A stretch of DNA of 64,000 bases. Source: Candidatus Omnitrophota bacterium. Lineage in GTDB: Bacteria; Omnitrophota; Gorgyraeia; Zapsychrales; JANLHA01. The DNA is taken from the NCBI GenBank assembly GCA_031423615.1, contig JANPFV010000082.1:4208-68207 (forward strand). The letters are read 5' to 3'. The translations under genes were made by a program, and so were the position numbers. The notes below the pieces were generated by a model. The model had not been told where the DNA came from. It saw nothing but the letters and a program-made list of their open reading frames with translations, and ran no database searches. This document shows positions 1 through 64,000 of the stretch, piece after piece; positions within the stretch are counted from its first letter, which is position 1; each line of letters starts with the position of its first letter.

Positions 1-573
1 GGTTTTGGTGTCCTCGACAAGCAGCGGCTTTGAATTCTTGACAACCCACTGATCATACAAATCCCCTTTTTTGGCTTTCAGGTTCAAAAGACTTTGACCT
101 CGCCAGGAAGCGACCAGAGACAATTCCCCGCCATTGTCTTTTAAAAAATAAACGATGACCGTCATCTCGTCTCGCCGGTAAACGCCGTTGACTTCCGCCG
201 TAATGATCTGCGACGTTTCCGCAAGCGTAAAAGACGCACAAAGCTTTTCGGTGAGATTTTTCAGGAGAGAAAAATTTGTGACCTTATTTTGCAAGGCGGT
301 AATGGCCTGGTGTTCACGAGAAATTTCTGCCTGCAGCAAGTTCAGGCGTTCATCACATTCCCCGCGCTCAAGCAACAACAAGGCCTGTTGGTCCGTCAGA
401 AAAATATAGGAATAGACCAGATAGGCAATGATGATGGCCAGTGAGACAGCGAGAAAAACAAAACATTCCGTGGAACAGTACCGCGCGTAAACAAAAAATC
501 CAAGGAGAGGAAAAACCAGCAGGACAAGAAAAAAATAGGGAGATTTAGCGATTCGACAGATTAAGTTTTTCAT
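1..573 (-). CDS. Partial CDS running off the left edge: membrane-anchored sensor protein with 2 N-terminal TM helices, a coiled-coil and a GAF-like C-terminal region (at least 191 aa, C-terminus outside the window).
   Basis: I translated the minus strand by hand from an ATG at 571-573 to position 1 with no stop. The protein begins MKNLICRIAKSPYFFLVLLVFPLLGFFVYARYC and ends ...DQWVVKNSKPLLVEDTKT. It is absent from the ORF track because no stop codon falls in the window. Confidence 0.5.
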   Translation of the reverse strand, partial: MKNLICRIAKSPYFFLVLLVFPLLGFFVYARYCSTECFVFLAVSLAIIIAYLVYSYIFLTDQQALLLLERGECDERLNLLQAEISREHQAITALQNKVTNFSLLKNLTEKLCASFTLAETSQIITAEVNGVYRRDEMTVIVYFLKDNGGELSLVASWRGQSLLNLKAKKGDLYDQWVVKNSKPLLVEDTKT

Positions 574-627
574 GTTGTTTATGTCACAACTATTCCAGAA
601 CAAGATGAAAAATTAACGGTCGACGGA

Positions 628-1731
628 TCAGATAATTGTGCTTTCGGTCTTTTTGTCAAAAAAGTGCACCTTGCTCATGTCCAGGACAAGGTCCATATCC
701 CGATTGACCTCGGGGCGGTCATGCGCGCCGACACGCGCAATAAACGGATGGCGTCCGGTGTTCAAATAAAGAAAAACTTCCGATCCCATGGGCTCGACAA
801 CTTCGCATGTGGCCTGGATCGTATTGTCCGGGGTCGCTTGCGAAACGAAAAGCTTGTCGTAAATATCTTCCGCGCGGATACCGAACGTGATTTCCTGGCC
901 TTCGAAAGAAGAAATTTTGGAATACATATCCTCGACGATCTTGACCTGGAACTTGCCTTCGTCAAAATAATATTTTCTGTCTTTCTTAATGATACGGCCG
1001 TCCATGAAATTCATCGGCGGGGAACCGATGAAACTCGCCACAAAGCGATTGACCGGACGGTCATAAATGGTAATAGGATCAGCGCATTGTTGAACGCGGC
1101 CGTCTTTCATGACCGCGATACGATCACCCAAGGTCATGGCCTCGGTTTGATCGTGCGTCACGTAAATAAAGGTGGTCTGCAATCGCAAACGCAATTTGTG
1201 AATTTCTGTGCGCATCTGCACGCGCATCTTGGCGTCGAGATTGCTCAAAGGTTCGTCAAAAAGAAAAACAAGCGGTTTACGGACAATCGCGCGTCCCAAA
1301 GCCACGCGCTGGCGCTCGCCGCCGGAAATCTCGCGCGGTTTGCGGTCAAGATATTTTTTAATCCCTAAAATTTCTGCGGCTTCATTGACGCGGCGGGCGA
1401 TTTCGGCTTTAGGGATCTTGCGCAATTTAAGACCAAAAGCCATATTTTCAAAAACCGTCATGTGCGGATAAAGGGCATAGTTCTGAAAAACCATGGCAAT
1501 ATTGCGGTCTTTGGCAGGCACTTCATTGACGAGCCTATCGCCAATCCAAATATTACCCGAGGTGATTTCCTCAAGTCCCGCGATCATTCGCAGAGTCGTG
1601 GATTTTCCGCAACCAGAGGGGCCCACCAGAACCAAGAATTCTTTGTTTTCTACTCCGAGGTTAACATCATCTACGGCCTTAGCACCGTTGCGATAAACCT
1701 TGCTGACGTTCTTCAAACTGATTTGGGCCAT
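628..1731 (-). CDS. ABC transporter ATP-binding protein of the sugar-import MalK/UgpC/MsiK type.
   Basis: Walker [10 protein letters not shown], signature [10 protein letters not shown], Walker [11 protein letters not shown], and a C-terminal TOBE/MalK-like regulatory domain. Confidence 0.9.
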
Positions 1732-1816
1732 AGGCTAAAGAATAGGTGTTGGTTTTGACTCTGATTAAGGGCTAAATTGATGAGCAAAGTTAAGACATTT
1801 TATATAAGTTTAATAT

Positions 1817-3400
1817 TTATTGCAAGGAATTGTTTGGTTGAGAGACTTTTTTACGGACAGCTATGACATGCGGTTCTTTAAAATTGTCTACAGGCACAAG
1901 ATTATGCACAGATTCACCGGCAATCTGCAGAAAAATATTATCAGAACATAAAAAAATACTGGTATATCCTTCATCTGTCAGAAAACGGAATTCATCTTGG
2001 CGCTTAAGATCATTCCGATCAAAGCGGATTTCGATGACCCGCACCATTGTCCCATTTTTAAGATGATAAACTTTCCGTTTCCAGAGAGAGTCGTTATCGG
2101 TCGTGATTTTGACCGCATCACGACTGAAAAGATAGTTGAATATGCCATAATAATCCCAATTGACCCAAAATACCCGATTATGCTGCAGATCGACCAATGA
2201 CATTCTGACAACACGCCTGTCGATCTTACAGTTATTTTTCCACTGCCCAAGGGGGAAGAACGCGGTGCACATGCGGGTGCGACTTCCGTCAGCCGTGTCA
2301 TACAAGACGGGAAATTTGATAAAAAATCCGCTCACGACAACTTGCCAGATCAATCCGATGATCAAGGTTGCGTATAAAAATAACCCCATCGCCCGATTCT
2401 GGAATCTTTTTAAAAAAATCAATCCCTCAAGGGCCAGCCAGGCCATCACAGGATAAATATACAAAAGATATTTGGGAGTCGTGTTCCCGCGAAAATAAAA
2501 AGCAAAGATGGGAAAAATAGCCAAGAAGCCCCATATGGCCGCCTGGTATTTTCTTTGGGACAAAAGACCCCAAAAGCCAATTATTCCCAAAATAATGATC
2601 GACAGAGGCATGGCCAGAGACGTATTTTTAAAAGGAAAGGAGTACTGGGCAGAAATGTCTTCAAAATGGGCTTGCGTAATCGAACGGATGGAGGCGATAG
2701 AGATATGGGCGAAATTGCCGAGGATTAAGAGGCTTATCGCAAAAACAGTAGAAAAAATAAAAATATTTTTTATGTCCTTTTTAAAATACAGGACCGCGAG
2801 CAAGCACGGGACCATAAAAACAATATCCAATCGAAAAAAAAAGGCCACGGCCGTGAGGACGGCGGCCGTAACCGTCGACAAAACCGTGATTTTTCGTGTC
2901 AGCAAATCCCCCGCCATGTACAAAAACAGCATGGCGGTAATGTTGGTATTATAGTAAGCGCCGCTGATCAAAATTTCATGGATCAATAAGGTAACACCGA
3001 TAAACGCTATGGCGAAAGTTTCGGACTTGAATCGTCTGACGATGAAATAACTTAAAAAGAGAATTAATACCAAGCTGACTTGAGCGATCATCGTTGACAA
3101 AAAAGCCAAGTCCATATGGCAGACTTTGGACATCGTCGTCAACATCGCATAGGTATAAGGCTGGACAGGATAATTGTAAAGAATCGGTTGGTCCACCCCT
3201 CGGATCATTTGCATCGCTCCAGCGATGATGTTACCAGCATCGCCTTCAAAAAAAGGATATGTCGTTAAAGTAAGAAAGTAGACTATATACAGAAAGTAGA
3301 TCGGTAAAAGAATTTTCTTTAATCGATCAGGCAGCATGACTTCTTTTGATTTGCGTTTCGTAGCAGTTAAGGGCAGCAAGAATAGTTTTGTCCATGTCAT
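1817..3400 (-). CDS. Polytopic integral membrane protein, probably a GT-C-type glycosyltransferase of the galactofuranose envelope cluster. The true start is probably the internal Met near 3337 (MLPDRLKK).
   Basis: At least 12 predicted TM segments; sits directly downstream of glf and a GT2; the annotated 5' end overlaps glf by 74 nt. Confidence 0.45.
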   Translation of the reverse strand: MTWTKLFLLPLTATKRKSKEVMLPDRLKKILLPIYFLYIVYFLTLTTYPFFEGDAGNIIAGAMQMIRGVDQPILYNYPVQPYTYAMLTTMSKVCHMDLAFLSTMIAQVSLVLILFLSYFIVRRFKSETFAIAFIGVTLLIHEILISGAYYNTNITAMLFLYMAGDLLTRKITVLSTVTAAVLTAVAFFFRLDIVFMVPCLLAVLYFKKDIKNIFIFSTVFAISLLILGNFAHISIASIRSITQAHFEDISAQYSFPFKNTSLAMPLSIIILGIIGFWGLLSQRKYQAAIWGFLAIFPIFAFYFRGNTTPKYLLYIYPVMAWLALEGLIFLKRFQNRAMGLFLYATLIIGLIWQVVVSGFFIKFPVLYDTADGSRTRMCTAFFPLGQWKNNCKIDRRVVRMSLVDLQHNRVFWVNWDYYGIFNYLFSRDAVKITTDNDSLWKRKVYHLKNGTMVRVIEIRFDRNDLKRQDEFRFLTDEGYTSIFLCSDNIFLQIAGESVHNLVPVDNFKEPHVIAVRKKVSQPNNSLQ

Positions 3401-4463
3401 TGTAGGCGTAATCTCCTAATCGTCCCCCGATGATAAGGTTTTCTTCCTGTTGGACCAAAGCCTTGTACTCCGCGACGATTTTTTGATTGTGCGGCGTGTT
3501 GATGGGATAAAATCCTTCTTTCATCGTACTGCGTTGAGATGTTTCGTAAAAAATAATGGTCTTGTTTTTGCCATACGGCCTCTCCGGGTGCAAATGCCGC
3601 GGCTCATGAATTCGCATGTAAGGCACGTCGGAATCGGCAAAATTCATGACTGATGTTCCCTGATAATCCTCCTCGTTGATGATAGCTCGCTGGCATTCGA
3701 TGACCCGCCATTCCAAAGGCCCGCAGGAATAATCAAAATACCGGTCAATCGGCCCGGTATAGATGATTTTTTCATAAGTTTTAAACTCATTGCGATGTTT
3801 AAAAAAATCACATTTGAGTCGCACTACAATTTTAGAAGACGATAGAAGTCTATCGAAAATCGAACAATATCCCTGAAGGGGAATGCCCTGCCAGGCCGCA
3901 TCATTAAAATACGTTTCGTCATAATTAAAACGCACCGGCAGCCGCGTGATGATGTTTGCGGGAAGTTCGCGCGGGTCCTTCCCCCACTGCTTCATTGTGT
4001 AACCTTTGATGAAAGCTTCGTAAAGCGGCCGGCCGATCAAGGAAATACATTTTTCTTCCAGATTATTCGGCACAGTGAATTTTTCCTGTTCGATTTGCTG
4101 TTTAATAAATTCTTTGGCTTCTGAGGGGCGAAAGTTACGATTAAAGTAGGTGTTGATCGTTTCTAAATTAATCGGCATTTGATAGACTTTATTTTTATAA
4201 GTCGTCAAAACCTGGTGCTTGTATTGGTTGAATTCCGTAAATCGCGTAATGTAGTCCCAAACGATCTGCGAGGACGTGTGAAAAATGTGCGTTCCGTAAG
4301 GATGATATTCGATGCCGGTTTCCGCATCGATTTTAGAATGGCAGTTGCCGCCGGTATGATCACGCTGGTCGATAACGAGCACACTCTTGCCCAGGTCATT
4401 GGCAATGCGCTCGGCGATGACGCTGCCATAAAAACCTGCTCCCACCACGAGATAATCGTACAT
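3327..4463 (-). CDS. glf: UDP-galactopyranose mutase.
   Basis: N-terminal FAD motif MYDYLVVGAGFYGSV and family-wide similarity across the full length. Confidence 0.9.
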   Translation of the reverse strand: MYDYLVVGAGFYGSVIAERIANDLGKSVLVIDQRDHTGGNCHSKIDAETGIEYHPYGTHIFHTSSQIVWDYITRFTEFNQYKHQVLTTYKNKVYQMPINLETINTYFNRNFRPSEAKEFIKQQIEQEKFTVPNNLEEKCISLIGRPLYEAFIKGYTMKQWGKDPRELPANIITRLPVRFNYDETYFNDAAWQGIPLQGYCSIFDRLLSSSKIVVRLKCDFFKHRNEFKTYEKIIYTGPIDRYFDYSCGPLEWRVIECQRAIINEEDYQGTSVMNFADSDVPYMRIHEPRHLHPERPYGKNKTIIFYETSQRSTMKEGFYPINTPHNQKIVAEYKALVQQEENLIIGGRLGDYAYNDMDKTILAALNCYETQIKRSHAA

Positions 4464-4472
4464 TTTTCCTCG

Positions 4473-5192
4473 CTAGAACTTCATGTTGGCCACACACTGC
4501 CACGTCTGCAGAAAAGCTCTGAAAGATGCTTTGAATAGTTTGCCCAACTTCAAAGAAAATTCTCCCGTCGTCCTATTGTGATGCGGCACGGCCACCTGCC
4601 AGATTCTGGCGTTCATTTTAGCCAGCCCCGCAGAGACAATGACATTGGGAGCAAAAGTGTTGTCGGGAATTTGATCAATGATCCGTATCAGAACGTCCGA
4701 ACGCATGAGCCGGTAAGGTACGTTCACGTCGTGCACGCCTTTTCCGGAAAGACCCGAAACCGTAAAACGGGAAATGGCGCTGACCAATTTACGCGGCAAA
4801 CTTTGCGATCTACCCTGCCGGATACCAAGGAGCGCATCATAGGATTGTCGTTTATGCCAGAAAAGGCAAAAAGATTCCGGAGGCATTTCATTGTCGCTAT
4901 CACATTGAAAGACCCATTGCGCTTCCTTGACCGCTTCATGATATCCCATCAAGATCGTCGGGCCGTGACCGCTATTCGCCTTATTGACAATTTTAATTCT
5001 GTCATTATTTTGAAAAAATTCCAATTCTTTTGCCGTTCCGTCTTTGGATCCGTCGTTGAGAGCAATGATTTTAAAATTGATATTGAGAACGGTGAACTGC
5101 TCATGCCAGCTTTGCACGACTTGTTTGATGCAGCCCTCTTCGTTGTAAACAGGCATGACCATCATTAAATCATAGCGGGAAAGATTAGGCAT
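4473..5192 (-). CDS. Glycosyltransferase family 2 (DPM1-like polyprenyl-phosphate sugar transferase type).
   Basis: MVMPVYNEE...LNDGSKDGT...CDSDNE GT-A motifs. Confidence 0.8.
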   Translation of the reverse strand: MPNLSRYDLMMVMPVYNEEGCIKQVVQSWHEQFTVLNINFKIIALNDGSKDGTAKELEFFQNNDRIKIVNKANSGHGPTILMGYHEAVKEAQWVFQCDSDNEMPPESFCLFWHKRQSYDALLGIRQGRSQSLPRKLVSAISRFTVSGLSGKGVHDVNVPYRLMRSDVLIRIIDQIPDNTFAPNVIVSAGLAKMNARIWQVAVPHHNRTTGEFSLKLGKLFKASFRAFLQTWQCVANMKF

Positions 5193-6033
5193 TCGCTTGA
5201 GAATAATTGATCAGTTGCCCGAGGGTCGTTTTCATATCTTTACGTTCGACAATCATGTCGATCAATCCATGCGCGAGGAGAAATTCGGCGCGCTGGAACC
5301 CTTCGGGAAGTTTTTGGCGGATGGTTTGTTCAATGACCCGCGGGCCGGCAAAACCAATCAGCGCCTTTGGCTCGGCCATAATAATATCACCGACACCCGC
5401 AAAAGACGCCATGATCCCGCCCATGGTCGGATCGGTTAAAATGGAAATGTACAACAGACCCGCTTCATGATGACGCGCCAGCGCCGAACACGTTTTGGCC
5501 ATTTGCATCAAGGAAAACATCCCTTCATACATGCGCGCCCCGCCGCCGGATCCGGAAACAATAATGACCGGAAGCTTTTTCTTGATGGCATATTCGATAA
5601 TCCGCGTGATGCGTTCTCCGACGACCGAACCCATGGACCCCATAATAAAACGGGAATCGGTCACCGCAATCCCCGCTAATTTCCCCTCAATTTTTCCCAC
5701 ACCGGTAATGACAGCGTCCTTAAGGCCGGTCAGCTTTTGATCAGCGGCCAGCTTGTCCTTGTATGTCTTAAGACCTTTAAAGTCCAGAGGATCTTGCGAT
5801 ATCAATCCGGCGTCGTGCTCTTCAAATGATCCTTCGTCCGTCAAAAGTTCGATGCGCTCAGCGGCGGTCAAAGAAAAATGATACCCACACTGAGGACAAA
5901 CATTCTTATTGGTCTTTAACCCTTTGACATAGGAAGGAGATTCACATTCCGGGCATTTCGACCAAATGCCTTCCGGAATATTGCGTTTGCGCACACTGAC
6001 TAAGGTATATTTATTTTTTCCGAAAAGAGCCAT
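5185..6033 (-). CDS. accD: Acetyl-CoA carboxylase carboxyltransferase beta subunit.
   Basis: N-terminal Zn ribbon CPECESPSYVK...CPQCGYH followed by a carboxyltransferase domain (GSMGSVVGE, SGGARMYEG). Confidence 0.9.
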   Translation of the reverse strand: MALFGKNKYTLVSVRKRNIPEGIWSKCPECESPSYVKGLKTNKNVCPQCGYHFSLTAAERIELLTDEGSFEEHDAGLISQDPLDFKGLKTYKDKLAADQKLTGLKDAVITGVGKIEGKLAGIAVTDSRFIMGSMGSVVGERITRIIEYAIKKKLPVIIVSGSGGGARMYEGMFSLMQMAKTCSALARHHEAGLLYISILTDPTMGGIMASFAGVGDIIMAEPKALIGFAGPRVIEQTIRQKLPEGFQRAEFLLAHGLIDMIVERKDMKTTLGQLINYSQANA

Positions 6034-6054
6034 AAAAATTTTTCCCTGAAAAGA

Positions 6055-7320
6055 TTATACAATCCGGCGCGATGTCAATCCTGAAAGGACTTTGGGGTAA
6101 AAATAGGTGGTTTTAGGCGGCATTTTCTCGCCATTGAGCGCAACAGCCTTCAGCTGGGAAATCTTGACGGGATTCATGATAAAACCGGCTTCGGCGATGC
6201 CCTCATCAACCTTGGTAATGACCTCGACGGAATCCTTGGTATAAACGATGTCTTCGGATTTAACACCCAGTTTGTCAAAAACAAAATATTTGAGAATGGT
6301 GGCATCGAGACGGCGATAATCCTTGGACCCTTCCTTGATCGTTTTGTCGATAAGGGCTTTATTTTTCAGACGCAAAAGCATATATCCATCCTTGGTATAA
6401 AGACCAAAGGCATGCTCATTTTGCCCGGCCTTGGCCAAGAGCACCATAAAATCATTTTTGGCTTTAATCTTGTCCATGCGAAAAAATTCCTCGAGGAAAG
6501 AAAGCTGACCCGGGAGCTTGGTCACGATGCGATGCATAGGAAAAATTTTCAAATCCTTAGAATCAATATTGGTAAAATAGGTCATCACATAATTGAAAGG
6601 TTCCTGCCCGGTCGTTTTACCCGCCTGAGCCATTTTTTGACGGCGGATTTCGCACGCCACTTCGTAACGGTGATGACCGTCGGCAATGAAAAGAGCCTGT
6701 TGGCTCAAGGAGGACACAATTTGATTAACAAGCTTAGGGTCATCCAACTTCCAAAACAAATGCTTGACCCCGTCGTCATCCGTAACATCAAAGAGGGGTT
6801 TGGTAATAGCTAGATGGGTGATAAAAATTTTCTCCACCTTGCGTTCCCGGTCAGAAAAACAGACAAAAATGGGACTCAAATTAGCCCCGACGGCAGTCCA
6901 AAGCTTAAAACGGTCTTCCTTGGCCGCCGCATGGGTATTTTCATGAGGAAATATTTTGGAATCCTTGGCGTCCTGAATTTTCATGGCCGCAATAAAGCCC
7001 AGCCGGCTGTGACGCTCACCCTGGACCTTATATTCCTGACGATAATAATAAATAGAAGGATTAGGGTCCTGAACAAGCACACCGCTTTGCAGCCACTGAT
7101 TAAAAAGTTCTTTGGCCCGCGTATATTTATTCTGCTCCGCATTATCAGCGGGGTTGTCCTTGGCATGTTCCAAGCGGATAAAATTATATTCACTCCGGGC
7201 CAGAAAACCGCTTTGCTGGGCCGCCGAAATAACATCATAGGGGGGACACATGACCTTAGACGGGTTGGTGATCTTTTCAGGATTGTAGTGAATACCTTCA
7301 AAAGCCTTGATTTCGGTCAT
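6055..7320 (-). CDS. DUF1015-family protein.
   Basis: Length of about 420 aa and an ADGHHRY motif typical of DUF1015. Confidence 0.55.
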   Translation of the reverse strand: MTEIKAFEGIHYNPEKITNPSKVMCPPYDVISAAQQSGFLARSEYNFIRLEHAKDNPADNAEQNKYTRAKELFNQWLQSGVLVQDPNPSIYYYRQEYKVQGERHSRLGFIAAMKIQDAKDSKIFPHENTHAAAKEDRFKLWTAVGANLSPIFVCFSDRERKVEKIFITHLAITKPLFDVTDDDGVKHLFWKLDDPKLVNQIVSSLSQQALFIADGHHRYEVACEIRRQKMAQAGKTTGQEPFNYVMTYFTNIDSKDLKIFPMHRIVTKLPGQLSFLEEFFRMDKIKAKNDFMVLLAKAGQNEHAFGLYTKDGYMLLRLKNKALIDKTIKEGSKDYRRLDATILKYFVFDKLGVKSEDIVYTKDSVEVITKVDEGIAEAGFIMNPVKISQLKAVALNGEKMPPKTTYFYPKVLSGLTSRRIV

Positions 7321-7402
7321 AGTTAAACTCCACGGTTTTATTCAAACCGTAATATCTTTCATTTTGAGCGAAATCCCGCCAGCCAGAGGCCATTGCGGGA
7401 TT

Positions 7403-7424
7403 AAAAAATCTGCTTTAAGCAGAT
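7403..7424 (-). terminator. Rho-independent terminator ending the dnaK-dnaJ-fmdB transcript.
   Basis: Minus-strand hairpin ATCTGC-TTAA-GCAGAT followed by TTTTTT. Confidence 0.6.
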
Positions 7425-7525
7425 CGGAATCTTTTGGTCAAAAGTTTTTGTATTTTTAGCGATGGTTCATATTACCAAAACAAGACAAAAATAGGTACGA
7501 AATTCTTTAAAATCTTCCCTGCCGA

Positions 7526-7819
7526 CTAAGATGAAGATTTTTTAGGCGGCAAGGCCGGTGCACTCGGTGCGCTGGCGCATCCACAGCCTCCAGAATGAGA
7601 GTGTCCGGCACCCGAAGCCGCAGGCGCGGCCGGTTTGTTCTTATAATCCGTTTCGTAAAATCCTGTCCCTTTGAAAATAATCCCACTGCCCCCTCCGATA
7701 TGGCGCACCAGAGTCATCTTGGCGCATTGGGGGCATTTTTTAAATTTTTTATCTCTCATGGACTGCAAAGCTTCGAACAAATGACCGCAGGCTTCGCATT
7801 CATATTGGTAGGTTGGCAT
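7526..7819 (-). CDS. FmdB-family zinc-ribbon protein; start re-assigned to MPTYQYECEACGH.
   Basis: CxxC...CxxC zinc ribbon at the N-terminus; a GGAG Shine-Dalgarno lies 8 nt upstream of the internal ATG. The track ORF begins 44 codons upstream and is probably over-extended. Confidence 0.7.
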   Translation of the reverse strand: MPTYQYECEACGHLFEALQSMRDKKFKKCPQCAKMTLVRHIGGGSGIIFKGTGFYETDYKNKPAAPAASGAGHSHSGGCGCASAPSAPALPPKKSSS

Positions 7820-7874
7820 AATTTTTCTCCGTTCCTGAATTATATCGATAAAAGTTTTGAGGTGAAGTCTAGTC

Positions 7875-9014
7875 TCACTTAAAAGCATTTTTAAACTTGT
7901 CGGCCAGCGAATCCGAGCCTGAAGAAATTTTTTCACCGCTGACACGAGCAAATTCCTCTAAAAGTTTACGTTGGTCAGAAGTCAAATGCTCCGGAACACT
8001 GATCATGACCTTCACATATTGCTCCCCATGCCCGCCGCCATGCAAATCCGGCATGCCCTTGGCTTTCAAGCGAAAAACTTTTCCGCTTTGTGTGCCGGCC
8101 GGGATTTTCATGGAAACATTCCCGCTCAATGTCGGCACCGAAATTTCTCCCCCCAACGAGGCCACCACAAAACTCACCGGAAATTCAAAATGCAGGTCTT
8201 TGCCATTGCGTTCATAAAGAGAATGACGTCGGACGAGAATGTATAAATACAAATCACCCGATCCGGCCGCTCCAATTTCTCCTTCGCCTTTGACACGCAA
8301 ACGCGTATCATTGTCTACCCCAGCCGGAATGTTGACATCGATATTGCGGGTGACCTTGACTACGCCTTGACCGTGACATTCCGGACAATAGTCGGTGATG
8401 ATCTTCCCCTGACCACCACAAGCGGAACAGGTTTGCGCCATACGAAAAAAACCATTGGACATGACGACCTGCCCTTGTCCTTTGCAGGTCGGACACGTTT
8501 TGGGCTTGCTTCCCGGTTTAGCCCCATTGCCGTCGCATGTTTTGCAATGCTCATGGCGAGGAACCTTGACCTTCTTTTTAACCCCGCTATAAGCTTCTTC
8601 CAGAGTGATTTCGACTTCATATTGAATGTCATGTCCCCGACGGGAACGTCCCGACCGTCCGCCGCCTTGCGTGCCAAAGCCCGCATTCCCGAAAAGATTA
8701 CCGAGAATGTCTTCCAGACCGGATTCACTGCCGAAAATACTGCTAAAATCGGCGCCCTTGAAAATATCCTCGGATGTGTAGCGCTGGTCAATGCCCGAAT
8801 GGCCGTATTGATCGTACATTTGCTTTTTCTGCGGATCCGACAATACGCCGTAAGCTTCGGAGATTTCTTTAAACTTTTCTTCGGCCGCTTTTTTTTCCGT
8901 TTCCGGAACGCGATCGGGATGGAATTTTAAAGCCAACGATCGATAGGCCTTTTTGATCGCAGTAACGTCCGCGTCTTTGGTGACACCTAGAATTTCGTAA
9001 TAATCTTTTTTCAT
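7875..9014 (-). CDS. dnaJ: Chaperone DnaJ; start re-assigned to MKKDYYEILGV.
   Basis: J domain with HPD, a G/F-rich region, and four CxxCxGxG zinc-finger repeats. Confidence 0.9.
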   Translation of the reverse strand: MKKDYYEILGVTKDADVTAIKKAYRSLALKFHPDRVPETEKKAAEEKFKEISEAYGVLSDPQKKQMYDQYGHSGIDQRYTSEDIFKGADFSSIFGSESGLEDILGNLFGNAGFGTQGGGRSGRSRRGHDIQYEVEITLEEAYSGVKKKVKVPRHEHCKTCDGNGAKPGSKPKTCPTCKGQGQVVMSNGFFRMAQTCSACGGQGKIITDYCPECHGQGVVKVTRNIDVNIPAGVDNDTRLRVKGEGEIGAAGSGDLYLYILVRRHSLYERNGKDLHFEFPVSFVVASLGGEISVPTLSGNVSMKIPAGTQSGKVFRLKAKGMPDLHGGGHGEQYVKVMISVPEHLTSDQRKLLEEFARVSGEKISSGSDSLADKFKNAFK

Positions 9015-9100
9015 AAGCTCCCAATAAAAGGGATCGGTAAGCTTAGAAGACACCTATCGCGCACGCGAGGCGCAAACTTGGGCTTACCGATCAATCTTTT

Positions 9101-11026
9101 TTATTTATCACTCGATGCTTTAAAATCTGCATCGATAACATCATCATTTTTTGCACCGGCATCCGGTTTATCGTCGGATTGCGCCTCGCCGGGTTCCGGC
9201 TGCGCTCCCGCCTGAGAACCAGCCTGTTGCTGTCCCGCCTGTTGGCTTGCCGTTGCCTTGTAAACTTCCTCGGCTAATTTATGGCTGACTTTTTGCAAAG
9301 ATTCCATGCCTGCCTTGATCTTGTCGGCATCTTTGGCCTTGATGGCTTCTTTCAAAACAACCAATTCCTTTTCAATACTTTCTTTATCCGTGGCAGAAAC
9401 CTTATCTCCATAATCCTTGACCGATTTTTCCGTCGAATAAACCAAGGTATTGGCTTGATTGATCAATTCGATTTCTTCGCGCTGTTTCTTGTCCGTTTCC
9501 GCGAATTGCTCAGCGTCCTTGATCATTTTATCAATTTCGGCCTGGGACAACTTTGTCGATGCCGTAATCTTTATGGTCTGCTCTTTGCCCGTGCCGGTGT
9601 CCTTGGCCGTAACGTGAACGATCCCATTGGTATCTATATCAAAGGTGACTTCAATTTTAGGAACACCGCGCGGAGCCGGGGGAATACCGACTAAGTCAAA
9701 ACGGCCCAATTCCGTATTGGCATTGGCCAAATCCCGTTCACCCTGCAAAACACGGATCGTGACGGCAGGCTGATTATCGGCGGCTGTGGAATAAACCTGG
9801 GATTTCTTAGTCGGGATTGTCGTATTGCGATCAATCAATTTATTAAAAAGTCCGCCTTCGACTTCAATTCCCAAAGACAGAGGAGTGACGTCTAAAAGAA
9901 GGACCTCTTTGGCTTCGCCTTTGATGATACCCGCCTGGATGGCCGCACCCATGGCGACGCATTCCATGGGATCAATGCCGCGCTCAATGGTTTGTCCCAC
10001 TTCCTTCTCGACAAATTGTTGGACGATAGGCATGCGGGTCGGTCCGCCTACAAGAATAATCTTGTCGACTTTGACATCACTGCCCAATTTTTTGGTCGCA
10101 TCCTGCATCGCTTGGACAATCGGTCCGCGGCAACGATCAATCAGAGGAGCAATCAACTGTTCCAGTTTGGCGCGGTCCAATGGCATGGTCAAATGCTTCG
10201 GTCCATTGGCATCGGCCGTAATAAACGGCAGATTAATTTCCGTCGAAACCGTACTGGAAAGCTCGACCTTGGCCTTTTCTGCGGCTTCCCGCAAACGTTG
10301 AAAAGCCATTTTGTCATTTTTCAAATCGATACCCGATTCATTTTTAAACTGGGTGATGATGTGATCGATTAAGGCGTTATCCATGTCCGTCCCGCCGAGC
10401 TGATTGTCCCCGCTGGTGGACAACACTTCAAAGGTCGCGGCTTTGTGCTCCGCATCCCAGCCCATTTCCATGATCGTGACGTCGAGCGTTCCGCCGCCCA
10501 AGTCAAAAACCATGACCTTCTGTTCTTTTCCGGCTTTATCCAAACCATACGCCAAACAAGCGGCAGTGGGTTCGTTGATAATGCGCAAAACTTTCAGTCC
10601 GGCGATTTCTCCTGCGTCCTTGGTCGCCTGGCGCTGATTGTCATTAAAATACGCTGGGACCGTGATCACCGCTTCTTCGACGGTATCGCCTAAATATTTC
10701 TCCGCGTCGGCCTTGATCTTTTGCAAGATAAAAGAACTGACTTGTTGCGGAGTGTAGTCTTTGCCCGCAACATTAAATTTAAAATTTGTTCCCATCTTGC
10801 GTTTCGCGGCATAAATCGTGCCTTGAGAATTGATCGGCGCCTGACGGCGGGCGGGTTCCCCGACGATCCTCTGCCCATCTTTGGTAAAAGCCACAAAAGA
10901 CGGAAACGCTTTACCCGAAGCCACCCCCGCTCCTTCGGCCGACGGAATGATAACCGGACGGCCGCCTTCCAAAACCGCGGCTGCGGAATTTGATGTTCCT
11001 AAATCGATACCAATTGCTTTTGCCAT
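9101..11026 (-). CDS. dnaK: Chaperone DnaK (Hsp70).
   Basis: [18 protein letters not shown], and full-length Hsp70 similarity. Confidence 0.95.
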
Positions 11027-11059
11027 AATCCCTACCTCCTATATAGATGCGTCATTGTC

Positions 11060-11626
11060 TTATTCTTGTTTAATAGCAACCTTCACCTTGGCGGTTCTTA
11101 CAACCCGGTCACCGAGGGTATATCCTTTTTGCAACTCCTCTATGACCGTCCCTTCTTCTTTGTCCGACGGTTCCTGCATTAAAACCTCGTGACTGTGCGG
11201 ATCAAAGAGTTTTCCTGTAGCTTCGAGCGGCTTGACATTATTTTTACGCAGCAATTCATGGATCCGCGCCATGACCATTTCAACGCCTTTTAAAAAAGCC
11301 TGCTGGTCTTGATGATTTGCCTTGGCCGCGATAACCACCCGTTCCAGATCGTCTAAAATATGTAAAAAATCAGCGATCAAACCTTCATTCGCATACTTTA
11401 CAAATTCACTGCGTTCCCGGTCGGAACGTTTGCGCGCATTGTCAAACTCGGCAAGAAGACGAAGATATTTATCTTTATACTCGTCTAATTCCTTGCTGAG
11501 CTTGCCATGGTCCTCGCTGTTAACCGTGCCCATCTCCTCCGGCACATCCTGCGGAATCACCGCTTCTTTTTCATCCTTCTTATTTTCTTCATTCATTTCC
11601 ATCATCAATCCCTCACACCACTTCAT
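11060..11626 (-). CDS. grpE: Nucleotide exchange factor GrpE.
   Basis: GrpE coiled-coil plus a C-terminal beta domain (VIEELQKGYTLGDRVVRTAKV). Confidence 0.9.
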   Translation of the reverse strand: MKWCEGLMMEMNEENKKDEKEAVIPQDVPEEMGTVNSEDHGKLSKELDEYKDKYLRLLAEFDNARKRSDRERSEFVKYANEGLIADFLHILDDLERVVIAAKANHQDQQAFLKGVEMVMARIHELLRKNNVKPLEATGKLFDPHSHEVLMQEPSDKEEGTVIEELQKGYTLGDRVVRTAKVKVAIKQE

Positions 11627-12344
11627 TCATGACTTTTGCCAAATAATTTAAAGTACAAACCACCCGTGAATAATCCATGCGGGTCGGCCCCAAAACCGCA
11701 ATACGTCCCGTCGGGCCGCTGTGCGTCTGATAACGCGAAACCGCCAGCGAGCATCCTTCAATATCCGCGCAGGCAATTTCATGACCGATATAAATCTTGA
11801 TCCTTTGCTCAAGCCCGCGATTGATCACTTGCAAAAGGTTTTCTTTCTCTTCCAGCGCACAAAGAATGTTCCCGATCTTTTTAACGTCGTGATATTCCGG
11901 ATATTCCACAACATAGCTTGTGCCCCGGCAAAAAATCTTGCCGCTCCAGCCGTCTACCGAAATAATGCTCGTATAATGCGTCAAATCAGAAATCATTTGC
12001 GAAGTTTTTTCCAAAGTGCTTTCCAAGTCCCGCATTTTTTCATCATATTCCTGTTTAATCCGGACCTTCTCTTCTTCTAAAAGCTGGATTTCCTTCATCA
12101 AATTATCAACATAATACCGGTATCCCTTTTGTGTGGGTAAACGGCCCGCCGAAGTATGCGGATGCGTCAAAAGGCCGTCATCTTCCAATTCCGCCAAGAT
12201 ATTGCGAATGGTAGCTGGGCTGAGATCCAAATGGTGCTCGTCGACAATGTAACTTGAGCTGACCGGCGTGATCGTCTTAATATAAGAATTAACGACAATC
12301 CCCAGAACCCGCTCTTTACGTTGTTTATAAATTATTTCTTTCAT
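11613..12344 (-). CDS. hrcA: Heat-inducible transcription repressor HrcA (short form, 243 aa).
   Basis: N-terminal wHTH and the signature HTSAGRLPTQKGYRYYVD. Confidence 0.8.
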   Translation of the reverse strand: MKEIIYKQRKERVLGIVVNSYIKTITPVSSSYIVDEHHLDLSPATIRNILAELEDDGLLTHPHTSAGRLPTQKGYRYYVDNLMKEIQLLEEEKVRIKQEYDEKMRDLESTLEKTSQMISDLTHYTSIISVDGWSGKIFCRGTSYVVEYPEYHDVKKIGNILCALEEKENLLQVINRGLEQRIKIYIGHEIACADIEGCSLAVSRYQTHSGPTGRIAVLGPTRMDYSRVVCTLNYLAKVMNEVV

Positions 12345-12359
12345 CTTTTCCCTTTACCA

Positions 12360-12386
12360 TTAGCACTCATTTAGAAAGATTGCTAA
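12360..12386. promoter_or_regulatory. CIRCE operator (HrcA binding site), 16 nt upstream of the hrcA start.
   Basis: TTAGCACTC-N9-GATTGCTAA, which is 17/18 matches to the CIRCE consensus TTAGCACTC-N9-GAGTGCTAA. Confidence 0.75.
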
Positions 12387-12396
12387 TTTGCGCCGT

Positions 12397-12424
12397 ATTA
12401 TAACAAAGACGAATATGTTGTCAA
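12397..12424 (-). promoter_or_regulatory. Sigma70-type promoter of the hrcA-grpE-dnaK-dnaJ operon.
   Basis: Minus strand TTGACA, a 16-nt spacer, then TATAAT; CIRCE begins right after the -10 element. Confidence 0.6.
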
Positions 12425-12489
12425 CACTTTCGAAGGAGCTAGCTTTAGCATAAACACTCTTTATGTATCCGTCCTCATTCTTGCGCTTC

Positions 12490-13197
12490 TTACTCGCTGG
12501 ACTTTTCGCCATCGGTTCTTTTTAAGGCCTCCGCGAGAACAATGAGCTCTTGAAGGTAGGCCTCGGCCGCGGTGACGTTGTATTCCAGAATCAGAAGCGA
12601 CGGCTTGAGTCCTCCTATAGAATGAAATTCCAAAGAGATCACCCCATCGACAATCTGTAAAGACATCAGAGGATGTCCCCGCGAATCCCGATTTTTATAC
12701 GAGGTAAACAACTTGAGCATTTTGGGATCATTGAAAAAATTGTTGGCCCACTGCGGATTGTTCGTATAGGCGTGAAATTCTTCGAGAGCCTTGGGTAACC
12801 GCACTTGTCCTACAAAAGTCCCCCATCGGGCGTTAGAAACATCGTCCAAGGTTTGCGCATTGGAGCGGATTTGGGTCCGGGCGCGCTCGGAAAAAGTCAG
12901 ATTCAATCTCCCGGGGGTCTTAACTTTCAAAAATCCCAGATGGCTGGTTGTACCGGGCCGCAATCCGGACAGCTCGATTTCTTCATACAGACATTCATAT
13001 CCGCGGTATTTAAAATTGATGCGAAAAGAGTTATCGTGCTCCGCAATAGGAATCAGTTCTCCCTCAAAGAAATGCGCCATAGCCTGCAAATAATCATTAC
13101 GCTGTTTCTTTTCTCCGGTCGAAGAACGGATCATAAAATAAACGAGTCCACCGGTCAAAAGGATAAAAACAAGTATAATCACTGGCATCATAGACAT
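12490..13197 (-). CDS. Hypothetical membrane-anchored protein with one N-terminal TM helix, located between clpB and hrcA.
   Basis: Long ORF in operon context; I recognised no conserved motif. Confidence 0.45.
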   Translation of the reverse strand: MSMMPVIILVFILLTGGLVYFMIRSSTGEKKQRNDYLQAMAHFFEGELIPIAEHDNSFRINFKYRGYECLYEEIELSGLRPGTTSHLGFLKVKTPGRLNLTFSERARTQIRSNAQTLDDVSNARWGTFVGQVRLPKALEEFHAYTNNPQWANNFFNDPKMLKLFTSYKNRDSRGHPLMSLQIVDGVISLEFHSIGGLKPSLLILEYNVTAAEAYLQELIVLAEALKRTDGEKSSE

Positions 13198-13262
13198 AAG
13201 GGCAAAGTTAAAACATTATATTGAAATATCAATCCCTCAGGAATATATTTTCCGTTTTTTGC

Positions 13263-15842
13263 TTACGCCTTAAGGACTTTAAAATCCAACGTTCCCTTCG
13301 CCGCTGTGACTTCAATCCGGTCCTTTTCTTTCACCCGGCCATCTAATAGCATAAGAGCAATTGGGTCCTGGACCATTTTCTGGATGGCGCGGTTTAAAGG
13401 CCGCGCTCCGTAAACAGGATCATACCCGGCCTGCGCCAAAACATCCTTGGCCGAAGATTTAAGCTCGAAACCGATATTCCTTTGCGCCAAACGCAGCGCG
13501 AGGTTTTTGATTTGAATGTCGACGATTTTTGTAATATCTTTTTGCGACAAACGATTGAAGATAATTTTTTCGTCGATCCGGTTCAAAAATTCCGGGCGAA
13601 AAGAATTTCTCAGCGCGTCCTCAATGCGCCGGCTGATCTCTTTTTTGTCCTCAATATCCGCGATGACGTCGGAGCCGATATTGGATGTCATAATAATAAT
13701 CGTGTTTTTAAAATTGACGATCCGTCCCTGTCCATCGGTCAAACGGCCGTCGTCTAAAATCTGTAGGAGCGCATTGAACACATCGCTATGGGCCTTTTCG
13801 ATTTCATCAAACAAAATGACCGCGTAGGGCCGTCGACGCACCGCTTCCGTCAACTGACCGCCCTCTTCATACCCCACATAACCCGGAGGCGCGCCGATCA
13901 AACGCGAGACGCTGTGTTTTTCCATATATTCGCTCATGTCAATGCGAATCACCGCATCGGCGTTATCGAACAAAAACCAGGCCAGGGATTTTGCCAGCTC
14001 GGTCTTTCCTACACCCGTGGGACCCACAAAAAGAAAAGTCCCGATAGGACGATTGGGATTACTCAGACCCGCCCGCGAACGGCGAATAGCGCAAGCTATC
14101 AAGTCGATGGCTTCATCCTGTCCGACGACCCTTTCTTTCAAAACTTTTTCAATACTGATGAGTTTTTCCGTTTCGCCTTCCAGCAATTTGGTGATCGGGA
14201 TGCGCGTCCATTTGGAAACAATTTCGGCAATGTCCTGATCATCAACTTCCTCCTTAAGCAGAAGGCCTTCTTTTTGCAAACGGTTCAATTCTTTATTCTG
14301 GGCGACCAAGTCTTTTTCCAAATCCACTAAAAGACCGTAACGGATTTCAGCGACACGCCCTAAATTCCCGATCTTTTCCGCCTTGGCTTCTTCCAGTTTT
14401 AAAGATTCGATCTGGGACTTAATGGCACGGATCTTATTAATGACATCTTTCTCACCTTGCCAGCGCAGGCGCAGTTTCTTGTTTTCCGTCTTCAAACTTT
14501 CCAGTTCGCTCTCCAACTTCTTTAACCGATCCCGCGAACCTTCGTCCTTTTCTTTGTTCAACGCCTGACGCTCAATTTCCAGCTGGCGAATGCGGCGTTC
14601 ATTGATATCCAGTTCTTGCGGCATACTGTCGATTTCAATGCGCAGACGTGAAGCGGCCTCGTCGATCAAATCAATGGCTTTGTCGGGAAGAAAGCGTTCG
14701 GTAATGTAGCGATGCGACATTGTGGCCGCCGCAATCAAGGCCGAATCCTGAATACGCACGCCATGGTGGACCTCATAACGCTCTTTGAGGCCGCGTAAAA
14801 TGGCAATCGTGTCTTCAACGCTCGGCTCATTAACCATGACGGGTTGGAAACGCCGTTCCAAGGCCGAATCTTTTTCAATATGCTTGCGGTATTCATCAAG
14901 TGTGGTCGCCCCGATACAGTGCAATGCCCCGCGGGCCAAAGCCGGCTTAAGAAGATTGGAAGCATCCATTGACCCTTCGGCGGCACCGGCGCCGACGATG
15001 GTGTGCAGTTCATCGATAAATAAAATGACTTCGCCGGATTTGGATTCAATCTCTTTTAAGACCGCCTTGAGACGTTCTTCGAATTCCCCGCGGAACTTGG
15101 CTCCGGCGACCAACGCTCCCATATCCAAGGACATGACTTTTTTATTTTTAAGGCCTTCGGGCACATCTCCGGAAAAAATACGCAAAGCCAAACCTTCCGC
15201 AATCGCCGTCTTTCCAACGCCCGGTTCGCCGATTAAAACGGGATTATTCTTTGTGCGCCGGGAAAGGACCTGAATGACGCGGCGAATTTCCTCGTCGCGG
15301 CCAATCACCGGATCCAATTTCCCCTTGCTGGCCAAGTCCGTAAGATCCCGGCTATACTTTTGCAGGGCCTGATATTTTCCTTCGGCGTTAGCGTCGGTCA
15401 CATTCTGGCCGCCGCGTATATTCTTTAAAATCTTTAATACACTTTCTTCTTCAATGCCCTGGCGACGCAATTCCTTGCTGATCGTCGTGTCCCGGTCACG
15501 GTAAAGCGCAAGGAGAATATGCTCCTGAGAAGTAAAATCATCCTTCATGTCTGAGGCGATCTTCTGGGAATCGGTCAAGATTTTGTTCAAACGACCGGAA
15601 AGAAAAGGGGCCTGGCCTTCAACTTGCGGGATTTTTCGAAGTTCATCGTCGAGCAGATTCAAAAGCGGCTGCGCCGGCACCCCGACTTGGTCAAGAATGG
15701 GGACAACGAGACCCTGCTCATCTTTTAATAAAGCCTGCGAAAGGTGGACGGCGTCAATTTGCTGATGATTGTGCTCTTGCGCGATCTGCATGGCGTTCTG
15801 GATCGCTTCCTGACTTTTGACGGTGAATTTATCGAATTTCAT
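13263..15842 (-). CDS. clpB: ATP-dependent chaperone ClpB (Hsp104 family disaggregase).
   Basis: Two AAA+ modules (GEPGVGKT and GPTGVGKT Walker A motifs) with a long middle coiled-coil. Confidence 0.95.
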
Positions 15843-16071
15843 AAGATCCTTTTTAACGCCGTGTGCAAGTTTTGATCTATCGTTAGGATTGGTCCTTGCT
15901 GATTCGACCAGTCCTTTTGAGGCTCATTTGTTTTGCGCCTCTATGGCGCTATTCGCCTCAAAAGAACTGATCGGATCAGCAAAACTTTCACAGCGTGTCT
16001 TTTAAAAAATTTTATTGTCCCGCGACCGCCGGCAGTATCTTACCACCGGCGGCCATAATCGGTTAATGGAT

Positions 16072-16482
16072 TTATTCGCTGATTTCTATTTTGCGCGGTT
16101 TGCTGGATTCCGCTTTGGGAAGAACCAATTCCAAAACTCCATCCTTATAACTCGCGGTGACCTTGGTTTGGTCAATACTTGTTCCCAGCTCGAAACGCCG
16201 CTCGGTAACGCCCACAAAACGTTCCACCCGGGAATAGAACTTTTCTTTTTCTTGATTTTCACTTTTACGTTCCCCGCGAATGATGAGGACATCATTATCG
16301 ATTGAAACGTGAAGTTGCTCCTTCTTCAAACCGGGCAGGTCCGCTTTGACCGTGATATTTTTTTCATCTTCCTTAATATCAACCGCCAAAAAGGGACTCT
16401 CACCTTGCGGGAGGGCCAAACCCCAAAGGGCTTGATTCCAATCGGAATTTCCATTGTGAGCATTGCAGTTTAGGAATCTCAT
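16072..16482 (-). CDS. Small heat-shock protein (Hsp20/alpha-crystallin family); start re-assigned to MRFLNCN.
   Basis: Alpha-crystallin domain (DIKEDEKNITVKADLPG...GVLELVLPK); an AAGGAGG Shine-Dalgarno lies 6 nt before the internal ATG. The 13 codons upstream in the track ORF overlap a regulatory palindrome. Confidence 0.85.
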   Translation of the reverse strand: MRFLNCNAHNGNSDWNQALWGLALPQGESPFLAVDIKEDEKNITVKADLPGLKKEQLHVSIDNDVLIIRGERKSENQEKEKFYSRVERFVGVTERRFELGTSIDQTKVTASYKDGVLELVLPKAESSKPRKIEISE

Positions 16483-16510
16483 ACCAACCTCCTTGTTAAT
16501 GATGTTTAAT

Positions 16511-16537
16511 TTGGCACTCATAGCAGTCTACTGCTAA
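16511..16537. promoter_or_regulatory. Degenerate CIRCE-like inverted repeat containing a perfect 16-bp palindrome TAGCAGTCTACTGCTA, about 28 nt upstream of the hsp20 start.
   Basis: Minus strand reads TTAGCAGTA-N9-GAGTGCCAA (15/18 to the CIRCE consensus); the core palindrome is at 16521-16536. Confidence 0.35.
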
Positions 16538-16554
16538 TTATTTGATAAAAAAAA

Positions 16555-16833
16555 TTATTCTCTTTTTTCAATCTGCAAAATCATTTTGATTCCGCTGATA
16601 TTGACCCGCTTCTTTTCCATTAAATAATGGACATAGTTTAAAAGTTCCACTTGCTTTTGCGAATAACAGCGCGTCTTTTTTCCTATGCGCTGCGGCTTGA
16701 CCACATCCATATCATCCAACTTGCGTAAAGTCCAGATCGGAATACTGACAATCGTACTGACCACACTAATCACATAAACCGGCGCTAAGGGATCAATGTT
16801 GACGCTAAAATTCTGCGGGGTTTCTTTTTTCAT
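16555..16833 (-). CDS. hspR: HspR, a MerR-family heat-shock repressor; start re-assigned to MKKETPQ (92 aa).
   Basis: Close match to the Streptomyces HspR HTH: APVYVISVVS...TLRKLDDMDVVKPQRIGKKTRCYSQKQVELLNYVHYLM...NISGIKMIL. GAGG lies 7 nt upstream of the internal ATG. The track's upstream start codon is TTG and sits immediately after the -10 element. Confidence 0.75.
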   Translation of the reverse strand: MKKETPQNFSVNIDPLAPVYVISVVSTIVSIPIWTLRKLDDMDVVKPQRIGKKTRCYSQKQVELLNYVHYLMEKKRVNISGIKMILQIEKRE

Positions 16834-16859
16834 ATCTCTGCCTCGCTTATCTGATAGAA

Positions 16860-16888
16860 AATATACCATTATCAAATTATATTGTCAA
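16860..16888 (-). promoter_or_regulatory. Near-consensus sigma70 promoter for hspR.
   Basis: Minus strand TTGACA, 17 nt, then TATATT, followed by a short 5' UTR carrying GAGG. Confidence 0.5.
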
Positions 16889-16946
16889 CAAATTTTAATA
16901 ATAATAATTAGATAAACTAACTGACGCCCAGAGGATTTTAAAAAGA

Positions 16947-18206
16947 TCATTTTCGCAAACTGAATTTTTGTAAAAGGCCGGCAAATTTCTTGGGCAAAGA
17001 GACGGACAGACGAGCGGCATCGGAGTCATAAGCAATGGCATGGACATGGCCTTCTTTATGCGCCAAATTAACCAGATCCATGCGGTCCAAAGGCAAGGCG
17101 ACCTCAATAGTTTCCATTAAGGAAGAAAGCTGATCCGCGATTTCCACCAAAAGGCCGGAAATATTTTCTCCGCTGAGCGCAGAAATGGCCACTGGATTCT
17201 TAAACGCGAGCTTAATTTCCGCCAAAAAACTTTTATCGGCAAGACGATCTATTTTATTCAAAACCGTAATCATGGGTTTTTCCTGAGCATCAAGTTCACG
17301 TAAAACCTGATTTACGGAATCATAAAGATTACGAAATTTGGGATGGCTGACATCGAGAACATGAATCAACAGATCGGCGCTGGCCGTTTCTTCGAGGGTG
17401 GCTTTAAAAGATTCAATCAAATGATGAGGTAATTCATGCAAAAATCCGACGGTATCGGAAAGAACAATTTTCTGATGGTTGGGTAAAACAAGCTGACGAG
17501 ACAAAGAATCCAAGGTTGTAAAAAGTCCGTCGTGAGTGACTTGGCCCGCCTGAGTTAAGGTATTGAGCAAGGTGGATTTTCCCGCATTGGTATAGCCCAC
17601 CAGCGAAACCAGCGGGACGCCATCGTCCTGGCGCTTTTTCCGTCTAAGGAGGCGATCCGAACTCACGTCCTGTAAATCTTTTCGTAAACGGTCTACGCGT
17701 TCACGAATACGCCGACGATCAACCTCCAGCTTGGTTTCACCGGGCCCCATAGTGCCGATCCCGCCGCCTAAACGGGACATCTCAACACCCTGTCCAACCA
17801 AACGGGGCAACAGATATTCCAGCTGGGCCAATTCGACCTGCATTTTTCCTTCCTGGCTTTTGGCCCGACGGGCAAAGATGTCTAAAATCAACTGGGTGCG
17901 GTCGATGACTTTTTTTCCGATCGCTTCTTCCAGATTGCGCTGTTGACTGCCTTTTAAGTCATGACTCATGACCACGGTATCCACTCCCGTAGCTTGCGCC
18001 AGTTCAGCGATCTCTTTGACCTTGCCTTCGCCTAAAAAAAGCCCGGCACTGACCTGCTCAATGCGGCATAACATTGTATCCATAACAACCCCCTGACACG
18101 CATTGACCAATTCTTTCATTTCGCCGGCCAAATCATCAAAGGTCCAATTATTCCGTTGGGTCTTGATCTGGATAATAACCAATAAAATTTTTTCTGCGGC
18201 CTTCAT
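16947..18206 (-). CDS. hflX: GTPase HflX.
   Basis: HflX N-terminal domain plus G domain (GYTNAGKSTLLN, DTVGF, NKID). Confidence 0.9.
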   Translation of the reverse strand: MKAAEKILLVIIQIKTQRNNWTFDDLAGEMKELVNACQGVVMDTMLCRIEQVSAGLFLGEGKVKEIAELAQATGVDTVVMSHDLKGSQQRNLEEAIGKKVIDRTQLILDIFARRAKSQEGKMQVELAQLEYLLPRLVGQGVEMSRLGGGIGTMGPGETKLEVDRRRIRERVDRLRKDLQDVSSDRLLRRKKRQDDGVPLVSLVGYTNAGKSTLLNTLTQAGQVTHDGLFTTLDSLSRQLVLPNHQKIVLSDTVGFLHELPHHLIESFKATLEETASADLLIHVLDVSHPKFRNLYDSVNQVLRELDAQEKPMITVLNKIDRLADKSFLAEIKLAFKNPVAISALSGENISGLLVEIADQLSSLMETIEVALPLDRMDLVNLAHKEGHVHAIAYDSDAARLSVSLPKKFAGLLQKFSLRK

Positions 18207-19138
18207 AAATTTTTTATTTCTCCTAATATTTTTGCGGCCACGGCCGACGAGCTTTCATCCTTACGGACCGCGATCCAATGAATGCGCTTATCTTTGCGGA
18301 ACCAGGTCAGCTGTCGTTTGGCAAATCGCCGCGTGTTCATTTTTATCAATTCTTTGACTTCGTTAAGATCACCCTCACCCTTCAAATGGGCTAAAATTTC
18401 CCTGACCCCGATGATCCGGCGAGCCGTCAAGCTGATATTGCGGTCCTCAATGGCTTTGACTTCATCGATGATCCCCTCGGCAAACATCTTTTCTACCCGG
18501 GCATTGATCCGTTCATAAAGTTCCTCGCGTTCCCTTTCAATTCCGAACACGGTCACGGAATATTTGTTCCACAGGCCCGAACAATTTTTCTGCAGCTTCG
18601 AAAGGGGTGTCTGGGTTGTTTGGAAAACTTCTAAAGCGCGGATGGTCCGCCGCACATCGTGGACATGGATTTTGGCCGCCGCGTCCGGATCGGTTATCTT
18701 TAACTCTTCATACAAAACAGCGGCGCCCTCTTTTTTTGCGCGGGCCTCCAGATTTTGCCGCACGAGCGTATTGGGGATGCTTCCTTCAAAAATCCCGTCC
18801 AATAAAACCTGCACATACATTCCGCTCCCCCCGACGATCAAAGGAATTTTCTTGTCTTTTAAAATCTGTTCAACAAGGCCTCTGGCCATTTTATTAAAAA
18901 CCGCCACATCAAATTTTTCTTCGACGGAAACCACATCGAGCAAATGGTGGGAAACTTGCTGGCGTTCCTGAAGCGACGGTTTACTGCTGGCAATCGAAAT
19001 TTCCCGATACACCTGCATCGAATCACAGGAAAGAATCTCGCAAGGCCACTGGGCCGCCAATTTTAAAGCAATGTCGGTTTTACCGGCGCCGGTTGCGCCA
19101 ACAATAAATATTATTTTTTGTGAAACCGGCGATGTCAA
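18203..19138 (-). CDS. miaA: tRNA dimethylallyltransferase.
   Basis: P-loop GATGAGKT and full-length MiaA similarity; conserved miaA-hflX adjacency. Confidence 0.9.
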   Translation of the reverse strand: MTSPVSQKIIFIVGATGAGKTDIALKLAAQWPCEILSCDSMQVYREISIASSKPSLQERQQVSHHLLDVVSVEEKFDVAVFNKMARGLVEQILKDKKIPLIVGGSGMYVQVLLDGIFEGSIPNTLVRQNLEARAKKEGAAVLYEELKITDPDAAAKIHVHDVRRTIRALEVFQTTQTPLSKLQKNCSGLWNKYSVTVFGIEREREELYERINARVEKMFAEGIIDEVKAIEDRNISLTARRIIGVREILAHLKGEGDLNEVKELIKMNTRRFAKRQLTWFRKDKRIHWIAVRKDESSSAVAAKILGEIKNL

Positions 19139-19908
19139 GGATAGATATGGGTAGGATAACCTTGGTTACTCAACCGCTTTTGCATCGTATTGGCCTCGTG
19201 AAGATTTTTTAATTCTCCCACACGGACGCGGTAAAAAACACGGCCTTCGTGATCTTGCGTTTCTACAAGGTAGGCATATTCCCCTTTCCCTTTTAATTCT
19301 TCAACCAAGGCGGTCGCCCTACTCTGATCGAGAAAGGAACCCACCTGGATGGCAAAATATCTTTTTTCTTCTAAGAGCTGCTGCGCGGTGTGGGCTTCCA
19401 AACTTTTTGGAAAATCATGGACCACTTTATTCAAATAGTCCTGGGCCTTTTCCCAGTGGGACAGTTTGAGATGAGCACGCCCCAACTTCAGATAAATAAC
19501 GCTGAGGAATTCCGAATCAGGCCGCTTCATCAAAAACTGCTCCGCCTGTTTCAAATCTTCAGAGAAATCTTGTTCCATTCCCAAGGAATCGATAACACCC
19601 AGCCACGCCTTTTCATAGAGGCTGTCCGACGAGGTGGCGCGCATGACCCGCTTGAAAGCGGCGCGTGCGGCTGAATAATGGGCCAGCCCCAATTCACTGA
19701 TCCCTAAATAATATCGGGCTTGGTTGGTTTCATCAGAAGTGGACTTGCGGGCAATAAACTTTTCCGCCAAGACTTTCGACGTTTTGTAATCTTTTTCGAT
19801 AATCGCCGTCTCGATATCGCTGATGGAAGCAAAACCGCAGAAGAAGCAAAACCCGCAAATCAAAAAAACATTAAAAACATGGGAAGAACGCAAAAAAGAT
19901 TTATTCAT
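19135..19908 (-). CDS. Secreted TPR-repeat protein with a C-terminal SPOR (peptidoglycan-binding) domain.
   Basis: Signal peptide, TPR-like helices, and a C-terminal YFAIQVGSF...YRVRVG SPOR pattern. Confidence 0.6.
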   Translation of the reverse strand: MNKSFLRSSHVFNVFLICGFCFFCGFASISDIETAIIEKDYKTSKVLAEKFIARKSTSDETNQARYYLGISELGLAHYSAARAAFKRVMRATSSDSLYEKAWLGVIDSLGMEQDFSEDLKQAEQFLMKRPDSEFLSVIYLKLGRAHLKLSHWEKAQDYLNKVVHDFPKSLEAHTAQQLLEEKRYFAIQVGSFLDQSRATALVEELKGKGEYAYLVETQDHEGRVFYRVRVGELKNLHEANTMQKRLSNQGYPTHIYP

Positions 19909-20090
19909 GCAGACATATTAACAAAAACGAGGCACTTTATCTATGGGAATTTGCGGGCCTTTCGTATGGGGTGTCAAATTGTCATTCCGCGAAAGCGGAA
20001 ATCGAGGAGGATGTATGCCCGTCAAAAGATTGCGAGGATGACAGGGAATACTTTAAAACATCGCTGGCTGGGTCAAGGGTTTCCGCAAAA

Positions 20091-21236
20091 CTATCGCGGA
20101 GCACTCAAAGCCCTATGGAGATCATCAACAAGATCTTTGTAATCTTCAATCCCGACGGAAACCCGGATGGTCTGTTGGGTAATGCCCGAAGCCTTAAGGC
20201 CTTCGACACCCATCGAGGAATGGCTCATGGACCAGGGATGTTCGATCAAGGATTCCACCCCACCCAAAGATTCGGCCAGAGAAAAAAGTTTCAACTGGGC
20301 GAAAAATCGAGCGAGCGGGACTTTTTTCGTGTCTAATTCGAAAGCGAGCATTCCGCCAAAACCCTTCATCTGCTTGCGAATCAAGTCTCGCTGAGGATGA
20401 CTGGCCAGGCCCGGATAATAAACTTTCTTCACATTCTTGTGCCCCTCAAGAAATTTGGCAATAGAGAGAGCGTTCGCCTGATGAGCCTCCATTCGGTAGC
20501 TGATGGTTTTAACGCCGCGTAAAACCAGCCACGCATCAAAGGGAGATTCGGAAACACCCAAAGCATTAACCAGATAACGGACTCTCTCTCCCAGAGCTTT
20601 GTCCTTGTAAACGATCGCGCCGCCCACGACATCGCTGTGACCATTGATATACTTTGTCGTCGAGTGGACGACCAAGTCCGCGCCAAAATCAAAGGGCCGC
20701 TGAAAATAAGGAGACAAAAAAGTATTGTCGACGGCCGTTAAAATCTTTTTGGCATGGGCCAGCTTAATGACCGCGTCGAGATCAATAATATTTAACAGCG
20801 GATTAGACGGTGTTTCAATCCATACCATTTTCGTCTTGGGCGTGATCGCGGCCTTCACTTTCTTAAGGTCCCGCATATTTACGAAAGAAAAAGACAGCCC
20901 CATGTCGGGCAAAACTTTGTTAAACAGCCGGTATGTCCCACCATAAATGTCATCGCCGGTCACAATATGATCGCCGGCTTTGCATAAAAACAGCGCGGCC
21001 GTGATCGCGGCCATACCGGTTGCGGTCGCCGAACAGCCGAGGCCGTTTTCTAAGCTAGCAATATTTTCCTCTAGCGCGGCCCGCGTCGGATTGCCGCTGC
21101 GGGTATAATCATAACCTTTATTTTTTCCTAAAGCGTCAAAAGCAAATGTGGATGTAGGATAAATCGGTGTCGTCACCGAGTTATAACTGCTGTCCTTATA
21201 AATGCCCGTATGGACTGATTTTGTGCGGATATCCAT
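20091..21236 (-). CDS. PLP-dependent cystathionine gamma-synthase / beta-lyase family enzyme (Cys/Met metabolism).
   Basis: MetB/MetC/CGL fold with a Lys-containing motif (HSTTKYINGHSD). Confidence 0.85.
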   Translation of the reverse strand: MDIRTKSVHTGIYKDSSYNSVTTPIYPTSTFAFDALGKNKGYDYTRSGNPTRAALEENIASLENGLGCSATATGMAAITAALFLCKAGDHIVTGDDIYGGTYRLFNKVLPDMGLSFSFVNMRDLKKVKAAITPKTKMVWIETPSNPLLNIIDLDAVIKLAHAKKILTAVDNTFLSPYFQRPFDFGADLVVHSTTKYINGHSDVVGGAIVYKDKALGERVRYLVNALGVSESPFDAWLVLRGVKTISYRMEAHQANALSIAKFLEGHKNVKKVYYPGLASHPQRDLIRKQMKGFGGMLAFELDTKKVPLARFFAQLKLFSLAESLGGVESLIEHPWSMSHSSMGVEGLKASGITQQTIRVSVGIEDYKDLVDDLHRALSAPR

Positions 21237-21290
21237 CGCTGAAATTCTCCGTTTCCTGTTGATTGATCCTTAAATACGATAAAGGGTTGA

Positions 21291-21986
21291 TCAGGATTTG
21301 TCAATCTTGTTATTGGCGGTAAAAACAAATCCTAACCGCCGTCCCGTCGCGGGATCGGTGATTTGCGATGTCATCTTGGCCTTTTCTTCTACCGAACATT
21401 CGTCTTCATATTTCACGGTCAAAACCCATGATGGCCTGGAACGATGATGGACTTTGGCAATCGGCTCTTGGCCCAGAAAACATCCCTTTGTGTAAGACAC
21501 AAAATCCTCTTCGCTCACATTGAGGAGCATTTCATCTTTATAGTCGATGCCCAAAAGAGGAATATTGTATTTCAGACGAAACAAAGTAAACTCTTCCCCG
21601 GAAACGCCAACGGGAAAATCCGCTGTCGTCAAAACAAGCTGTCCCTGTTTCTGCGGGATAACCCATTCCCCGGATTGAGGAGCATACCCCCCTTCAAGGT
21701 CAAAATAGACCAACAATTTTTCCTCTTCAATGAGGGTCCCGCTCAAACGGGCATAACGATTCACATGGTCATAGACGGCTTGCACAAAATTTTGCTCAAC
21801 AACAAGAAAAAATTTATCATCGCTGACCTTGATTTGATTAAAGGTCGCAATAATGCGGCCATGAATATTGACAAAAGCATTTTGCGGTTTATCCAGGGAG
21901 TTAGCCGTCAAACCATTGAGAAATTCCTGCGCCTTATGACTCACACTGAGGACTTTTTGGGCCGTCTTATACAGTCGCGTTACCAT
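21291..21986 (-). CDS. Folate-binding YgfZ/GcvT-like protein; start re-assigned to MVTRLYKT, which overlaps the upstream stop.
   Basis: Aminomethyltransferase-like fold; the track's N-terminal 45 codons overlap the SDR gene. Confidence 0.55.
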   Translation of the reverse strand: MVTRLYKTAQKVLSVSHKAQEFLNGLTANSLDKPQNAFVNIHGRIIATFNQIKVSDDKFFLVVEQNFVQAVYDHVNRYARLSGTLIEEEKLLVYFDLEGGYAPQSGEWVIPQKQGQLVLTTADFPVGVSGEEFTLFRLKYNIPLLGIDYKDEMLLNVSEEDFVSYTKGCFLGQEPIAKVHHRSRPSWVLTVKYEDECSVEEKAKMTSQITDPATGRRLGFVFTANNKIDKS

Positions 21987-22726
21987 GCCATTTCTTTCCG
22001 TTCTTTGAAAAACTTTCCCGTCGGGCCACTGTCCGGCGCTGTGGCCAGCCAAATCGCGGTGTCTGCTCCTTCTTCGACACTTAAAGGAGCTTGCGGACCT
22101 CCCATCTGAGTCTTGACCCAACCCGGAGACATACTATTAACGAGAATATTAAACTCCTTTAACTCGTGAGAAAACATCCGCGTTAAAACATTCAGCGCGG
22201 TTTTTGACAATCGATAGGCGGGATAACCGCCCTGCATATCGGTCAGCTGGCCCAGGCCGCTGGACACATTGACAATGCGGCCGTAATTATTTTTCTTCAT
22301 GAGCGGAATAAGAGCCTGGCACATTAATAAGGGACCGTAGACATTGGTCGTCAAAGCTTTATTGATGGTTTCAATCTTGACATGCAGGGCGCTGGAATCC
22401 GTCTCACCGCTCGCATTCCCGGAAAGAGAATCGGGAAAAATACCGGCATTGTTAACGAGAATGTCACAACGGCCAAATTCTTTTTCGACAAACTCGGCCA
22501 ATTGCATGATGCTCCCCGCATGATCGACGTCCAGCTCGTGAAAACGCACAGCCAATTCCTGCTTTTGTAATTTTTCAGCGGCCGCCAAGCCTTGGGCTTT
22601 GTCACGGCAGGATAAAATGACCAACATCCCCTTCGCGGCCAATTGCCGACAAATCTCCAACCCAATGCCGCGGTTACTGCCCGTCACAACAGCCACACGT
22701 TCTTTTAACAGGGAAGTGTTTTTCAT
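21980..22726 (-). CDS. Short-chain dehydrogenase/reductase (SDR).
   Basis: TGSNRGIG cofactor motif; the Y-x3-K motif is not cleanly visible (only a SxxxYRLSK-like stretch). Confidence 0.85.
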
Positions 22727-23499
22727 TTAGCCGCCCTCTTTCTCCCCCGAAAGTTTAAATAATCACAAAGAATGTCCTTATGATCAAATGCAAAATTACA
22801 ATCCCGAATCTCATTGAGAGAAATGACGCGCGCGCCTTGGGCGTCATCACCCGAACGCAACACCCCTTTTCCTTGCGCGGTAAAAACCATGGAAATGGTT
22901 TGAAAGCGCGGGTCCCGCCGCGGATCGGAATAAGCATGGAATTGTCTTAAGTTTTCTAATTTTAAATTGGTCTCTTCCTTGGCTTCCCGGATGGCTGCGC
23001 TCTCCAAGGTTTCTCCCCTATCGACAAAGCCTCCGGGCAACGCCAATCCATAGGGAGGATTGGTCCGCTCAATGACCACAATACCGCCGCGATAGGCAAT
23101 GATCATGTCCACCGTAACATAAGGACCGCAACCTAAACTTTCCTGCACATGATGAAGGTAACTGTACACCTGCTTTTTAAATAAAATAAAAGTCTTTTTA
23201 TCCTCGACAGCTAAAACCATTTCCTTTAAAACGCCGGGGAAAGCGCGACAAAAGCGCAAAATCTCCTGCGAAACGATTTTGGCAACACCCACAGCCGGAA
23301 AATCTTTTAGATTGCTCACAAAAAAAACCACTTTAATTCTTTTCCCTCTTTTCGCCGTGTTAAAAACATTGCGAAAAGTTTTACGAACTGAAAGCTCCGT
23401 CGGACAGCTGGGGAATTTTGTGGCGATAAAATCCGGGTCTCGCGATATTTTTTGAAAATCGCCTTTGATAATTTTAAATTGCGTCGATTGGATTAACAT
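22723..23499 (-). CDS. NUDIX hydrolase with an N-terminal domain of unknown function.
   Basis: Nudix box [29 protein letters not shown]. Confidence 0.7.
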
Positions 23500-23503
23500 T
23501 TCT

Positions 23504-24205
23504 TCAAGGTTTACGTTGTTTGATCAAAACATTGATCCGCGCAATCAATTCCGCAAACATATCATCTCCCTGCCGGACCGTAAGGGCTTTGCCGGATCTC
23601 CCGTCGATAACTTTATCTAAATCCCGCAGCACACGCTCATAAGGGCCCAGGACTTTGTTGCTGATTTTATAAGCCCAATAAAACAGCACAAAAATCGCAA
23701 AAATAACCGCCATTCCAGCCAGGATGATAAGAATTTTTTGCGGGTCAATACTTTGGCCGGTAATTCGGGAATCCGGAGCATAATCCCGCATTCCAAAGTA
23801 TTGATAGGCAAACAAGAAAGCCACACCGACGGAGAAAAACAAGGCCAATCCGGCCAGCACGCTGGGAAGGATCACTTTCTCTTTTTTTACAATAATTTTC
23901 CCTGAGGAAACATCCGCTCCCACGGCGGGAAAGGAATCTTTGACCTGATGGTTGACCAAAACGATAGCGATCAGGCTTAAAACCACCGCACCGGCGTTGG
24001 CCAGAATTAAAAACAGCGAATTGCGGCCCGGGCACTCGGTCAAAAGAATGCTTTCGACCGTCGAACTTTGCGGGAAAAAGAAAATCGCGTAACACATAGC
24101 CACGAAAAAAACCACGGTCAGCAAACACGCGACATAAAAAGGTTTTAGGACCCGCAGTTGAAACTTATTCAGTTCTAAAATTCCCCGCTTTACTTTTTCT
24201 GTCAT
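23504..24205 (-). CDS. Hypothetical integral membrane protein with 4 TM helices and a cytoplasmic C-terminal helical domain.
   Basis: Hydrophobicity pattern only. Confidence 0.45.
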
Positions 24206-24217
24206 AGGGCCTCCCGT

Positions 24218-25648
24218 TTAAACTTTCTCTGCGATCCTTCTGGCCAACGCCAAAGCCTCAGATTTGCTTGTGATCTGACCCGTAGCCTGGGCCTCCTGCA
24301 CCTCTTGAAGGATTTTACCAAAAATCGGTCCGGGTTTGATTTTCAATTTCTTGATCACATCATGCCCGTTGATAAGACAAACAAAAGGCTTTTCCTTCTT
24401 CAACGCAAAAAACTTTTTTACCAAGCCCACGCACACCTCTTCATGATGTTTCTCGTCTATCTTAGTTGACAAAGGTCCGCGGGTGGAGCGTTGGTCGGCT
24501 ATGGACAAAAGCGCGATAGACGCGGCCTCATCCTTGGTATCACGAAAATAACGGAAAATCGCCCGCTCACTGGGATTTTTAAAATTGGCCAGATACCCCG
24601 GGCGCAAATGCCATAACACCGCATTTTCAAGAATCATTCGTTCCCGGCCCGACAGCAAAAGCAATTTGGCCACGGAGTGCACAATGTCTTGGCCGACATG
24701 CTCATGCCCATGAAAGGACATCCGGTCTTTTTCTTTTTTCCGGGTCTGAGGTTTCCCGATATCATGAAGCAAGGCGGCCAGTTTAAGAATTCCCCGCCGG
24801 GTACGACCTCCGGCCAAACTCTCATTGAGATACTCAACAACATCCGGGTCATCTTGATATTGATCAAAAACCCCTTCCAGTTGTTTGACCGTTTCCAAAG
24901 AATGCGGCCAAACATCCAAATGGTGATAGCCCCCCTGGGTCACCCGGTACATAACGGTAATCTGGGGAATGACTTTTTCTAGCAAACCCATTGTGTCCAT
25001 AGCCGCCAGATTTTCGGCCGCCGCCGAAGATTGTAAAACTTTAAACAATTCTTCGAGGATGCGTTCGCGGGCGACTTTGCGTAATAAATCTTTATCTTTC
25101 TTGATCTGGGCCAAAGTCTTGGGTTCGATATTAAATCCCAGTTGCGCCCGCAAGCTGTAGGCTCGCATCAAGCGCAAAGGGTCTTCCTTAAATGTTTTCG
25201 TCGAAACCATCTTCAAACGTTTGGCCTTAAGATCCTTGGTTCCGCCGAGAAAATCGGTGATGGATGTTGCAAAATCATCGGTGAGGATAAGATCGTTGAG
25301 CTTTACAGCAAGGGTATTGATGGTAAAGTCGCGGTGAGAAATATCGGCTTTGAGCGTCGCAGCGCGAAAGTCGGCAAAATCATAGGTCTCAATTTTATCG
25401 CCCTGTTTTTTGACCACTCGGGCGCACCCGCGTTCTTTGTCCAGGACGACAAAGGCGCCTTTGATCTGTTTGGCAAACGTCCGCGAAAAGGACAGTGCAT
25501 CTTTAGCCATCGCGAAGTCAAAATCATTTCCGTTTTTACCCAAAAGGGCATCGCGCAAAAAACCGCCCACAAGAAAAAGATCCATGTTTTTCTGTCGGCT
25601 CAATTTTTGCAAAGAAACCAAAAACGGATATTCAGCCAGAGTGGGCAT
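24218..25648 (-). CDS. cca: CCA-adding tRNA nucleotidyltransferase with an HD domain.
   Basis: PolyA-polymerase head motif GGFLRD...DFDFA and an HD motif LHDIGK. Confidence 0.85.
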   Translation of the reverse strand: MPTLAEYPFLVSLQKLSRQKNMDLFLVGGFLRDALLGKNGNDFDFAMAKDALSFSRTFAKQIKGAFVVLDKERGCARVVKKQGDKIETYDFADFRAATLKADISHRDFTINTLAVKLNDLILTDDFATSITDFLGGTKDLKAKRLKMVSTKTFKEDPLRLMRAYSLRAQLGFNIEPKTLAQIKKDKDLLRKVARERILEELFKVLQSSAAAENLAAMDTMGLLEKVIPQITVMYRVTQGGYHHLDVWPHSLETVKQLEGVFDQYQDDPDVVEYLNESLAGGRTRRGILKLAALLHDIGKPQTRKKEKDRMSFHGHEHVGQDIVHSVAKLLLLSGRERMILENAVLWHLRPGYLANFKNPSERAIFRYFRDTKDEAASIALLSIADQRSTRGPLSTKIDEKHHEEVCVGLVKKFFALKKEKPFVCLINGHDVIKKLKIKPGPIFGKILQEVQEAQATGQITSKSEALALARRIAEKV

Positions 25649-25656
25649 GGAAAAGA

Positions 25657-26067
25657 TTATTCCGCGGCACTAAAGATTGAGGCCTTCTTTAAAACTTCCT
25701 CATCCACAAAAATGGGAGCACGGGCGCGCACGGCCAAGGCTACACCGTCGGAAGGCCGAGCATCGACGGTTTTGATTTTACCGTCAGCGGTTTTTAAGAG
25801 GACCTTGGCATGAAACGTGCTGTTGACAAGTTTATCGATGACCAGTTGATCGACTTTCGCACCCAGGCTTTCGATGGTCAGGTACAAAAGATCGTGCGTC
25901 AAAGGGCGGGGGGTTTCCACATTGGACAATTTCATTTTTATACTGGAAGCCTCTAAAAAACCGATAACGATCGGGAACTGGCGCTCGCCGTTTTTTTCCC
26001 TGAGAACGATGATCTGGTCCTGACGTTTTTCATCAATGATAATCTTACTCAGTTCGACTTGGATCAT
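25657..26067 (-). CDS. Bifunctional nuclease (BFN, DUF151) family protein.
   Basis: Size and conserved LTHDLL...DARPSD pattern. Confidence 0.7.
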   Translation of the reverse strand: MIQVELSKIIIDEKRQDQIIVLREKNGERQFPIVIGFLEASSIKMKLSNVETPRPLTHDLLYLTIESLGAKVDQLVIDKLVNSTFHAKVLLKTADGKIKTVDARPSDGVALAVRARAPIFVDEEVLKKASIFSAAE

Positions 26068-26071
26068 ATCC

Positions 26072-26554
26072 TTACACTCCCTTTTTCTTTAAGGAGGATT
26101 TTTCTCGCTCCAGAATAACTTTTAATTCATTCATAAACTGATTGACGTCGCGAAATTGTCGGTAAACCGATGCGAAGCGCACATAAGCGACTTCGTCCAG
26201 CGAAGCCAATTTCTCCATAATGATCTCGCCGATGGCCGTAGCACTGACTTCCCGTTCATATTTCTTTTGCAGGATCCTTTCAATTTCCGACGTCATCTGC
26301 TCAATCTTGTCGACACTGATCGGCCGCTTTTCGCACGCCTTGACAAGGCCGGAAATAATCTTTGTACGGTCAAACGGCTGACGGCGATTGTCGCGCTTGA
26401 TCACCATCAAAGGCACTTGCTCGATATATTCGTATGTGGTAAAACGTTTCTTGCATTTCAAACATTCTCGTCGGCGGCGGATGGACTTTCCTTCCGCGCT
26501 CAAACGCGAATCAACGACCTTTGTTTCTTTATAGTGGCAGGAAGGACATTTCAT
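26072..26554 (-). CDS. nrdR: Transcriptional repressor NrdR.
   Basis: [17 protein letters not shown] zinc ribbon plus an ATP-cone domain. Confidence 0.9.
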
Positions 26555-26569
26555 AAATAAAAATCCAAT

Positions 26570-27808
26570 CTAGAGATTCGGATACAACGGGAAGGCCTTG
26601 GTCAATTCTAAAACGACCTGTTTGACCTCCTTTAACTTGTCCTCATTTGCATGATTGACAATCGCCCCGTCAATCAACTTCGCCACGTCCTCCATTTGCG
26701 CTTCTTTCATTCCGCGCGTCGTCAACGCCGGGGTGCCGATCCGGATCCCGCTGGTCACCATGGGGCTGGCCGGATCAAAGGGGATCAAGTTTTTATTGAC
26801 GGTGATATTCACTTTATCGAGAATCTCCGACGCATCCTTTCCGGTGACATTTTTGGGACGAAGGTCGACCATAAAAAGATGGTTGTCGGTCCCGCCGGTG
26901 ACGATGCGAAAACCCCGTTTTCCCAATTCCGCCGCAAGCGTCCGGCAATTCTTTAAAATCTGCGCTTGGTACTCCTTAAATTCAGGTTGTAACGCTTCTT
27001 TAAAAGAAACCGCTTTGGCCGCGATCACATGCATTAAAGGACCGCCCTGAAGGCCGGGAAAAACATTGGTGTCAATCTTTTTGGCGAATTCGGCCCGACA
27101 AAGAATCATTCCGCCGCGCGGACCACGCAAGGTTTTGTGCGTCGTCGTAGTGACAAATTCGGCGTAGGGCACGGGGTTAGGATGCAGGCCGGCCGCAACC
27201 AAACCCGCAAAATGGGCCATATCTACAAAAAGATAGGCTCCCACGGAATCACAAATCTCCCGAAACTTTTTAAAATCCCATGTCCGCGAATAGGCGGACG
27301 CGCCGGCAATGATCATTTTCGGCCTATGCTCTTTGGCCAACGCCGCGACTTCATTCATGTCGATCATTTCTGTTTTGGGATCGACCTTGTAAGCGACCAT
27401 GTTGTAAGTCTTGCCGGAAAAATTCATTTTATGCCCATGGGTCAAATGCCCCCCGCACGCCAAGTCCAAACCTAAAACCGTATCACCCGGATTGGCCGCA
27501 ACATTGTACACGGCATTATTGGCCTGCGAACCAGAATGGGGCTGAACATTAACGTGCTCGGCACCAAAAATTTGTTTGGCGCGATCGATCGCCAATTGTT
27601 CAGCCACGTCGACAAATTCGCATCCGCCGTACCAGCGCCGGCCGGGATAACCTTCCGCATATTTATTGGTCAGAATCGATCCTTGCGCTTGGAGTACAGC
27701 TTGTGAAACAATATTCTCGGAAGCAATCAATTCCAAATTATTGCGCTGGCGAGCGAGTTCGTTTTCAATCGCTTTAAAAATTTCCGGATCCCTATGTTTT
27801 AAATCCAT
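26570..27808 (-). CDS. glyA: Serine hydroxymethyltransferase; start re-assigned to [11 protein letters not shown].
   Basis: Full-length SHMT with PLP motif [13 protein letters not shown]. The track's 22-codon N-terminal extension (TTG start) reads through a repeat element. Confidence 0.9.
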
Positions 27809-27821
27809 AACGTCTCTCTTT

Positions 27822-27875
27822 CTGATGGGTCCCGACGCTGCGGGCGGCAGAATATTTCCCGGCGCGTCACCCAAG
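27822..27875. repeat. Partial (right-half) copy of the GC-rich MITE-like repeat also found at 50211-50287 and 54414-54505.
   Basis: GCTGCGGGCGGCAGA is identical to the 50.2 kb copy, followed by the similar tail TTTCCCGGCGCGTCACCC. Confidence 0.45.
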
Positions 27876-27876
27876 C

Positions 27877-28329
27877 TTACAAATGTCTTTTTTCAATGGC
27901 TTTGATTTGTTTCACCCGGCGCAAATGCCGGCCGCCTTCAAATTCCGTCACCAGCCAAAATTTCACGATGTCTTCAATATCATTGTCATGAGTAAACTTG
28001 GCGCCCAGAACCAAAATATTCGCGTTATTATGCTGGCGGGACAAAATAGCAGCTTCTTTAGAATAGCACAATGCCGCATACGCGCCGACCACCTTGTTTG
28101 CGGCAATCGAATGTCCTATTCCCGTCATACAGGCAAGGATCCCGCGGCTTCCCTTGGTTTTTACAACCTGTTCGGCCACTTTTTCAGAAATAGGCGGATA
28201 ATCGCACATGACCCCCGGCGCGAATGATCCGATATCGACGACAGTGTGGCCGAGCCTTTTTAAGAGAGGAATAATTTTGGCTTTCAGTTCAAACCCGCGA
28301 TGATCACCGCCGATAAAAATTTTCATCAA
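27877..28329 (-). CDS. rpiB: Ribose-5-phosphate isomerase B.
   Basis: RpiB/LacAB fold with the conserved Cys ([12 protein letters not shown]). Confidence 0.85.
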
Positions 28330-28344
28330 TGTCCCTTTTAACTT

Positions 28345-29409
28345 TTATAAAAGATTGACCAACTTCGCTACCGCGGCCTTGATCATCGACGCACATTCTT
28401 CGTATGTTTCAAAAGATTTTCCCATGGGATCAGGAATGTCTAATTCTCCGTCGTAACCCGGCCGTTCCTGCAAAAACTCCCGCAATTGATACACTCTTTT
28501 CTCAACAGCGGGGACGCGTTCCAAGACCTGTTGACGGTGGCTGCGCGTCATGACCAGAATCAAATCGGATTTGCGCAAAAGAATACTGTTGATCGGCTGC
28601 GATTGATGCCGGGAGGCGTCGATCCCTTCTTTTTTCAAAACACTCAGGGTCTCGGAACTGGCGGTGGTGTGAAAATAAACCGCAGTCCCGGCCGACGTCA
28701 CATCAACATTCCCTTTTCCCTTCAGCATATCTTTTAAAAGATATTCCGCCATGACCGAACGGCAACTGTTTCCGGTACAAACAAACAACACCAGCTTTTT
28801 TTGGGTGATCCGGTCAACATCCGCCTGGGTGATGGGGCCTTGCCGCAGAATCACCGGCTTATCTTGGGTAAAATCAATGACCGATGAGGCCAAACCAAAT
28901 TGGGCCTCTCCGCCGTCGATGGCGATATCGACGAGTCCATCAAGATCGTTGAGAGCCGCGGCGCATGTGGAAGGCGGATTATTGCCAGCAAAATTAGCCG
29001 ACGGGGCCGCGACCGTACATTGCGATTCCTGCACTAAATTCAACGCGATTTTATGTTGCGGAATGCGGACCCCGATCGTCCGGCCTTCTTCAAACGAAGG
29101 AACCACGACGGTCAGCGGACCCGGCCAGCATTCATCGATCAGCTTATAAACCTCAGGTGATTTCGTCGGCGTATAATTGGGCAAAAGTCCTTTTTGCGAA
29201 ATATGGATCGAAAAGGGTTTGTCGCCGTCGCGCCTTTTGACTTCCCGCAATCGGGCCATGGCTTTGGGATTATTAAAGTCCGCGGCAATTCCGTAAACTG
29301 TCTCCGTCGGAAAAACAACCAACCCGCCATTGCGGATGATCGCCGCGCAACGGGCAATGCGGTCCATTTCCGGAAACTCGGGATTGATTTTAATAATTTG
29401 CGTTTTCAC
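28345..29409 (-). CDS. Fusion protein: an L-threonylcarbamoyladenylate synthase (TsaC/YrdC/Sua5) N-terminal domain plus a C-terminal low-molecular-weight protein tyrosine/arginine phosphatase domain.
   Basis: YrdC fold (VVFPTETVYGIAAD) and an LMW-PTP P-loop (VCTGNSCRS with a DP motif). In B. subtilis the equivalent genes ywlC and ywlE are separate neighbours of rpiB and glyA. Confidence 0.8.
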   Translation of the reverse strand: MKTQIIKINPEFPEMDRIARCAAIIRNGGLVVFPTETVYGIAADFNNPKAMARLREVKRRDGDKPFSIHISQKGLLPNYTPTKSPEVYKLIDECWPGPLTVVVPSFEEGRTIGVRIPQHKIALNLVQESQCTVAAPSANFAGNNPPSTCAAALNDLDGLVDIAIDGGEAQFGLASSVIDFTQDKPVILRQGPITQADVDRITQKKLVLFVCTGNSCRSVMAEYLLKDMLKGKGNVDVTSAGTAVYFHTTASSETLSVLKKEGIDASRHQSQPINSILLRKSDLILVMTRSHRQQVLERVPAVEKRVYQLREFLQERPGYDGELDIPDPMGKSFETYEECASMIKAAVAKLVNLL

Positions 29410-29493
29410 ACGATCGCTCTCTAAAGTCTCATTTCACCTTGTTATTCCCCAATCTTCCCTGCGCCACTTGATCCACGTAATTTTCTTTCCCTT

Positions 29494-29967
29494 CTATCCT
29501 TCCAAAATCTTCTTTCGTTGATCCTCGGAAAAAGCATCGAGCTTTTTGGCGATGGTTTCATCGGCCACACCCAGAATACGCAAAGCCAACAAGGCCGCGT
29601 TCTTGGCGCCAGGCTTTCCGATCGCCAAAGCTCCGACGGGAACGCCCGGCGGCATTTGCACCGTTGAGAGCAAGGAATCCAAACCGTCCAGAACAGATTC
29701 AATCGGAACACCCAGTACCGGCAAATTGGTATGGGCCGCAACAACGCCCGCTAAAGCGGCTGACCCGCCCGCTCCGCAAATGATCACTTGAATGCCTTTG
29801 GCTTTGGCGCTTTCAGCATACGCCGCGGTTTCGCGCGGTGTGCGGTGAGCTGATAGGACCTTGATCTCATAACCCACCCCGAAATCTTTTAAAATTCTTG
29901 CCCCCTCTTCCATCGTCGGAAGATCGCTTTTACTGCCCATCATGATGGCGACTTTAATATGCTCCAT
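29494..29967 (-). CDS. purE: N5-carboxyaminoimidazole ribonucleotide mutase.
   Basis: MGSKSD...GAGGSAALAG motifs. Confidence 0.9.
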   Translation of the reverse strand: MEHIKVAIMMGSKSDLPTMEEGARILKDFGVGYEIKVLSAHRTPRETAAYAESAKAKGIQVIICGAGGSAALAGVVAAHTNLPVLGVPIESVLDGLDSLLSTVQMPPGVPVGALAIGKPGAKNAALLALRILGVADETIAKKLDAFSEDQRKKILEG

Positions 29968-30058
29968 TTTATCTCCCTTTTCAAATCAGGTCTTGTCGCT
30001 GGGATCCTGGCGTCCTTACTTTCTTCCGGACAAAAAAATCCTGCGCGCCCCCTGTGCT

Positions 30059-31375
30059 TTAACGTCCAACAACATCGACAGATTTTAAATTATTCTTCTT
30101 TAGGGCCTTGGCCCCAATATCGCGGCGGAAAAACATGTGATCAAATTTAATTTTTTCTACAGCAAGATAAACTTTTTTAATCGCATCTTTAATAGTGGCT
30201 CCCAAACTGACCACACTCAAAACCCGTCCTCCGGCCGTAATAATACTGTTGTCTTCTTTCTTTGTTCCCGCATGAAAAACCGCGGTGTCGTTCTCGGCTT
30301 CGGCCATATCCAACCCTTTGATTTCAAAACCCGTTTCATATTTCCCGGGATAACCCCCGGAACTCATCACGACACAAACGCAGGCTTGCTTGTCCCACTT
30401 CAGCTGAATTTCATTCAATCGTCCTTCACAGCTGGCCAGTATCATTTCTAAAAGATCATTTTTCAAACGAGGCAATACCGCCTGCGTTTCGGGATCGCCG
30501 AATCGGACATTGTATTCTAAAACTTGCGGCCCCTGGGGTGTGATCATCAATCCGGCATACAGCACACCTTTAAAAGGAATTCCTTCGCGGGCCATACCGC
30601 GGATGGTCGGCTCAATCACCCGCGCTTCTATTTTTCGTAAAAGCGTTTCCGTAACGATGGGCGCCGGTGAATACGCACCCATGCCTCCGGTGTTCGGTCC
30701 TAAATCATCGTCGAAAATACGCTTATGGTCCTGGGCCGATTCAAGAAGCAAATAATTTTCCCCGTCGCAAATCGCCAAAATCGATACTTCTTCGCCGGCT
30801 AAGAAATCTTCAATCACAACCGTTGCCCCGGCTTGCGCAAAAATTCTTTCTGTCATGATTTGGTTGATGGCCAGCGACGCTTCTTCCAATGTTTGACAGA
30901 TGACAACCCCTTTACCCGCGGCCAGTCCGTCAGCTTTAACGACTAAAGGAAATTGGGCATGATTCAAAAAAGCCAGAGCGTCTTCAACGCGGTCAAACGG
31001 CATGAAGGTCGCCGTCGGTATATTACACCGTAACATAAATTCTTTAGAAAAGACCTTACTACCTTCCAATTGGGCCGCCGCTTTACTCGGACCAAAGATT
31101 TTAAATCCGGCTTTTTCAAATTGATCGACAATACCGGCCGTCAATGGCGCTTCCGGGCCTACGACCGTCAGGCCGATCTTTTCTTTCTTGGCAAATTTTA
31201 ATAAACCGGCGATGTCATCACTCTGAATATTCACACACTCCGCAAGCGTCGCAATCCCCGGATTGCCCGGGCAACAATACAATTTCTCCAAGAGCGGGCT
31301 CTGTTTTAATTTCCACGCCAGGGCATGTTCACGGCCCCCGGAGCCAATCAGCAAGACTTTTAATTTCTTTTCCAT
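30059..31375 (-). CDS. purD: Phosphoribosylamine-glycine ligase; start re-assigned to MEKKLKVLLIGSGGREHA.
   Basis: ATP-grasp fold with GSGGREHALAW. Confidence 0.9.
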   Translation of the reverse strand: MEKKLKVLLIGSGGREHALAWKLKQSPLLEKLYCCPGNPGIATLAECVNIQSDDIAGLLKFAKKEKIGLTVVGPEAPLTAGIVDQFEKAGFKIFGPSKAAAQLEGSKVFSKEFMLRCNIPTATFMPFDRVEDALAFLNHAQFPLVVKADGLAAGKGVVICQTLEEASLAINQIMTERIFAQAGATVVIEDFLAGEEVSILAICDGENYLLLESAQDHKRIFDDDLGPNTGGMGAYSPAPIVTETLLRKIEARVIEPTIRGMAREGIPFKGVLYAGLMITPQGPQVLEYNVRFGDPETQAVLPRLKNDLLEMILASCEGRLNEIQLKWDKQACVCVVMSSGGYPGKYETGFEIKGLDMAEAENDTAVFHAGTKKEDNSIITAGGRVLSVVSLGATIKDAIKKVYLAVEKIKFDHMFFRRDIGAKALKKNNLKSVDVVGR

Positions 31376-31379
31376 AAAT

Positions 31380-32381
31380 TTATACAAATTTTATTTTTTG
31401 CGAAACATCCTTGACCACTTCGCCTATCACAAAATTTTTTACACCCTGTTTTTTTAAAATCGCTCTTACCTTGCTAATATTTTGCGGCGGGGTGATAAGG
31501 ACCATGCCGATTCCCATATTGAATGTCCGAAACATTTCGGAATCGGCTATTTTACCCTTTTTTTGGATTTTTTGAAAGATTTCCGGCACCGGCCAACTGT
31601 CGCGGCGGATCTGAAAACATTTTCCGGCCGGCAAGATTTTTGTCATCTTTTCATAAAATGCACCGCCCGTGACATGCGCGATCCCATGAATCCGCTGTTT
31701 TGCTAAAACCGCCAAGACCGGCTTGACATAAATCCTCGTCGGTGTCAAAAGGTCTTGAGCCCATGTCTTTTGCTCCTGTGCCGAAAGAGCTTTCCGCGCC
31801 AAACTATAACCATTGGAATGCAGACCGCTGGAAGCCAAACCGATCACCGCATCGCCATTTTTGATTTTCGATCCGTCAATGATGTACTTTTTTTCAACAA
31901 CGCCAACTGTAAATCCAGCCAAATCATATTCATCTTCTTTATAAAGGCCGGGCATTTCTGCGGTCTCGCCGCCAATCAAAGTGCAGCCCGCTTGACGGCA
32001 TCCTTCGGTCACACCTTTGATCACCTCATGCAAAACTTCCGGCTTCACTTTCCCACAGGCGATATAATCCAAAAAAAACAAAGGCTTAGCTCCCACGCAC
32101 AACACATCATTGACATTCATCGCGACCAAATCAATTCCTACGGTGTCATGTTTATGAGCTCCCATCGCCAGCAAAAGTTTGGTCCCCACCCCGTCCGTCG
32201 AAGACACCAAAACGGGCTTTTGATATTTTCCCTTCAACTCAAAAAGTCCGCCAAAGGAACCTTTGCGGCTCAAGGCGCCTTTGATCATAGTCGATTTTAC
32301 CAAAGCACCTATTCCGTCGACAAAACGGTTCGCCTGATCGATATCCACACCACTGTCTTTATATGTTAAACCCTTTTTCAT
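31380..32381 (-). CDS. purM: Phosphoribosylformylglycinamidine cyclo-ligase (AIR synthetase).
   Basis: Full-length PurM similarity (e.g. GVDIDQANRFVDG). Confidence 0.9.
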   Translation of the reverse strand: MKKGLTYKDSGVDIDQANRFVDGIGALVKSTMIKGALSRKGSFGGLFELKGKYQKPVLVSSTDGVGTKLLLAMGAHKHDTVGIDLVAMNVNDVLCVGAKPLFFLDYIACGKVKPEVLHEVIKGVTEGCRQAGCTLIGGETAEMPGLYKEDEYDLAGFTVGVVEKKYIIDGSKIKNGDAVIGLASSGLHSNGYSLARKALSAQEQKTWAQDLLTPTRIYVKPVLAVLAKQRIHGIAHVTGGAFYEKMTKILPAGKCFQIRRDSWPVPEIFQKIQKKGKIADSEMFRTFNMGIGMVLITPPQNISKVRAILKKQGVKNFVIGEVVKDVSQKIKFV

Positions 32382-33181
32382 ATCAGCTGTTTCTTCACAT
32401 ACTCAACGCCGTTTTCAAAAATCTTTGCGCCCTGACCCCGCTTTTCCTTCATTCCCCGGCGTGTCCAAGAGGGATGCTGGATCGAAAGAAAATGACGTTC
32501 GGGATGCGGCATCAATCCTAACACCCGGCCCGTCGAATCCGTGATCCCGGCAATGTTATCGACGGCATTATTGGGATTTTGCGGATAAACCGGTTGTTCT
32601 CCCTTTTCATCACAATAACGCAAGACAACTTGACCATTATCTATCAAATATTTTAAAACTTTATCGTCGGCCGGAACAAATTTTCCTTCCGCATGCGCCA
32701 CGGGTAAATAAATAACATCGGTCATGCCCTGGGTCCAGACCGAATGTCCGTCGGGCTTAAGGTGAACCCAGCGGTCTTCGAATTTTCCGGAATCATTGTG
32801 CGTCAATGTGACACTTTGGATAAATTCCGGATCGCCATTTTTATGACTCCGCCCCGGCAAAATCCCCGCCCGCGCTAAAATCTGGAAGCCATTGCAAATG
32901 CCAATAATCAATTTTCCGTCGATAATAAAGCGTTTTAACTCATCTCCCAACCGCAACCGAAGCTCATTCGCCAAAATGCGGCCGGAAATGATGTCATCGC
33001 CGTAACTGAATCCGCCGGGAATAGCCAGAATCTGATAATCCCGCAGATTCTTTTCCCCGCTCAGAAGACGATTGACATGCACGCGCTCAGCGATAGCGCC
33101 CACGCTTTCAAAAGCGAAAACCGTTTCACGATCGCAATTGGTGCCGGCGGTGCGTAAGACTAGGACTTTGGGTTGAACCAT
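32378..33181 (-). CDS. purQ: FGAM synthase glutaminase subunit.
   Basis: Class I glutamine amidotransferase with GICNGFQ and HPE motifs. Confidence 0.9.
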   Translation of the reverse strand: MVQPKVLVLRTAGTNCDRETVFAFESVGAIAERVHVNRLLSGEKNLRDYQILAIPGGFSYGDDIISGRILANELRLRLGDELKRFIIDGKLIIGICNGFQILARAGILPGRSHKNGDPEFIQSVTLTHNDSGKFEDRWVHLKPDGHSVWTQGMTDVIYLPVAHAEGKFVPADDKVLKYLIDNGQVVLRYCDEKGEQPVYPQNPNNAVDNIAGITDSTGRVLGLMPHPERHFLSIQHPSWTRRGMKEKRGQGAKIFENGVEYVKKQLI

Positions 33182-33870
33182 TTTTTAGGATCGATCAAAT
33201 TCGCAAAATTCTGTTTAGTATAAAAATCCTTGATCTCTTTGATCACTTCATCGGCCGTATCGACCACGGTGAACATATTGAGGTCTTTCGGGTCAATGTT
33301 TCTTTCCACTGCGACCGTGTGCTTAAGCCAATCGAGCAGGCCCTTCCAGTAGTGAGAACCCACCAGAATGACCGGAAATGTTTCGATCCGTTTGGTCTGG
33401 ATTAACGTCAAACTTTCAAAAAGCTCGTCGAGTGTGCCATATCCTCCGGGAAAAATGACAAAGGCCTTGGCGTATTTGACGAACATGACTTTGCGGCAAA
33501 AAAAGTAATGAAAATTGATCAGGGTTTTAACATACTCATTCGCCTTTTGTTCAAAAGGCAAATCGATATTCAGCCCCACGGACTCGCCATTGGCTTCGGT
33601 GGCGCCCTTGTTTCCCGCTTCCATGATTCCCGGCCCCCCACCGGTAATGACGGTGAAACCTTCCTTGACCAAGAGCGCCGTTGTTTTTTCGGCGAGTTTA
33701 TAAAATTTGTCGGATTTTTTCGTGCGCGCCGAACCAAAAATACTCACGGCGTCTCCCACGCGAGACATTTCATCAAAACCCTCGACGAATTCAGCCATAA
33801 TACGAAAAACACGCCAGGGGTCTTCCATCCGCGTTAATTCTTCTTGCGCTCTTGTTTTTTTATTGGCCAT
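33160..33870 (-). CDS. LOG-family (TIGR00730) cytokinin riboside 5'-monophosphate phosphoribohydrolase-like protein.
   Basis: PGGYGTLDEL and TGGGPGIMEA motifs. Confidence 0.8.
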   Translation of the reverse strand: MANKKTRAQEELTRMEDPWRVFRIMAEFVEGFDEMSRVGDAVSIFGSARTKKSDKFYKLAEKTTALLVKEGFTVITGGGPGIMEAGNKGATEANGESVGLNIDLPFEQKANEYVKTLINFHYFFCRKVMFVKYAKAFVIFPGGYGTLDELFESLTLIQTKRIETFPVILVGSHYWKGLLDWLKHTVAVERNIDPKDLNMFTVVDTADEVIKEIKDFYTKQNFANLIDPKKWFNPKS

Positions 33871-33894
33871 TCCATTCTCCCTTGAATAAAACGT

Positions 33895-36801
33895 TTACCA
33901 GCGAAGCGGGGCTTGCCAGGCTTCTTTCAAATCATCAATATGCGCATTCACGCACACGTTCTTTTTTAAACCATAAATTAAAAACTCCGGGCTTTCTTCA
34001 ACCCGGCCAATACAACGGGCCGGCACGCCTTTAAGAATTTTTGCAAACGCTCTTTGTTTTTCCGGTTCAACCTCGACGATAAAACGGGAGTGTGATTCTG
34101 AAAAAAGAATAGTATCGTCCCGATCGATCTTTTTTTTGCAAGGCACTTGGTCTAAACGCACTGTGACCCCAAAGCCGCCGCTGAAAGCCATTTCGGCCAA
34201 AGCCACACCTAACCCTCCTTCAGAACAATCATGGATGGACCTGACCAAACCGGCTTTAACCGCGTGGGACAAAACTGAAAAAGTTTTTAAAGCCGCTTTA
34301 AAATTCACTTGCGGCACATGAGGGCCCACAAAACCATGGTTAGCATAATAAATCGATCCGCCCAATTCCGCCAATGTATTTCCGACGACATAAATCAAAT
34401 TGCCGGACTTTTTAAAGTCCATCGTCAAACACCGATGGACATCCTCAATAATTCCTATCGCGGAAATCAAAATGGTTCCGGGAATGGCAATGGATTCTTT
34501 TCCGACGGCAAATTCATTATACAAGCTGTCCTTGCCGGATATAAACGGCGTTCCATACGCCATGGCCGCTTTATAACAGCCTTCGGCACAGCGCACCAAT
34601 CCGCCAAGACGGTCCGGTTTGTCGGGGTTACCCCAACAAAAATTATCCAGCAGAGCCACCTGCTTCAGATCTCCTCCGACGCTGATGATCTGGCGGATCG
34701 CTTCATCGATGCATCCGGCCGCCATCCAAAACGGATCAATTTGACCGTAACGGAAATTGACACCATTGCTGATCGCGATCCCTCGCTTTGAACCAAGTTT
34801 GGGAGTCACGACCGCCGCGTCCGACGGCCCGTCGGAATTCTTTCCCACCAAAGGTTTAATGATACTTGCACCCTGCACTTCATGATCGTACTGGCGGATG
34901 ATCCATTCCTTAGAGCAAACATTCAAATGGGATAGAGCCTCAAAAAGCGAATCATTCAGGTCTAAAGGAGCCCTCAATTTGACGTCTTTGTGTCGGGGAA
35001 AAACCCATAGGGCTTCTTTGGTAATATCCGGAATCCCCTCGTGCAAAAACTCCATTTCCAAGTCGCCGACTTGCACATCATTGTAAAAAAGTTTGAGGCA
35101 GCGATCTTTATCGAACTGGCCTATGACGGTGGCTTCCACGTTTTCGTCACTAAAAATCTTTAAAAGTTTTTGGGCTTTTTGGGGCGGGACCGACATAACC
35201 ATGCGTTCCTGCGATTCCGATATCCAAATTTCAGAGTACGACAATCCTTGATATTTCAGCGGGACTTTTTCCAAATAAACCGTCGCCCCCAAATCTTGGC
35301 CCATTTCTCCGACGGCGCTGGATAAACCACCCGCCCCGCAGTCCGTAATCGCGGAATAAAGCCCCATATCGCGCGCTTTCAAAAGAACATCAAGGACTTT
35401 CTTTTCCTGAATGGGATGGCCGATTTGCACCGCGCCGGAAGAAACGGTTTCACTTTCCTCCGTCAATTCGCCGGAGGAAAAAGTCGCGCCGTGGATCCCG
35501 TCGCGGCCCGTCCGTCCACCGACGACGACAATCAAATCGCCGGAAAATGTTTTTTTCTTTTCCATGCCTTTGGGTAAAATACCGACCGTCCCGCAAAACA
35601 CCAGGGGATTCCCGATAAATCCCTCATCAAATAAAACCGCCCCGTTTACCGTCGGAATTCCCATTTTATTGCCGTAATCCCTCACACCGCTGACAACGCC
35701 TTTCATGACGCGCTTGGGATGGAGGGTCCCAGCGGGCAATTTTTTAAAATCCATATCCGGAGGAGCAAAACAAAAAACATCCGTATTGCAAATTGGCCTT
35801 GCGCCCAAACCGGTGCCGAGAATGTCACGTATGACGCCGCCCAATCCGGTATTGGCCCCACCGAAAGGTTCTAAAGCACTCGGGTGATTGTGGGTCTCCA
35901 CTTTAAAACACACATGGTGATCCTGATCAAATTTAATGACGCCGGCATTGTCATAAAAAACCGAAACACACCATGACTTATTCATGCTATACGTCGCTTT
36001 TGCGATCGTTGACTTCAAGAGATTGCGGATGATTTTAGTTGTGGTCTTTAAGCCTTGCTTGACACGGTAACGAATATTGCCGCGGAAAGTTTTATGGTGG
36101 CAGTGTTCGCTCCACGTCTGCGCCACGGTTTCTAATTCGCAATCCGTCGGGTTGCGGTCCAATTTCTTAAAATATTTTTGAATCGCCTTCATTTCCGCCA
36201 AATTGAGAAAAAGCTGGCCTTGCTGACTCAATTCTAAAAGTTTTTTATCCGGCGCATCCATCAGTTCGACTAAAAGGATTTTAAACGGGGCCGGTGCTAA
36301 TCCGGCCAGCGATGTCTGCGACGGCACAACACTCTTGACCACATGCTGGATCAATTTATTGGAAAGAACTTTTTCCACAATGAGATGATGTTGCGAATCA
36401 GAAATCTTTCCTTTGAGGTGATACTGCTTGGCCGTGCGGACACTTTTCGCCGAATCAATGCCCAAGTCACGGATGCCTTTCAATGTCGATTCCTCGACGG
36501 GATCCATGACACCGTTGTTGTAAGCAATTTCAACGACATGATCGTTTTGGGTCTTTTGGGCCGGTGGTTTATATTCCTGGGCCAGACAAACATCATATTC
36601 CTGAGTGATTTGATCGGTGAGGAGTTGGCTAGCAATGAGCTGGGCTTGTTCGGCGGTTAAATCGCCATCAATAGTATAAACCTGCACAATCCGGACATCT
36701 TCAAGACCCCGCAATCCCAAGTCCGCGATATCTTTTTTGATGCCCGCCGCCGCAGGATCAAAAACACCTGCTTTTTCTTTTATTTCCGCACGCCAGATCA
36801 T
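33895..36801 (-). CDS. purL: FGAM synthase subunit II with an N-terminal PurS domain fused to it (PurS-PurL).
   Basis: The first ~80 aa are PurS-like (EIKEKAGVFDPAAAG...VRIVQVY), followed by a full PurL with two AIRS repeats; the total is 968 aa. Confidence 0.85.
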   Translation of the reverse strand: MIWRAEIKEKAGVFDPAAAGIKKDIADLGLRGLEDVRIVQVYTIDGDLTAEQAQLIASQLLTDQITQEYDVCLAQEYKPPAQKTQNDHVVEIAYNNGVMDPVEESTLKGIRDLGIDSAKSVRTAKQYHLKGKISDSQHHLIVEKVLSNKLIQHVVKSVVPSQTSLAGLAPAPFKILLVELMDAPDKKLLELSQQGQLFLNLAEMKAIQKYFKKLDRNPTDCELETVAQTWSEHCHHKTFRGNIRYRVKQGLKTTTKIIRNLLKSTIAKATYSMNKSWCVSVFYDNAGVIKFDQDHHVCFKVETHNHPSALEPFGGANTGLGGVIRDILGTGLGARPICNTDVFCFAPPDMDFKKLPAGTLHPKRVMKGVVSGVRDYGNKMGIPTVNGAVLFDEGFIGNPLVFCGTVGILPKGMEKKKTFSGDLIVVVGGRTGRDGIHGATFSSGELTEESETVSSGAVQIGHPIQEKKVLDVLLKARDMGLYSAITDCGAGGLSSAVGEMGQDLGATVYLEKVPLKYQGLSYSEIWISESQERMVMSVPPQKAQKLLKIFSDENVEATVIGQFDKDRCLKLFYNDVQVGDLEMEFLHEGIPDITKEALWVFPRHKDVKLRAPLDLNDSLFEALSHLNVCSKEWIIRQYDHEVQGASIIKPLVGKNSDGPSDAAVVTPKLGSKRGIAISNGVNFRYGQIDPFWMAAGCIDEAIRQIISVGGDLKQVALLDNFCWGNPDKPDRLGGLVRCAEGCYKAAMAYGTPFISGKDSLYNEFAVGKESIAIPGTILISAIGIIEDVHRCLTMDFKKSGNLIYVVGNTLAELGGSIYYANHGFVGPHVPQVNFKAALKTFSVLSHAVKAGLVRSIHDCSEGGLGVALAEMAFSGGFGVTVRLDQVPCKKKIDRDDTILFSESHSRFIVEVEPEKQRAFAKILKGVPARCIGRVEESPEFLIYGLKKNVCVNAHIDDLKEAWQAPLRW

Positions 36802-36947
36802 AAAGGGGGGAAACTCTTATATTTATCAAAATTCTTATATTTTTTTGAACTGCAAGGGGGCAACCGAGGAGCGAAGCGAGGCGTACTAAAAAGTACGTTA
36901 AGCGAGCACCGAAGTTGCAACGAAGCAGATCGCCAAACGCAAAAATC

Positions 36948-37652
36948 TTATTTGCTGACGCGACTTAAGACTTCCTGATAGGCTTCTTCGATATTTCCCA
37001 AATCCCGTCGAAAGCGGTCCTTGTCCAGCTTATCACCCGTTTTGGCGTCCCAAAGCCGGCACGTGTCCGGTGAAATCTCGTCAGCGAGAATAATTTTGCC
37101 TTTATATTTACCAAATTCCAACTTAAAATCAATCAATTTGATATTAAGAGAGGCAAAAAATTTGAGCATGAGCTCATTAATTCTTAAAGTGTATTTCTTG
37201 ATTTGATCCACATCTTCATCGGTAGCGAGTTTAAGCGCCCGGATGTGCGTTTCATTAATCAGGGGGTCGTTGAGCTTGTCTTCTTTATAACAAAACTCCA
37301 GAACCGGACAAGCTAATGTCGATCCTTCTTCAATGCCCAAAATCCTGCACAAAGAACCAGCCGCAACATTGCGGATAATGACTTCCAAGGGAACGATTTG
37401 AACCCGCTTGACCAACATTTCACGATCACTCAAAGATTTTTCAAAGTGGGTCGGAATGCCGGATGCCATCAAATATTCAAAGATCTTGGTTGAGATCTTG
37501 TTATTGATGATCCCCTTATCATGAATAGATCCTTTTTTCGCCGCATTAAACGCCGTAGCATCATCCTTAAAATATTGAATCAAAAGATCCGGGTTGTCGG
37601 TCGTATAAAGGATTTTAGCTTTACCTTCATAAATTTGCTCGCGCTTTTCCAT
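36948..37652 (-). CDS. purC: SAICAR synthetase.
   Basis: YEGKAKILY N-terminus and full-length PurC similarity. Confidence 0.9.
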   Translation of the reverse strand: MEKREQIYEGKAKILYTTDNPDLLIQYFKDDATAFNAAKKGSIHDKGIINNKISTKIFEYLMASGIPTHFEKSLSDREMLVKRVQIVPLEVIIRNVAAGSLCRILGIEEGSTLACPVLEFCYKEDKLNDPLINETHIRALKLATDEDVDQIKKYTLRINELMLKFFASLNIKLIDFKLEFGKYKGKIILADEISPDTCRLWDAKTGDKLDKDRFRRDLGNIEEAYQEVLSRVSK

Positions 37653-37673
37653 AATGATCCTCGCAATGAATAA

Positions 37674-38969
37674 TTATTTTAATCCCACACGTTTAAAAAT
37701 AAAATCCCGATAACGAGTATAATATTTGATGTCAAAACAGGCATCGATTTCGCTAGGCTTCAAATACTTGCGCACCTTGCGTTCACGATAAAGCACTTCT
37801 TTGAAATCGGAGGTGTCCTGCCAGACCTGCATCGCACAATGTTGAATAATATCGTAAGCTTCTTCGCGGGTCAAACCTTTCTTCATAAGTTCCAAAAGTA
37901 CGCGCTGGGAATAAATCAAGCCGTTGGTTTTGGTTAAACTGGCGATCATGTTCTTGGGATAGACCAGTAATCCATCGATAATAGGAATAAATTTCGCCAA
38001 CATATAATTCAAAATCGCGGTGCTGTCCGGGATGATGATACGTTCGACGGAAGAATGGCTGATATCCCGTTCATGCCACAGGGCGATGTTTTCGAATGAA
38101 GCCTGGGCATTGGAACGCAAAAGACGAGACAAACCGGAAATTCTTTCGCAAGTCACCGGATTGCGTTTGTGCGGCATGGCGGAAGAACCGATCTGGCCTT
38201 TAAAGAAAGGTTCTTCGACTTCCAGGACCTCGGTTTTTTGTAATAAACGGATTTCCGTAGCAAATTTATTAAGAGAAGAACCGATCAAGGCCAGAGTGGT
38301 GATGAATTGGCAATGAATATCGCGCTGAATGATTTGGGTAGCGATATTGGCGGGTTTAAGCCCCAGTTGCGCGCAAACATATTCTTCGACGTGAGGATCG
38401 ATATTCGCATAAGTTCCGACCGCGCCGGAAAGCTTCCCGACTCGCATGTTTTCGCGGGCTTGCTCCATGCGGTCTAAATTTCTTTTCATTTCATCGTACC
38501 ACACTGCCAGTTTCAAACCAAAGGTCATGGGCTCGGCATGAACACCGTGCGTGCGGGCAATGCAATTGGTGTCTTTATATTTTTTGGCTTTGATTTTAAG
38601 GACGGTCAAAAGCTTGCGGATGTCGGCGATGATAATATCACTGGCTTCGACGCATTGCACCGACAATGTGGTATCTAAAAGATCCGAAGACGTCAAACCC
38701 ATATGAAGATAACGGGCTTCCGGCCCCAGATAGGAACCGACATTATTGATGAAAGCCACGATATCGTGTTTGGTGCGTTCTTCTAATTTTTGGATTTCTT
38801 CAAGATTAAATTTAGCGTTCTTTTTGATCTTTTCGAGGGCTTTTTTGGGAATATGACCTAACTTACTCATTTCTTCGCAAGCTAAGACCTCAATCTTAAG
38901 CATAATCTGAAATTTATGCTCATCGGTCCAAATGCTTCCCATTTTGGATAATGTGTAGCGTTCGATCAT
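37674..38969 (-). CDS. purB: Adenylosuccinate lyase; start re-assigned to MIERYTLSKM.
   Basis: Fumarate lyase signature GSSAMPHKRNP; AAGGAGA lies 8 nt before the internal ATG. Confidence 0.9.
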   Translation of the reverse strand: MIERYTLSKMGSIWTDEHKFQIMLKIEVLACEEMSKLGHIPKKALEKIKKNAKFNLEEIQKLEERTKHDIVAFINNVGSYLGPEARYLHMGLTSSDLLDTTLSVQCVEASDIIIADIRKLLTVLKIKAKKYKDTNCIARTHGVHAEPMTFGLKLAVWYDEMKRNLDRMEQARENMRVGKLSGAVGTYANIDPHVEEYVCAQLGLKPANIATQIIQRDIHCQFITTLALIGSSLNKFATEIRLLQKTEVLEVEEPFFKGQIGSSAMPHKRNPVTCERISGLSRLLRSNAQASFENIALWHERDISHSSVERIIIPDSTAILNYMLAKFIPIIDGLLVYPKNMIASLTKTNGLIYSQRVLLELMKKGLTREEAYDIIQHCAMQVWQDTSDFKEVLYRERKVRKYLKPSEIDACFDIKYYTRYRDFIFKRVGLK

Positions 38970-39181
38970 GTGATTTTCTCCTTTTCGTGAATGAAAACTC
39001 AAGTAATATAACAGAAGAAAATTTCTAAATCAATCGAAAAGAAAAAATTGCTTGTCTTTTTTGCGGCCTTAAGTCATTTAAAAGAATAGAGTTACGTTGA
39101 AAAACAGGTAGAGAAAGCTACGCCCCGCAAGTCATAAGCCTAATGACAATAGATATTTACAAAAATTTTCCCAATACGAAA

Positions 39182-39640
39182 TTATTTCGGAGCTGTTTGG
39201 GACGTAGCCGGTGTTTCGATTTTGCTGACTTTATCTTGAAAATATTGGCCGGAGACTTCCATGACTTCAGTCATTAATTGGGAAGTTAAAGCGAGATTCT
39301 TGGCGCCAATGGGACTTTTGTAAAAGGCGATCAATTCCCTGATTTCATCCGGGGTAAAATGCTTGGCATAAATCGGAATAATGTTATCGATAATGGCATC
39401 GCTTTGCAATGCGTCACGCAATTGTTTTTGGGATTCGGCGGGAGCCTGTTTAATTATATCTTCAAAAATACGGATAATGCTGGCGCGCATGCCGTTGGCT
39501 TCCAAAAGACGACGGACCAGTTCCTTTGTTTCCGCCGGAACCGGGGCAGCCGCTGGACTTGTTTTGGGAGCCACCTGGGCAAAGGTGTTGGATGAAAGCA
39601 CAATAACAAACACGACCGCGAAAGCTAAAATTCTACTCAT
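39182..39640 (-). CDS. Secreted DUF2059-family protein.
   Basis: Signal peptide plus the IIPIYAKHFTPDEIRELIAFYKSPIG motif. Confidence 0.55.
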   Translation of the reverse strand: MSRILAFAVVFVIVLSSNTFAQVAPKTSPAAAPVPAETKELVRRLLEANGMRASIIRIFEDIIKQAPAESQKQLRDALQSDAIIDNIIPIYAKHFTPDEIRELIAFYKSPIGAKNLALTSQLMTEVMEVSGQYFQDKVSKIETPATSQTAPK

Positions 39641-39712
39641 GTCCTCTCCTTAATAATAAATATTAATAAATGGGATTTTCAATTTTAGTCATCATATCAC
39701 AAGTCATTTTCG

Positions 39713-40846
39713 TTGCGCCTATTTTTCTTGTATGTTACGATGTTGACCATGTTAAAAGAAATTAAAGCCCAGATCGACAAAAGCCTCGAACGCTTTCTCG
39801 ACAAAATCAAAATTGATTACAAACTTCACCTCGTCGATCCCATCCTTTATGCCAGCATCCGTGAATTTTGCCTGCGGGACGGCAAAAGGATCCGTCCTAT
39901 CCTGCTGGCGTTAAGTTACAAAGGCTACCGCAAAAACGCCGCCCGGATGTCTCCTTCCATTTATTATGCTTCCACCTGCATTGAACTCTTACATAACTTC
40001 ATGCTCATCCATGACGATATTATCGACCGTTCGGATCTTCGCCGGGGAAAACCGACATTGCATCGCCTTTTACAAAAAGCGGCCAACATTCCGCAGAAAG
40101 AACGGCTCGGCCGTGATTTAAGCCTCGTGGCCGGAGACATTGTTTATGCTTTGGCCATCGACGCATTTTTGTCGATCAACGAAGAATTGCAGCGCAAAGA
40201 ACGCGCGCTCAAATATTTTATTCAAACCGCGGTTTTTACGGCCATGGGGGAATTTGCCGACACCCTTCACGGCGTGCGCGGACTCAACAAAGTCACGGAG
40301 AAAGATGTTTTTCTGAATTACACCTTAAAAACCGCGCGTTATACTTTCGACTGTCCTTTGGTCGTCGGCGCCATTCTGGCCGGCGCAGGCCATAAAGACA
40401 TTAAATCTCTCTCGAAACTGGGCCTTTTAATCGGACAGGCTTTTCAAATCCAGGATGATGTGATCGGAATTTTTGACACCCAAAAGAATATCGGCAAATC
40501 GATATTAAGCGATTTGGCTGAGTCCAAAAAAACCCTCTTGGTCTGCCATGCTTACCGCGTCTTAAAAGGCCAGGAGCGTCAAAAGTTTTTAAAGATTTTT
40601 TCCAAGAATAAAAAAACTTACAACGATCTAATCGCCGTGCGGCAAATTTTTATCCAAGCCCAGAGCCTTAGCTATAGCTTAGAACAAATCCAGAGGCGCC
40701 TGGCCGAATCGCTTAAAATTTTACAGAACTTACAAATGGCGCCGAAATACAAAAAACTGATCGAGAAATGTCTCTTTCAGCTTTTTAAACACAGCGAAAT
40801 CCTCGGACGCCAATATCAGGTCAAGGCTGCTTCTTTTCGGCGCTGA
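39713..40846 (+). CDS. Polyprenyl diphosphate synthase (trans-IPPS). The true start is probably 27-36 nt downstream of the annotated one.
   Basis: First and second Asp-rich motifs, LIHDDIIDRSDLRRG and FQIQDDVIG. Confidence 0.85.
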   Translation: MRLFFLYVTMLTMLKEIKAQIDKSLERFLDKIKIDYKLHLVDPILYASIREFCLRDGKRIRPILLALSYKGYRKNAARMSPSIYYASTCIELLHNFMLIHDDIIDRSDLRRGKPTLHRLLQKAANIPQKERLGRDLSLVAGDIVYALAIDAFLSINEELQRKERALKYFIQTAVFTAMGEFADTLHGVRGLNKVTEKDVFLNYTLKTARYTFDCPLVVGAILAGAGHKDIKSLSKLGLLIGQAFQIQDDVIGIFDTQKNIGKSILSDLAESKKTLLVCHAYRVLKGQERQKFLKIFSKNKKTYNDLIAVRQIFIQAQSLSYSLEQIQRRLAESLKILQNLQMAPKYKKLIEKCLFQLFKHSEILGRQYQVKAASFRR

Positions 40847-42836
40847 GACTGGCCAATTCTTTTAAAAGTCCCTGCAATATTTCGTCATTCGGATTCACTT
40901 TAAGACCCTGCTTCCAAATAAAGGCGGCTTTTTCAAACTGGCCGGCGTTGGCAAAAATCTTTCCCGCTTCGACATAAGCAAAAAGATCTTGAGGATAGAG
41001 GGCTATGGCCTTTAAATAATATTTTATCGAATCTTTAATATGTCCTTTCCTCGCCAACAGGCCGCCCAACTCCTTTAAGAAACCTTGCCCCTGAATCACC
41101 AGCAAAAAATCTCCCGCGCGGTCAATTGTCGTTTGTGATCCGTGATCTTTCAGACTGAGAGCCAAAAGAGCATACAGCACCCGTTCATCCTTGGCTTGTT
41201 GGGCATACGCCCGACGGTAAAATTCCAATGCTTCTTCCCAATGCCCCTTTTGTTCCAAGACCTGACCCAAATTCAAATAAATTTCCAAGCTATAGGGATT
41301 GAGCGCATTGGCTTTACGCAAATGTTCCTCAGCCGCATCCAGTTTCATTTTTCGCAAATAGCACACACCCAAATTATTGTGTGTAACCGAAGATTCCGGA
41401 TTAACCTCCAGAGACTTTTTAAAATAATCAATGGCTTGGGCTTCTTCCCCTTCCTGCCACGCCATGTCGGCTAAATTTGTATAGATCTGCCAATCACTGC
41501 GCTCATTCGCAATAGCCCTTTGAAACCACATCTTCGCTTCGGCAAACTGGCCACGCAAAAACAAAGCATTGGCTAAATAAAAATTGACCATCTTATTTTG
41601 CGGTGCCTGTTTCTGCCAGTACCGGCACTGCCGGACTTCGTCCGCCCATAGGAAATTATACCGTTGAGAAACCACCGCCGGAACAATGATGATGACGGCC
41701 AGCAGACTTAAAAAGATCCCGGAGTCTCCCGCCCTTTTTATTTTCATGACAAACAGACTGGCCAAAGTGAATAAACCGATCGACGGGAAAAAAAGCCAGT
41801 GGGGTTCTATCATAAACCCTTCTTCCGGCCGGAACAGACAGCCCACTAAAATCGGCAACCATCCAATAAGAAACCAAAATAAAAAGGCGGTCTTTCTGTC
41901 ACGCAAACCCCATCGATAAATCAAAAAAACAATCGTTCCCATTCCGGCCCAAAAAACGCTTAACCATAAAACAAGGCGATTTTGCACGAGAGGAGTTGTC
42001 CACATCAGGACAATGCCTTGCAAGGTAAAAATTTTAGCGATATACCACGTAAAAATCTTTGTAAAGGTCGCGGCGTAATTTCCTAACGTCAGGCTGGAAA
42101 AACTGCCGGCACTCTCCAACACACTCACCTTCACACCGGCATAAATTAATGCAACTACAAAAAATGGCCCCGCGGAGGCAATCGACGACAGGCCACTTTT
42201 TTTGAAAAATACAAAAGCCACGAGAATCAAATAAAAAGGTAATGTCGCGGCGGTTTCGTGACACAACAATGCGGCCACAAAACCCAGCAAACTTAAAATA
42301 AAATAAAAATTTTTACGGCTTGTCCCGGTCATCGCTTGAGAATAAAAATAAATCGCCCCCAGCATCATGATGACCTCAACGGCTAAATATCCCGCCGAGA
42401 CATAATTGACCATCAATGTATTAATCGGATGAACAGCAAAAAGCACGGCGGTTAACAAACCCACATTGTCATCTTCCGTCAAACGCCGGATAACAATGTA
42501 AATCATAAAGCAGATCCCAACGAGCAACGCCAAATTCGTCAAGTGGTAGAAAACAACGTTTTTCCCAAACCAGAAATATTCCAAAGAAATAAGGACATGG
42601 CACAGCGGGCGATAATCCGTAGCGTAGGCCGAAGACTCCAATCCCAAAGACTTATTCCCTCCGGGCAGAAAATTATATAAAATCCTGTGCAGATTTTGCG
42701 TTAAAGGATTTTTTAAGAAAAGCGAATCATCATCAATCATAAAAGGATTGCCCAAACTGGAGCCATAGAGGGCAAAACAAAGCAAAAAAAGCAATCCCGA
42801 GACTAACCACATCCGTTGAGAAATATTCTTAAGCAT
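40821..42836 (-). CDS. Membrane protein with a GT39/PMT_2-like multi-TM N-terminal domain and C-terminal TPR repeats (TMTC-like).
   Basis: About 11 TM helices followed by at least 6 TPR-like repeats. Confidence 0.55.
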   Translation of the reverse strand: MLKNISQRMWLVSGLLFLLCFALYGSSLGNPFMIDDDSLFLKNPLTQNLHRILYNFLPGGNKSLGLESSAYATDYRPLCHVLISLEYFWFGKNVVFYHLTNLALLVGICFMIYIVIRRLTEDDNVGLLTAVLFAVHPINTLMVNYVSAGYLAVEVIMMLGAIYFYSQAMTGTSRKNFYFILSLLGFVAALLCHETAATLPFYLILVAFVFFKKSGLSSIASAGPFFVVALIYAGVKVSVLESAGSFSSLTLGNYAATFTKIFTWYIAKIFTLQGIVLMWTTPLVQNRLVLWLSVFWAGMGTIVFLIYRWGLRDRKTAFLFWFLIGWLPILVGCLFRPEEGFMIEPHWLFFPSIGLFTLASLFVMKIKRAGDSGIFLSLLAVIIIVPAVVSQRYNFLWADEVRQCRYWQKQAPQNKMVNFYLANALFLRGQFAEAKMWFQRAIANERSDWQIYTNLADMAWQEGEEAQAIDYFKKSLEVNPESSVTHNNLGVCYLRKMKLDAAEEHLRKANALNPYSLEIYLNLGQVLEQKGHWEEALEFYRRAYAQQAKDERVLYALLALSLKDHGSQTTIDRAGDFLLVIQGQGFLKELGGLLARKGHIKDSIKYYLKAIALYPQDLFAYVEAGKIFANAGQFEKAAFIWKQGLKVNPNDEILQGLLKELASLSAEKKQP

Positions 42837-42853
42837 TTTTTCTCCGTTGCTTC

Positions 42854-43957
42854 TTAAATAATTTTTACGGCAATGGCATCTAAAACCAAACGACCGGCTG
42901 CGGTCGCTTGCAGACGCGGTCCGTTCAACGACAATAAACCCTGGTCGATCAAATTATCGATCTGTTGTCGAAGGTCCTTCGGTAATTGGCAATTCAATTT
43001 TTCTTCATGTTCACAGACAATGACGCCTGTATTCATTCTTAAACCAAAAATCAGCGCTTCTCGCAAGCGCGCTTCTTTCGAGAGAACTTCATGTCCTTCT
43101 TCGGGACTCTCTTGGGCTTGCACCTTCTTTAAATAATCCGCCAGCCGGCTGGTGTTCCAATTCCGACGGCCGTCGAGGTGGCCGTGGCTGCCCATTCCCA
43201 GGCCAATATAATTTCCACCTTGCCAATAATTAATATTGTGCTTTGATTCAAAACCCGGCCGGCTAAAATTGCTGACTTCATACTGAGACATCCCAGCGTC
43301 ATTGAGCAATGACGTGACCAAAACATATTGCTCGGCTTGGGCGTGATCATCCTGCTGCCGGATCTTCTGGACATAAAATTTGCTATGCTCCTCGACCGTC
43401 AAAGTATAAATCGAAACATGTTCGCTGCCCAGATCCAGCACCGCCTTGACATCCTTTTCGATTTGCTCGGGTGTCTGCTGCAAAAAAGAATACATCAAGT
43501 CGACATTGATGTTTTTAAACCCAGCCGCGCGCAAATCCCTAAACGCATACAAAGCCTTAAAGGAATCATGAACCCGCCCCAGATATTTCAAATAAGCATC
43601 ATTCAGTGTCTGTATGCCCAGACTAACACGATTGACGCCGAGGCTAAACAGGAGTTTTGCTTTTTCTGGATTCAGATTTTCGGGATTGGCTTCAACGGTT
43701 ATTTCGCAGTCCGGCGAAATAACAAAGCGCTGTCGCAACATCATAAACAACCGTTCAATTTGCGCGGGCGTCAAAAGACTCGGCGTTCCGCCTCCCAAAT
43801 AAATCGTTTTAAGATGTTCTCCATGATATCGGCCGGCCTCCGCAGACAAGGCCGCCACATATTCATCCCTGCGGTGCTCTTGGGCGATAGAGACGGCAAA
43901 GGAACAATAAAAACATTTGCGTTCGCAAAAGGGAATATGAATATAAAGAGATGTCAT
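42854..43957 (-). CDS. hemW: Radical SAM heme chaperone HemW; start re-assigned to MTSLYIHIPFCERKCFYCSF.
   Basis: CxxxCxxC radical SAM motif and HemN C-terminal domain. Confidence 0.85.
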   Translation of the reverse strand: MTSLYIHIPFCERKCFYCSFAVSIAQEHRRDEYVAALSAEAGRYHGEHLKTIYLGGGTPSLLTPAQIERLFMMLRQRFVISPDCEITVEANPENLNPEKAKLLFSLGVNRVSLGIQTLNDAYLKYLGRVHDSFKALYAFRDLRAAGFKNINVDLMYSFLQQTPEQIEKDVKAVLDLGSEHVSIYTLTVEEHSKFYVQKIRQQDDHAQAEQYVLVTSLLNDAGMSQYEVSNFSRPGFESKHNINYWQGGNYIGLGMGSHGHLDGRRNWNTSRLADYLKKVQAQESPEEGHEVLSKEARLREALIFGLRMNTGVIVCEHEEKLNCQLPKDLRQQIDNLIDQGLLSLNGPRLQATAAGRLVLDAIAVKII

Positions 43958-44233
43958 AAAATTATTTAAATTTTTATTTTTTCTTACGCTTTGCGCATAA
44001 TTAACATTTTTTTCGCAATTGTTTTTACAATCCACTGTGACTATTTAGCGGTCGGTGAAGAATTTTATTTCTCCGTCGGATAAAACGCCATTATTTTTTT
44101 ATTTCTATTTTAACAGAATTAATTTTAATAAAAAATTGTTTAGAAAATTTTTGCATCTCTTATCCCGTATGTTATTATTAAAACATAATTAGCAATTCAA
44201 CATCATCTTTATCTCTGAGAAAGGAGACAAACG

Positions 44234-44284
44234 ATGGCTACAAAGAAAAAAGCAGCTAAGAAAAAGACAGCTAAGAGAAAATAA
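44234..44284 (+). CDS. 16-aa lysine-rich micro-ORF, MATKKKAAKKKTAKRK, carried on its own transcription unit.
   Basis: AAGGAG Shine-Dalgarno 7 nt upstream; a TTGCAT-16 nt-TATTAT promoter about 60 nt upstream; a strong terminator 28 nt downstream. Below the ORF-track size cutoff. Confidence 0.45.
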   Translation: MATKKKAAKKKTAKRK

Positions 44285-44311
44285 TTCTCAAAGCCCGCAT
44301 TTACCAGCAAA

Positions 44312-44344
44312 CCCCTCGGCATCAAACCCGGGGGGTTTTGGTTT
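44312..44344 (+). terminator. Rho-independent terminator after the micro-ORF.
   Basis: CCCCUCGG-8 nt loop-CCGGGGGG stem followed by UUUUGGUUU. Confidence 0.65.
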
Positions 44345-44360
44345 ATGATATACTAAACCC

Positions 44361-46736
44361 ATGCCGCGATCCCGATCTTTTGATCATCCTCTAAAAATAT
44401 CTTTTCTTTTGGCCTTTGTCCTGTCTTTGGCTTTTTACGATATAGTTTTTCTCAACAAAACATTTAAAGTCACCACCGCGAATTCTCAAGCGCTCCCTAG
44501 CGGCGTTTATGGACAGCAAGACAACAAACCCCGTTTCATTCCGGCCAACGGAACGGACGCGCCGGTTTCCGAAGAGCCTATTTACGAATTTATAAAACAA
44601 AATATCCGTCGAGGAATTCTGCCACTGTGGAACCCCCATCAAGCCTGCGGTTATGCTTTGATTGGCATGCTTGAAATCGGCCTCTTCTTTCCCCTGACGC
44701 TCATTATGTATATTCTCCCCAATATAATGGCCTGGGACTGCCTCATCTTAGCGCGACTTTTCTTTGCGGGATTATTCATGTTTTGGTTTATGCGGCGGAT
44801 GGGGTTTAAAGATCCCCCCGCTTTATGCAGCGCGATCGTATTTATGCTCAGCGGGCCTATGATCTTACTGCAATATTGGACCGCGAATGTGGATTTGCTG
44901 ACCCCGCTCTTACTTTTGGCGCTGGATCGACTTATTATTAGAGAAGCTAGCCCAAAGTCCATCGCCTTTCTGAGTATAACCATCGCCTTAACAATCTTTG
45001 CCGGACATCCGGAACATGTTTTCTTGGTCAATGCCTTTGGCTTGACTTTTTTTCTTTATCGAACGTTCTCGCTTCATTATAAACCCGCCTACAAAAAGAT
45101 ATTTTTCTCTTATGCCGTGGCCTATGGACTGGGCGTCGGCCTCGCGGCGATCGTCTTCTTTCCCTTTTTAAACAATCTCATGGCTGGAGAATTCTGGACA
45201 GGCCATCCCGACGGCACGGGACTTTTGATGGAAGAACAGCGCGATCGCGCTCTATCTTTAGCTTTGCCCCATTTTTTTCAAAAAGAAAATTTAACTTTCG
45301 ATTTCACGTTTGCCGGTTGGTGGGGCGGGTATCTGGGAACCTTGCCGCTGGCCCTCGCCTTTTTAAGTTTATTTAACAAACAGAAGCGAGGTCTCAACTA
45401 TTTCTTCGGCATCTTACTGGTCCTGATCATCAGCAAAGAATACGGCCTGTTTTTTATCAATTGGATAGGGCATTTGCCTCTCTTTGATACCTGTCGTTAC
45501 GCCATTCATACCCCCCCTTTAGCCGCCTTCACCGTCGCTATACTCAGTGGAATGGGACTGCGGAGTATTTCACAGGCCAAGAAATATTTTTTCAAAGGCC
45601 TGGTCTTTGTGGCTGGTCTTTCGGTGATCGTGATGTTGCATCTTTTTTTTCTACGAAAAAGCGGACATTTTGACATTTCCCTCCAAGCCAGTGCCTTTGC
45701 TTTGTTTTTGTTAATATTATTTCAAATCATTTTATGGCTCAAAGACCGCGGACTTCTCAAAAGAAAAACCGTGGGCCTTATTATGGTCACCTTGATCTTT
45801 TCTGAATTGTTTCTCTATATTCACCGGGAACATCCTCGCCGCTTTGATTCTTTCGCTAAAGTTCCTTATATCGAATTCTTAAAATCGCAAGACACCCCCA
45901 GCCGTAGCTATGGCATCTTTTGGGCCTTTTATCCCAACACCGCAACCGGTTTCGGCGTGGATGATCTGGGATATTTTCTGGGGTTAGTCCCGAGCCGCTA
46001 TGTGGATTTCGTAAATGCGCTGGTCCTGGAAAATCATTTTCAAAAAAACCTCCGTCCCCCGGCTTTGCGCGCCATGCCTATTGCCGCTGACAAGCGTAAT
46101 ATTCTGGATCTCCTCAATGTCCGTTATATTATTGTCCCGACGGACGGACGGTTCAAAAAATTACTGCCCGACCCTGAAGAATTTAAAAAACAAATGAAAA
46201 TGGTTTATAGCGGGGAAGTTGTGATTTATGAAAGACCCCATGTTTTGCCGCGGGCCTATATTGTCCGGCGCGTTATTTTTACGCCCGATAAAGATAAATC
46301 CCTGGATTTTATCAAACGCCTAGGTCTGGCCGCTCACGAGGGTGTGGTGATCACCCATGCGCCGGACCGAAAAATTTCTTCACACATCAATGCTTTGCCG
46401 ATCCACGACGCATCAAGCATAAAAATTATCCGTTCAAATCCCAATGACGTTGTTTTGCAGGCGGAAATGAAAAATGCGGGATTAGTCGTTCTCTCCGATG
46501 CGTATCATCCCGACTGGAAGGTTTATATCGACGGAAAAGCCAGTGAGGTTTTTCAAACGAATTATCTGGTGCGCTCCGTTTTTGTGCCGGAAGGCCGGCA
46601 CAGGGTGCAGTTTATTTTTAGTCCTAAATCTTTTTACGCAGGCCTCGCTGTCAGCATCGTGTCCTTGCTTTTACTCATCGGACTTTTCTTTCTTCCCAAT
46701 AAAAAACCCCCGTCCACTTTCGCAAACAGGGGCTGA
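44361..46736 (+). CDS. YfhO-family polytopic membrane protein (glycosyl/lipid transferase type).
   Basis: 791 aa, more than 12 TM helices, and a YfhO-like C-terminal extracytoplasmic domain. Confidence 0.7.
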   Translation: MPRSRSFDHPLKISFLLAFVLSLAFYDIVFLNKTFKVTTANSQALPSGVYGQQDNKPRFIPANGTDAPVSEEPIYEFIKQNIRRGILPLWNPHQACGYALIGMLEIGLFFPLTLIMYILPNIMAWDCLILARLFFAGLFMFWFMRRMGFKDPPALCSAIVFMLSGPMILLQYWTANVDLLTPLLLLALDRLIIREASPKSIAFLSITIALTIFAGHPEHVFLVNAFGLTFFLYRTFSLHYKPAYKKIFFSYAVAYGLGVGLAAIVFFPFLNNLMAGEFWTGHPDGTGLLMEEQRDRALSLALPHFFQKENLTFDFTFAGWWGGYLGTLPLALAFLSLFNKQKRGLNYFFGILLVLIISKEYGLFFINWIGHLPLFDTCRYAIHTPPLAAFTVAILSGMGLRSISQAKKYFFKGLVFVAGLSVIVMLHLFFLRKSGHFDISLQASAFALFLLILFQIILWLKDRGLLKRKTVGLIMVTLIFSELFLYIHREHPRRFDSFAKVPYIEFLKSQDTPSRSYGIFWAFYPNTATGFGVDDLGYFLGLVPSRYVDFVNALVLENHFQKNLRPPALRAMPIAADKRNILDLLNVRYIIVPTDGRFKKLLPDPEEFKKQMKMVYSGEVVIYERPHVLPRAYIVRRVIFTPDKDKSLDFIKRLGLAAHEGVVITHAPDRKISSHINALPIHDASSIKIIRSNPNDVVLQAEMKNAGLVVLSDAYHPDWKVYIDGKASEVFQTNYLVRSVFVPEGRHRVQFIFSPKSFYAGLAVSIVSLLLLIGLFFLPNKKPPSTFANRG

Positions 46737-46748
46737 CTCAATGGCTTC

Positions 46749-47018
46749 TTATTTCTTCTTGCGGTTAGTCATCTTTTTTGTTTTCTCGGTACGCTTGGAA
46801 CGGGCCTGACCTTTACGTTTCTTAGCTTGGATAGCCGTATATTTTTCTGGAAGATGATATTTCATCCAGCCTTCGGCATAAAGCTTAAGCCATTCATCCG
46901 TCGCACGTTCAATTCCGATGGAATATCCTGCCTTCTGGCTTTCAATCCACAAATGCCGATTGATTTCTTCAATCACGCGTTTGTCCTTCAGTAAGTCACG
47001 AAGTTCATCAATTTTCAT
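46749..47018 (-). CDS. Hypothetical small protein with a highly basic C-terminal tail.
   Basis: ORF with tail KKRKGQARSKRTEKTKKMTNRKKK. Confidence 0.4.
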   Translation of the reverse strand: MKIDELRDLLKDKRVIEEINRHLWIESQKAGYSIGIERATDEWLKLYAEGWMKYHLPEKYTAIQAKKRKGQARSKRTEKTKKMTNRKKK

Positions 47019-47097
47019 AAGCCCTCACAGTGTTTCCCGCTTTTTGAAAGTCAGTATAGCGTACTTCCTTTAAAACACAAAAGAAAATTATCCCTAT

Positions 47098-47829
47098 TTA
47101 CTTTAAAATTTCCCGGCTTCCCGAATACGGACGGGACTGTGCCAACTGTGAAAATAAAATGCCCAGCTCATAAAGAATGAGCAGCGGAATGGTCAAAATG
47201 ATCTGGCTGACTACGTCGGGAGGCGTCAAAATGGCGGCCACGATCAGAATGAAAACAATCGCATAACGGCGTTTCTGCCGTAAAAACTCTGGCGTCGCAA
47301 TTCCGATCCGCGCCAGAAATCCCAGAATAAGAGGCAATTCAAATGTCACCCCCGATGAAATCACGATGGTCCCGATAAAAGAAATATATTTGTCCACCGT
47401 GATCATGGGCACCATCCACGATGAAGAAAAACTGAGAAGAAAATTAATGGAAATGGGCAGCATCACAAAATATCCGAAAGCGGCCCCGCCCAAAAAAAAC
47501 AGCAAGGACAACGGGCCGAAAATTTTCACGTAACGCTGTTCCTCTATTGTTAAACCGAGGCTGATAAATTTCCAAAACTGATAAAGGATGACGGGAAGAG
47601 CCACAAAAAAGCCGCCAATCATGGCCAAGGTCACATGGGCATTGAACGCTTCAGCCGGAGAAGTAAAAACGATCTTTCCAACGGGGCGAACTACGTAACG
47701 GATCACCGGGTCGAGCCAATTCCAGACGACGATTGACCCGATGCCGAAGGCGGCGAGTGATTTGATCAAACGGCCGCGCAATTCATGCAAATGGGTGAAA
47801 AATGAAAGGACTTGCGGAGAGAAAGACAT
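47098..47829 (-). CDS. tatC: Twin-arginine translocase subunit TatC.
   Basis: Six TM helices and the TatC N-terminal motif HLHELRGRL. Confidence 0.9.
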   Translation of the reverse strand: MSFSPQVLSFFTHLHELRGRLIKSLAAFGIGSIVVWNWLDPVIRYVVRPVGKIVFTSPAEAFNAHVTLAMIGGFFVALPVILYQFWKFISLGLTIEEQRYVKIFGPLSLLFFLGGAAFGYFVMLPISINFLLSFSSSWMVPMITVDKYISFIGTIVISSGVTFELPLILGFLARIGIATPEFLRQKRRYAIVFILIVAAILTPPDVVSQIILTIPLLILYELGILFSQLAQSRPYSGSREILK

Positions 47830-47945
47830 GATAAAAATACGACCCGGAAACTAGTGCACGGTCAAATTAATTTTAAAAAGTTTACCTTTAGAAAAAGTGC
47901 ACTGTTGTACTGTGTTTCACTATTAACAATTAGATTTACACAGTA

Positions 47946-48119
47946 CTAGGCGTCTTTATTTTCATTTTCCTTTTTGTCGGTATCTCCTTTAAGGGCTTTT
48001 TGGAATTCCCTGATCGCCTTTCCCAAGGAACTGCCAATTTCCGGCAGGCGCTTGGAACCAAAAAGAAAAAGAATAACGACTAAAATCAAAAGCAATTCCA
48101 GAATTCCTATACGTCCCAT
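47946..48119 (-). CDS. tatA: Twin-arginine translocase subunit TatA/E (57 aa), not in the ORF track.
   Basis: Hand-translated as MGRIGILELLLILVVILFLFGSKRLPEIGSSLGKAIREFQKALKGDTDKKENENKDA; GAGGAG Shine-Dalgarno upstream; directly upstream of tatC. Confidence 0.8.
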   Translation of the reverse strand: MGRIGILELLLILVVILFLFGSKRLPEIGSSLGKAIREFQKALKGDTDKKENENKDA

Positions 48120-48138
48120 GACCGCGACTCCTCTTTTT

Positions 48139-48744
48139 TTATTCTGACTTCACGTGATAATAATCTCTGGTAAAATCCGCTACTTTTTTGTCGACCGGCT
48201 CGACATAAGAAACCACATCCAAGGCCGACGTGACTTTGACCACTCCGACTTTATTATTATCCGCCTCATAAACATTCAGCCGGCTTCCTTTATGCACGCC
48301 ATTTAGAACACCCAAGGTCACCATACATCTTGAGGTTTTGCGGTCAATCCATAACGAACCTTCTTTCCGTGTGGCTTCACTCTCATCATGAATCTTTTCC
48401 GAAGCCCGGACCACCTTTTCTAAATCCAGAACACGGCCCACCTTGGACTGCAACGTTTCCGCCTTATTGTTCGCCGCTTCTTTTTCTGTGCTGACTAAAT
48501 GCAATTTTTGATTCAAGTCTTGAAATTCGACTTCTTTGGCACTTTGAGCATTGACGGTCAAGTACAACAAAAAGACCGCGCCAATAAATGAAGCTGAGAT
48601 GAAAATAAGTCCGGTTATAATCTGCTTTTTCCCGTCGGGTATTTTAGCAGATGGCCGAATGGGCATCGAAGCTTTTCCAACAGCTTTGGGCCCCGGCCCG
48701 GCTGGATCCGTGGCCTTCTCTTTCTTTCCAAAGGGAAGTTTCAT
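48139..48744 (-). CDS. Hypothetical membrane-anchored protein, co-oriented with and immediately upstream of tatA.
   Basis: One TM helix; I recognised no domain. Confidence 0.45.
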   Translation of the reverse strand: MKLPFGKKEKATDPAGPGPKAVGKASMPIRPSAKIPDGKKQIITGLIFISASFIGAVFLLYLTVNAQSAKEVEFQDLNQKLHLVSTEKEAANNKAETLQSKVGRVLDLEKVVRASEKIHDESEATRKEGSLWIDRKTSRCMVTLGVLNGVHKGSRLNVYEADNNKVGVVKVTSALDVVSYVEPVDKKVADFTRDYYHVKSE

Positions 48745-48919
48745 GGCTTCATCATATCACACTCTTGGGACTCCTTATACCCTTTGCGCCAAAAAAAAGT
48801 TGCATTCTTATCACTCACATGCCATAATAAAACCAGTAATGGAGGCCAACTGATAGCTTAACGCAACTCAAGGCCTATCACCTTATAAGGGCGACCCTCA
48901 AAGAGTCGTCCTTATTATT

Positions 48920-50194
48920 TTATTTACGCCCCAACAGAGCAAACATCTTCGCTTTATACGCTTCTACACCCGGCTGATCAAATGGATTGACACCCATCAA
49001 ATAACCGGTCATCGCGCACGATTTTTCAAAAAAATAAAACAACTGACCCAAGCTATAAGCTTCAAATCTTGGCAAGGTGATCGTCATATTCGGGACACCG
49101 CCTTCCCAATGGGCCGCGGCCGTGGCCTTATAAGCTTGTTGATTGACCCAGTCGAGATTTTTTCCCGCCACACAATTGAAATTGTCCTGATTTTCTTTAT
49201 CTTCGGGAATGAGAAGTTCATTCCCGGTATCTTTAACAACAACAAAGGTTTCAAAAATATTACGCTCCCCTTCCTGAATCCATTGCCCCATGGAATGCAA
49301 ATCGGCAGTAAAATTGACTGATGCGGGAAAAATCCCGTGACCTTCCTTCCCTTCGCTTTCGCCAAACAATTGCTTCCACCATTCGGCCGTAAAACTTATC
49401 TCCTCATAAAAGTAAGCCAATATTTCAATCGCTTTCTTTTGTTTGTACAAAAGATAACGGTAAGCGCTGTATTGCCACGACAAATTTTTCTCTAACGATG
49501 CTTCCGAAAGATCTTTTTCCGCGTCTTTGGCGCCTTTGAGCAAACCCGCGATGTCGATCCCCGCGATGGCTAACGGAACCAATCCGACCGGAGACAGAAC
49601 CGAATAGCGTCCGCCAATATCATCTGCGATGGGATAGGTGCGGTAACCCGCTTTGTCAGCGATGGCGCGCAAAGCCCCTTTCTTCTCGTCGGTAATACAA
49701 ATAATCCGCTTCTTTAATTCCGCTTCAGAATACTTACTCTCCATAAATTTCTTGACCAAACGAAAAGCCACGGCCGGTTCCGTGGTGGTTCCGGACTTGG
49801 AGATGACGACAACACTGACGCGTTTGTCTTTGAGTTTGGCAAAAAGTTTCTTAAGATAACCTGAACTCATGTTGTGCCCGGCATAGTAAACAGGAATTTT
49901 TTGTTCGCGGGATAAAAAATCCAGGGCGGCCCGGATACCGATGTATGATCCCCCGATACCGATAGAAATCAAACAATCAGAATTCTTACGGACATCTTCC
50001 CCGAGTTTAATCAATTCGTCGATAAATTTCTTTTTGGTTTTGCTGGGAAGATTGATCCATCCGGTGAAATCATTGCCTTTTCCCTTACCTGCGTGAAGAT
50101 CATCATGGGCTTTTTTTAATTTCGGCGTAAGTGCCTGAAGGTCGCGGCCTTTAACAAAATTTTTTAAATTCGTGACATCTAACTGGATCTTCAT
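48920..50194 (-). CDS. pgi: Glucose-6-phosphate isomerase (short bacterial/archaeal type).
   Basis: PGI sugar-isomerase motifs. Confidence 0.85.
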   Translation of the reverse strand: MKIQLDVTNLKNFVKGRDLQALTPKLKKAHDDLHAGKGKGNDFTGWINLPSKTKKKFIDELIKLGEDVRKNSDCLISIGIGGSYIGIRAALDFLSREQKIPVYYAGHNMSSGYLKKLFAKLKDKRVSVVVISKSGTTTEPAVAFRLVKKFMESKYSEAELKKRIICITDEKKGALRAIADKAGYRTYPIADDIGGRYSVLSPVGLVPLAIAGIDIAGLLKGAKDAEKDLSEASLEKNLSWQYSAYRYLLYKQKKAIEILAYFYEEISFTAEWWKQLFGESEGKEGHGIFPASVNFTADLHSMGQWIQEGERNIFETFVVVKDTGNELLIPEDKENQDNFNCVAGKNLDWVNQQAYKATAAAHWEGGVPNMTITLPRFEAYSLGQLFYFFEKSCAMTGYLMGVNPFDQPGVEAYKAKMFALLGRK

Positions 50195-50210
50195 AACACC
50201 CTTTCTTCTA

Positions 50211-50287
50211 GGCGGGTTCTGTCGCTGCGGGACTCTACCGTCCTCGCAAGCTGCGGGCGGCAGAGAACTCCCCTTTGCGCCACCCGC
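50211..50287. repeat. GC-rich MITE-like repeat, copy 1 (shorter, internally deleted).
   Basis: Shares GTCGCTGCGGGACTCTACC...CTCGC...GCAGAGAACTCCCCTTTGCGCCACCCGC with the reverse complement of 54414-54505. Terminal inverted repeats GGCGGGT / ACCCGC. Confidence 0.6.
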
Positions 50288-51402
50288 TAAATTAAAACGC
50301 TACTTTCACATTTGATCGGCTGTTCGATAATCGCTCCCCCCAAAACAACATCGCCATCATAAAACACAATCGATTGTCCCGGTGTTACCGACTTTTGCGG
50401 CTCGATGAAATCAACACGAACACGGTCGTCGCCTAAATGTGTCAGTTTAGCTTTAACGACAAAAGCATTGTAACGGATACGTGCCTCGACCTCGATCGGG
50501 GTGGGCGGGATTTCCATGCTCACGGGATTAAATTCTTTTGCCAGCAATCCCGCAGAATACAACTCCGCGACATCACCGACGTAAACAGTGTTGGTATCTT
50601 TTTCAATTTTATAAACATAAACGGGATGACCTAAAGCGATCCCCAACTTGTCGCGCTGACCGATGGTATAATTCAAAATGCCCTTATGCTCGCCGACAAC
50701 CTCTCCGGCGCGATTCTTAAACGGACCCGGTATAAAAACGTGGTCTCCCACACGCCGACGAATAAATTCCTTGTAACCGGCATCCGGAACAAAACAGATG
50801 TCCTGACTTTCCGCCTTATCCGCCGTATTCAATTGATACTTACGGGCCAGATCACGCACTTGAGCCTTAGTCAAATCGCCCAGCGGGAATAACACTTTAG
50901 GCAAAGTGTCTTTACCCATGCTGTATAAAAAATAGCTTTGATCTTTGCGTTCATCGGCCGCTTTACGCAAACGGTAACGCCCGTCGCAATAATCAATCTT
51001 GCCGTAATGACCGGTCGCTAAATAATCCGCGCCTAAGGCCATGACTTTCTTATACAGCGATCCAAATTTCAAATGCTGATTACAGCGCACGCAGGGATTG
51101 GGAGTGCGTCCGTTTAAATATTCATTGGTAAAGTCTTCGATAATAAAATCATTGATGTCGGCGGCAAAGTCCAGAACATAATGGGGAATGTCGAGAATCT
51201 GCGCGGCCCGCCTCGCATCCTGGATCCCGTCGACACCGCAGCAAGACGGTTTTTTGCTGTCGGGATGAGAAATACTAAAACACATGGTGACCCCCACAAC
51301 CTCGTGACCGGCGTCTTTCATCAAACCGGCAACGACAGAAGAGTCAACTCCGCCGCTCATCGCGACAAAAACTTTCCGGCGATCTTGATTTTGTGTCATC
51401 AT
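50287..51402 (-). CDS. mnmA: tRNA-specific 2-thiouridylase.
   Basis: PP-loop SGGVDSS and full-length similarity. Confidence 0.9.
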   Translation of the reverse strand: MMTQNQDRRKVFVAMSGGVDSSVVAGLMKDAGHEVVGVTMCFSISHPDSKKPSCCGVDGIQDARRAAQILDIPHYVLDFAADINDFIIEDFTNEYLNGRTPNPCVRCNQHLKFGSLYKKVMALGADYLATGHYGKIDYCDGRYRLRKAADERKDQSYFLYSMGKDTLPKVLFPLGDLTKAQVRDLARKYQLNTADKAESQDICFVPDAGYKEFIRRRVGDHVFIPGPFKNRAGEVVGEHKGILNYTIGQRDKLGIALGHPVYVYKIEKDTNTVYVGDVAELYSAGLLAKEFNPVSMEIPPTPIEVEARIRYNAFVVKAKLTHLGDDRVRVDFIEPQKSVTPGQSIVFYDGDVVLGGAIIEQPIKCESSVLI

Positions 51403-51465
51403 GGCATTTGTAAAGAGTCGTTGCGGCCGTCTCTCCCCTCGGAAAAGATTGCCGTACCGGCTCTT

Positions 51466-53637
51466 TTATATTTTAGTTAGACCTTGTCGGATCGCCCCTT
51501 GGGTCACTTGCAAAAGATAATCCAGTTCACGTTTTGAAATGGACAAGGGCGGCATCAACACAATCACATTCCCTAGGGGCCGCAAAATAACCCCGCGACG
51601 ACGCGCCTGTTCGCAAACCTTGATTCCGGCCTTATCTTCCCAGGCAAAAGGTTCCCGGGTGGCTTTGTCCTTGACCAGTTCAATACCGGCCATAAATCCC
51701 TTGTGCCGGACATGTCCGACGTGAGGTAAATTATAAAACATTTTTAACTTTTCGCTTAAAATATTTATCTTGGAATGCAAACGCGCCAAGGTATGTTCCT
51801 TGGCAAAAATTTCTAAATTAGCCAGCGCGGCGGCACAGGCCAAGGGATTTCCGGAATACGTATGACCGTGAAAAAATGTTTTCTGGTCCTTATACTCAAA
51901 GACAAAACCGTCAAAAACTTTTTTCGTGACCAAGGTCGCGGCCAACGGCAAATAACCTCCGCTTAACCCTTTGGCCAGACACAAGAAATCCGGCGTGACA
52001 TTGTCGTGTTCACAGGCAAACATTTTTCCCGTCCGGCCAAAACCCGTCGCCACTTCATCAGCAATGAGTAGAACCTCATGCTTTTCACAAAGCTCTTTGA
52101 TCTGCTTTAAAAGGCCGTCCGGCCAGACAATCATTCCCGCCGCTCCCTGCACCACAGGTTCGACAATCAAGACCGCTATTTCTTTAGCCGACTGATGAAA
52201 GAGGGCTTCCAGTTTCTGAAAAGCGTGATCAAAGTTCTGGTCGCGATAACCATCAGGAAAGTCAATTTGTACCGTCGGAAACGTTAAATCTTCATACACT
52301 TTATGAAAAAGGCCGATCCCTCCTACGCTCACACTTCCCAACGTATCGCCATGGTAAGAATTCGCCAGATGAACAATTTTTATTTTTTCCGGACGGCCGG
52401 TATTTTGCCAATATTGATACGCCATCTTAAGGGCGATCTCAACAGCTGTCGATCCATTATCGGAATAAAAAACTTTTTTTAGACCTCGAGGTGCGATCGT
52501 CACCAATTTCTTGGCCAATTCTATAGCCGGAACATGAGAAAGTCCCAGCAATGTCGAATGGTCCAAATGATTCAGCTGATCTTTGATCGCCGCATTAATG
52601 GCAGGATGATTATGGCCATGGACCGTGACCCAGAGGCTAGAAATTCCGTCGAGATAACGCCGTCCTTGCGTATCAATCAAATGGCATCCTTCGGCTCGGT
52701 CAATCACCACGGGGTCCGAGTCCAGCCAATCTTTCATTTGCGTGAAAGGGTGCCAAAGAAAATTCTTGTCGTCATTAACAAGGGAGCTCGTTTTTGTCGA
52801 GTCGGCATAAACCAAAAAGGGGTTGAGGTCTATCTTATCTTTACAAATCTTAAGAATGGCCGCGCAGGAAAGATCCTCACAAAAGGGGATGATTCCTAGC
52901 CCGGGGACCTTGCTAAAATGTTTGATCGCTGCGGGATTGGTTTTTTCGGGCACACCGGGAATTTTCTTTTCACTTTCTGAAAAAATAATACCGGCGACAG
53001 GGATACCCCGGTCGCGGGCTTTGTCAATCGTCAACAGCGTGTGATTGATCGTCCCCAGGCCCAAACGGCTGACAATCACCACCTCGATGCCCATGTCCTT
53101 GATCAGATCCGCAAGCAAATAATCTTCCCGTACCGGCACCATCAATCCGCCCGCACCCTCGACGAGCAAAACATCATGACGCCGCCGCAGTTTTTGAAAA
53201 ATAGAAATTATTTTTTCGCGATGGATCTGTATTTTTTGGCGTTTAAAAGCCACGTGCGGAGAAAAAGGTTCCTTGGCGCAGTAAGGATTTATCTCGGCCA
53301 AGGGGTCGGTGCTCTGCAAGAATTCCTTTAAAACTTTCGCATCATCGCCCCCGCATTGAATCGGTTTCATCACACCGACATCCAAACCTTTGTCTTTAAG
53401 AAGCGTGGCCAGGACCTTGATCGCCGTGGTTTTCCCCACACCCGTATCCGTTGCGGAAATAAAAAACGCCCGTCCCTGTTTTGGTTTTCCTCCTTTGAGA
53501 GGACGCCCGGCGATTTCAGGAACTTTTCGCGGTTTTTCCGCGGGCTTTTCTATTTCCTCATCGATTTCATCAAGGCAATCTAAAGGACTGATCGCATCTT
53601 CATCTTGTTTTCTTTTCATTTTCTCCCCTTTATCCAA
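51466..53637 (-). CDS. Bifunctional dethiobiotin synthetase (BioD) / adenosylmethionine-8-amino-7-oxononanoate aminotransferase (BioA) fusion with a 50-aa charged leader.
   Basis: BioD P-loop GTDTGVGKT in the N-terminal half; class III aminotransferase in the C-terminal half. Confidence 0.85.
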   Translation of the reverse strand: MDKGEKMKRKQDEDAISPLDCLDEIDEEIEKPAEKPRKVPEIAGRPLKGGKPKQGRAFFISATDTGVGKTTAIKVLATLLKDKGLDVGVMKPIQCGGDDAKVLKEFLQSTDPLAEINPYCAKEPFSPHVAFKRQKIQIHREKIISIFQKLRRRHDVLLVEGAGGLMVPVREDYLLADLIKDMGIEVVIVSRLGLGTINHTLLTIDKARDRGIPVAGIIFSESEKKIPGVPEKTNPAAIKHFSKVPGLGIIPFCEDLSCAAILKICKDKIDLNPFLVYADSTKTSSLVNDDKNFLWHPFTQMKDWLDSDPVVIDRAEGCHLIDTQGRRYLDGISSLWVTVHGHNHPAINAAIKDQLNHLDHSTLLGLSHVPAIELAKKLVTIAPRGLKKVFYSDNGSTAVEIALKMAYQYWQNTGRPEKIKIVHLANSYHGDTLGSVSVGGIGLFHKVYEDLTFPTVQIDFPDGYRDQNFDHAFQKLEALFHQSAKEIAVLIVEPVVQGAAGMIVWPDGLLKQIKELCEKHEVLLIADEVATGFGRTGKMFACEHDNVTPDFLCLAKGLSGGYLPLAATLVTKKVFDGFVFEYKDQKTFFHGHTYSGNPLACAAALANLEIFAKEHTLARLHSKINILSEKLKMFYNLPHVGHVRHKGFMAGIELVKDKATREPFAWEDKAGIKVCEQARRRGVILRPLGNVIVLMPPLSISKRELDYLLQVTQGAIRQGLTKI

Positions 53638-54401
53638 ATCACTTCAAAAGAAGCGGCCACTCCCCAACGGCCTTTAAAATTTTTTTCATAATATTCAGAA
53701 ACTTTCGCTAAATATCGCGGGCCAATATAAAAATGAAGGTTTGTCCGGTTTGCCCCAATCAATTTCAGCCAGGTCAGTAAACTGTACAGGTCATCAAAAT
53801 GGGTTTTCGTGATCTCCGACGCGACGACGATGTCCCTGAATCCCGCCGCCGTCAAAGCCTCCTGGATTAGGGCTGAATCAGGGAGTTTCTGCAATTTTCC
53901 GGCGCCACCGTTTTGGCCGGAAATTTTTTCTAACGAAGTAAAAAGTTCTCCTAATGTCCTTTGGCCAAATAAAGTCGCGCGAAATTTTCCGTTCTTTTTA
54001 AGGACCCGTCGAGATTCTGCAAAAGCTTTCGGCAAATCTTTGACCCATTGATAGGCGAGATTGGAAAAAACCGCGCCATAACTTTCATCCGAAAAAGGCA
54101 AGGCCGATGCGTCCGCCTGCACAACGGCGAACGATTCATACTTTTTCTTGGCCTCTTCAACCATGCCGTCGGCAAAATCCACACCGACAACCTGAGCGCC
54201 GGGGCAAAGATGACTCATCCTGTTTGTCAATTTCCCTGTCCCCATGCCGACATCAAGAATCCGTTCGCACGTTTCGTCCCATTCCAATGTCTTAATCAGT
54301 TCACGGCCTATCTCATATTGCATCCCGGATAAGACTTCGTAATGAGCGGCGGAATTGGAAAAGGCCTGACGGATATGTTGGTTGAACTGTTTTAAAATCA
54401 T
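53616..54401 (-). CDS. bioC: Malonyl-ACP O-methyltransferase BioC-like SAM methyltransferase.
   Basis: Class I MTase motif ILDVGMGTG; biotin operon context. Confidence 0.7.
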   Translation of the reverse strand: MILKQFNQHIRQAFSNSAAHYEVLSGMQYEIGRELIKTLEWDETCERILDVGMGTGKLTNRMSHLCPGAQVVGVDFADGMVEEAKKKYESFAVVQADASALPFSDESYGAVFSNLAYQWVKDLPKAFAESRRVLKKNGKFRATLFGQRTLGELFTSLEKISGQNGGAGKLQKLPDSALIQEALTAAGFRDIVVASEITKTHFDDLYSLLTWLKLIGANRTNLHFYIGPRYLAKVSEYYEKNFKGRWGVAASFEVIWIKGRK

Positions 54402-55306
54402 ACTTCTTCCACCCCGGGTCCGGGTGGCGCGGAGGGGAGTCCTCTGCCCGACGAGCCAGACTTTAGCTGGCGAGGCGGGTAGAGTCCCGCAGCGACAGGA
54501 CCCGGAACAATTTCAATAAATTTTTCTACCGCAGCATTGAATGCATGCGGCTGGCTTAGAAACGGAAAGTGTCCGCATTTTTCAAACCAAACGAATTGCG
54601 CCGACGGTATTTTATCGCCTAAGTTTTCATAGAATTCCCGCTGACAAATGTAATCTTCCGTGCCGTTGGCAAATAAAACCGGCAGGGTCAATTTGGAAAA
54701 CGCATCGCGTAAATCGGCGCATTCTAAAATTTCCAAGAAATTAATAAGGGCCTCTTTCTGCGGAACGCTATCGGTTTTCTTAAATCTCTGTATCCACCGA
54801 AACCGTCGTGTTTCGCGTTCTTGCCGGGTAAATAATGAGCGAAAAAAAATATCCACTATCGAAGGATAATCCCTTCGCAATTGTCCCGCCAATTTGCGAA
54901 TGCGCTCTGGGGCCAGCCCAAAAGGATAATCCTCAGAACGGCAAAACTTCGGTTGCGAACCGGCGCAAACAATAAACTTGATGCGTTCACGGCGTAATTC
55001 TAAAAGTTTTAAAGCCACCAAACCACCGAACGAACTGGCGATAAGACCCATTTCTTCACAATTGAGATCAGCCAATAGAAAGTCCACATCTTGTGCGATG
55101 CTTTTTAAGTCGACCTTTTGCCAATCCGTTTTTCCGTGTCCCGGCAGATCGAGAGCGATGACCCGATGTTGAGAAGAAAAGTATTTGAACTGTTGTCGCC
55201 AAATACGGCTGTTGACGCCGAAGCCGTGCAAAAAAAGCAAGGTTGAGCCCTGGCCAGCGATTTCATAATGCCAGTTCAATCCTCGCGGTGTTTTTAAATA
55301 AGGCAT
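54398..55306 (-). CDS. Alpha/beta-hydrolase, BioH-like pimeloyl-ACP methyl ester esterase. The last ~36 codons are encoded by the MITE-like repeat.
   Basis: HGFGVNSRIW...GHGKTD nucleophile-elbow region; the low-complexity tail PGPVAAGLYPPRQLKSGSSGRGLPSAPPGPGVEEV maps onto the repeat. Confidence 0.7.
   Translation of the reverse strand: MPYLKTPRGLNWHYEIAGQGSTLLFLHGFGVNSRIWRQQFKYFSSQHRVIALDLPGHGKTDWQKVDLKSIAQDVDFLLADLNCEEMGLIASSFGGLVALKLLELRRERIKFIVCAGSQPKFCRSEDYPFGLAPERIRKLAGQLRRDYPSIVDIFFRSLFTRQERETRRFRWIQRFKKTDSVPQKEALINFLEILECADLRDAFSKLTLPVLFANGTEDYICQREFYENLGDKIPSAQFVWFEKCGHFPFLSQPHAFNAAVEKFIEIVPGPVAAGLYPPRQLKSGSSGRGLPSAPPGPGVEEV
54414..54505. repeat. GC-rich MITE-like repeat, copy 2 (full length, about 92 bp, terminal inverted repeats CCGGGTCC / GGACCCGG).
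   Basis: Alignment with copy 1; terminal inverted repeats and an internal GCGGG-N6-CCCGC hairpin. Confidence 0.6.
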
Positions 55307-56466
55307 AACTCTTTCCCAATTTTTTTAAAGAGACTCAGCAGAATGTCTAAATCTTCTTGAGTGTGTGTCGCCATGAGGGTTACGCGTAACCGGGCGGTAT
55401 GGGCTGGCACCGTCGGAGGACGGATCGCGGAAACAAGCAATCCCGCCGCAAAAAGTTTTTCAGAAAAACGGACACTCTTATGACTGTCCTTGACTAAGAT
55501 GGGAATGATAGGTGTTTGCGTATGGAGAGTATCAAACCCTAAATCCTTAAGACCTTTCAAAATAAAATGCGTATGATCCCACAGTTTTTTCCGACGGGCC
55601 GGTTCATTTTCAATAATTTCCAGGCCTTTTAAGGAGGCGGCCGCAACAGACGGCGGCAGACCGGTTGTATAAATAAAACTACGCGCCTTATTGATCAAAA
55701 AATTAATCAGCTCTTGAGATCCGCAGACATACGCGCCAAAACTTCCGGCGGCCTTTGAAAATGTTCCCATTTGAATATCAATTTGGCCTTCCAGTCCAAA
55801 ATGCTCGACGCTGCCTTTCCCATTCTTCCCCAAAACCCCCAAACCATGCGCTTCATCAATCATAACGGTACAGTTATACTTCTTTGCCAATAACACAATC
55901 TCAGGTAAAGGCGCAATATCGCCATCCATGCTAAAAACGCTGTCCGTAACGATCAATTTCTTTACGGCTGGCGGTGCGACTTTGAGCATAGCTTCCAAGG
56001 ACTCGGTGTCCGCGTGAGCATAACGTTTATATTCCGCTTGGCTTAACAAAATTCCGTCGATGATTGAGGCGTGATTCAATTTGTCGCTGAAAATCATGTC
56101 GCCCCGGCCGAACAAAGAAGAAATAATTCCGACATTGGCCATATATCCCGTGCTAAAAAGCAAACACCGCGCTGTCCCTTTAAACTGCGCCATCTTTTCT
56201 TCCAGACGGGTATGGCTTGATAAATTGCCGCATACCAAACGGGATGCGCCGGAACCGAAACCTTCCTCATGAAGACTTCTTACCACCGCTTCACCCAGCC
56301 GCATGTCATCCGCCAGTCCCAAATAATTATTGGAACAAAAATTGATAAGTTTCCGTCCCCCGATTGTAATCTCGCGGCCCTGACTACTTTCGAGCGTACG
56401 GATTTCTCGGCGCAGACCTTTATCCGACAATTGGGAAAGGGTGTGATTTAAAAATGTTTCCATCAT
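55294..56466 (-). CDS. bioF: 8-amino-7-oxononanoate synthase.
   Basis: Class II aminotransferase fold with a PLP Lys motif (GTFSKAAGSFG). Confidence 0.85.
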   Translation of the reverse strand: MMETFLNHTLSQLSDKGLRREIRTLESSQGREITIGGRKLINFCSNNYLGLADDMRLGEAVVRSLHEEGFGSGASRLVCGNLSSHTRLEEKMAQFKGTARCLLFSTGYMANVGIISSLFGRGDMIFSDKLNHASIIDGILLSQAEYKRYAHADTESLEAMLKVAPPAVKKLIVTDSVFSMDGDIAPLPEIVLLAKKYNCTVMIDEAHGLGVLGKNGKGSVEHFGLEGQIDIQMGTFSKAAGSFGAYVCGSQELINFLINKARSFIYTTGLPPSVAAASLKGLEIIENEPARRKKLWDHTHFILKGLKDLGFDTLHTQTPIIPILVKDSHKSVRFSEKLFAAGLLVSAIRPPTVPAHTARLRVTLMATHTQEDLDILLSLFKKIGKELCLI

Positions 56467-57434
56467 AGGTTTACTTTTGAGCTTAAATGCACAGCCTCTC
56501 CGGAATGTTTTTTGACCACTTCGCCCGAATCTTTGCGCAAAAGCAAACTCCCGTCGAAAGCCAGATCAAAAGCCAAGCCCTCGATCTCTCCCAGCGGTTC
56601 TACAAATTTAACTCTTTGTCCCAGTGTCCACGATAAATCTTTCCACCGGCCGCTGACCGAAGAGAAGCCTTTCTTTTCAAAAATCTCCAGCCAGGTTTCA
56701 AAAGAACGGAGGATTTCCTGCAAAATACTGAGTCGCGAAAAATCCTTTTGGCCTTGAATTTTTAAAGATGTCGCCTCAACCGGTAATTGCGATATCAAGG
56801 TGTTGACATTGATGCCAAACCCGACGACGACAAAACGGACGCGGTCCATTTCTGCATTCAATTCGGTAAGAATGCCCGCAACTTTTTTCCCGGAAATTAA
56901 AATATCATTAGGCCATTTGATACGGGCCTCTAATCCGGATACGGTACGGATAGCTTCACAAATGGCGACTGCCGACACCAGGGTCAATTGCGCCACTTCA
57001 TTCAGCGGGGTCAGCGGTCTTAAAAGCAACGAAGCGTAAATTCCTTTGCCGGGCGGGGAAACCCATTCCCGGCCCAAACGGCCCCGGCCTTTGGTTTGCG
57101 ATTCCGCACAAACTACCGTTCCCTCTTTGGCCCCGGCAATTCCCAGCCGGACCGCTTCATCCATGGTAGAAGACATCGTTTCTTTATAAATAATATTGTG
57201 ACCGAGGATTTTCGTGCCCAAATTGAATTTGATTTCCCAGGGAAGCAATTTGTCGGGAGAAGTGCGAATACGGTATCCCCGACGGGAAATGGCCTCGATG
57301 TCATATCCTTGACGGCGGAAATCTTCAATATATTTCCAAATGCCTGCGCGACTGATCTTTAAAGCGCGGCTGATTTCTTCCCCGGAAAGATAACCCGGAC
57401 AATTCTTTAAAGAATGAATGATCTGTTCTTGCAT
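56463..57434 (-). CDS. birA: Bifunctional biotin-protein ligase / biotin operon repressor.
   Basis: N-terminal HTH (LSGEEISRALKISRAGIWKYI), a BPL catalytic domain (GRGRLGREW), and a C-terminal SH3-like domain. Confidence 0.85.
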   Translation of the reverse strand: MQEQIIHSLKNCPGYLSGEEISRALKISRAGIWKYIEDFRRQGYDIEAISRRGYRIRTSPDKLLPWEIKFNLGTKILGHNIIYKETMSSTMDEAVRLGIAGAKEGTVVCAESQTKGRGRLGREWVSPPGKGIYASLLLRPLTPLNEVAQLTLVSAVAICEAIRTVSGLEARIKWPNDILISGKKVAGILTELNAEMDRVRFVVVGFGINVNTLISQLPVEATSLKIQGQKDFSRLSILQEILRSFETWLEIFEKKGFSSVSGRWKDLSWTLGQRVKFVEPLGEIEGLAFDLAFDGSLLLRKDSGEVVKKHSGEAVHLSSKVNL

Positions 57435-57441
57435 AGCGATT

Positions 57442-58581
57442 TTATTTTCTCAACTCACGTACAGCTTGAGGCAATTTTTCAATTAAATAATCTATCTGTG
57501 TTTTTGTAGTCGTGCGGCCCAGAGAAATACGTAAAGCTCCTCGTGCCCATTCATCTGACAAACCGATCGCTTTTAAAACATGGGAGGGCTCCATAGCGCC
57601 GGCCTTGCAGGCCGATCCCATAGACGCGGCCATACCGGCCATATCCAAACTCAACAAAAGCGCTTCTCCTTTAATTTTTTCAAAAGAAAAATGCACATTA
57701 TTCGGTAAACGATTGGTCCGGTGTCCATTCAACCGGCTTCCCTCTACCCGCTGTAAAATCTGATCAATCAAAAAATCTCTTAACGCGCGCTGGGATGATG
57801 ATTCCGCCGACATTTTGTCCTGACAAATCTGGACGGCTTTCGCTAAACCCACCGCTCCGGCGACATTCTGCGTTGAAGCGCGACGGCCATTTTCCTGATG
57901 ACCTCCTAAAAATTGACTGGCCAGTTTGATTCCCTTTCTTAAATACAAAGCGCCGATGCCTTTGGGACCATAAAATTTATGCGCCGACAGAGACATCATG
58001 TCCACCTTCATATTTTCAACATTCAACGGCAAGTGCCCCACAGTTTGTACGGCGTCGACATGAAAAAGAATATTTTTCTCGCGGGTGATTCTGCCGATTT
58101 CAGCAACCGGCTCAATGGTCCCGATTTCATTACTGGCGTGCATAATGGAAACCAAAATAGTTTTATCCGTCATTTCCTTATGCAAGGCGTCAAGCGAAAC
58201 ACAGCCTTTTTCATCCACGTCGATATAGGTGACGCGAAAGCCTTCCTTCTCTATATATTGGGCGGTTTCAAGAACCGAGGGATGCTCTATGCGCGATACA
58301 ATAATATGGTTGCCTGCTGGATTAAATCGCCGCGCTGTTCCGAGGAGGGCCAAATTATTTGCTTCTGTGCCGCCGGAGGTAAAAATGATTTCCTCCCGCT
58401 CGGCCCCCAAGAATTTTGCCAGGATATCGCGACTGTCTTCCAGCGCCTTTTGGGCTTCCAGACCAAAGCTGTGCGGGGAGGAAGCATTACCAAATTTTTG
58501 TGTAAAATATGGCATCATAGCGTGGCAGACCTGCGGGTCAGCGGGTGTCGTCGAGGCAAAATCAAAATAAATCTTTTCCAT
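57442..58581 (-). CDS. Cysteine desulfurase (NifS/IscS class I) heading the biotin cluster.
   Basis: PLP Lys motif SLSAHKFYGPKGIGALY and active-site Cys SMGSACK. Confidence 0.85.
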   Translation of the reverse strand: MEKIYFDFASTTPADPQVCHAMMPYFTQKFGNASSPHSFGLEAQKALEDSRDILAKFLGAEREEIIFTSGGTEANNLALLGTARRFNPAGNHIIVSRIEHPSVLETAQYIEKEGFRVTYIDVDEKGCVSLDALHKEMTDKTILVSIMHASNEIGTIEPVAEIGRITREKNILFHVDAVQTVGHLPLNVENMKVDMMSLSAHKFYGPKGIGALYLRKGIKLASQFLGGHQENGRRASTQNVAGAVGLAKAVQICQDKMSAESSSQRALRDFLIDQILQRVEGSRLNGHRTNRLPNNVHFSFEKIKGEALLLSLDMAGMAASMGSACKAGAMEPSHVLKAIGLSDEWARGALRISLGRTTTKTQIDYLIEKLPQAVRELRK

Positions 58582-58601
58582 AGCTCTCCAAATTGAAGGG
58601 T

Positions 58602-58653
58602 ATATTACTATTCCTCCCAGCCATTGTCAACCATACATTCTTGGCGGTTTACA
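58602..58653 (-). promoter_or_regulatory. Sigma70-type promoter of the nifS-birA-bio operon, overlapped by a BirA-operator-like inverted repeat.
   Basis: Minus strand TTGACA, 16 nt, then TAATAT. The inverted repeat TTGTCAACC-N13-GGTTTACAA resembles the E. coli bioO half-sites TTGTAAACC / GGTTTACAA. Confidence 0.4.
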
Positions 58654-58704
58654 AATAGTTTCGGACGTTACCATAAAGATGTTGTGCCGTCCTTCATACG
58701 ACGT

Positions 58705-58794
58705 CATCAACGCCACAGCCAAACGGCTGTGAGGCGTTGCGCCGTCGCAAAAACTCCGCCATCAACGCCACAGCCAAACGGCTGTGAGGCGTTG
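58705..58794. repeat. Two copies of a 35-bp near-perfect palindrome separated by 20 nt, in the divergent nifS / tRNA-Ala promoter region.
   Basis: CATCAACGCCACAGCCAAACGGCTGTGAGGCGTTG occurs at 58705-58739 and 58760-58794. The second copy's 3' end supplies the TTGACA -35 of the tRNA-Ala promoter, with TATATT -10 at 58815-58820. Confidence 0.55.
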
Positions 58795-58832
58795 ACAAAT
58801 AAAAATCCCAATGCTATATTGGGAAATCTTTT

Positions 58833-58905
<73 letters not shown>

Positions 58906-59047
58906 CTTGTTTCTCTAAGTAGAGCGTCCCGCTTAACACGCGGGAAGAACACGATTTCGACTTTCGTCAGCTTTACTTGTTTCTCTAAGTAGAGCGTCCC
59001 GCTTAACACGCGGGAAGAACACGTTCTCGACTTTCGTCAGCTCCACC
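58906..59047 (+). pseudogene. Two tandem ~70-nt degenerate tRNA-3'-two-thirds-like units (D-arm 3' strand, anticodon arm, T-arm, acceptor 3' strand) directly abutting tRNA-Ala.
   Basis: The units begin CTTGTTTCTCTAA GTAGAGCG TCCCGC-UUAACAC-GCGGGA ... CGTCAGC, matching the tRNA-Ala framework (GTAGAGCG ... CGTCAGCTCCA). They have no 5' acceptor or D-stem partner. Unit 2 ends CAGCTCC-A-CCA. Confidence 0.55.
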
Positions 59048-59104
59048 AAGTTTTTTGTCGAAGACAAAATTTCTCCGAAGGGTCGCTGGTTTAGAATTTT
59101 TATT

Positions 59105-59188
59105 GCTGGAGTGGCGGAACTGGTATACGCGCTAGTCTCAAAAACTAGTCACTTCACGGTGGTGAGGGTTCGATTCCCTCCTCCAGCA
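59105..59188 (+). tRNA. tRNA-Leu (anticodon CAA), type II with a long variable arm.
   Basis: GCUGGAG acceptor, a GUGGCGGAACUGGUAUACGCGC D-arm close to E. coli tRNA-Leu, a CUCAAAA anticodon loop, a long variable arm and a GGGUUCGAUUCCC T-arm. Confidence 0.85.
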
Positions 59189-59220
59189 TTTATTTATCTG
59201 CTTTACCCGTCGGTATTTCA

Positions 59221-60306
59221 TTACTTACTTCCCTTCTCTGGCACACGTTTTGGCACAAAACCCAAGTCTATTGTTGTTACTTTCAGCCCTTGTTTGACCG
59301 CTTCCTTTGAGCTGTGGGCATAATGTTCAAGGATCGTCCGGGTGTCCTTATGGCCCGTTATAGACTTAATAACCTCCGTGTTCCCTGTCTGGTCAAGAAG
59401 GTTAGTAACAACCCGGTGGCGAAAAATATGCGGGGAGATCGGCTTCGTGATACCACATCTTTTAGCGGCCCATTTTACGCGCTCGTAAATTTTATTTCTG
59501 CCCTGCAAATTGCCTCTCCTGCTTGGAAAAACAAGACCTTTGGGATGATACAGTTTTCGTTTTCTTAACTGGTGAAAGTGTTCCGCTAAGATCATGACAT
59601 CCTGCTCTTGAAGATCGTGGGCACGTTCCACACCCGTTTTGGTTTCGCGGATATAGATTTTATTTGCCTCTAAATCGACGTCGCTGACTCGCAAATGCCT
59701 CAACTCGTCTCTGCGCCATCCCCACGTTGCCATCAAATAGACCCAAGGGAAAGTGATGATGTCGTTCTTCTGAAACCACAAAAGGATATTCTTAACCTCA
59801 ACATCTGTGGGAATCTGTACGACCTTCTTCACTTCTTTTAAATATCGTATGTTCTGGATAGGAGACTGATCAAAAATTTTGTCCTTAACAGCTTGGCAGA
59901 AAATTATCCTTAAATTACGAAGGTCACAGTTGATGCCGGCGGCGGAACGAGGCTTAGGCTTCGTCGTTTCTTGAGCATGGATATAATCACGGATCAAATT
60001 CTCGGTTATATCCTTTAAAGATATATCTCCGCAACTGGCTAGAAATCTGCTGAAACTGAGGGCTGTAAATTCACAGCGGATCTTCGTCGAAGGAGTCTTG
60101 TATCTCTTTTCAATGAACATAGCGGCAAAATCTGAAAACTTCAGGTCTTTCCGGGGCGGTTGTGTCCCCTCAACCTCACGACGTGTCGCCTCCTTGCGGG
60201 CGGCGGCTTGCGTATATTTATCAAAAGGTAATGGGTCATAATACCTAACGCCCTTAACACGCCACCAGATTTGCCAGTATCCTTTTCTTTTACGAACTCC
60301 GGCCAT
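59221..60306 (-). CDS. int: Tyrosine-type site-specific integrase; start re-assigned to MAGVRKRKGYW.
   Basis: C-terminal catalytic HIFRHRVVTNLL ... GHKDTRTILEHYAH (R, HxxR and Y); the stop lies 32 nt from tRNA-Leu. Confidence 0.85.
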   Translation of the reverse strand: MAGVRKRKGYWQIWWRVKGVRYYDPLPFDKYTQAAARKEATRREVEGTQPPRKDLKFSDFAAMFIEKRYKTPSTKIRCEFTALSFSRFLASCGDISLKDITENLIRDYIHAQETTKPKPRSAAGINCDLRNLRIIFCQAVKDKIFDQSPIQNIRYLKEVKKVVQIPTDVEVKNILLWFQKNDIITFPWVYLMATWGWRRDELRHLRVSDVDLEANKIYIRETKTGVERAHDLQEQDVMILAEHFHQLRKRKLYHPKGLVFPSRRGNLQGRNKIYERVKWAAKRCGITKPISPHIFRHRVVTNLLDQTGNTEVIKSITGHKDTRTILEHYAHSSKEAVKQGLKVTTIDLGFVPKRVPEKGSK

Positions 60307-60466
60307 CGCTCTCCTCAGAACAAGCCTTGAGGACTTGTTCAACATCAAAACGTCGGTGCTTCCCTATCCTAAGAGATTTAATTTTACCTTCCCGCACGTA
60401 TCGCATTACACTTGACGCTGGAACTTTTAGAATCTTCGCGATCCCCTCAACATCTGTGATGTGCAT
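60290..60466 (-). CDS. xis: Excisionase/AlpA-family HTH DNA-binding protein (58 aa), not in the ORF track; overlaps the int start.
   Basis: Hand-translated as MHITDVEGIAKILKVPASSVMRYVREGKIKSLRIGKHRRFDVEQVLKACSEESDGRSS; GGAGG Shine-Dalgarno 6 nt upstream. Confidence 0.6.
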   Translation of the reverse strand: MHITDVEGIAKILKVPASSVMRYVREGKIKSLRIGKHRRFDVEQVLKACSEESDGRSS

Positions 60467-60596
60467 TGGCTTCCTCCATAGTTATTTGCTTGTCTCGGCC
60501 ATTCTTTCTTGTCTAACAAGTAAGAATATATCCTAAAGCGTGGCGAATGTCAAGCAACTTTCTTGACTAGAAGGTAAGAAATGCTATGATTGGGTT

Positions 60597-60962
60597 ATGC
60601 GAAAATCGGAATATCCAAAAGAGGCCAAGACTCTCGGCCAAAGAATAAGAAAGAAGAGGATGGATTTAGGCTATACTCTGCTCGAAGTAGCAAAGGCGGC
60701 ACAAATAAGTGAAGGTTATCTTTCGCGGATCGAAGCAGACAAACAGATTCCGAACAGCCTTGTTGCTACCCGTCTTGCAAAAAAACTCGAGGACGATGTC
60801 AATTTTTATTTAATGGCGTCATTAAAAACAGACTTATCGACCGATATATTAAAGGAGATACTCAAGCGAATGGAAAAGTCCCCCTCCACGCCTGAAAGTG
60901 AAGTGCTAAAAACTATATTGGAGCAATTTCTGCCAAAGAAAACTCCCAAAAAACTTAAATAA
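60597..60962 (+). CDS. XRE-family (Cro/CI-type) HTH transcriptional regulator, likely the element repressor.
   Basis: HTH MDLGYTLLEVAKAAQISEGYLSRIEADKQIP; the promoter TTGACT-16 nt-TATGAT ends 6 nt before the ATG, so the mRNA is leaderless-like. Operator inverted repeats GTCAAG-N7-CTTGAC and CTTGT-cta-ACAAG lie upstream. Confidence 0.7.
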   Translation: MRKSEYPKEAKTLGQRIRKKRMDLGYTLLEVAKAAQISEGYLSRIEADKQIPNSLVATRLAKKLEDDVNFYLMASLKTDLSTDILKEILKRMEKSPSTPESEVLKTILEQFLPKKTPKKLK

Positions 60963-60967
60963 AACTA

Positions 60968-61345
60968 TCACCGCATAATACTTTTTTCTGCCAATTGTGC
61001 CGCAATCTTTAAACTTGCCACTTCATCAAATAAATCTTTACCGCTAATCCCTGCATGAGCTAAATTTTTGCTGGTAGGGATATGATCTACGGCTAATCCC
61101 AACTTGAGAGGTTCTTCTACAACAAGCTCAGCAATCTTAAAGATTCTTCCCGGATTATTAGGATCACGACGAGAAATTTCTAATTTGGCTCGTTCCGCCC
61201 AATCAACAGATAAATATTCCTCTTTTTTATTATCCCTAATCCGCAATAAATATGTCCCCTCTGTGCATTTCCCTGTGCGAGAGTCATAATTTACGCTAGA
61301 CACTCTCCGATGGAGATGATTATCATTCGGTATTTTCTCTACCAT
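60968..61345 (-). CDS. Cargo gene A: hypothetical protein of about 125 aa. Its start MVEKIP overlaps the stop of gene B in a TGATG arrangement.
   Basis: ORF translationally coupled to genes B and C; I recognised no domain. Confidence 0.45.
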   Translation of the reverse strand: MVEKIPNDNHLHRRVSSVNYDSRTGKCTEGTYLLRIRDNKKEEYLSVDWAERAKLEISRRDPNNPGRIFKIAELVVEEPLKLGLAVDHIPTSKNLAHAGISGKDLFDEVASLKIAAQLAEKSIMR

Positions 61346-61839
61346 CAATATCGACCCGCCCATTTCTTAAAAATGATCAATAACTCGGGCATAGAGCCAA
61401 CCTTGCTACCCTCCCTGACACCCATTACGGATTCCAAATAAATATAGTGTTCTTCTTTAGCGGTAAACCAGACAAGGAACTCGCTGTTATTCTTATACCA
61501 CTTCAAGAGAATGCCTCCATTAGGCTCAGGGGATACTGAAGGGAGCTTTAAAATTAAATTTTTATCTTCAGCTACTTTAGAAATAAAATAGTGCGCCTTG
61601 GCGATTGCATCGACGGTAATTTTTGTAGCCCCATAAGAATCCCAATCCTCACCCAAATTATTTAAATCAAGGATCTTCGATATAATTTCATGGCGAATGC
61701 GAAGATCTATCGAATTGATTTGGGCTTTAAGAATCTGAATATCTAACTCAGAAATAACTGAATGGGTTCTTCCCGTATTCGATATATCAATTTGATCATA
61801 ACGCATACTCGGGAGATCGTAGCTGATTATACTTTCCAT
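61345..61839 (-). CDS. Cargo gene B: hypothetical 164-aa protein.
   Basis: ORF separated by 1 nt from gene C; I recognised no domain. Confidence 0.45.
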   Translation of the reverse strand: MESIISYDLPSMRYDQIDISNTGRTHSVISELDIQILKAQINSIDLRIRHEIISKILDLNNLGEDWDSYGATKITVDAIAKAHYFISKVAEDKNLILKLPSVSPEPNGGILLKWYKNNSEFLVWFTAKEEHYIYLESVMGVREGSKVGSMPELLIIFKKWAGRY

Positions 61840-61840
61840 A

Positions 61841-62575
61841 CTAGTCCCACCTTGGGTTGAAATATTGATCTATAAAGTCTTTTTTAAATACCGCAAAGAA
61901 TAATTTCTTTTCAAACAAATGCGCCCCCTCGATCAAATCCATCAAACTATTATCCTGTAAATGTAAAGAGAACGCATCTATGTCGACCAAGGATCCAACA
62001 CTTACTTTTTCATTCTCAACTTTTCGGGTATTATTGGACAGCATGATTGTTGCCTGAAAATTCTGATATTCTAAATTTATTCTAAAATCGACCTTTTCTT
62101 CAACAATTGGCATTCCATCCATCGACAAAACAATATTGACTTTGTCTAAAATATTGTAGTCAAAAGTGTTCAAATAACGAATCCCCAACCTCTGATACTG
62201 ACTTACCACACCTGTGGATTTCAGCCGTTCAGCCATATCTCGGACTTTATCTTTTAACGACGCCCAGCCCATATAATTTTTCTGATTCACCAAAGAAATG
62301 ACTCGTCCACCAATCTGCAAAATTAACTGGTCATTTGTTAATTGCTTTAATGGTAAATACCGAAGTTGTGGATCTTGGTCACGAATAGCAGAAGGAAACT
62401 GTGCAAGAGGAAGGTCGTTGCTTTTGGGATAATCCTTACCAAATTCTAAAAATAGCTTATCAACAACGGCTTGATGGGACAACTCGCTTTCAAAACGAAT
62501 TTCTACTATAGCTTCCAGAATAGGAGCTGGATCGAGTTTTGTCGCCACCTTTGTTTTTTCTAAATCGAATATCAT
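61841..62575 (-). CDS. Cargo gene C: 244-aa protein, possibly TIGR04255-family (uncharacterised, sporadically distributed).
   Basis: N-terminal APILEAIVEIRFE pattern recalled as typical of TIGR04255. This is a weak assignment from memory. Confidence 0.4.
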   Translation of the reverse strand: MIFDLEKTKVATKLDPAPILEAIVEIRFESELSHQAVVDKLFLEFGKDYPKSNDLPLAQFPSAIRDQDPQLRYLPLKQLTNDQLILQIGGRVISLVNQKNYMGWASLKDKVRDMAERLKSTGVVSQYQRLGIRYLNTFDYNILDKVNIVLSMDGMPIVEEKVDFRINLEYQNFQATIMLSNNTRKVENEKVSVGSLVDIDAFSLHLQDNSLMDLIEGAHLFEKKLFFAVFKKDFIDQYFNPRWD

Positions 62576-62782
62576 AAATTTTATGTTTGAATTATACCAT
62601 TCTGCATATTGCTACACAATCATACACTAGCTTTTGTTTTTTACAAAATGAAACCCGACGCAACATTCTCTTTGAGTTGAATAAACGAACGTATTTGCAA
62701 CAGGCGGGAAAGTGCTTATTATGTGCGGAGATTTTTATACCCTTTATTCAACACGATATATTTTCATAAATGTCTTCTTAAA

Positions 62783-64000
62783 TCATCCAGCTGAACTTGC
62801 CGCTAATTCGGGCTCTCGGGCTGGCTCCTTAGGTGCTTGCCCTAAAAAAATAGGCAATGTCTGTGCGTTAACTGGCACAATATTGATGATGATGGGAAAT
62901 AGTCCTTGAATATTGATCTGCTCTAAATTCTGTTGCGGCAATGGCAACGGCACACCTTTACCATCGCGCTTGATTTGCAAATTCATATTCGTCGGGTCAA
63001 AGTCGATACCGCCGACGGCTGCAGATGAAGAAGTAGCTGCCCCACTAGCTTCTCCACTTATCGGCGCTGAGGCGGCCTTCCCATTATTGACCCCACTCGA
63101 GGCGGCGGCATTCGGAAAGAATATCCGCACAATAAGTCGCGGGTCGACCCTATATTTCGAACCAATTGCGCCGTAATCACCAAATCTGCCAATTTTCTCG
63201 GCGGTGATACCGCTAACGCTCATGAGACTACGGCCATTTTCGTCGACTAAATCACCAGAAAGATTAGTAAGCAATTTCGGATCAAATGCCGACTGATCCC
63301 GAGTACTTCTATGCGTTGTAAAAAAAAGCCCTACCCTTCCACCTAAAAAATACTCTGGGAACTTTAAAGCCAAAGCCAATTGTTGGTGGGTTAAACCGAC
63401 CGACCGCACATATTCATCGTCGGCTATCATTTGCTCTCTTTCCTCAGGGTAGACTATTTGTCCGTTTATCGACACTAACGATTCGAGTTGTCCGGGTTCC
63501 CAGACAGTCTGCGCAGGGGCAGCTTCATATAATCCTAATTCCAAACCGATTGATCCACGCAAAGGTATGTTGCCTGCACTAAAGTTTTGGTCATTAGGGA
63601 GTTCTTGCGTGTACGTTTCTTTAAAAGCCGGGTTCAAATTTAAAATATGCGGTATTCCGCCTGCCTTAGTTAATATATACATTTTTCCATTTTCGGCGCG
63701 AGGTTGACTTGTAAAAGCAATGACATCGTCCAGAAGAATATCAAAAACATTGGGTTCTTCACCATCTTTTCCAGCTTCAACATGTATTGCATTGTTTCTT
63801 ATTTCCAAGACCCTTATATCGGTCATAAAGCGGGGTAATTCTTTCAGCCGTTCTAATGTCGCTTCAGCCTGCTCAACAGTGAGCGATGGTCTTTGCATTA
63901 AAGATTCTGCTGAAACGGCAGAAACGTACTGGACAGGTCCTTTTGTATAATCGCCCTTTGGTGCCGGAGTAACCACTCCTGATACCTGAAATACCGGCGG
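62783..64000 (-). CDS. Cargo gene D: large hypothetical protein of at least 405 aa, 5'-partial (the reading frame stays open to the window edge), with a low-complexity Ala/Ser/Gly-rich C-terminal region.
   Basis: No in-frame stop between the track's GTG start at 63976 and position 64000. Separated from gene C by a 207-nt AT-rich spacer. Confidence 0.45.
   Translation of the reverse strand, partial: PPVFQVSGVVTPAPKGDYTKGPVQYVSAVSAESLMQRPSLTVEQAEATLERLKELPRFMTDIRVLEIRNNAIHVEAGKDGEEPNVFDILLDDVIAFTSQPRAENGKMYILTKAGGIPHILNLNPAFKETYTQELPNDQNFSAGNIPLRGSIGLELGLYEAAPAQTVWEPGQLESLVSINGQIVYPEEREQMIADDEYVRSVGLTHQQLALALKFPEYFLGGRVGLFFTTHRSTRDQSAFDPKLLTNLSGDLVDENGRSLMSVSGITAEKIGRFGDYGAIGSKYRVDPRLIVRIFFPNAAASSGVNNGKAASAPISGEASGAATSSSAAVGGIDFDPTNMNLQIKRDGKGVPLPLPQQNLEQINIQGLFPIIINIVPVNAQTLPIFLGQAPKEPAREPELAASSAG

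Follow-up and report, generated by a model that had tools for sequence, protein, structure and literature searches.

Four copies of a GC-rich hairpin repeat that had no name, two of them intact and two decayed, are present in the 64-kb window (the whole stretch of 64,000 nucleotides that was analyzed). They belong to a genuine and previously unnamed repeat family, which is of a familiar selfish-repeat kind and stands out mainly for two arms that have hardly changed between distant bacteria. At least 13 more distinct copies were found outside the window, in Omnitrophota MAGs, in a MAG labeled "Planctomycetales", and at one conserved locus of a Legionellales-like gammaproteobacterium. The reading that we prefer, at a probability of roughly 0.55, is that of a hairpin repeat of the REP/REPIN/MITE kind that is non-autonomous and mobilized in trans, occupies intercistronic sites, is co-transcribed with its neighbors, and decays by internal deletion.

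Copies within the window

A preliminary description of this DNA had listed three copies of a miniature inverted-repeat element. The two main copies are indeed where they had been placed, but a fourth copy, at 29984-30057, had been missed (Table 1). The two intact copies have the exact 21-mer GGTAGAGTCCCGCAGCGACAG in common, along with a 28-mer at one mismatch or fewer. Each of these two motifs occurs twice in the window, on opposite strands, with 0 matches expected by chance and none obtained in shuffles of the window; the opposite orientation originally assigned to the main copies is thus correct. The same is true of the high GC content attributed to them, which is 0.68-0.70 compared to 0.46 for the window. 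When the copy at 50213-50286 is folded as RNA, the predicted energy is -43.2 kcal/mol (z = -3.7), and one extra flanking pair, G50287-C50212, lengthens its stem. This G50287 is the final base of the mnmA stop codon TAG.

Table 1. Elements, element parts, and related sites in the window, with the corresponding state of syntenic sites in the Omnitrophota MAG SJ432. Scores are those of the covariance model.
Feature	Position	Strand	Remarks
Intact short-type copy, 74 nt	50213-50286	-	mnmA-pgi spacer, operon sense; 84.6 bits
Left arm of short-type copy	50286-50262	-	
Apical hairpin of short-type copy	50261-50237	-	
Right arm of short-type copy	50236-50213	-	
Intact long-type copy, 84 nt (28 codons)	54421-54504	+	operon antisense; 110.9 bits
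Left arm of long-type copy	54421-54445	+	
Apical hairpin of long-type copy	54446-54480	+	
Right arm of long-type copy	54481-54504	+	
Internally deleted copy, 54 nt	27823-27876	-	occupies rpiB-glyA spacer; 25.3 bits, E about 6e-4
Decayed copy, 74 nt	29984-30057	-	occupies purD-purE spacer, operon sense; 26.9 bits, E about 2e-4
Copy-specific CCGGGTC outside left end of long-type copy	54414-54420	+	duplicates element terminus; can pair with GACCCGG at 54499-54505
BioH-like alpha/beta hydrolase ORF, 302 aa	54398-55306	-	NCBIfam BioH model covers residues 18-264 only
Syntenic site, bioH/bioC junction			window: intact; SJ432 (L007): intact, same orientation, 83/84 identical
Syntenic site, mnmA-pgi spacer			window: intact short-type copy; SJ432: 21-nt stub CGGGT-GCAGGCAGGACCCG, both termini kept
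Syntenic site, purL/purM-type spacer	32383-32397		window: no copy; SJ432: short-type copy
Syntenic site, spacer	36803-36955		window: different, unrelated repeat; SJ432: long-type copy

The two decayed copies are weak matches to the covariance model, and both exactly occupy intergenic spacers in a window that is so densely coded that spacers make up only ~7% of it. The copy in the rpiB-glyA spacer, which in direct comparison gives a weaker signal near 27822-27875 (78% identity over 36 nt), begins at the base that follows the rpiB stop codon and stops 14 nt short of the glyA ATG (27808). It had been viewed as a right-half fragment; instead, both of its termini are present, its interior is gone, and its closing pair has changed from C-G to U-A. 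The copy in the purD-purE spacer folds no better than shuffled sequence. One additional match to the model, at 41598-41680 (19.8 bits), is located inside a 671-aa TPR-repeat ORF and was treated as chance.

Boundaries and fold of the element

A total of 17 distinct copies were aligned, and the covariance model built from them scores the aligned copies at 66-111 bits. The boundaries are sharp and common to the family, CGGGT...ACCCG, and the copies are 70-84 nt in size. Each carries a left arm, CGGGTGGCGCGGAGGGGAGTYCTCT, and a right arm, AGAGTCCCGCAGCGACAGGACCCG, of ~24 nt apiece that are nearly invariant, and between them an apical hairpin that is replaceable, covaries, and exists in at least three unrelated versions. 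The long version (35 nt) is that of the window copy at 54421, the short version (25-29 nt) is found in the window copy at 50213 and in L001, L002, and L005b, and a version with an AT-rich stem is carried by the Legionellales-like copies. In the latter copies (L011 and L014), the apical stem has been swapped wholesale (AAAAATTGC-GTA-GCAATTTTT) and the arms stay identical, as they also do in the short type.

These family-wide boundaries require several features of the preliminary description to be revised. The longer terminal inverted repeats that it proposed consist of copy-specific flanking bases that happen to pair, such as the CCGGGTC beside the long-type copy, which is missing from the other 16 copies. 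Similarly, the short copy was thought to have arisen by internal deletion, but the two types differ by replacement of the apical hairpin (25 versus 35 nt) rather than by a simple deletion. The internal GCGGG-N6-CCCGC hairpin does exist in the long type, but only there, and it is not a pairing conserved in the family.

The consensus fold is a single long imperfect hairpin with four helices. Its basal stem is formed by CGGGU and ACCCG plus one or two flanking pairs of free sequence, and above this stem are two short invariant helices, CGC/GCG and GGGA/UCCC, followed by a helix, CUCU/AGAG, that runs on into the apical stem-loop. Between the helices are invariant unpaired bases (GG/ACAGG, GGAG/GCA, and a GUC/GUU bulge). 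In the alignment, 96.7% of cells are paired under this fold, compared to 26-46% when the partners are slid; furthermore, double changes are present in 5 pairs, and the covariation score is above that of 500 of 500 shuffles. Examples of compensatory change include C>A with G>T in L004a and U-A>C-G in L005b, and paired deletions are present in L005a and L008. Helices 2 and 3 are without covariation support because they are invariant, and thus they are neither backed nor contradicted by this analysis.

The two strands of the element are not equivalent. Regardless of whether RNA or DNA is folded, the top ('CGGGTGG') strand is 4-10 kcal/mol more stable than its complement, and its paired positions include 15 G-U cells and no A-C cells, with 12 of the 15 G-U cells representing one inherited position. 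Also, the two arms are asymmetric, being only ~60% complementary past the first 5 bp.

The conserved terminal inverted repeat is just 5 bp in length (CGGGT/ACCCG). Directly outside of it, the first flanking base pair is complementary in 14 of the 17 copies, with all four Watson-Crick types represented (P about 1e-6), and complementary flanks run two or three bases in eight copies. Either the element is really N-CGGGT...ACCCG-N', with pairing selected, or it inserts centrally in short palindromes or pre-existing hairpins. Complementary flanks are not known to arise from HUH transposition. There is no consistent target-site duplication in the 17 copies, given that a trivial 2-nt match occurs in three and nothing in the rest, and no direct repeat was seen in the one comparison made between a filled and an empty site.

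Gene neighborhoods and an in-frame copy

All four window copies reside within a minus-strand gene array. They are found between mnmA and pgi, between rpiB and glyA, between purD and purE, and at the junction of genes for BioH-like and BioC-like proteins in a bioF ... bioA cluster. The earlier naming of pgi, mnmA, rpiB, and glyA was confirmed, bioF was identified as well, and the BioH-like and BioC-like proteins score below the NCBIfam cut-offs. Copies typically extend from the upstream stop codon to ~15-25 nt before the next start codon, where they abut ribosome-binding sites. The genes are co-oriented with the GC skew, which for that reason cannot split replication-strand from transcription-strand bias.

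The earlier statement that all copies are intergenic holds for the tight operon spacers, but not for the copy at 54421-54504. This copy is embedded in frame within the 3'-terminal part of the BioH-like ORF, with 19 nt left between its end and the bioC start codon, and the BioH-like stop codon overlaps the bioC ATG. Thus, the C-terminal ~34-35 residues of the predicted protein come directly from the element and its flanks, as the tail PGPVAAGLYPPRQLKSGSSGRGLPSAPP plus a few flanking residues. Most homologues of this protein are 265-274 aa long and end 30-35 residues earlier. The same tail is present in the closest homologue (P0002), a protein that corresponds to the translated SJ432 junction. 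An identical NCBI entry exists for the BioH-like protein, as do hundreds of homologues, and those that carry a name are all from Candidatus Omnitrophota/Omnitrophica MAGs.

The orientation of the copies relative to flanking genes is mixed, with roughly 12 in sense and 4 in antisense, which amounts to a lean only. The antisense sites number four (five copies) and include the best-conserved copy. Neither of the two intact copies has a promoter-like or terminator-like site, and the hairpin is not followed by a T-run in any copy, in either orientation. An intrinsic terminator was rejected on this basis, as the GC-rich stem is not followed by the necessary T-run. Scans of the 59 window ORFs with Pfam and NCBIfam models returned housekeeping functions and no transposase, and the sole mobile-element gene in the window is a tRNA-adjacent, phage-type tyrosine integrase toward the far end (59221-60348), situated ~4.7 kb from the nearest copy.

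Distribution beyond the window

A scan of genomes for an exact 20-mer, with one genome per species, produced nine matches: seven on six contigs of SJ432 (JADLGJ01), one in HK-STAS-OMNI-2 (Omnitrophota, JACKFJ01), and one in the Planctomycetales-labeled MAG. An eighth copy on the six SJ432 contigs (L005 6479-6550) lacks the exact 20-mer and was recovered with the covariance model. A metagenome scan with a left-arm pattern added eight more contigs, two of which are duplicates of SJ432 loci. Two others of these contigs, L011 and L014, represent one and the same locus from a pair of related AT-rich organisms (GC 0.35-0.38), in which the neighboring ferredoxin-NADP reductase has its best named matches in Legionella and Tatlockia at ~50% identity. 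At this Legionellales-like locus, the element is upstream of the next gene and in the sense of that gene; the relatives of the locus are non-syntenic and without a copy, and so they are uninformative on conservation there.

The density of copies is four in the 64-kb window and eight in ~42 kb of SJ432 loci, the latter chosen for containing a copy. The requirement for exact 20-24-mers meant that the public genome and metagenome scans yielded only ~20 copies, and with recall limited in this way, a high copy number is not demonstrated. The wider search that the preliminary description had recommended nevertheless yielded the further copies outside the window, a consensus with the ends CGGGT...ACCCG, and no target-site duplication. 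That description had also named the finding that would count against it, namely that copies are absent elsewhere and terminal inverted repeats vanish upon alignment. What was found instead are copies in other MAGs and an inverted repeat of 5 bp.

The element was also sought in more distant collections. Rfam gave no match over the window at gathering thresholds and only noise for three copies at E values up to 10. Searches of viral contigs, phage records, and plasmid records revealed no family member; the matches returned were an 18-mer shared by chance with a viral contig of high GC, a stretch of 22 nt in a Microcystis phage, and a match of the AT-rich apical stem to small Acinetobacter plasmids, none of which belongs to the family. 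Six-frame peptides of the element, searched as a concatenated query against a protein database, matched nothing at E <= 1. A literature search (Omnitrophota with repeat elements, and sequence strings) found no description of the element or of any Omnitrophota repeat. Both the Rfam and the literature results agree with the earlier opinion that no named family is involved.

Turnover and conservation

Two stretches of the window have syntenic counterparts in the MAG SJ432, with a nucleotide identity of 70-80%, and at 4-fold degenerate sites the two genomes are 31-43% identical, which is near saturation. The presence or state of the element differs at three of the four syntenic sites (Table 1). 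The SJ432 stub and the window copies at 27823 and 29984 represent a decay series in which the basal stem outlasts the interior. This pattern of turnover fits a mobile or otherwise dynamic repeat more than a fixed regulatory site.

Over 86 nt, the window copy at 54421 matches a copy at another SJ432 locus (L004 6542-6627) with 100% identity, and the orthologous bioH/bioC copies are one base apart even though the adjoining 16-19 nt are unalignable. Furthermore, the arms are identical in Omnitrophota and in the Legionellales-like gammaproteobacterium, and in that AT-rich host only the apical stem has turned AT-rich. Neither the identity of the arms, despite saturated synonymous sites and between phyla, nor the covariation of the flanks is accounted for by simple models in which selfish DNA is parked. 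If the bioH/bioC copy were parked in this way, it should have decayed; its near-identity needs ongoing homogenization, re-insertion, or selection. Possible causes of the conservation include an active and very constrained master sequence, homogenization between copies, or direct selection on each copy.

One explanation for these features, which we regard as rather unlikely, is that the arms are no passive selfish repeat but constitute a structured nucleic-acid module under strong purifying selection, either as a new functional small RNA class or as the hairpin recognized by an as yet undescribed, structure-specific recombination system. The RNA version may be self-cleaving, or it may serve as a protein- or ligand-binding motif in operon transcripts. 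The recombination version may also demand the complementary flanking pair.

A proposed mechanism and its alternatives

We infer a mobilizing enzyme and a single-strand mechanism, and with them any effect that the element might have on the mRNA. According to our preferred reading, an enzyme acting in trans would copy the element, and what it recognizes would be the 'CGGGTGG' strand in folded form and not lengthy terminal repeats in double-stranded DNA. The best candidate would be a hairpin-specific transposase of the HUH/Y1 type that acts on single-stranded DNA, comparable to RAYT in the case of REP/REPIN sequences or to the enzymes that recognize IS200/IS605 ends. Such a single-strand transposase would explain both the absence of target duplications and the invariant, asymmetric arms. 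Copies would survive only where they are harmless, either in the 10-30 nt gaps between a stop codon and a ribosome-binding site in operons or in frame at the 3' end of a gene. Once inserted, a copy would be co-transcribed as a stable intercistronic stem-loop, and old copies would decay via internal deletion until the basal stem remains.

Some observations stand against the mobile hairpin repeat. The arms do not consist of a single REP unit repeated in inverted form, and their identity across phyla departs from the usual lineage specificity of REP/RAYT systems. A cognate transposase, which the preliminary description had suggested looking for, is absent from the 59 window ORFs, and tblastn searches of 146 kb of sequence with two approximate query sequences, for RAYT and IS200 TnpA, had no match.

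The main rival explanation is that the element is a functional structured RNA, such as a cis-acting intercistronic element, a small ribozyme, or a riboregulator, whose invariant loops are its active surface and whose duplication or transfer is secondary. We regard this as rather unlikely, although several of the findings above are what it would predict. Invariant unpaired bases, covarying stems, and an interchangeable apical stem are the usual signature of functional RNAs, although helices 2 and 3, being invariant, offer no covariation support. The 'CGGGTGG' strand is the better folder, and the excess of G-U over A-C cells points in the same direction, subject to the single inherited position noted above. 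Orientation leans toward sense at about 12:4, and the Legionellales-like copy precedes a gene in the same sense, but five copies at four sites, with the best-conserved copy among them, are antisense to their operons, and no promoter-like site adjoins the two intact copies. Similarly, the sameness of the arms across phyla, AT-rich host included, and the conservation of the orthologous bioH/bioC copy far past neutral expectation must be weighed against gain or loss at three of four syntenic sites and the ongoing decay of two window copies. Also, the neighboring genes pgi, glyA, purE, and bioC have no common function, and Rfam, ribozymes included, offers no match at E values up to 10.

It is improbable, although somewhat less so than the proposals that follow, that the family is a classical MITE, that is, an internally deleted insertion sequence of the DDE-transposase type whose arms are the ends of that sequence and which is moved by a full-length relative. 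Fixed ends with a variable interior do resemble deletion derivatives of one IS, and spread across phyla fits horizontally transferred IS elements. However, IS630 elements duplicate TA and here no target-site duplication exists, and the arms are only ~60% complementary beyond their first 5 bp. One candidate for the full-length relative is an IS630-like gene in metagenome contig L012, where a left arm and apical hairpin, as a half-copy, lie within each of the 163-nt inverted arms around a truncated IS630-like DDE ORF. In this contig the motif is directed away from the transposase gene and the right arm is missing, and the contig is possibly a palindromic assembly artifact; it was set aside as evidence for an autonomous partner. 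The window has no DDE transposase gene, and no full-length IS with these ends was seen.

A derivation of the arms from the catalytic-core region of RNase P RNA (J3/4 and J2/4-P4), or mimicry of it, is very doubtful. The left arm includes the exact 11-mer GCGGAGGGGAG of E. coli rnpB 53-63, and the right arm of the copy at 50213 includes the exact 12-mer CGACAGAACCCG of rnpB 345-356, and the order of the two is the same in both molecules. Exact matches of 11 and 12 nt were obtained with shuffled arms in 0.3% and 0.07% of trials, respectively, and the longer 16S and 23S rRNAs give 9-mers at most. Against these numbers must be set the fact that the likeness was picked post hoc. The universal GGAAAGUCC is missing from the element, the family consensus has a G where rnpB has an A, and the pairing topology differs in that CCCG pairs with the 5' end of the element. 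Likewise, an Rfam search that included RNase P RNA families was silent at E values up to 10. A comparable partial match, of a kind that is common, aligns the right arm with 16S positions 1093-1114 (17 of 24 by eye, of which only a 9-mer at 1093 was computed). The E. coli 11-mer probably falls mostly within the 3' strand of helix P3, a helix that is poorly conserved among bacteria. This P3 position, the topology, the silent Rfam models, and the comparable 16S match lead us to judge the resemblance a coincidence.

Finally, the notion that these are unrelated intergenic hairpins or terminators that are alike by chance or convergence, to which the modest scores of 25-27 bits lend some color for the two decayed window copies only, is hardly credible and is refuted for the intact copies by shared exact 21-28-mers where 0 are expected, by the 86 nt that are 100% identical to a copy in another species, and by 17 copies with identical boundaries, in addition to which no T-run follows the stem and the two intact copies have no terminator-like site.

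Significance

The literature searched describes no repeat element for the uncultured phylum Omnitrophota, and the present family provides a first defined one, with boundaries, a structure model, and a covariance model. It can be used to flag annotation artifacts, such as the 34-residue BioH tail or over-extended starts like that of the 434-aa glyA ORF, and it can serve as a marker for strain typing and assembly breaks. What lifts the family above the routine is how extremely conserved its arms are and that its flanks covary. Discovery of a cognate enzyme or of an RNA activity would make it a compact new hairpin-recognition system.

Comparison with known systems

The preliminary description had likened the element to REP, ERIC, and Correia-type MITEs. 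This is sound to the extent that the family is a dispersed, non-coding hairpin whose presence is variable, but it is less apt with regard to the lack of target-site duplications, the 5-bp terminal repeats, and the absence of a transposase gene from the window. The TIR-type MITEs, including Correia/NEMIS in Neisseria, ERIC/IRU in enterobacteria, and RUP in pneumococcus, are similarly short (<200 bp), non-coding, foldable, intergenic, and co-transcribed, and they too occur in both orientations and exhibit insertion polymorphism between relatives. However, their terminal inverted repeats are 20 bp or longer and they generate target duplications (TA for Correia), and no sequence similarity to the present family was noticed. 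The length of the terminal repeat and the missing duplication place the element outside the classical TIR-MITEs.

Many more parallels can be drawn with REP/BIME sequences and with REPINs, which are associated with RAYT, an IS200/IS605-like Y1 transposase. These also are short, GC-rich, imperfect hairpins in extragenic spacers, often right after stop codons in operons, where they are co-transcribed. They have no target-site duplication, one strand folds better, and mismatches or bulges are conserved. Furthermore, they form quasi-species of near-identical and decayed copies that persist for a long time in a lineage. A REPIN, however, comprises two inverted copies of one 20-35-nt REP unit, whereas the element described here has asymmetric arms, four short helices, and invariant loops, and this arm asymmetry places it outside the REPINs. 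REP sequences are species-specific, whereas these arms are identical across phyla and the bases flanking the element covary with each other. A RAYT gene is expected in the same genome as REPs and is usually flanked by repeats; no RAYT gene was found in the ORFs and sequence searched as described above.

Two additional systems have features in common with the family. Rickettsia palindromic elements (RPEs) are hairpin repeats that can be in frame in a protein-coding gene and add a peptide to its product, as this element does with 28 codons at the BioH C-terminus. Yet RPEs are AT-richer, 100-150 bp long, and Rickettsia-specific, and most of them are within ORFs, whereas this family is so at one site only (bioH/bioC, in the window and in SJ432 L007), where it is confined to the very 3' end of the ORF. 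Integron attC sites are likewise single-strand hairpins with one functional strand, conserved basal stems with extrahelical bases, and a variable terminal structure. Here, in contrast, RYYYAAC/GTTRRRY core sites, a cassette array, and an integron integrase are all lacking, and the copies are located among housekeeping operons in both orientations. Overall, the anatomy of the family is closer to that of structured hairpins of the REP/REPIN type than to that of TIR elements of the Correia or ERIC type.

Spacers and gene junctions that carry short repeats

Several other homologues of the BioH-like protein encoded at window positions 54398-55306 (P0005, P0013, P0016 and P0085) bear unrelated C-terminal extensions of 10-25 residues, as exemplified by that of P0013 (VIARSVAPKQSQQINVDEIAAPQRGSQ). 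Because of these extensions, the junction between the 3' end of bioH and bioC, where one intact copy of the GC-rich hairpin repeat resides, may have been invaded repeatedly by small repeats of different kinds. In the nearby 723-amino-acid ORF, models for BioA (adenosylmethionine-8-amino-7-oxononanoate transaminase) cover only residues 280-721, and the N-terminal ~280 residues have no identification among the model matches shown. A fusion is possible, perhaps with BioD.

Two additional short repeats are shared by the window and L002, a contig from a MAG labelled 'Planctomycetales'. The copies of the second repeat family are 95% identical, and the spacer that holds this repeat in the window is the same one that holds a copy of the GC-rich hairpin repeat in SJ432, a partly syntenic Omnitrophota MAG. 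The copies of the third repeat, a hairpin found in the spacer after clpB in the window, are ~85% identical, and in L002 this repeat adjoins the second family.

Features associated with the repeats and the apparent integrated element
Feature	Location	Strand	Remark
723-aa ORF with BioA model matches	window 51466-53637	-
Second repeat family, GTTTGGCGATCTGCTTCGTTGCAACTTCGGTGCTCGCTTAAC	window 36897-36939	-
Second repeat family, L002 copy	L002 5862-5905
Third hairpin repeat, TTTTGAGGCGAATAGCGCCATAGAGGCGCAAAACAAATGAGCCTCAAAAGGAC	window 15910-15963	-
Third hairpin repeat, L002 copy	L002 5943-5996
IS630-like DDE transposase ORF, truncated	L012 338-1210		between 163-nt inverted arms
Tandem 55-nt repeats	window 58681-58790
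tRNA gene 1	window 58833-58905
Three repeats, 70-nt spacing	window 58880-59046		unit starts with tRNA 3' end
tRNA gene 2	window 59105-59188
Phage-type tyrosine integrase	window 59221-60348	-
HTH repressor-like ORF	window 60597-60962	+

Possible mobile elements

At its two termini the metagenome contig L012 (positions 1-1733) has arms in inverted orientation with 96% complementarity, and each of these includes the left arm and an apical hairpin of the GC-rich repeat and lacks its right arm. This arrangement could be either a genuine composite or an assembly palindrome. Within the window, the start of an integrated element appears to lie at 58681-60962, adjoining two tRNA genes, where GC content falls to 0.41. 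The ORFs from this region to the window end have no match in Pfam.

Comparison with RNase P RNA

Exact strings of 11 and 12 nt are common to the arms of the GC-rich repeat (window 54429-54439 and 50213-50236) and E. coli rnpB, where they occupy positions 53-63 and 345-356 and follow the same order along the molecule as in the element. Although such matches are statistically unusual, the resemblance of the arms to E. coli RNase P RNA was judged to be a coincidence.

Follow-up and report, generated by a model that had tools for sequence, protein, structure and literature searches.

Two tandem units of probable tRNA-Ala origin between the tRNA-Ala and tRNA-Leu genes of an Omnitrophota bacterium

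The 140 bases directly behind the tRNA-Ala(GGC) gene of a Candidatus Omnitrophota bacterium are best explained as two tandem copies of a 70-nt module originating from the 3' three-quarters of that tRNA. The module would have kept G26 and the D-stem 3' strand, a hairpin in the place of the anticodon arm, the 5-nt variable region, the T arm and the acceptor 3' strand. Judged by the comparison of related loci, it is old and inherited and is found at the corresponding site of no fewer than three further Omnitrophota lineages. The origin from tRNA-Ala and the array dynamics proposed below are held with considerable confidence. The whole reading, i.e. a tRNA-Ala-derived module which was duplicated by unequal crossing-over and serves as a co-transcribed tRNA-like spacer module, is held with about even confidence.

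Layout of the array and its derivation from tRNA-Ala

The analysed DNA, referred to as the window, was a 64,000-nt stretch of contig JANPFV010000082.1 (Candidatus Omnitrophota bacterium, GCA_031423615.1). The best matches of the NifS-type cysteine desulfurase encoded next to the locus were named Candidatus Omnitrophica or Omnitrophota. The features of the locus are presented in Table 1. The promoter matched 11 of the 12 consensus positions and was kept in the related loci L082, L084, L104 and L110. A second, clearly conserved palindrome was located at the -35 box of the same operon, upstream of the promoter, and was found to covary. The tRNA-Ala(GGC) gene is functional, with A as the discriminator (58905), a G3:U70 pair and no encoded CCA.

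Table 1. Positions of the features of the tRNA-Ala/tRNA-Leu locus in the window.
Feature	Positions	Strand	Remarks
Sigma-70-type promoter, tRNA-Ala/tRNA-Leu operon	58792-58820	+	TTGACA, 17 nt, TATATT; TG before it
tRNA-Ala(GGC)	58833-58905	+	ARAGORN; Rfam RF00005, 67.5 bits
Copy A of the 3'-end block	58880-58905	+	last 26 nt of tRNA-Ala
Unit 1 (70 nt)	58906-58975	+	tandem repeat; covariance model R1, 86 bits
Unit 1, spacer	58906-58918		
Unit 1, GTAGAGCG	58919-58926		
Unit 1, TCCCGC	58927-58932		
Unit 1, loop TTAACAC	58933-58939		
Unit 1, GCGGGA	58940-58945		
Unit 1, AGAAC	58946-58950		
Unit 1, decayed T arm	58951-58967		
Unit 1, GCTTTA	58970-58975		3' end, preceded by CA; copy B
Unit 2 (70 nt)	58976-59045	+	T arm more decayed than in unit 1; CAGCTCCA = copy C
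Unit 2, 44-nt core	58976-59019	+	same as in unit 1
Unit 2, GTAGAGCG	58989-58996	+	
Encoded CCA	59046-59048	+	
Encoded CCA and remnant of the ancestral Ala-Leu spacer	59046-59103	+	
AT-rich hairpin TTTTGTC-GAA-GACAAAA	59053-59069	+	followed by CTCCGAAGGG and TCGCTGGTTTA
tRNA-Leu(CAA)	59104-59189	+	ARAGORN; Rfam, 60.9 bits; second operon gene; attachment site of the adjacent integrase island
Tyrosine integrase	59221-60348		PF00589; beyond tRNA-Leu

An earlier note on this DNA had described two direct repeats of about 70 nt immediately behind the tRNA-Ala discriminator, and both were present. Each unit consisted, in order, of a 13-nt spacer CTTGTTTCTCTAA, GTAGAGCG, TCCCGC-TTAACAC-GCGGGA, AGAAC, a decayed T arm and a copy of the acceptor 3' strand, the ends being CAGCTTTA in unit 1 and CAGCTCCA in unit 2. 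All the parts which the note had listed, including the perfect 6-bp stem with the TTAACAC loop, the degenerate T arms, the CCA encoded after the second unit and the small hairpin behind the repeats, were read in the sequence. The statement that the units differ only in the T-arm region had to be corrected: of the four differing positions only two belong to the T arm, and the acceptor strand accounts for the others (TTT vs TCC).

With Tandem Repeats Finder, a single array was detected at 58880-59046 with a period of 70, 2.4 copies, 90% matches and a score of 285. It was the sole tandem repeat with a score of at least 60 in the 64-kb window, and general repeat-richness of the genome was therefore rejected as its cause. 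The repeat search resulted in three copies of the tRNA 3'-end block (A, B and C), 70 nt apart and starting at 58880, 58950 and 59020. The block of 26-27 nt reaches from position 48, the base before the T stem, to the discriminator; its three copies shared 81% identity, and the likeness to the tRNA continues upstream in register. The 29-nt core GAGCGTCCCGCTTAACACGCGGGAAGAAC occurred exactly twice, with zero occurrences expected by chance. An antisense ORF of 100 aa (58707-59009) was rejected, since the unit length is 70 or 71 nt depending on the genome and the ORF runs antisense to the tRNA.

The units were not called as tRNAs. On the + strand nothing was detected in them by ARAGORN in the default, -ps, -ps80 and -mt modes, the pseudogene search suggested in the earlier note thus being included, and no match to Rfam RF00005 was obtained at E<=10, in agreement with the view that they are not functional tRNAs. 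The stem at the anticodon-arm position has 6 bp, compared with 5 in a tRNA. The loop of the window, UUAACAC, fits an anticodon-type loop by its 7 nt, U33 and a purine at 37, whereas the AAAACAC loop of L082 and L084 is without U33 and that of L104 has 10 nt. It had also been claimed that neither unit possesses a 5' acceptor or D-stem partner. Canonical partners were indeed missing, but GTAGAGC is complementary to GCTTTAC at the 3' end of the same unit, so each unit can close on itself. GTAGAGCG had been read in the earlier note as the D-stem 3' strand; its counterpart in L082 and L084, ATGGAGCG, is not a D-stem copy but a perfect complement of the acceptor 3' strand together with the discriminator (GCTCCA).

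The derivation of the units was followed with the covariance model R1, built from seven units of four genomes. The model matched the genuine tRNA-Ala(GGC) genes in 10 related loci with 34-46 bits and E values of about 1e-6 to 1e-9, which indicates that the units are tRNA-Ala-derived and homologous to the tRNA over their length. The search with this type of model covered 25 sources and yielded no additional diverged units. The foreign part is the hairpin at the place of the anticodon arm, where TCCCGC/GCGGGA stands instead of CTTGC/GCAAG of the tRNA. A tmRNA fragment was also considered as tmRNA has the same CAGCTCCACCA end, and it was rejected because the T arm of the units matches the local tRNA-Ala variant of each genome and no tmRNA was found by ARAGORN.

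The module in related genomes and the dynamics of the array

Syntenic loci were fetched through the NifS protein encoded beside the locus. Among the matches listed in a genome scan by NifS alignment, most belonged to distant phyla and L002 was the only useful one. The gene order of NifS, divergently transcribed tRNA-Ala(GGC) and tRNA-Leu(CAA) was conserved among the relatives. The comparison with these loci, which the earlier note had called for, revealed the same module in L082, L084 and L104 and a decayed form of it in L110. L082 and L084, with NifS 73% and 71% identical to that of the window, each carried two tandem 71-nt units between tRNA-Ala and tRNA-Leu with the core ATGGAGCG-TCCCGC-AAAACAC-GCGGGA-AGAAC; in L082, unit 2 had a decayed 3' end. 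L104 (NifS 68% identical) had a fuller pseudo-tRNA, inside which the contig stops. Its likeness to tRNA-Ala reaches the D loop (CTGG-AGAGCG vs CTGGGAGAGCG), a 5' piece GGGCTGTAGCTCC is located upstream, and the variable loop and T arm are identical to those of its own tRNA-Ala variant, which differs from that of the window. In L110, a sister of L104, the decayed unit CAGCTCCA-TTTGTTTTAGC-GTAGAGCG-GATAGC-GAAAA-GCGGGAAG had no T arm. In L105 the same stem was found upstream of tRNA-Ala, where it is fused with a copied acceptor 5' strand (GGGGCTG-TCCCGC-GTC-GCGGGA-CTAGCCCC), and the contig ends inside tRNA-Ala.

The module was absent at the locus in L086, L088, L090, L103, L106, L107/L108 and L002. 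Where it was missing, the spacer was occupied by hairpins of another kind, by a tandem repeat of a different, 52-nt type or by a small ORF, and the Ala-Leu spacer as such was highly plastic, with other repeats, long hairpins or a small ORF in L090, L106, L002 and L107. The absence from several relatives and the decay in L110 indicate that the module is dispensable. By NifS identity the unit-bearing lineages do not form a clade, which implies either several losses of an ancestral module or its transfer.

The copies within one genome did not evolve independently. In L082, L084 and the window, the 43-44-nt cores showed no differences in 134 positions, whereas the 3'-end blocks B and C differed at 11 of 78 (Fisher p = 1e-5). 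The middle copy was an exact hybrid in L082, its 5' part being as in copy C and its 3' part as in copy A; in L084 it was the same as copy A. In the window, copy B had three changes in common with copy C and a private CC-to-TT change, and the three 3'-end copies differed from each other at 4-5 positions each. A middle copy which is a hybrid of its neighbours, together with identical cores, is the expected product of unequal crossing-over or slippage. Such an event between the last and the first 3'-end copies of a one-unit ancestor would have produced the second unit, separately in the L082 and L084 lineages unless conversion followed afterwards. Recombination among the 26-nt copies has probably made the second unit and the hybrid middle copy and homogenised the cores within each genome.

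The same recombination offers a way of loss. The 3' flank of tRNA-Ala in L086 and L088 aligned with the sequence following unit 2 in the window, and copy C with the CCA and the hairpin behind it aligned with the tRNA-Ala 3' end and flank of these two loci. The whole stretch from the CCA to tRNA-Leu was homologous to the L086/L088 spacer, the hairpin stem having changed from GTC/GAC to GTT/AAC in L086. By these alignments copy C is the displaced ancestral 3' end of tRNA-Ala. If copies A and C recombined, the module would be removed without a remnant and tRNA-Ala would be joined to the CCA and the AT-rich hairpin, which is the arrangement present in L086 and L088. Because loss is easy in this way, mobility gains little support from the patchy occurrence of the module. 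The tRNA-derived tandem repeat, given as a second option in the earlier note, proved to be the better one. The description of the locus as a recombination hotspot was also borne out, as the spacer content varies and the integrase island at tRNA-Leu is shared with L110. This island extends past position 64000, and a second copy of the tRNA-Leu 3' end, which would be its attR, was not found in the window.

Comparison with attachment-site remnants

The first option of the earlier note was that the units are attachment-site scars left by repeated integration and loss of elements. The recombinational activity of the locus, the tRNA origin of the units and the original flank kept by copy C support the interpretation in part; repeated integration and loss does not fit. 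Excision by an integrase leaves no scar. The two 43-nt intervals between the 3'-end copies are identical and so cannot be independent deletion remnants, neither an integrase nor cargo is located between the copies, and the middle copy is a hybrid. Lineages whose NifS is no more than 68-73% identical moreover carry this module at the corresponding position.

A different form of scar was weighed, in which an integrative element recombined with tRNA-Ala in the T-stem region and thereby provided the gene with a new 3' end. Nearly all of the element would then have been lost by deletion, and the 43 nt left between the regenerated and the displaced 3' ends would have been duplicated by unequal crossing-over. 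The hairpin would then be a piece of a conserved attP, e.g. a recombinase core site of two 6-bp inverted repeats around 7 bp. We consider this origin unlikely, although several observations are in line with it. The repeated 26-nt block has the size of the identity block of T-stem-type att sites, and Islander holds 1836 islands of the T-stem att type (PMC4383910). The last copy has the ancestral CCA and the 3' flank which in L086 and L088 follow tRNA-Ala directly. A tyrosine-integrase island is present at the neighbouring tRNA-Leu, and integrase DNA about 85-90% identical to it was found at tRNA-Leu in L110, the host NifS of which is only 69% identical. In L088 a partial duplicate of the tRNA-Leu 3' end was detected. 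The module is patchy among the relatives, and the hairpin geometry of 6 bp, 7 nt and 6 bp holds for the window, L082 and L084.

These observations are met by others. The tandem islands of Islander each need an integrase of their own, but between the tRNA-Ala gene and the fragments there are only the 43-44 nt, identical in both units, and the only integrase lies beyond tRNA-Leu (Table 1). The in-register likeness to tRNA-Ala goes past the identity block, which an att block would not require, and includes the D strand, G26, the stem, the 7-nt loop and the 5-nt variable region; in L104 it extends to the D loop and the 5' acceptor strand. In the copies of L104 and L105 the loop measures 10, 9 and 3 nt, and this hardly suits a core site with fixed spacing. 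The core was also unmatched elsewhere: neither the exact nor the degenerate core patterns matched in IMG/VR, blastn of the units against phages and plasmids resulted in no match, and the 12 matches of GAGCGTYYYGC-N7-GCRRRAAGAAC in JGI metagenomes were all in coding regions of unrelated organisms and are due to chance. A true displaced tRNA-Ala(GGC) fragment, that of a provirus in IMG/VR, begins in the anticodon loop and has the tRNA's own sequence, which the units do not.

Compared with displaced tDNA fragments (the Islander principle; the sublocations of Williams 2002), the array shares the direct repeats of the tRNA 3' end downstream of the gene, the last copy with the original flank and a tyrosine-integrase island, which is here at the neighbouring tRNA-Leu. 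It differs in having no island or integrase between the copies, in the identical 43-44-nt intervals, in the tRNA-foreign hairpin and in being common to divergent lineages. The remnant of an ancient island may have been the seed of the tRNA-Ala-derived module.

Conserved hairpin, predicted fold and possible role

In the window, L082, L084 and L104, 19 positions were invariant (GAGCG, TCCCGC, GCGGGA and AG), and the variable parts were the spacer and the loops TTAACAC, AAAACAC and TTGTTTGACA. The other intergenic DNA of these genomes, with NifS identities of 68-73%, was alignable only at the promoter and the hairpins. In L110 the same stem was decayed. The pattern argues for constraint on the stem where it is kept, as far as the aligned sequences of three to four independent lineages can tell. 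As the stem never varies there is no covariation, and what is constrained may be an RNA, the DNA or a recognition sequence. In the 64 kb, CCCGC-N(3-12)-GCGGG was found only at the two units, and in the related loci only beside tRNA-Ala. With only two copies in 64 kb, a dispersed or genome-wide hairpin repeat of the REP/MITE type was ruled out. A CRISPR array or CRISPR-like hairpin was rejected as well, since the units are contiguous, the sequence between the hairpins is itself repeated and there are no unique spacers.

When folded with the spacer, five of the six full-length units gave a predicted three-way junction without a D arm, composed of an acceptor-like helix, the conserved hairpin and the T hairpin. 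The acceptor-like helix is formed by GTAGAGC/GCTTTAC in the window and by TGGAGC/GCTCCA in L082 and L084. Without the spacer, the three-way junction was obtained with four of five units with z values of about -3 to -4.5; the z value of window unit 1 was -2.96, and window unit 2 without the spacer folded otherwise (z = -1.93). The closing helix was perfected in different ways, by the CC to TT change of the 3' strand in window unit 1 and by an A to G change of the 5' strand in L082 and L084. This lineage-specific perfecting is suggestive but anecdotal support for the fold. The T stems of the window have only 3-4 of 5 pairs, and each 3'-end copy could form a competing local hairpin with the next GTAGAGC. 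The acceptor-like helix is shifted by one base from the real acceptor stem and is followed by two unpaired nucleotides (CA) before the T stem; owing to this gap and the shift in register, recognition of the units by RNase P or RNase Z is uncertain.

The tRNA genes are preceded by one strong promoter and no terminator-like site was found between tRNA-Ala and tRNA-Leu, and the units are therefore presumed to belong to the Ala-Leu precursor. Their co-transcription with both tRNAs from the single promoter is likely on these grounds. A co-transcribed tRNA-like spacer module is our best guess as to what the units would be. Each unit would adopt the D-armless, tRNA-like three-way junction and be treated by RNase P and RNase Z in the fashion of t-elements, and the invariant hairpin would mark a selected role in the processing or insulation of the two tRNAs. 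RNase P and RNase Z accept substrates without D and anticodon arms, and tRNA mimics of the mascRNA type form an analogy to such units. The t-elements are tRNA-like and are cut by both RNase P and RNase Z (PMC1920247, PMC4326828). The tolerance of the two enzymes and this precedent make a tRNA-like processing of the units plausible by analogy. By their predicted fold the units resemble the t-elements known from Haloferax constructs and plant mitochondria, which are non-tRNA sequences with an acceptor-like stem and a hairpin like a T arm inside a longer transcript. In contrast to the t-elements, the helix of the Omnitrophota unit is register-shifted with a 2-nt bulge, and the units flank tRNAs which already bear their own processing signals. 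A t-element-like role is put forward only tentatively, being somewhat doubtful. A further step, a selected and processed D-armless tRNA-like small RNA released from the tRNA-Ala/tRNA-Leu precursor in several Omnitrophota, is given a low probability. Such an RNA would be the bacterial equivalent of the t-elements or of mascRNA-type mimics. In that case the hairpin would be a specific recognition element for a protein or RNase, and for the operon the RNA might be a decoy, a regulator or an insulator in processing.

The units could also have no function at all. A partial tandem duplication of tRNA-Ala would then be decaying as a pseudogene, and conversion and unequal crossing-over with the live tRNA would slow the decay. 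The T arms of the window, the 3' end of unit 2 in L082 and the whole unit in L110 have decayed, the module is missing from many relatives, the central stem is without covariation, and the spacer is highly plastic in the clade (L090, L106, L002, L107), as neutral decay would have it. However, tRNA-Ala lacks the stem, which therefore cannot be maintained by conversion from the tRNA. The 19 core positions are identical despite the 68-73% NifS identity, in genomes where the remaining intergenic DNA can be aligned only at the promoter and hairpins, and the same stem recurs in two other contexts of tRNA-Ala fragments, in L104 and L105. We give this explanation a small share of the probability. The units resemble tRNA pseudogenes and partial duplications in being truncated, uncallable as tRNA and derived from the adjacent gene; they differ from them in the non-tRNA hairpin strictly conserved across genera and in the copies which evolve in concert.

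Even less probable is a site acting at the level of DNA, with the TCCCGC-N-GCGGGA palindrome as a protein-binding or cruciform element on the operon and the tRNA-like surroundings as incidental. The stem sequence is invariant and the loops vary, and the -35 box of the operon carries a palindrome too, but the loop length of 3 to 10 nt is incompatible with the fixed half-site spacing of a dimeric binder, and the palindrome is situated inside the transcribed spacer. We know of no candidate protein that would bind it. A duplicated or collapsed repeat arising in assembly has a practically negligible probability: short-read metagenome assemblies do break here (L104 inside the unit, L105 inside tRNA-Ala), but the 3'-end copies differ at several positions each, the middle one with private changes, and the two-unit layout was also found in two independent assemblies of other species (L082, L084).

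The closest precedent for the array of tRNA-Ala-derived units is the distal repeats of E. coli tyrT/tyrV (rttR small RNA, tpr), which also start inside the 3' end of the last tRNA-Tyr and have units ending with a copy of that end. In E. coli tyrV a 178-bp unit was repeated 3.1 times (Tandem Repeats Finder score 1014), every unit ended in AATCCTTCCCCCACCACCA, and rttR is annotated there. According to Bosl and Kersten (1991), as cited in PMC3318445, the array is transcribed together with the tRNA and gives rise to an RNA product. The 178-bp E. coli unit differs in containing only 19 nt of tRNA, without a tRNA-like fold or a hairpin at the anticodon-arm position. There is no sequence similarity between the two systems, and the Omnitrophota units of 70 nt are almost wholly tRNA-shaped and located between two tRNA genes.

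From the comparison of the loci, the array is an oddity which this tRNA operon has inherited; neither a recent integration nor faulty assembly accounts for it. Should the units be nothing more than duplicated fragments of a pseudo-tRNA, they still illustrate clearly how the spacer of a tRNA operon is duplicated, evolves in concert and is cleanly lost through short copies of a tRNA 3' end. They are also a warning for island-finding programs that set an island border at every tRNA 3' fragment. Should the hairpin and the tRNA-like fold be functional, the units would represent a structured RNA of tRNA origin from an uncultivated phylum, the boundaries of which are defined here.

Repeats and hairpins around tRNA-Ala

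The spacer between tRNA-Ala(GGC) and tRNA-Leu(CAA) is a hotspot of unrelated tandem repeats within the clade. In the syntenic locus L090, the spacer contained a tandem repeat different from the tRNA-Ala-derived units of the window, about 52 nt long, present in five to six copies and with GCAGAGCAAGCTCTGC as its hairpin; a further two repeats, each about 100 nt long, were located between the promoter and tRNA-Ala of the same locus. Three hairpins were detected in the spacers of the related loci L086 and L088: one with a stem rich in AT, one formed by CCCCGAAGGGG, and a long one with the stem TCGCTGGTTTAAATCC...GGATTTAAACCGTTTAGCGA. The spacer of the window is a truncated version of this arrangement, and in L086 the AT-rich stem showed a compensated change from GTC/GAC to GTT/AAC. 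In the more distant relatives L002 and L107, a small ORF resembling a membrane protein lies between the two tRNA genes. The coordinates are presented in the table.

Several short-read contigs stopped in or beside the tRNA-Ala region (L083, L085, L087, and L104 and L105 at position 1), the end of L104 falling within a unit and that of L105 within tRNA-Ala. Such breaks would fit with either repeats or strain heterogeneity at the site.

Coordinates of the features at the tRNA-Ala/tRNA-Leu locus and at the compared loci
Feature	Location	Strand	Remark
Biotin cluster, upstream genes	window 53616-58581	-	
Two tandem 55-nt repeats	window 58681-58795		upstream of tRNA-Ala
Hairpins within the 55-nt repeats	window 58708-58739 and 58763-58794		one per copy
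Ala-Leu spacer hairpin regions	window 59046-59103; L086 2542-2648; L088 385-478		
Tyrosine integrase region	window 59190-60348		PF00589 + SAM-like domain
Tandem repeats of L090	L090 2290-2560 and 2650-2850	-	
Membrane-protein-like spacer ORF	L002 3300-3700; L107 2132-2533		133 aa in L107
Partial copies of tRNA-Ala 5' acceptor strand	L105 ~75-100; L107 ~2690-2730; L086 ~2745-2775	-	
Sides of provirus junction	L113 8340-8397; L114 11-84		

The palindromic element upstream of tRNA-Ala

Each copy of the 55-nt repeat in the window forms an interrupted hairpin of 13 bp, CAACGCC-ACAGCC ... GGCTGT-GA-GGCGTTG, and the end of the tRNA-Ala-proximal copy falls within the -35 box TTGACA. In the comparison of five genomes, all 65 of the 65 cells were paired, with two-sided changes at 4 pairs and one-sided changes at 0; the related locus L084 had three copies of the repeat. 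Its location 5' of both divergent promoters means that the element may not be RNA but rather a cruciform or a palindromic operator. The biotin cluster of the window, comprising a BioC-like methyltransferase, an alpha/beta hydrolase, BioF, BirA and the NifS-like cysteine desulfurase, kept its synteny across the clade.

Alleles and partial copies of tRNA-Ala

At the syntenic site, tRNA-Ala(GGC) occurred as two alleles (L086 versus L088; also L002, L104, L107 and L110), one with the D loop AGTTGGTA and the T arm ACGAG/CTCGT, the other with AGCTGGGA and AGGGG/CCCCT. The alleles are patchy across the relatives, as the NifS proteins of L086 and L088 are 83% identical, yet their alleles differ, which suggests that the tRNA-Ala gene was replaced through recombination. 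In L105, L107 and L086, the promoter is separated from the real tRNA-Ala by partial copies of its 5' acceptor strand, GGGGCT(G), fused to a hairpin. In L105, the copy has the stem TCCCGC/GCGGGA, identical to that of the 3' units, resulting in a minihelix-like GGGGCTG-hairpin-AGCCCC.

Signs of integration at the tRNA genes

The IMG/VR contigs L113 and L114, from a high-GC organism, each cover one side of the junction between a provirus and a tRNA-Ala(GGC) in which the T arm and the acceptor strand are the same. L114 carries the intact gene with an adjoining integrase-like ORF, and L113 a displaced fragment, the first base of which is in the anticodon loop.

In L088 (~260-330, - strand), a partial duplicate of the tRNA-Leu 3' end was observed about 19 nt past tRNA-Leu. 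Its T arm is now an 8-bp palindrome, GAGGGAAT-CGAAGA-ATTCCCTC, followed by the same TAAATT flank; this short duplicate resembles a scar and has its analogue in the tRNA-Ala units. No second copy of the tRNA-Leu 3' end was found in the window.

The tyrosine integrase of the window starts 32 nt past tRNA-Leu; downstream of it lie an HTH protein and ORFs without annotation. Over the first ~500 nt past tRNA-Leu, identity was ~85-90% to the DNA found at the corresponding place in L110 (420-960, - strand), where the island appears truncated, despite only 69% identity between the NifS proteins. This difference in identity indicates a mobile island family with tRNA-Leu(CAA) as its target in Omnitrophota.

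Follow-up and report, generated by a model that had tools for sequence, protein, structure and literature searches.

Within the 64,000-nucleotide stretch of DNA analysed here (the window), the region from position 59105 to at least position 62575 is best read, with a rough probability of 0.8, as the integrase-proximal part of a genomic island that is integrated at the 3' end of a tRNA-Leu(CAA) gene in an Omnitrophota host and carries a proposed repressor/excision switch. The island probably extends past position 64000. A preliminary description of this DNA had seen an integrative element at tRNA-Leu, and comparison with related loci agreed: all six retrievable integrase homologues abut a tRNA-Leu gene, two of the related islands (L005 and L007) are bounded by repeats, and three tRNA-Leu sites (L030, L031 and L033) are without integrase. 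Every sequence feature named in that description was found where it had been placed, apart from slight corrections of the repeat coordinates. The locus is a well-formed case of a textbook arrangement and belongs to a familiar type of element; current concepts are left unchanged. Omnitrophota are uncultured and, to our knowledge, their mobile elements are almost wholly undescribed. A literature search for Omnitrophota integrases at tRNA genes returned nothing specific, only unrelated large elements. The features of the region are the following.

59104/59105-59188/59189, plus strand: tRNA-Leu(CAA), the integration target (ARAGORN; Rfam 60.9 bits)
59206-59213, plus strand: CCCGTCGG motif, island-derived att DNA, within the 32 nt that separate the tRNA from the integrase stop codon
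59239-59257, plus strand: TGGCACA-N5-TGGCACA tandem pair within the last codons of the integrase gene, candidate arm-type integrase sites (P' arm)
59221-60306, minus strand: tyrosine integrase, 361 aa (ORF 59221-60348; likely start ATG 60306 with AGGAG upstream)
60290-60466, minus strand: 58-aa excisionase-family HTH protein (xis; HTH_17, TIGR01764 and PHROG excisionase families)
60501-60527, no strand: operator candidate O1, 27-bp palindrome ATTCTTTCTTGT-cta-ACAAGTAAGAAT with 12-nt arms, 92% complementary
60525-60553, minus strand: xis-int promoter (-35 TTGACA 60553-60548, 17-nt spacer, -10 TATATT 60530-60525)
60556-60580, no strand: operator candidate O2, an imperfect second copy of O1 (direct repeat, 83% identity, 54 nt away)
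60563-60590, plus strand: XRE promoter (-35 TTGACT 60563-60568, 16-nt spacer, TG-extended -10 TATGAT 60585-60590)
60597-60962, plus strand: XRE-family HTH repressor candidate, 121 aa (HTH_3, PHROG_3)
60968-62575, minus strand: low-GC cargo operon of three genes (GC 37-40% vs 47% in the flank)
60968-61363, minus strand: cargo gene 1, 131 aa
61345-61839, minus strand: cargo gene 2, 164 aa (weak match to the PADLOC candidate PDC-M32A, 1.7e-6)
61841-62575, minus strand: cargo gene 3, 244 aa (TIGR04255, 96.7 bits, cut-off 30)
62783-64000, minus strand: ORF running off the window, 397 aa or more, whose C-terminal domain is conserved and multi-copy

The integrase is transcribed toward the tRNA and its stop lies 32 nt past the tRNA end (Rfam boundary), a distance that had been noticed earlier and that both the ORF and the ARAGORN/Rfam placement of the tRNA bear out. 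The protein matched Pfam PF00589 Phage_integrase (1.3e-24, 87.3 bits, cut-off 27.1), PF13102 (SAM_5) and the PHROG_1 integrase family (4.9e-44). Its catalytic residues are intact: R, K, H-x-x-R, H and Y align with those of XerA (5hxy), and R198, K223, H293, R296, H319 and Y329 are invariant in 15 integrase homologues. It is not of the P4 type (NF007246, 18 bits vs a cut-off of 434) and forms a clade of its own, found so far in Omnitrophota MAGs and metagenomes; IMG/VR held no close relative, the single match being 22% identical (E 8e-6). Exact-protein look-ups returned 2.7-2.8-kb Logan contigs from sample SRR20217181, and the identical integrase gene call was obtained on an independent assembly, Logan contig L001.

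The association with tRNA-Leu recurs among the homologues (39-46% identity), each of which is separated by 33-75 nt from the 3' end of a tRNA-Leu gene, the anticodon being CAA at L003 and L007, and CAG at L005, L110 and L116. L003 and L007 occupy the same tRNA-Leu(CAA)-tRNA-Ala-BirA-BioF site as the window, with different cargo. L007 is bounded by a 45-nt direct repeat (41/45 matches) with its copies 10.2 kb apart, and L005 by a perfect repeat of 15 nt of the tRNA end at a distance of 7 kb, past which housekeeping genes follow; L113, in tRNA-His, has a 21-nt direct repeat. A candidate distal repeat at L003 is weak (14/15 matches, E 0.47) and was not used as evidence. In L030, L031 and L033, whose BirA is 54-61% identical, the tRNA-Ala/tRNA-Leu(CAA) pair stands near NifS-BirA-BioF with no integrase: NifS follows 70 nt after tRNA-Leu in L033, and a conserved 173-aa gene adjoins the tRNA in L030 and L031. 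The comparison with insertion-free relatives, advised in the preliminary description, thus recovered the integrase-less tRNA-Leu site but, since these are not close strains, no exact empty attB.

The 3' end of the tRNA gene is proposed to form attL, with the intact tRNA regenerated there. Judged from the direct repeats of L005 and L007, which span the final 15-17 nt of the tRNA, the identity/crossover segment would be the last ~15-17 nt, at about 59172-59188. As to the island-derived DNA that follows, CGTCG or CGTC occurs ~16-28 nt past the tRNA end in 6/6 other occupied sites and in 0/4 integrase-less sites, and inverted copies, AACGACGAG, are present inside attR of L005 and L007. The TGGCACA tandem pair, which does not figure in the preliminary description, has counterparts at the equivalent position in five relatives (TGGCACA in L003, L110 and L116, TGGCGCA in L007, TGACACA in L005), and the two 7-mer copies covary within each locus. 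L007 and L005 have a second 7-mer pair 130-170 nt inside attR, and both ends of both islands carry the covarying pair. This pattern suggests that the integrase binds the TGGCACA repeats as arm-type sites. With up to 2 mismatches allowed, the window contains no such pair other than that at 59239-59257.

An attR should show up as a directly repeated part of TTCCCTCCTCCAGCA, ~15 nt or longer. A pattern search allowing up to 3 mismatches found no second copy of the tRNA end in the window, blastn-short for attR within the window returned nothing, and local alignment of 59150-59225 with 60960-64000 gave a best score of 20 vs a shuffle mean of 19.4; nor is there a second TGGCACA pair before 64000. 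These outcomes are consistent with the prediction of the preliminary description that attR lies past position 64000, and we infer that it is located in the remainder of the 73,770-nt source contig or further on. The sole hint of excision is ambiguous: one Logan unitig of this sample is broken off precisely 30 nt within the 3' end of the tRNA. Four viral contigs in IMG/VR contain the 22-mer of the tRNA end, none of them with int, xis or XRE homologues.

The base composition changes along the region, from 46-49% GC left of the tRNA (50-59 kb) to 37-40% at 60.5-63 kb, with the integrase gene at ~45%, near the genome value, and a return to 44-46% after 62.6 kb. Searches of the cargo proteins against Pfam (E up to 5), PHROGs, NCBIfam, PADLOC and PDB gave only TIGR04255 and PHROG_5464, both for the 244-aa protein, and the weak PDC-M32A match. 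The TIGR04255 family is uncharacterised, and no mention of it was found in a literature search. The visible cargo operon is possibly defence-related. In the relatives the cargo is mostly of defence type, comprising AbiJ/Abi_C, SLFN/AlbA_2 ATPases, restriction-modification, Bub-like and CTD10/MC6 proteins, and L034, at the same tRNA-Leu site, has RadC, a C5 methylase, Vsr and a nucleotidyl cyclase. The 10.2-kb island of L007 also carries a small-terminase (Terminase_2) gene. No Pfam matches to relaxase, oriT or type IV secretion functions were found in the visible island part (4.8 kb) or in the gene tables of the relatives.

It is uncertain whether the ORF at 62783-64000 belongs to the island. 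A scan of a collection of genome contigs with this ORF found only paralogues of its C-terminal domain, and the family is multi-copy in Omnitrophota chromosomes; this, together with the GC content after 62.6 kb, means that the island might end near 62.6-62.8 kb without a recognisable attR. The locus would then be a decayed, immobile remnant whose attR has been lost or degraded, a reading that we consider unlikely. It would accommodate the lack of both attR and a second arm-site pair in the window, the recovery of the GC content and the dispersal of the next ORF's family in Omnitrophota chromosomes, and it has parallels among the relatives: the weak distal repeat of L003 implies that decayed ends occur among these islands, and L007 includes the remnant of a tandem island. 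Against decay, the integrase retains its catalytic residues, and xis, the two promoters and the two operators are likewise intact; the bounded relatives measure 7-10 kb or larger vs the 4.8 kb visible here, and the C-terminal domain of the last ORF also occurs within the bounded L005 island, as part of a 712-aa protein. We retain the reading of an integrated island that probably continues beyond the window, and infer that it is mobile at present.

The XRE gene is divergent from xis, with a -10 box ending 6 nt before the ATG, as had been described. Its product has an HTH at residues 17-64, followed by an unannotated tail of ~55 aa, and matched HTH_3 (PF01381; 5.7e-10, 39.5 bits, cut-off 23) and the PHROG_3 repressor family (3e-9); homologues of 49-71% identity occur in the same int-xis/XRE layout. 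The interval between the -10 box and the ATG at 60597 is exactly 6 nt (tgggtt) and contains no Shine-Dalgarno sequence, whereas xis and int have good GGAGG-type Shine-Dalgarno sequences (GGAGGA at 60472-60477 for xis). An identical 6-nt gap without Shine-Dalgarno sequence is present in six islands, namely the window, L113, L115, L112, L007 and L005. L005 and L007 share it although their XRE proteins are not detectably similar to that of the window, and their spacers have repeated GTGAA-N5-TTCAC-type motifs instead of the operators described below. From this spacing the transcript is predicted to be leaderless, with its start presumably at the initiation codon. The likeness to CI-type repressors drawn in the preliminary description holds for this leaderless layout and fails for the protein, which gave no Pfam match to Peptidase_S24; a self-cleaving repressor of CI type was rejected because this domain is missing.

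The opposing xis-int promoter has 11/12 consensus matches and recurs in L113, L115 and L112; the 2.6-kb region as a whole contains 9 promoter-like sites vs 3.1 expected. O1 lies across the xis-int -10 box and the site where transcription should begin, and its score was reached by 13/2000 spacer shuffles. Within the XRE promoter, O2 takes in the -35 box and the spacer; apart from O1, it alone matched the degenerate operator pattern anywhere in the 64 kb, where 0 matches were expected. Both operators are conserved in three islands with homologous XRE proteins (alignment A3), and they are kept together with the 6-nt gap across islands in which XRE is only 49-71% identical. Two inverted repeats had earlier been taken for operators, and both are present, GTCAAG at 60549-60554 with CTTGAC at 60562-60567, and CTTGT at 60508-60512 with ACAAG at 60516-60520. 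GTCAAG-N7-CTTGAC was rejected as a stand-alone operator, as it consists of the two divergent -35 hexamers. CTTGT-cta-ACAAG was retained as the core of the 27-bp palindrome, whose second copy at 60556-60580 had been overlooked. The likely operators are thus the palindrome at 60501-60527 and its copy at 60556-60580, and their position and conservation suggest that the XRE repressor binds both.

The first gene of the xis-int operon was identified as ORF 60290-60466, its 17-nt overlap with the integrase start being as anticipated. The 58-aa product scored above the curated cut-offs for HTH_17 (35.7 bits, cut-off 27) and TIGR01764 'excise' (32.3 bits, cut-off 28.8). Of the earlier label AlpA/Xis-like, the Xis part therefore stands; membership of AlpA was rejected in favour of the HTH_17/TIGR01764 family, Pfam AlpA (PF05930) giving no match at E <= 0.01 and the only Pfam matches being HTH_17 and a weak MerR. 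Every relative has a small HTH_17-type gene ahead of the integrase, either adjoining the integrase start or overlapping it, two of these genes being without a recorded Pfam hit; the xis homologues before the related integrases are 42-47% identical. Given this genetic linkage to the integrase, the 58-aa protein is probably an excision factor.

It is also conceivable, if improbable, that the XRE protein and the 58-aa protein form chiefly a transcriptional switch (Cro/CI-like, Cox/Apl-like, or a CapH-like cargo regulator) and that the latter is not an excision factor. In L113 the XRE-operator-58-aa module (71-78% identity, 78% for the 58-aa copy) is joined to an unrelated, 24%-identical integrase that targets tRNA-His and has a small HTH gene of its own, encoding 63 aa and overlapping the integrase start; it follows from this mosaic that the 58-aa protein may be a switch regulator instead of, or besides, an excision factor. 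The XRE protein also matched PADLOC HTH_VI (8.7e-11) and capH (3e-7), and in PDB the 58-aa protein resembles BldC and a phage Xis only weakly. On the other hand, at all six loci with integrase homologues the HTH_17-type gene has diverged in parallel with the integrase (42-47% vs 41-46% identity) and abuts or overlaps its start, as expected of a cognate pair, the 58-aa protein exceeds the TIGR01764 cut-off, and the XRE gene is convergent with the cargo operon and not at its head.

For the island with its switch we propose the following sequence of events. The island would have entered by site-specific recombination at the 3' end of tRNA-Leu(CAA), regenerating an intact tRNA at attL. A dimeric XRE repressor, translated from a leaderless mRNA starting at the A of the ATG (60597), would bind the two copies of the ~25-bp palindromic operator. 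At O1 it would cover the xis-int -10 box and start and turn the operon off, and at O2 it would cover the -35 box and spacer of its own promoter, resulting in autoregulation. Were repression lifted (the XRE protein has no self-cleavage domain), the excisionase-family protein and the tyrosine integrase would be co-produced from their overlapping genes, and the integrase, acting on the tRNA-end core and the tandem TGGCACA arm sites, would recombine attL with the distal attR to excise the island as a circle.

Phage lambda has a comparable integration module, with a tyrosine Int that uses core and arm sites, a xis gene overlapping int, and CI produced from the leaderless PRM transcript. The locus resembles it in the tyrosine integrase with an N-terminal SAM-like domain, the small xis-family gene overlapping the int start, the arm-site-like tandem direct repeats near both att ends (seen in the relatives), the repressor -10 box 6 nt from the ATG with a predicted leaderless transcript, and the palindromic operators over divergent promoters. 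It differs from lambda in that its XRE protein has 121 aa and no S24 domain, the operon divergent from the repressor gene is xis-int itself, phage genes for structure or replication do not appear in the visible part, and the target is a tRNA gene. The small HTH protein that comes first in an operon opposing the immunity repressor recalls P2 Cox and 186 Apl. Here the promoters are back-to-back and not face-to-face, and the likeness is one of layout; a dual excision/switch role of the 58-aa protein is speculation, with which the L113 mosaic is compatible.

The region could also be the left end of a larger prophage or of a PICI-like satellite, in which the XRE/xis switch governs a lytic or helper-induced cycle and not excision alone; we regard this as quite unlikely. 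The layout is like that of temperate-phage and satellite switches, the repressor, excisionase and integrase match PHROG families, as does the 244-aa cargo protein (PHROG_5464), and there is the Terminase_2 gene of L007. PICIs, moreover, share with these islands the size (7-10 kb in the relatives), the terminal position of the integrase and a divergently encoded master repressor of XRE type. In PICIs, however, integrase and repressor are co-oriented and xis is on the other arm, and the window has no primase/replicase or packaging genes and no known helper phage. Searches with Pfam, PHROG and NCBIfam found no capsid, portal, tail, replication or packaging gene within the 4.8 kb visible, the integrase has no close relative in IMG/VR, and the cargo of the relatives is mostly of defence type. 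A housekeeping Xer-type chromosomal recombinase with incidental tRNA adjacency and no mobile element, suggested by the fact that the best NCBIfam/PDB similarities of the integrase are to XerA, XerC and XerD, was rejected as effectively refuted by the presence/absence pattern (the gene is missing at the same site in L030, L031 and L033), and runs counter to Xer scores far under the curated cut-offs (e.g. 91.5 vs 220 bits), the PHROG_1 match, the constant pairing with an HTH_17-type gene and tRNA-Leu, and the repeat boundaries of L005 and L007.

Among known systems there remain the islands at tRNA-Leu. In E. coli, leuX (tRNA-Leu CAA) hosts genomic islands with P4-type integrases. The present locus shares with them the insertion at the tRNA-Leu 3' end, the integrase adjoining and facing the tRNA, the deviating GC content, the short tRNA-end repeats at both borders (in the relatives) and variable cargo at one hot spot; unlike them, it has an integrase that is not P4-type and an explicit XRE/xis switch, and the islands are small (7-10 kb). 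Defence islands are resembled through the defence-type cargo of the relatives, the content of the L034 site and the weak PADLOC match of the 164-aa protein; no role in defence is established for the cargo of the window itself.

A broader proposal, which we offer as tentative and rather unlikely, is that the module belongs to an undescribed family of small (7-10 kb) tRNA-integrating Omnitrophota islands. Its members would combine interchangeable anti-phage cargo with a portable cassette of leaderless XRE gene, operator pair and HTH_17 gene, movable onto unrelated integrases with tRNA Leu or His as target; the 58-aa protein would perhaps be bifunctional in the manner of Cox and Apl, and some members, such as L007, would perhaps be satellites. 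If this is true, satellites such as L007 would be the first proposed for the phylum Omnitrophota.

The locus and its relatives amount to a well-annotated integration system, made up of integrase and excisionase, the tRNA-Leu gene used as target, putative core and arm sites, and a small repressor-based switch. Its parts are open to testing in a surrogate host, and could perhaps be used as tools for integration. The exact 6-nt spacing in six islands is a tidy, conserved instance of leaderless repressor expression outside the model phages. For this lineage, the findings identify the 3' flank of tRNA-Leu(CAA) as a hot spot for variable, largely defence-type DNA.

The following features lie at or next to the integrase-bearing end of the tRNA-Leu(CAA) island.

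58833-58906, + strand: tRNA-Ala(GGC), called by ARAGORN and Rfam
59105-59188, + strand: tRNA-Leu(CAA), called by ARAGORN and Rfam
59221-60348, - strand: tyrosine recombinase/integrase ORF (Pfam Phage_integrase, 1.3e-24, and SAM_5; PHROG_1 integrase, 4.9e-44)
60290-60466, - strand: 58-aa ORF, xis (HTH_17 and TIGR01764, both above curated cut-offs)
60597-60962, + strand: XRE gene, 121 aa (Pfam HTH_3)

According to the preliminary description, an integrase gene transcribed toward tRNA-Leu(CAA) ends 32 nt past it, and ARAGORN, Rfam and Pfam gave the same picture, with 32 nt between the tRNA end and the integrase stop codon. The integrase most likely starts at the ATG at 60306, which is preceded by AGGAG, yielding a product of 361 aa; this same gene was also called on L001, a Logan contig assembled independently from the organism. 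In an alignment with XerA (5hxy) the catalytic residues were all in place, and they are invariant across 15 aligned homologues. The 58-aa ORF has its own Shine-Dalgarno sequence (GGAGGA) and overlaps the integrase start by 17 nt, as had been described, and its excisionase affiliation was upheld by TIGR01764, the "excisionase family DNA-binding domain". Its earlier AlpA label was not, since the Pfam AlpA model gave no match. The XRE gene does diverge from xis, and a Pfam search found no S24 domain in its product. The original observation is confirmed, with corrections to this family label and to the operator assignment.

The interpretation as an integrative element inserted at tRNA-Leu is supported by related loci. 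GC content is 46-49% left of tRNA-Leu, 37-40% at 60.5-63 kb and 44-46% again beyond. About 15 integrase homologues were found (39-46% identity), those with a named source coming from Omnitrophota, and all six with retrievable DNA lie 33-75 nt from the 3' end of a tRNA-Leu, are transcribed toward it and are preceded by a 55-62-aa HTH_17-type gene. The anticodon is CAA at L003 and L007, and CAG at L005, L110 and L116. L003 and L007 share their chromosomal site with the island in the window (tRNA-Leu(CAA), tRNA-Ala(GGC), BirA, BioF) but differ wholly from it in cargo. Two of the islands are bounded by repeats: L007 by a 45-nt direct repeat (41/45 matches, 10.2 kb apart) consisting of the last 17 nt of the tRNA and 28 nt downstream, and L005 by an exact 15-nt tRNA-end repeat 7 kb apart, with housekeeping genes outside.

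Sites lacking an integrase were recovered by a metagenome scan with BirA alignment. In these relatives a tRNA-Ala/tRNA-Leu(CAA) pair is found near NifS-BirA-BioF. NifS starts 70 nt past tRNA-Leu in one contig (L033), and a conserved 173-aa gene follows the tRNA directly in two others (L030, L031). In a fourth (L034, 2381-8638) the tRNA pair is followed by 6.2 kb of integrase-less DNA encoding RadC, a C5 cytosine methylase, a 409-aa protein lacking annotation, Vsr, a nucleotidyl cyclase (Guanylate_cyc, 2e-7) and a small hydrophobic protein. This DNA may be a Pycsar-like defence block. The anticipated related genomes without the insertion were therefore found in L030, L031 and L033 as far as presence or absence of the island is concerned; the exact empty attB was not recovered from these relatives, which are only 54-61% identical in BirA. 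Since the tRNA-Leu(CAA) site is seen empty, with int-xis islands, or with other variable DNA, it is a hot spot.

Repeats also occur upstream, at tRNA-Ala. A 70-nt tandem repeat of 2.4 copies (58880-59046) begins with the last 27 nt of tRNA-Ala(GGC) and comprises three segments that resemble tRNA 3' ends and are about 81% alike, with two identical 43-nt spacers between them that contain the hairpin TCCCGC-TTAACAC-GCGGGA. The 43-nt spacer is absent from all fetched loci, and the repeat may represent scars of past integrations, or a duplication. Just upstream of the tRNA-Ala promoter-like site, a perfect hairpin of 33 nt, TCAACGCCACAGCC-AAAC-GGCTGTGAGGCGTTG, is present in two exact copies 55 nt apart (58707-58739 and 58762-58794); the Logan contig L002 breaks within this repeat.

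When the DNA 3' of tRNA-Leu is aligned, occupied and integrase-less sites can be told apart. Two signatures are common to all occupied sites: a CGTCG or CGTC motif roughly 16-28 nt past the tRNA (59206-59213 in the window) and, 45-70 nt past the tRNA in the last integrase codons, a tandem pair of 7-mers with a spacing of 11-12 nt. The 7-mer is TGGCACA in the window (59239 and 59251), L003, L110 and L116, TGGCGCA in L007 and TGACACA in L005, and the two copies always vary together within one locus. In L007 and L005 a second, same-orientation pair of the locus's own 7-mer is found 130-170 nt inside the distal repeat, and the borders of these islands are thereby confirmed by a line of evidence separate from the direct repeats. 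Arm-type integrase-binding sites on the P and P' arms would be expected to behave in this way, and the 7-mers may be regarded as such sites. The pair at 59239-59257 is unique in the window at up to 2 mismatches, where shuffled windows give about 1.8 such pairs.

Immediately outside attR of L007 there is a TGGCACA-N5-TGGCACA pair, and a 20-nt copy (19/20) of the tRNA-Leu 5' end is present between its tRNA-Leu and tRNA-Ala (830-850 and 11280-11299 for the outer pair and the 5'-end copy). The outer pair looks like a scar or remnant of a tandem island, which is probably why the L007 repeat runs past the tRNA.

Neither a direct repeat of the tRNA-Leu end (TTCCCTCCTCCAGCA, continuing TTTATTTATCTGC...) nor a second TGGCACA pair marking the far end was found in the window before 64000. 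Bounded relatives measure 7, 9 and 10.2 kb and L110 exceeds 10 kb, against just 4.8 kb of island in the window, which is most simply explained if attR is located past the window end. The far end may, alternatively, have decayed, with the island stopping near 62.6-62.8 kb. The unitig L001 (SRR20217181) matches 59159-61849 with 0 mismatches and begins exactly 30 nt (k-1) inside the tRNA-Leu 3' end, implying a second sequence context with the same 30-mer and a branch in the assembly graph at the tRNA end. This branch could reflect the presence in the sample of an attB, attR or attP junction or of a second strain.

A consensus scan of the switch region between xis and the XRE gene (60467-60596) revealed two strong promoters standing back-to-back.

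60553-60548 (TTGACA), 17-nt spacer, 60530-60525 (TATATT), - strand: xis-int promoter, 11/12 matches
60563-60568 (TTGACT), 16-nt spacer, 60585-60590 (TG-extended TATGAT), + strand: XRE promoter, 10/12 matches

The leaderless-like layout proposed for the repressor gene was borne out: exactly 6 nt (tgggtt) separate the XRE -10 box from the ATG, with no Shine-Dalgarno sequence between, so that a leaderless mRNA is a reasonable prediction. Two inverted repeats had been suggested as operators. One of them, CTTGT-cta-ACAAG, forms the centre of the candidate operator O1, a palindrome of 27 bp, ATTCTTTCTTGT-cta-ACAAGTAAGAAT (60501-60527). When the spacer was shuffled 2000 times, just 13 shuffles reached the score of O1, which covers part of the xis-int -10 box and the expected start. 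An imperfect second copy 54 nt away (candidate operator O2, 60556-60580) spans the XRE promoter's -35 box and spacer, and no further match to the pattern occurs in the 64 kb. The other repeat, GTCAAG-N7-CTTGAC (60549-60554/60562-60567), was rejected as a separate operator; it consists of the two outward-facing -35 hexamers, which suffices as an explanation.

XRE homologues with 49-71% identity were found in the same int-xis/XRE layout in L113, L114, L115 and a 4,983-nt ENA contig, and L112 contributed an XRE gene and its upstream spacer only. In the spacer alignment the two -35 boxes, both -10 boxes, the O1 palindrome and O2 are all conserved. The gap of exactly 6 nt recurs before the homologous ATG in L113, L115 and L112. 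It is also present in L007 and L005, where tblastn detected no homology of the XRE proteins to that of the window and the spacers hold repeated GTGAA-N5-TTCAC-type motifs instead. The same spacing without a Shine-Dalgarno sequence in six islands is good comparative evidence that the repressor mRNAs lack a leader.

The island in L113 (8239-17222, Omnitrophota MAG GCA_020632515.1) is a mosaic. It combines a window-type XRE (71% identity), a 58-aa protein (78%) and window-type operators with an unrelated integrase (24% identity), and it resides in tRNA-His between exact 21-nt direct repeats 9 kb apart; an extra 63-aa HTH gene overlaps the integrase start. This shows that switch and integrase are exchanged as modules and, judged by sequence, the switch is a conserved, portable cassette. 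Given this mosaic, the 58-aa protein may serve in excision, regulate the switch or do both, in the manner of P2 Cox and phage 186 Apl. Across the loci of the six integrase homologues its divergence parallels that of the integrase (42-47% versus 41-46% identity), which favours its reading as the cognate excisionase. The cargo of L113 includes DUF2326, MC6 and CTD10 genes.

The gene identities, sequence motifs and motif conservation suggest how the island, if active at present, would be controlled. XRE dimers bound to O1 and O2 would repress transcription starting at the xis-int promoter and autoregulate the repressor gene. As the repressor has no S24 domain, induction would not proceed via self-cleavage. 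De-repression would lead to joint production of the excisionase-family protein, which may give directionality, and the integrase, which would act on the tRNA-end core and the TGGCACA arm sites to recombine attL with attR.

Downstream of the XRE gene a low-GC cargo operon on the - strand encodes proteins of 244 aa (TIGR04255, 96.7 bits), 164 aa (a weak PADLOC PDC-M32A match) and 131 aa. Apart from a PHROG_5464 match of the 244-aa protein, Pfam, PHROG and PDB sequence searches yielded no other annotation, and TIGR04255 is not mentioned in the literature searched. The last ORF (62783-64000, - strand), which may or may not belong to the island, is open at the window end, and its final 80-130 or so residues form a highly conserved domain without a match in Pfam, PHROG or NCBIfam. 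This domain reaches 95% identity between MAGs and is present many times over in an Omnitrophota genome (18 loci, with four copies in 20 kb of L019), each time preceded by an unrelated N-terminal part; the L005 island encodes it too, as part of a 712-aa protein.

IMG/VR contained no close relative of the integrase, and the L007 island carries a small terminase gene. Cargo of the relatives includes AbiJ, SLFN/AlbA_2 ATPases, restriction-modification, Bub-like and CTD10/MC6 genes and resolvases. Behind its XRE, xis and int genes, L115 (10449-18453) encodes a Bub-type ubiquitin-like system (BubE, a ThiF-like E1 and Multi_ubiq), an EcoO109I-type restriction enzyme, a C5 methylase, Vsr and a MazG-like gene, lending more support to the view that these islands ferry defence genes. 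The locus is a well-formed example of a type familiar from textbooks: an island integrated at a tRNA gene, equipped with a lambda-like int/xis module and a predicted leaderless repressor. It is found here in a poorly studied phylum, the Omnitrophota, and its family seems to serve for the transport of defence genes.

Follow-up and report, generated by a model that had tools for sequence, protein, structure and literature searches.

A translationally coupled three-gene unit headed by a TIGR04255 protein on a tRNA-Leu integrative element: a candidate tripartite toxin-antitoxin-like module

The window analysed here, a whole stretch of 64,000 nucleotides from a Candidatus Omnitrophota bacterium, carries towards its end an island at a tRNA-Leu gene. 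Its integration site, integration genes and control region are the following:

59104..59189, plus strand: tRNA-Leu(CAA), called by ARAGORN and matched by the Rfam tRNA model (60.9 bits); presumed integration site (attL side)
59221..60306, minus strand: tyrosine integrase, 361 aa (Pfam Phage_integrase, 1.3e-24, and Phage_int_SAM_5; PHROG 1, integrase, 5e-44)
60290..60466, minus strand: xis, excisionase-type HTH protein, 58 aa (Pfam HTH_17, 1.1e-8; NCBIfam TIGR01764 excisionase, 9.4e-8, above cut-off)
60467..60596, no strand assigned: divergent promoter/operator region between xis-int and XRE, with promoter-like sites and a palindrome
60597..60962, plus strand: XRE/cI-like HTH repressor of the island, 121 aa (Pfam HTH_3, 5.7e-10; PHROG transcriptional repressor)

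The integrase coordinates are those of a 361-aa gene call on an identical Logan contig (L002), and the longest integrase ORF reaches 60348. The integrase stop codon lies downstream of the tRNA gene, at a distance of 32 nt, and the xis ORF overlaps the integrase start. In the region between xis-int and the repressor gene, promoter-like sites face both ways, at 60553..60525 on the minus strand (11/12 matches) and at 60563..60590 on the plus strand (10/12 matches), together with a palindrome, ATTCTTTCTTGT/ACAAGTAAGAAT, at 60501-60527, of which a second copy of 23 nt is found at 60558-60580. A tyrosine integrase and an excisionase beside a tRNA gene are one mark of a tRNA-targeting integrative element, and the matches obtained with ARAGORN, Pfam, NCBIfam and PHROG confirm an earlier description of an int/xis/XRE element at tRNA-Leu, which had been made from the letters of the DNA (hereafter the sequence-only reading). 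No phage structural genes of this element are shown within the window, and Rfam reports no known RNA element in the region except two tRNAs. The GC content is 0.36-0.40 over 60500-62750, compared to 0.44-0.53 in the preceding 10 kb, and this low-GC patch across the XRE gene and genes A, B and C suggests recent acquisition. Allowing up to 3 mismatches, no second copy of the tRNA-Leu 3' end, as expected for attR, was found in the window, nor did any local alignment score above shuffles; attR may lie past base 64000.

The remaining features at this end of the window comprise gene A, which is convergent with the repressor gene, and what lies upstream of it:

60968..61345, minus strand: gene A, 125 aa from MVEK; small stand-alone protein family related to PADLOC PDC-M32B
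61345..61839, minus strand: gene B, 164 aa; related to the C-terminal domain of PADLOC PDC-M32A
61841..62575, minus strand: gene C, 244 aa; TIGR04255 family; constant first gene of the cassette
62619..62646, minus strand: promoter-like site for C-B-A, TTGTAA-16-TATGAT, 9/12 matches; a consensus match only
62783..64000, minus strand: gene D, at least 405 aa, 5' end beyond the window; frame open to base 64000

Genes A, B and C are transcribed in the order C-B-A. A single base lies between the stop codon of C (TAG) and the ATG of B, and a Shine-Dalgarno-like run, AAGGTGGG, sits within the 3' end of C; the stop codon of B overlaps the start of A as TGATG, and an alternative ATG of A is present at 61363. 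The ORF coordinates thus bear out the tight coupling claimed by the sequence-only reading. The promoter-like site ends 44 nt upstream of the ATG of C, inside the 207-nt gap between D and C. Small genes that are adjacent, co-directional and overlapping are one mark of type II toxin-antitoxin systems, and with the TGATG overlap and the 1-nt gap the three genes show it. Since the same order and overlaps recur in several unrelated contigs, the arrangement is more than chance. C-B-A is an operon-like unit of uncharacterized proteins on an integrase-borne island: A, B and C are without a characterized homolog, and PDB sequence searches with the three proteins and with profiles of their relatives returned nothing significant. 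Exact look-ups of C and B gave no match, and that of A led only to a Logan contig of 2.7 kb.

The sequence-only reading had taken all four genes, including D, as the cargo of a single system. D adjoins C-B-A on the same strand and, as described there, is a large gene running off the window edge; the lack of an in-frame stop up to base 64000 sets its length to at least 405 aa. It is also correct that D belongs to no nameable family, as it matches nothing in Pfam, NCBIfam, PADLOC or PHROG and nothing in plasmids or phages. However, a gap that holds a promoter-like site lies between D and the trio, the GC content over the 3' half of D is near background (0.48, compared to 0.36-0.40 for C-B-A), and no D-like gene stands beside the trio in any other trio locus examined. 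The detectable relatives of D share its C-terminal domain only: over residues 286-399 of D, a 972-aa and a 1342-aa ORF in two other contigs (L040, L041) show 61% identity at their C-termini. These large proteins carry hydrophobic N-terminal segments and are probably secreted; they sit in housekeeping contexts, where visual inspection of the translations suggested yggS/proC-like and pckA-like neighbors. A four-gene system is extremely improbable on these grounds, and D is an unrelated neighbor of the cassette. An attR site in the gap between C and D, which would make D a native gene, was considered and rejected, as no repeat there scores above chance.

Gene C, for which only a weak resemblance to TIGR04255 had been noted, proved to be a strong match (96.7 bits against a cut-off of 30, E 1.9e-27) and a full-length member, with residues 13-236 of the protein aligned to positions 1-249 of the 252 in the NCBIfam model. 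It also matches PHROG 5464 at 1.5e-25, and has no match to any Pfam family or PADLOC model. TIGR04255 is a curated but uncharacterized family whose name carries no function, and no mention of it came up in a full-text literature search. The structure model of C is confident (pLDDT 90.5), and its structural comparison predicts a two-lobed, duplicated TBP-like/AdoMetDC-like alpha/beta fold; the matches hold at the level of the fold only, with no catalytic motif that could be mapped. A set of polar and charged residues (acidic, basic and histidine) is kept in C relatives down to 21% identity.

A and B had been said to match no nameable family, which is right for Pfam, NCBIfam and PHROG, but B matches PADLOC PDC-M32A, and the wider family of A matches PDC-M32B. 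The window copy of A has no match in Pfam, NCBIfam, PHROG, PADLOC (E up to 1) or PDB sequences, and thus no recognized toxin domain in Pfam, NCBIfam, PHROG or PDB sequences. A profile search recovered 153 cluster representatives of the A family, in which S46 and H97 are invariant and R13, R14, H88, P90 and N94 are kept at 85-98%; this broad alignment is too diverse for locus scanning. PDC-M32B is matched by 36 of 99 A-family members, at 2.7e-10 in the best case, while A from the window itself reaches no PDC-M32B model. A tblastn search with the A-family consensus against plasmids and phages gave no match, and IMG/VR viral contigs contain no A gene of the window type. The AlphaFold2 model of A, built from an alignment of 8 sequences, is unusable (pLDDT 41.7). 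Two readings of the conserved A motifs (LYRR, LSVDW, VxHxPxxxNxAH) were rejected, that of an ADP-ribosyltransferase because the conserved catalytic Glu is absent, and that of an HNH-type protein because the His-Asn-His spacing is too short.

Residues 40-130 of B match PDC-M32A (PDLC04575) at 1.7e-6, covering only positions 246-333 of the 375 in the profile, so that the N-terminal two thirds of PDC-M32A are absent from B; a DNA-binding domain of a typical antitoxin (HTH, RHH, AbrB) was found in it neither by Pfam nor by NCBIfam. A B-like gene lies directly upstream of an A-like gene in three other loci (L030, L036, L042), the A-like genes of the latter two being distant. Taken together, the match of B to PDC-M32A and that of the A family to PDC-M32B make the B-A pair a distant relative of PDC-M32, a two-gene PADLOC candidate (PDC-M32A and PDC-M32B) for phage defence, predicted by guilt-by-embedding (bioRxiv 10.1101/2024.01.29.577857). 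The candidate set to which it belongs is based on embedding in, or adjacency to, BREX, DISARM and type I restriction-modification systems (bioRxiv 10.1101/2024.01.29.577857). A B-like gene directly before an A-like gene is common to the window and to PDC-M32, but the window has three coupled genes instead of two, the extra first gene being TIGR04255, and its copy does not lie inside a BREX, DISARM or type I restriction-modification system. No mechanism is known for PDC-M32, and literature searches on its function returned nothing relevant. We considered PDC-M32A as a fusion of C and B, for which the lengths roughly fit; as C matches no PADLOC model, there is no evidence for such a fusion.

The sequence-only reading would fall if homologs of C, B and A never occurred together elsewhere. 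They do: the trio was found, in the same order and with the same coupling, in at least five other contexts, among which are restriction-modification, HEPN/MNT and recombinase neighbors. One of these trios (L001; 63% identity to the window for C, 54% for B and 54% for A) sits between N6_N4_Mtase/ResIII genes and Methylase_S/N6_Mtase genes, its neighbors being a type III restriction-modification pair, a serine recombinase and the Methylase_S/N6_Mtase pair. Those in L003-L007 and L010 stand beside MNT/HEPN genes, with an integrase also in L003, and those in the ERZ14268xx contigs follow HTH and LemA genes. A very distant trio, related at the profile level, is found in a Peribacteria genome (L030; B at 2.8e-5, A at 4.7e-7 and then 2.5e-27). 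The XRE gene is not adjacent to the trio in the other trio loci examined, and is therefore no conserved partner. XRE, xis and int, like D, are not parts of the cassette.

Beyond the close relatives of the window, the TIGR04255 family at large shows a similar layout. In approximately 25 of 32 non-redundant loci, C is followed by two tightly packed, co-directional genes, here called X and Y. X and Y vary together, in classes between which BLAST and hhalign mostly detect no relationship, and there are at least three unrelated X-Y pairs. In class 3 (L024, L027), and only there, Y is a PIN-domain protein (2.2e-10 and 2.6e-5, above cut-off), and the preceding X is a small protein whose C-terminus has the conserved segment ...LLSxEEVLEEVxRRRGE; A and B from the window are unrelated to the PIN protein and its partner (hhalign P of at least 0.1). 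The P2-like Pseudomonas phage Dobby carries a class 1 cassette next to its portal gene, with an X-Y pair that differs from that of the window, and further TIGR04255 cassettes occur in Sulfurimonas phage SNW-1, in an IMG/VR contig and in a Phocaeicola plasmid. A HEPN reading of the Y protein of phage SNW-1 was rejected, as it has no Pfam match. C-B-A appears to be a self-contained, horizontally mobile cassette of a wider family that appears not to have been described as such; the family definition of TIGR04255 does not include the cassette architecture found here.

A conserved third component is a feature of tripartite toxin-antitoxin systems such as TAC, in which toxin and antitoxin are joined by a SecB-like chaperone, and omega-epsilon-zeta. 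The cassettes resemble them in combining a constant extra gene with varying toxin-antitoxin-like pairs, in the small size and coupling of their genes and in their occurrence on mobile elements. However, in contrast to the SecB-like component of TAC, C has no Pfam match and is modeled with a TBP/AdoMetDC-like fold; it has no Pfam match to a small ribbon-helix-helix repressor either, and it is both the first and the largest gene of its cassette. Class 3 is reminiscent of VapBC in having a PIN-domain protein as its third gene after a small protein, but VapBC has no TIGR04255 partner, and the A and B proteins of the window share no relationship with this type of pair. P2-like phages are known for accessory-gene hotspots that carry anti-phage systems, and the Dobby cassette, directly beside the portal gene, is placed accordingly, although it belongs to another class and the element in the window is without phage structural genes within the window. 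Literature searches on defence in phage Dobby, and on tripartite toxin-antitoxin systems with a TBP-like protein, yielded nothing relevant.

As a candidate function for the cassette, we propose that of a toxin-antitoxin-like or abortive-infection module with three parts, a reading whose chances we consider evenly balanced. Judging from the sequence, A, B and C are produced jointly, with a single promoter and coupled translation, and the three proteins may form a complex. A, with its invariant Ser and His and its near-invariant Arg-Arg, His and Asn, would act as the effector or toxin, and B as its cognate neutralizer or adaptor; this assignment of roles is based on gene position and on analogy with the cassettes that have a PIN-domain protein as Y. 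The part of C would be that of a sensor or regulator, coupling a trigger, possibly phage infection or loss of the element, to the release of A.

The TIGR04255 loci also offer room for a different division of labor. Three of them consist of C and X without Y and two of C alone, which is compatible with other role assignments, for example with C as the active component. C could then be an enzyme or toxin that acts through its conserved acidic, basic and histidine residues, with X as a dedicated inhibitor or partner and Y as an optional accessory, and the roles proposed for B and A would be wrong. However, the co-variation of X and Y as pairs points to an interaction between these two, one class has a PIN-domain protein as Y, and the structural matches of C do not extend to a catalytic motif, for which reasons we regard an active C as decidedly unlikely.

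As to what the proposed toxin-antitoxin-like or abortive-infection module might serve, genomic neighborhoods give a mixed picture. The sequence-only reading had asked whether trio homologs lie near defence genes. Several copies stand beside restriction-modification or HEPN/MNT genes, but 17 more distant TIGR04255 cassettes have mainly housekeeping neighbors, among which integrase, restriction-modification or toxin-antitoxin families are not visibly enriched; the association with defence islands therefore fails for the wider family. The same pair and third component could form an addiction module that stabilizes the tRNA-Leu element and other carriers by post-segregational killing, with no anti-phage role. 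The location of cassettes on an int/xis/XRE island, on a plasmid and on temperate phages agrees with this, as do the distant cassettes, scattered singly among housekeeping genes like chromosomal toxin-antitoxin loci, and the PIN-domain Y of one class. Yet the two roles are not mutually exclusive, copies of the window type stand next to restriction-modification and HEPN/MNT genes, and the B-A pair is related to a candidate that was found through its embedding in defence systems. Addiction in place of defence is, in our view, unlikely.

The housekeeping neighbors also fit an ordinary accessory operon with no part in genetic conflict, for example one for a small regulatory or metabolic complex that hitch-hikes on mobile elements, and so does the outcome of the Pfam, NCBIfam, PADLOC and PHROG searches, in which none of the three proteins showed a known domain of a toxin, nuclease or NTPase. 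Against it stand the patchy distribution of the cassettes over distant phyla, phages and plasmids, the exchange of partner pairs, of which one includes a PIN-domain protein, and the link to PDC-M32. Moreover, no cassette is embedded in a recognizable metabolic operon. We consider an operon of this kind very unlikely. What survives of the sequence-only proposal of an undescribed accessory or defence system is a mobile, uncharacterized C-B-A unit with a B-A pair distantly related to PDC-M32; gene D has to be removed from it, and a defence-island association does not extend to the wider family.

The tripartite reading could be extended to the family as a whole. TIGR04255 proteins might then represent a widespread, undescribed class of modular tripartite systems, in which a duplicated TBP-like protein, ligand-binding or enzymatic, controls interchangeable pairs of toxin and neutralizer (PDC-M32-like, PIN-type, the SNTCD-motif family and others), moving between bacteria, phages and plasmids and serving phage defence or element addiction. 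PDC-M32 would be one branch of these effector pairs. We offer this generalization tentatively and consider it rather doubtful.

For TIGR04255, a family present in many phyla, the results provide a rule of gene order, in which the first gene stays the same and the pair of genes after it can be exchanged, and they link the pair in the window to the PADLOC candidate PDC-M32. The cassette is a short object of 1.6 kb that is easily cloned, and even if our reading of it is wrong, it would still be a reproducible, conserved unit in want of an explanation. If the toxin-antitoxin or abortive-infection reading is true, C would be a new conserved control component for such modules, and several families would be annotated at once, among them A/PDC-M32B, B, the SNTCD-motif family and their partners.

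The block flagged by the sequence-only reading comprises four minus-strand genes, A to D, near a tRNA-Leu gene:

59104-59189: tRNA-Leu(CAA)
60968-61345, minus strand: gene A, 125 aa from MVEK, with the ATG at 61363 as an alternative upstream start
61345-61839, minus strand: gene B, 164 aa
61841-62575, minus strand: gene C, 244 aa
62783 to at least base 64000, minus strand: gene D, at least 405 aa, no in-frame stop, cut by the window edge

The tight coupling originally noted for C-B-A can be read directly from the sequence: the TAG stop of C is followed by a single base and then by the ATG of B, which has a GGTGGG run 8 nt on its 5' side, and the B stop and A start have the pentanucleotide TGATG in common. 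One promoter-like site (62646..62619, within the 207-nt gap between D and C) precedes the three genes, and the layout shows coupled translation of C, B and A. The frame of D indeed runs off the window edge, being open to base 64000.

D had been regarded as the fourth member of the system, a view that we abandon, as no D-like gene was found beside the trio in other trio loci. D had no match in Pfam, NCBIfam, PADLOC or PHROGs, nor in plasmids or phages, and just two relatives were detected, metagenome ORFs 972 and 1342 aa long, which resemble it in their C-terminal part alone (61% identity of D residues 286-399 to both, including GGIDFDPTNMNLQIKRDGKGVPLPLPQQNLEQINIQGLFPIIINIVPV) and whose neighbours, judged by eye from translations, look yggS/proC-like and pckA-like. 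D is best treated as a distinct protein that belongs to the host lineage and is probably secreted or surface-located. Its C-terminal domain (GGIDFDPTNMNLQIKRDG.GVPLPLPQQNL.QINIQG.FP.IINI.P; window 62783-63130) also ends the two large proteins (contigs L040, 5388-8306, and L041, 4281-8309), which have a conserved N-terminal region in common as well as hydrophobic N-terminal segments; it is possibly a module for sorting or anchoring that is specific to the lineage.

The proposed int/xis/XRE island at tRNA-Leu was confirmed. A tyrosine integrase gene ends 32 nt downstream of tRNA-Leu(CAA), its start is overlapped by an excisionase-type HTH gene, and an XRE repressor gene lies beyond, transcribed divergently. 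GC content is 0.36-0.40 across 60500-62750 (XRE, A, B and C) compared with 0.44-0.53 in the 10 kb before; the 3' half of D has 0.48. The window has no repeat of the tRNA-Leu 3' end that would mark the far boundary of the island. The xis-XRE intergenic region (60486-60596) contains divergent near-consensus promoters and a palindrome with 12-nt arms at 60501-60527, with a second 23-nt copy at 60558-60580, a layout that would fit a repressor-controlled excision switch. Farther upstream, the last 27 nt of tRNA-Ala(GGC) (58833-58906) are repeated twice more downstream of it with a 70-nt period (58880-59046; 93% identity between 58880-58949 and 58950-59019), a pattern suggestive of a second tRNA integration site, with either att-site scars or a tandem duplication. 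Just 5' of this tRNA, two 38-nt direct repeats (58702-58794; 97% identical, 55 nt apart) each show internal dyad symmetry (GCCACAGCC...GGCTGTGAGGC), with only a chance-level match in Rfam.

Homologs of C, B and A clearly co-occur outside this genome. A word-indexed search returned few close homologs (B, 4; A, 8; C, 14), and every sufficiently long contig had the same C-B-A order and overlaps, showing, at the level of gene order, a trio conserved as a unit. A groundwater trio (L001; 63% identity for C, 54% each for B and A) is flanked by N6_N4_Mtase/ResIII genes, a serine recombinase and Methylase_S/N6_Mtase genes. In L003-L007, MNT-HEPN-MNT genes follow the trio, with DUF2442 and an integrase farther along in L003; L010 has Polbeta, HEPN and MNT genes beside it, and several ERZ14268xx contigs carry HTH and LemA/GIDE genes before it. 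The MNT (NTP_transf_2/Polbeta) and HEPN runs directly after the trio come in two arrangements (L003 1313-2367; L010 1906-3103). The B homolog of L010 (977-1459), called at just 107 aa and 158 nt from C, may be truncated or frameshifted. A distant trio in a Peribacteria genome (L030) consists of C, a B-like gene (2.8e-5) and an A-like gene (4.7e-7; 2.5e-27 with the broad profile), and in L036 and L042 a B-like gene lies directly 5' of distant A-family genes (1.2e-5; 3.4e-12 and 2.2e-10).

A, B and D had been described as belonging to no nameable family, which holds for A and D, neither of which matched any library searched, but not for B. While B had no match in Pfam, NCBIfam or PDB sequences, it aligns with the C-terminal part of PADLOC PDC-M32A (E 1.7e-6, profile positions 246-333 of 375). 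A profile of close relatives of A, run against 1.84 billion proteins, gave a family of 153 cluster representatives, nearly all stand-alone proteins of 110-145 aa with the consensus IPDxDxLYRR ... AF ... LSVDW ... VxHxPxxxNxAHxxIxG, in which S46 and H97 are invariant and R13, R14, H88, P90 and N94 are kept in 85-98% of members. Its members had no meaningful Pfam match, but 36 of 99 matched PADLOC PDC-M32B (best 2.7e-10); AlphaFold2 gave no usable model for A (pLDDT 41.7). Since B matches PDC-M32A and the A family PDC-M32B, B-A is, by profile comparison, a distant relative of the predicted two-gene candidate PDC-M32. PDC systems are predicted phage defence candidates, a set drawn from genes that lie inside BREX, DISARM and type I restriction-modification systems (bioRxiv 10.1101/2024.01.29.577857); in the literature searched, a single paper mentioned PDC-M32, and only in a listing of detections. 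The likeness runs through B and through A's family, whereas the window cassette has three genes, with C as an extra, a short B and no direct match for A; by the definition of PDC-M32, it falls outside that system.

Gene C, initially thought to resemble TIGR04255 weakly, is an unambiguous full-length member (96.7 bits against a cut-off of 30, E 1.9e-27); it also matches PHROG 5464, annotated as of unknown function, and had no match in Pfam or PADLOC. Scanning a single genome for each species turned up more distant TIGR04255 relatives (24-36% identity) at 21 loci, in Planctomycetia, Desulfovibrio, Treponemataceae, Bryobacterales and other groups. When these were combined with other loci into 32 non-redundant ones, C headed a tightly packed co-directional triad, C-X-Y (in the window, X is B and Y is A), in about 25. 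X and Y sort into co-varying classes:

Class 1, 10 loci: X of ~104 aa ending ...FWDLV; Y of ~200 aa with QGDG and LSNTCD motifs
Class 2, 3 loci: Y with MSQSCDL and LPPYREHLSQSFARFF; weak link to class 1 (hhalign P 2e-4)
Class 3: X with a conserved ...RRRGE C-terminus; Y a PIN domain (Pfam 2.2e-10 and 2.6e-5)
Class 4: the window's B-A type
Class 5, L014 and L035: Y weakly A-like (hhalign P 3.6e-4), X weakly B-like (P 0.01)

No relatedness was found among the remaining class pairs, leaving at least three unrelated X-Y pairs with one constant partner, C. Exceptions are C-X without Y (L025, L029, L034) and C alone (L028, L031); the class 3 X accompanies a PIN-domain Y in L024 and L027 and is the X of the three loci without Y. 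PADLOC v2.0.0 had no model matching C or the class 1 or class 2 proteins. A class 1 cassette directly adjoins the portal gene of the P2-like Pseudomonas phage Dobby (L037 1090-2786), and others occur in an IMG/VR viral contig and a Phocaeicola plasmid; Sulfurimonas phage SNW-1 has another triad, its record itself noting a 'TIGR04255 family protein'. The deposited Dobby annotation covers this phage's TIGR04255 gene incompletely, calling just its final 123 codons (1483-1854).

By these comparisons, X varies together with Y while C stays constant, one class has a predicted PIN-domain protein at the Y position, and the cassettes appear on islands, phages and plasmids. We give a toxin-antitoxin-like or abortive-infection reading of the cassette, taken whole, an even chance. 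The C, B and A products would form a complex in which Y (A in the window) may be the effector or toxin, X (B) its neutraliser or adaptor, and C a sensor or regulator, specific roles that we hold less firmly than the reading as a whole. The likeness to tripartite toxin-antitoxin systems (TAC, omega-epsilon-zeta) is one of logic only. Given the carriage on mobile elements, a main alternative is an addiction module, in which the same parts would stabilise the element.

In a second alternative, the enzymatic or toxic activity would reside in C itself, and X would be its partner. Across 41 C homologs (21-63% identity), the polar residues E21, E25, R27, D68, Y101, W104, R129, Y134, D198, D200, H219 and K223 are kept, a set that points to a putative ligand-binding or catalytic site. 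The AlphaFold2 model of C (pLDDT 90.5, pTM 0.86, from a 14-sequence alignment) had TBP and AdoMetDC as its top Foldseek matches among solved structures, with TM-scores of just 0.26-0.33; C is thus modelled as a two-lobed TBP-like/AdoMetDC-like alpha/beta protein of fold-level likeness, without a close solved relative. The literature searched held nothing on TIGR04255.

The third main alternative is a cassette function outside genetic conflict. A Pfam scan of 134 neighbours of 17 distant cassettes gave, for the commonest 25 of 143 families, housekeeping proteins (Hsp70, GyrA, histidinol dehydrogenase, histidine kinases, epimerases, MFS transporters); ResIII and DEAD each appeared just twice, and integrase, restriction-modification and toxin-antitoxin families were absent from these commonest ones. 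The expected proximity of trio homologs to defence genes is therefore limited to the window-type class and the phage and plasmid copies, which have a defence or mobile context, and is not visible for the wider family. Like toxin-antitoxin loci, the distant cassettes have the look of small insertions dispersed over chromosomes. Under any of these readings, C-X-Y is a clean, testable and widely distributed cassette family, whose constant component, TIGR04255, is without an assigned function.
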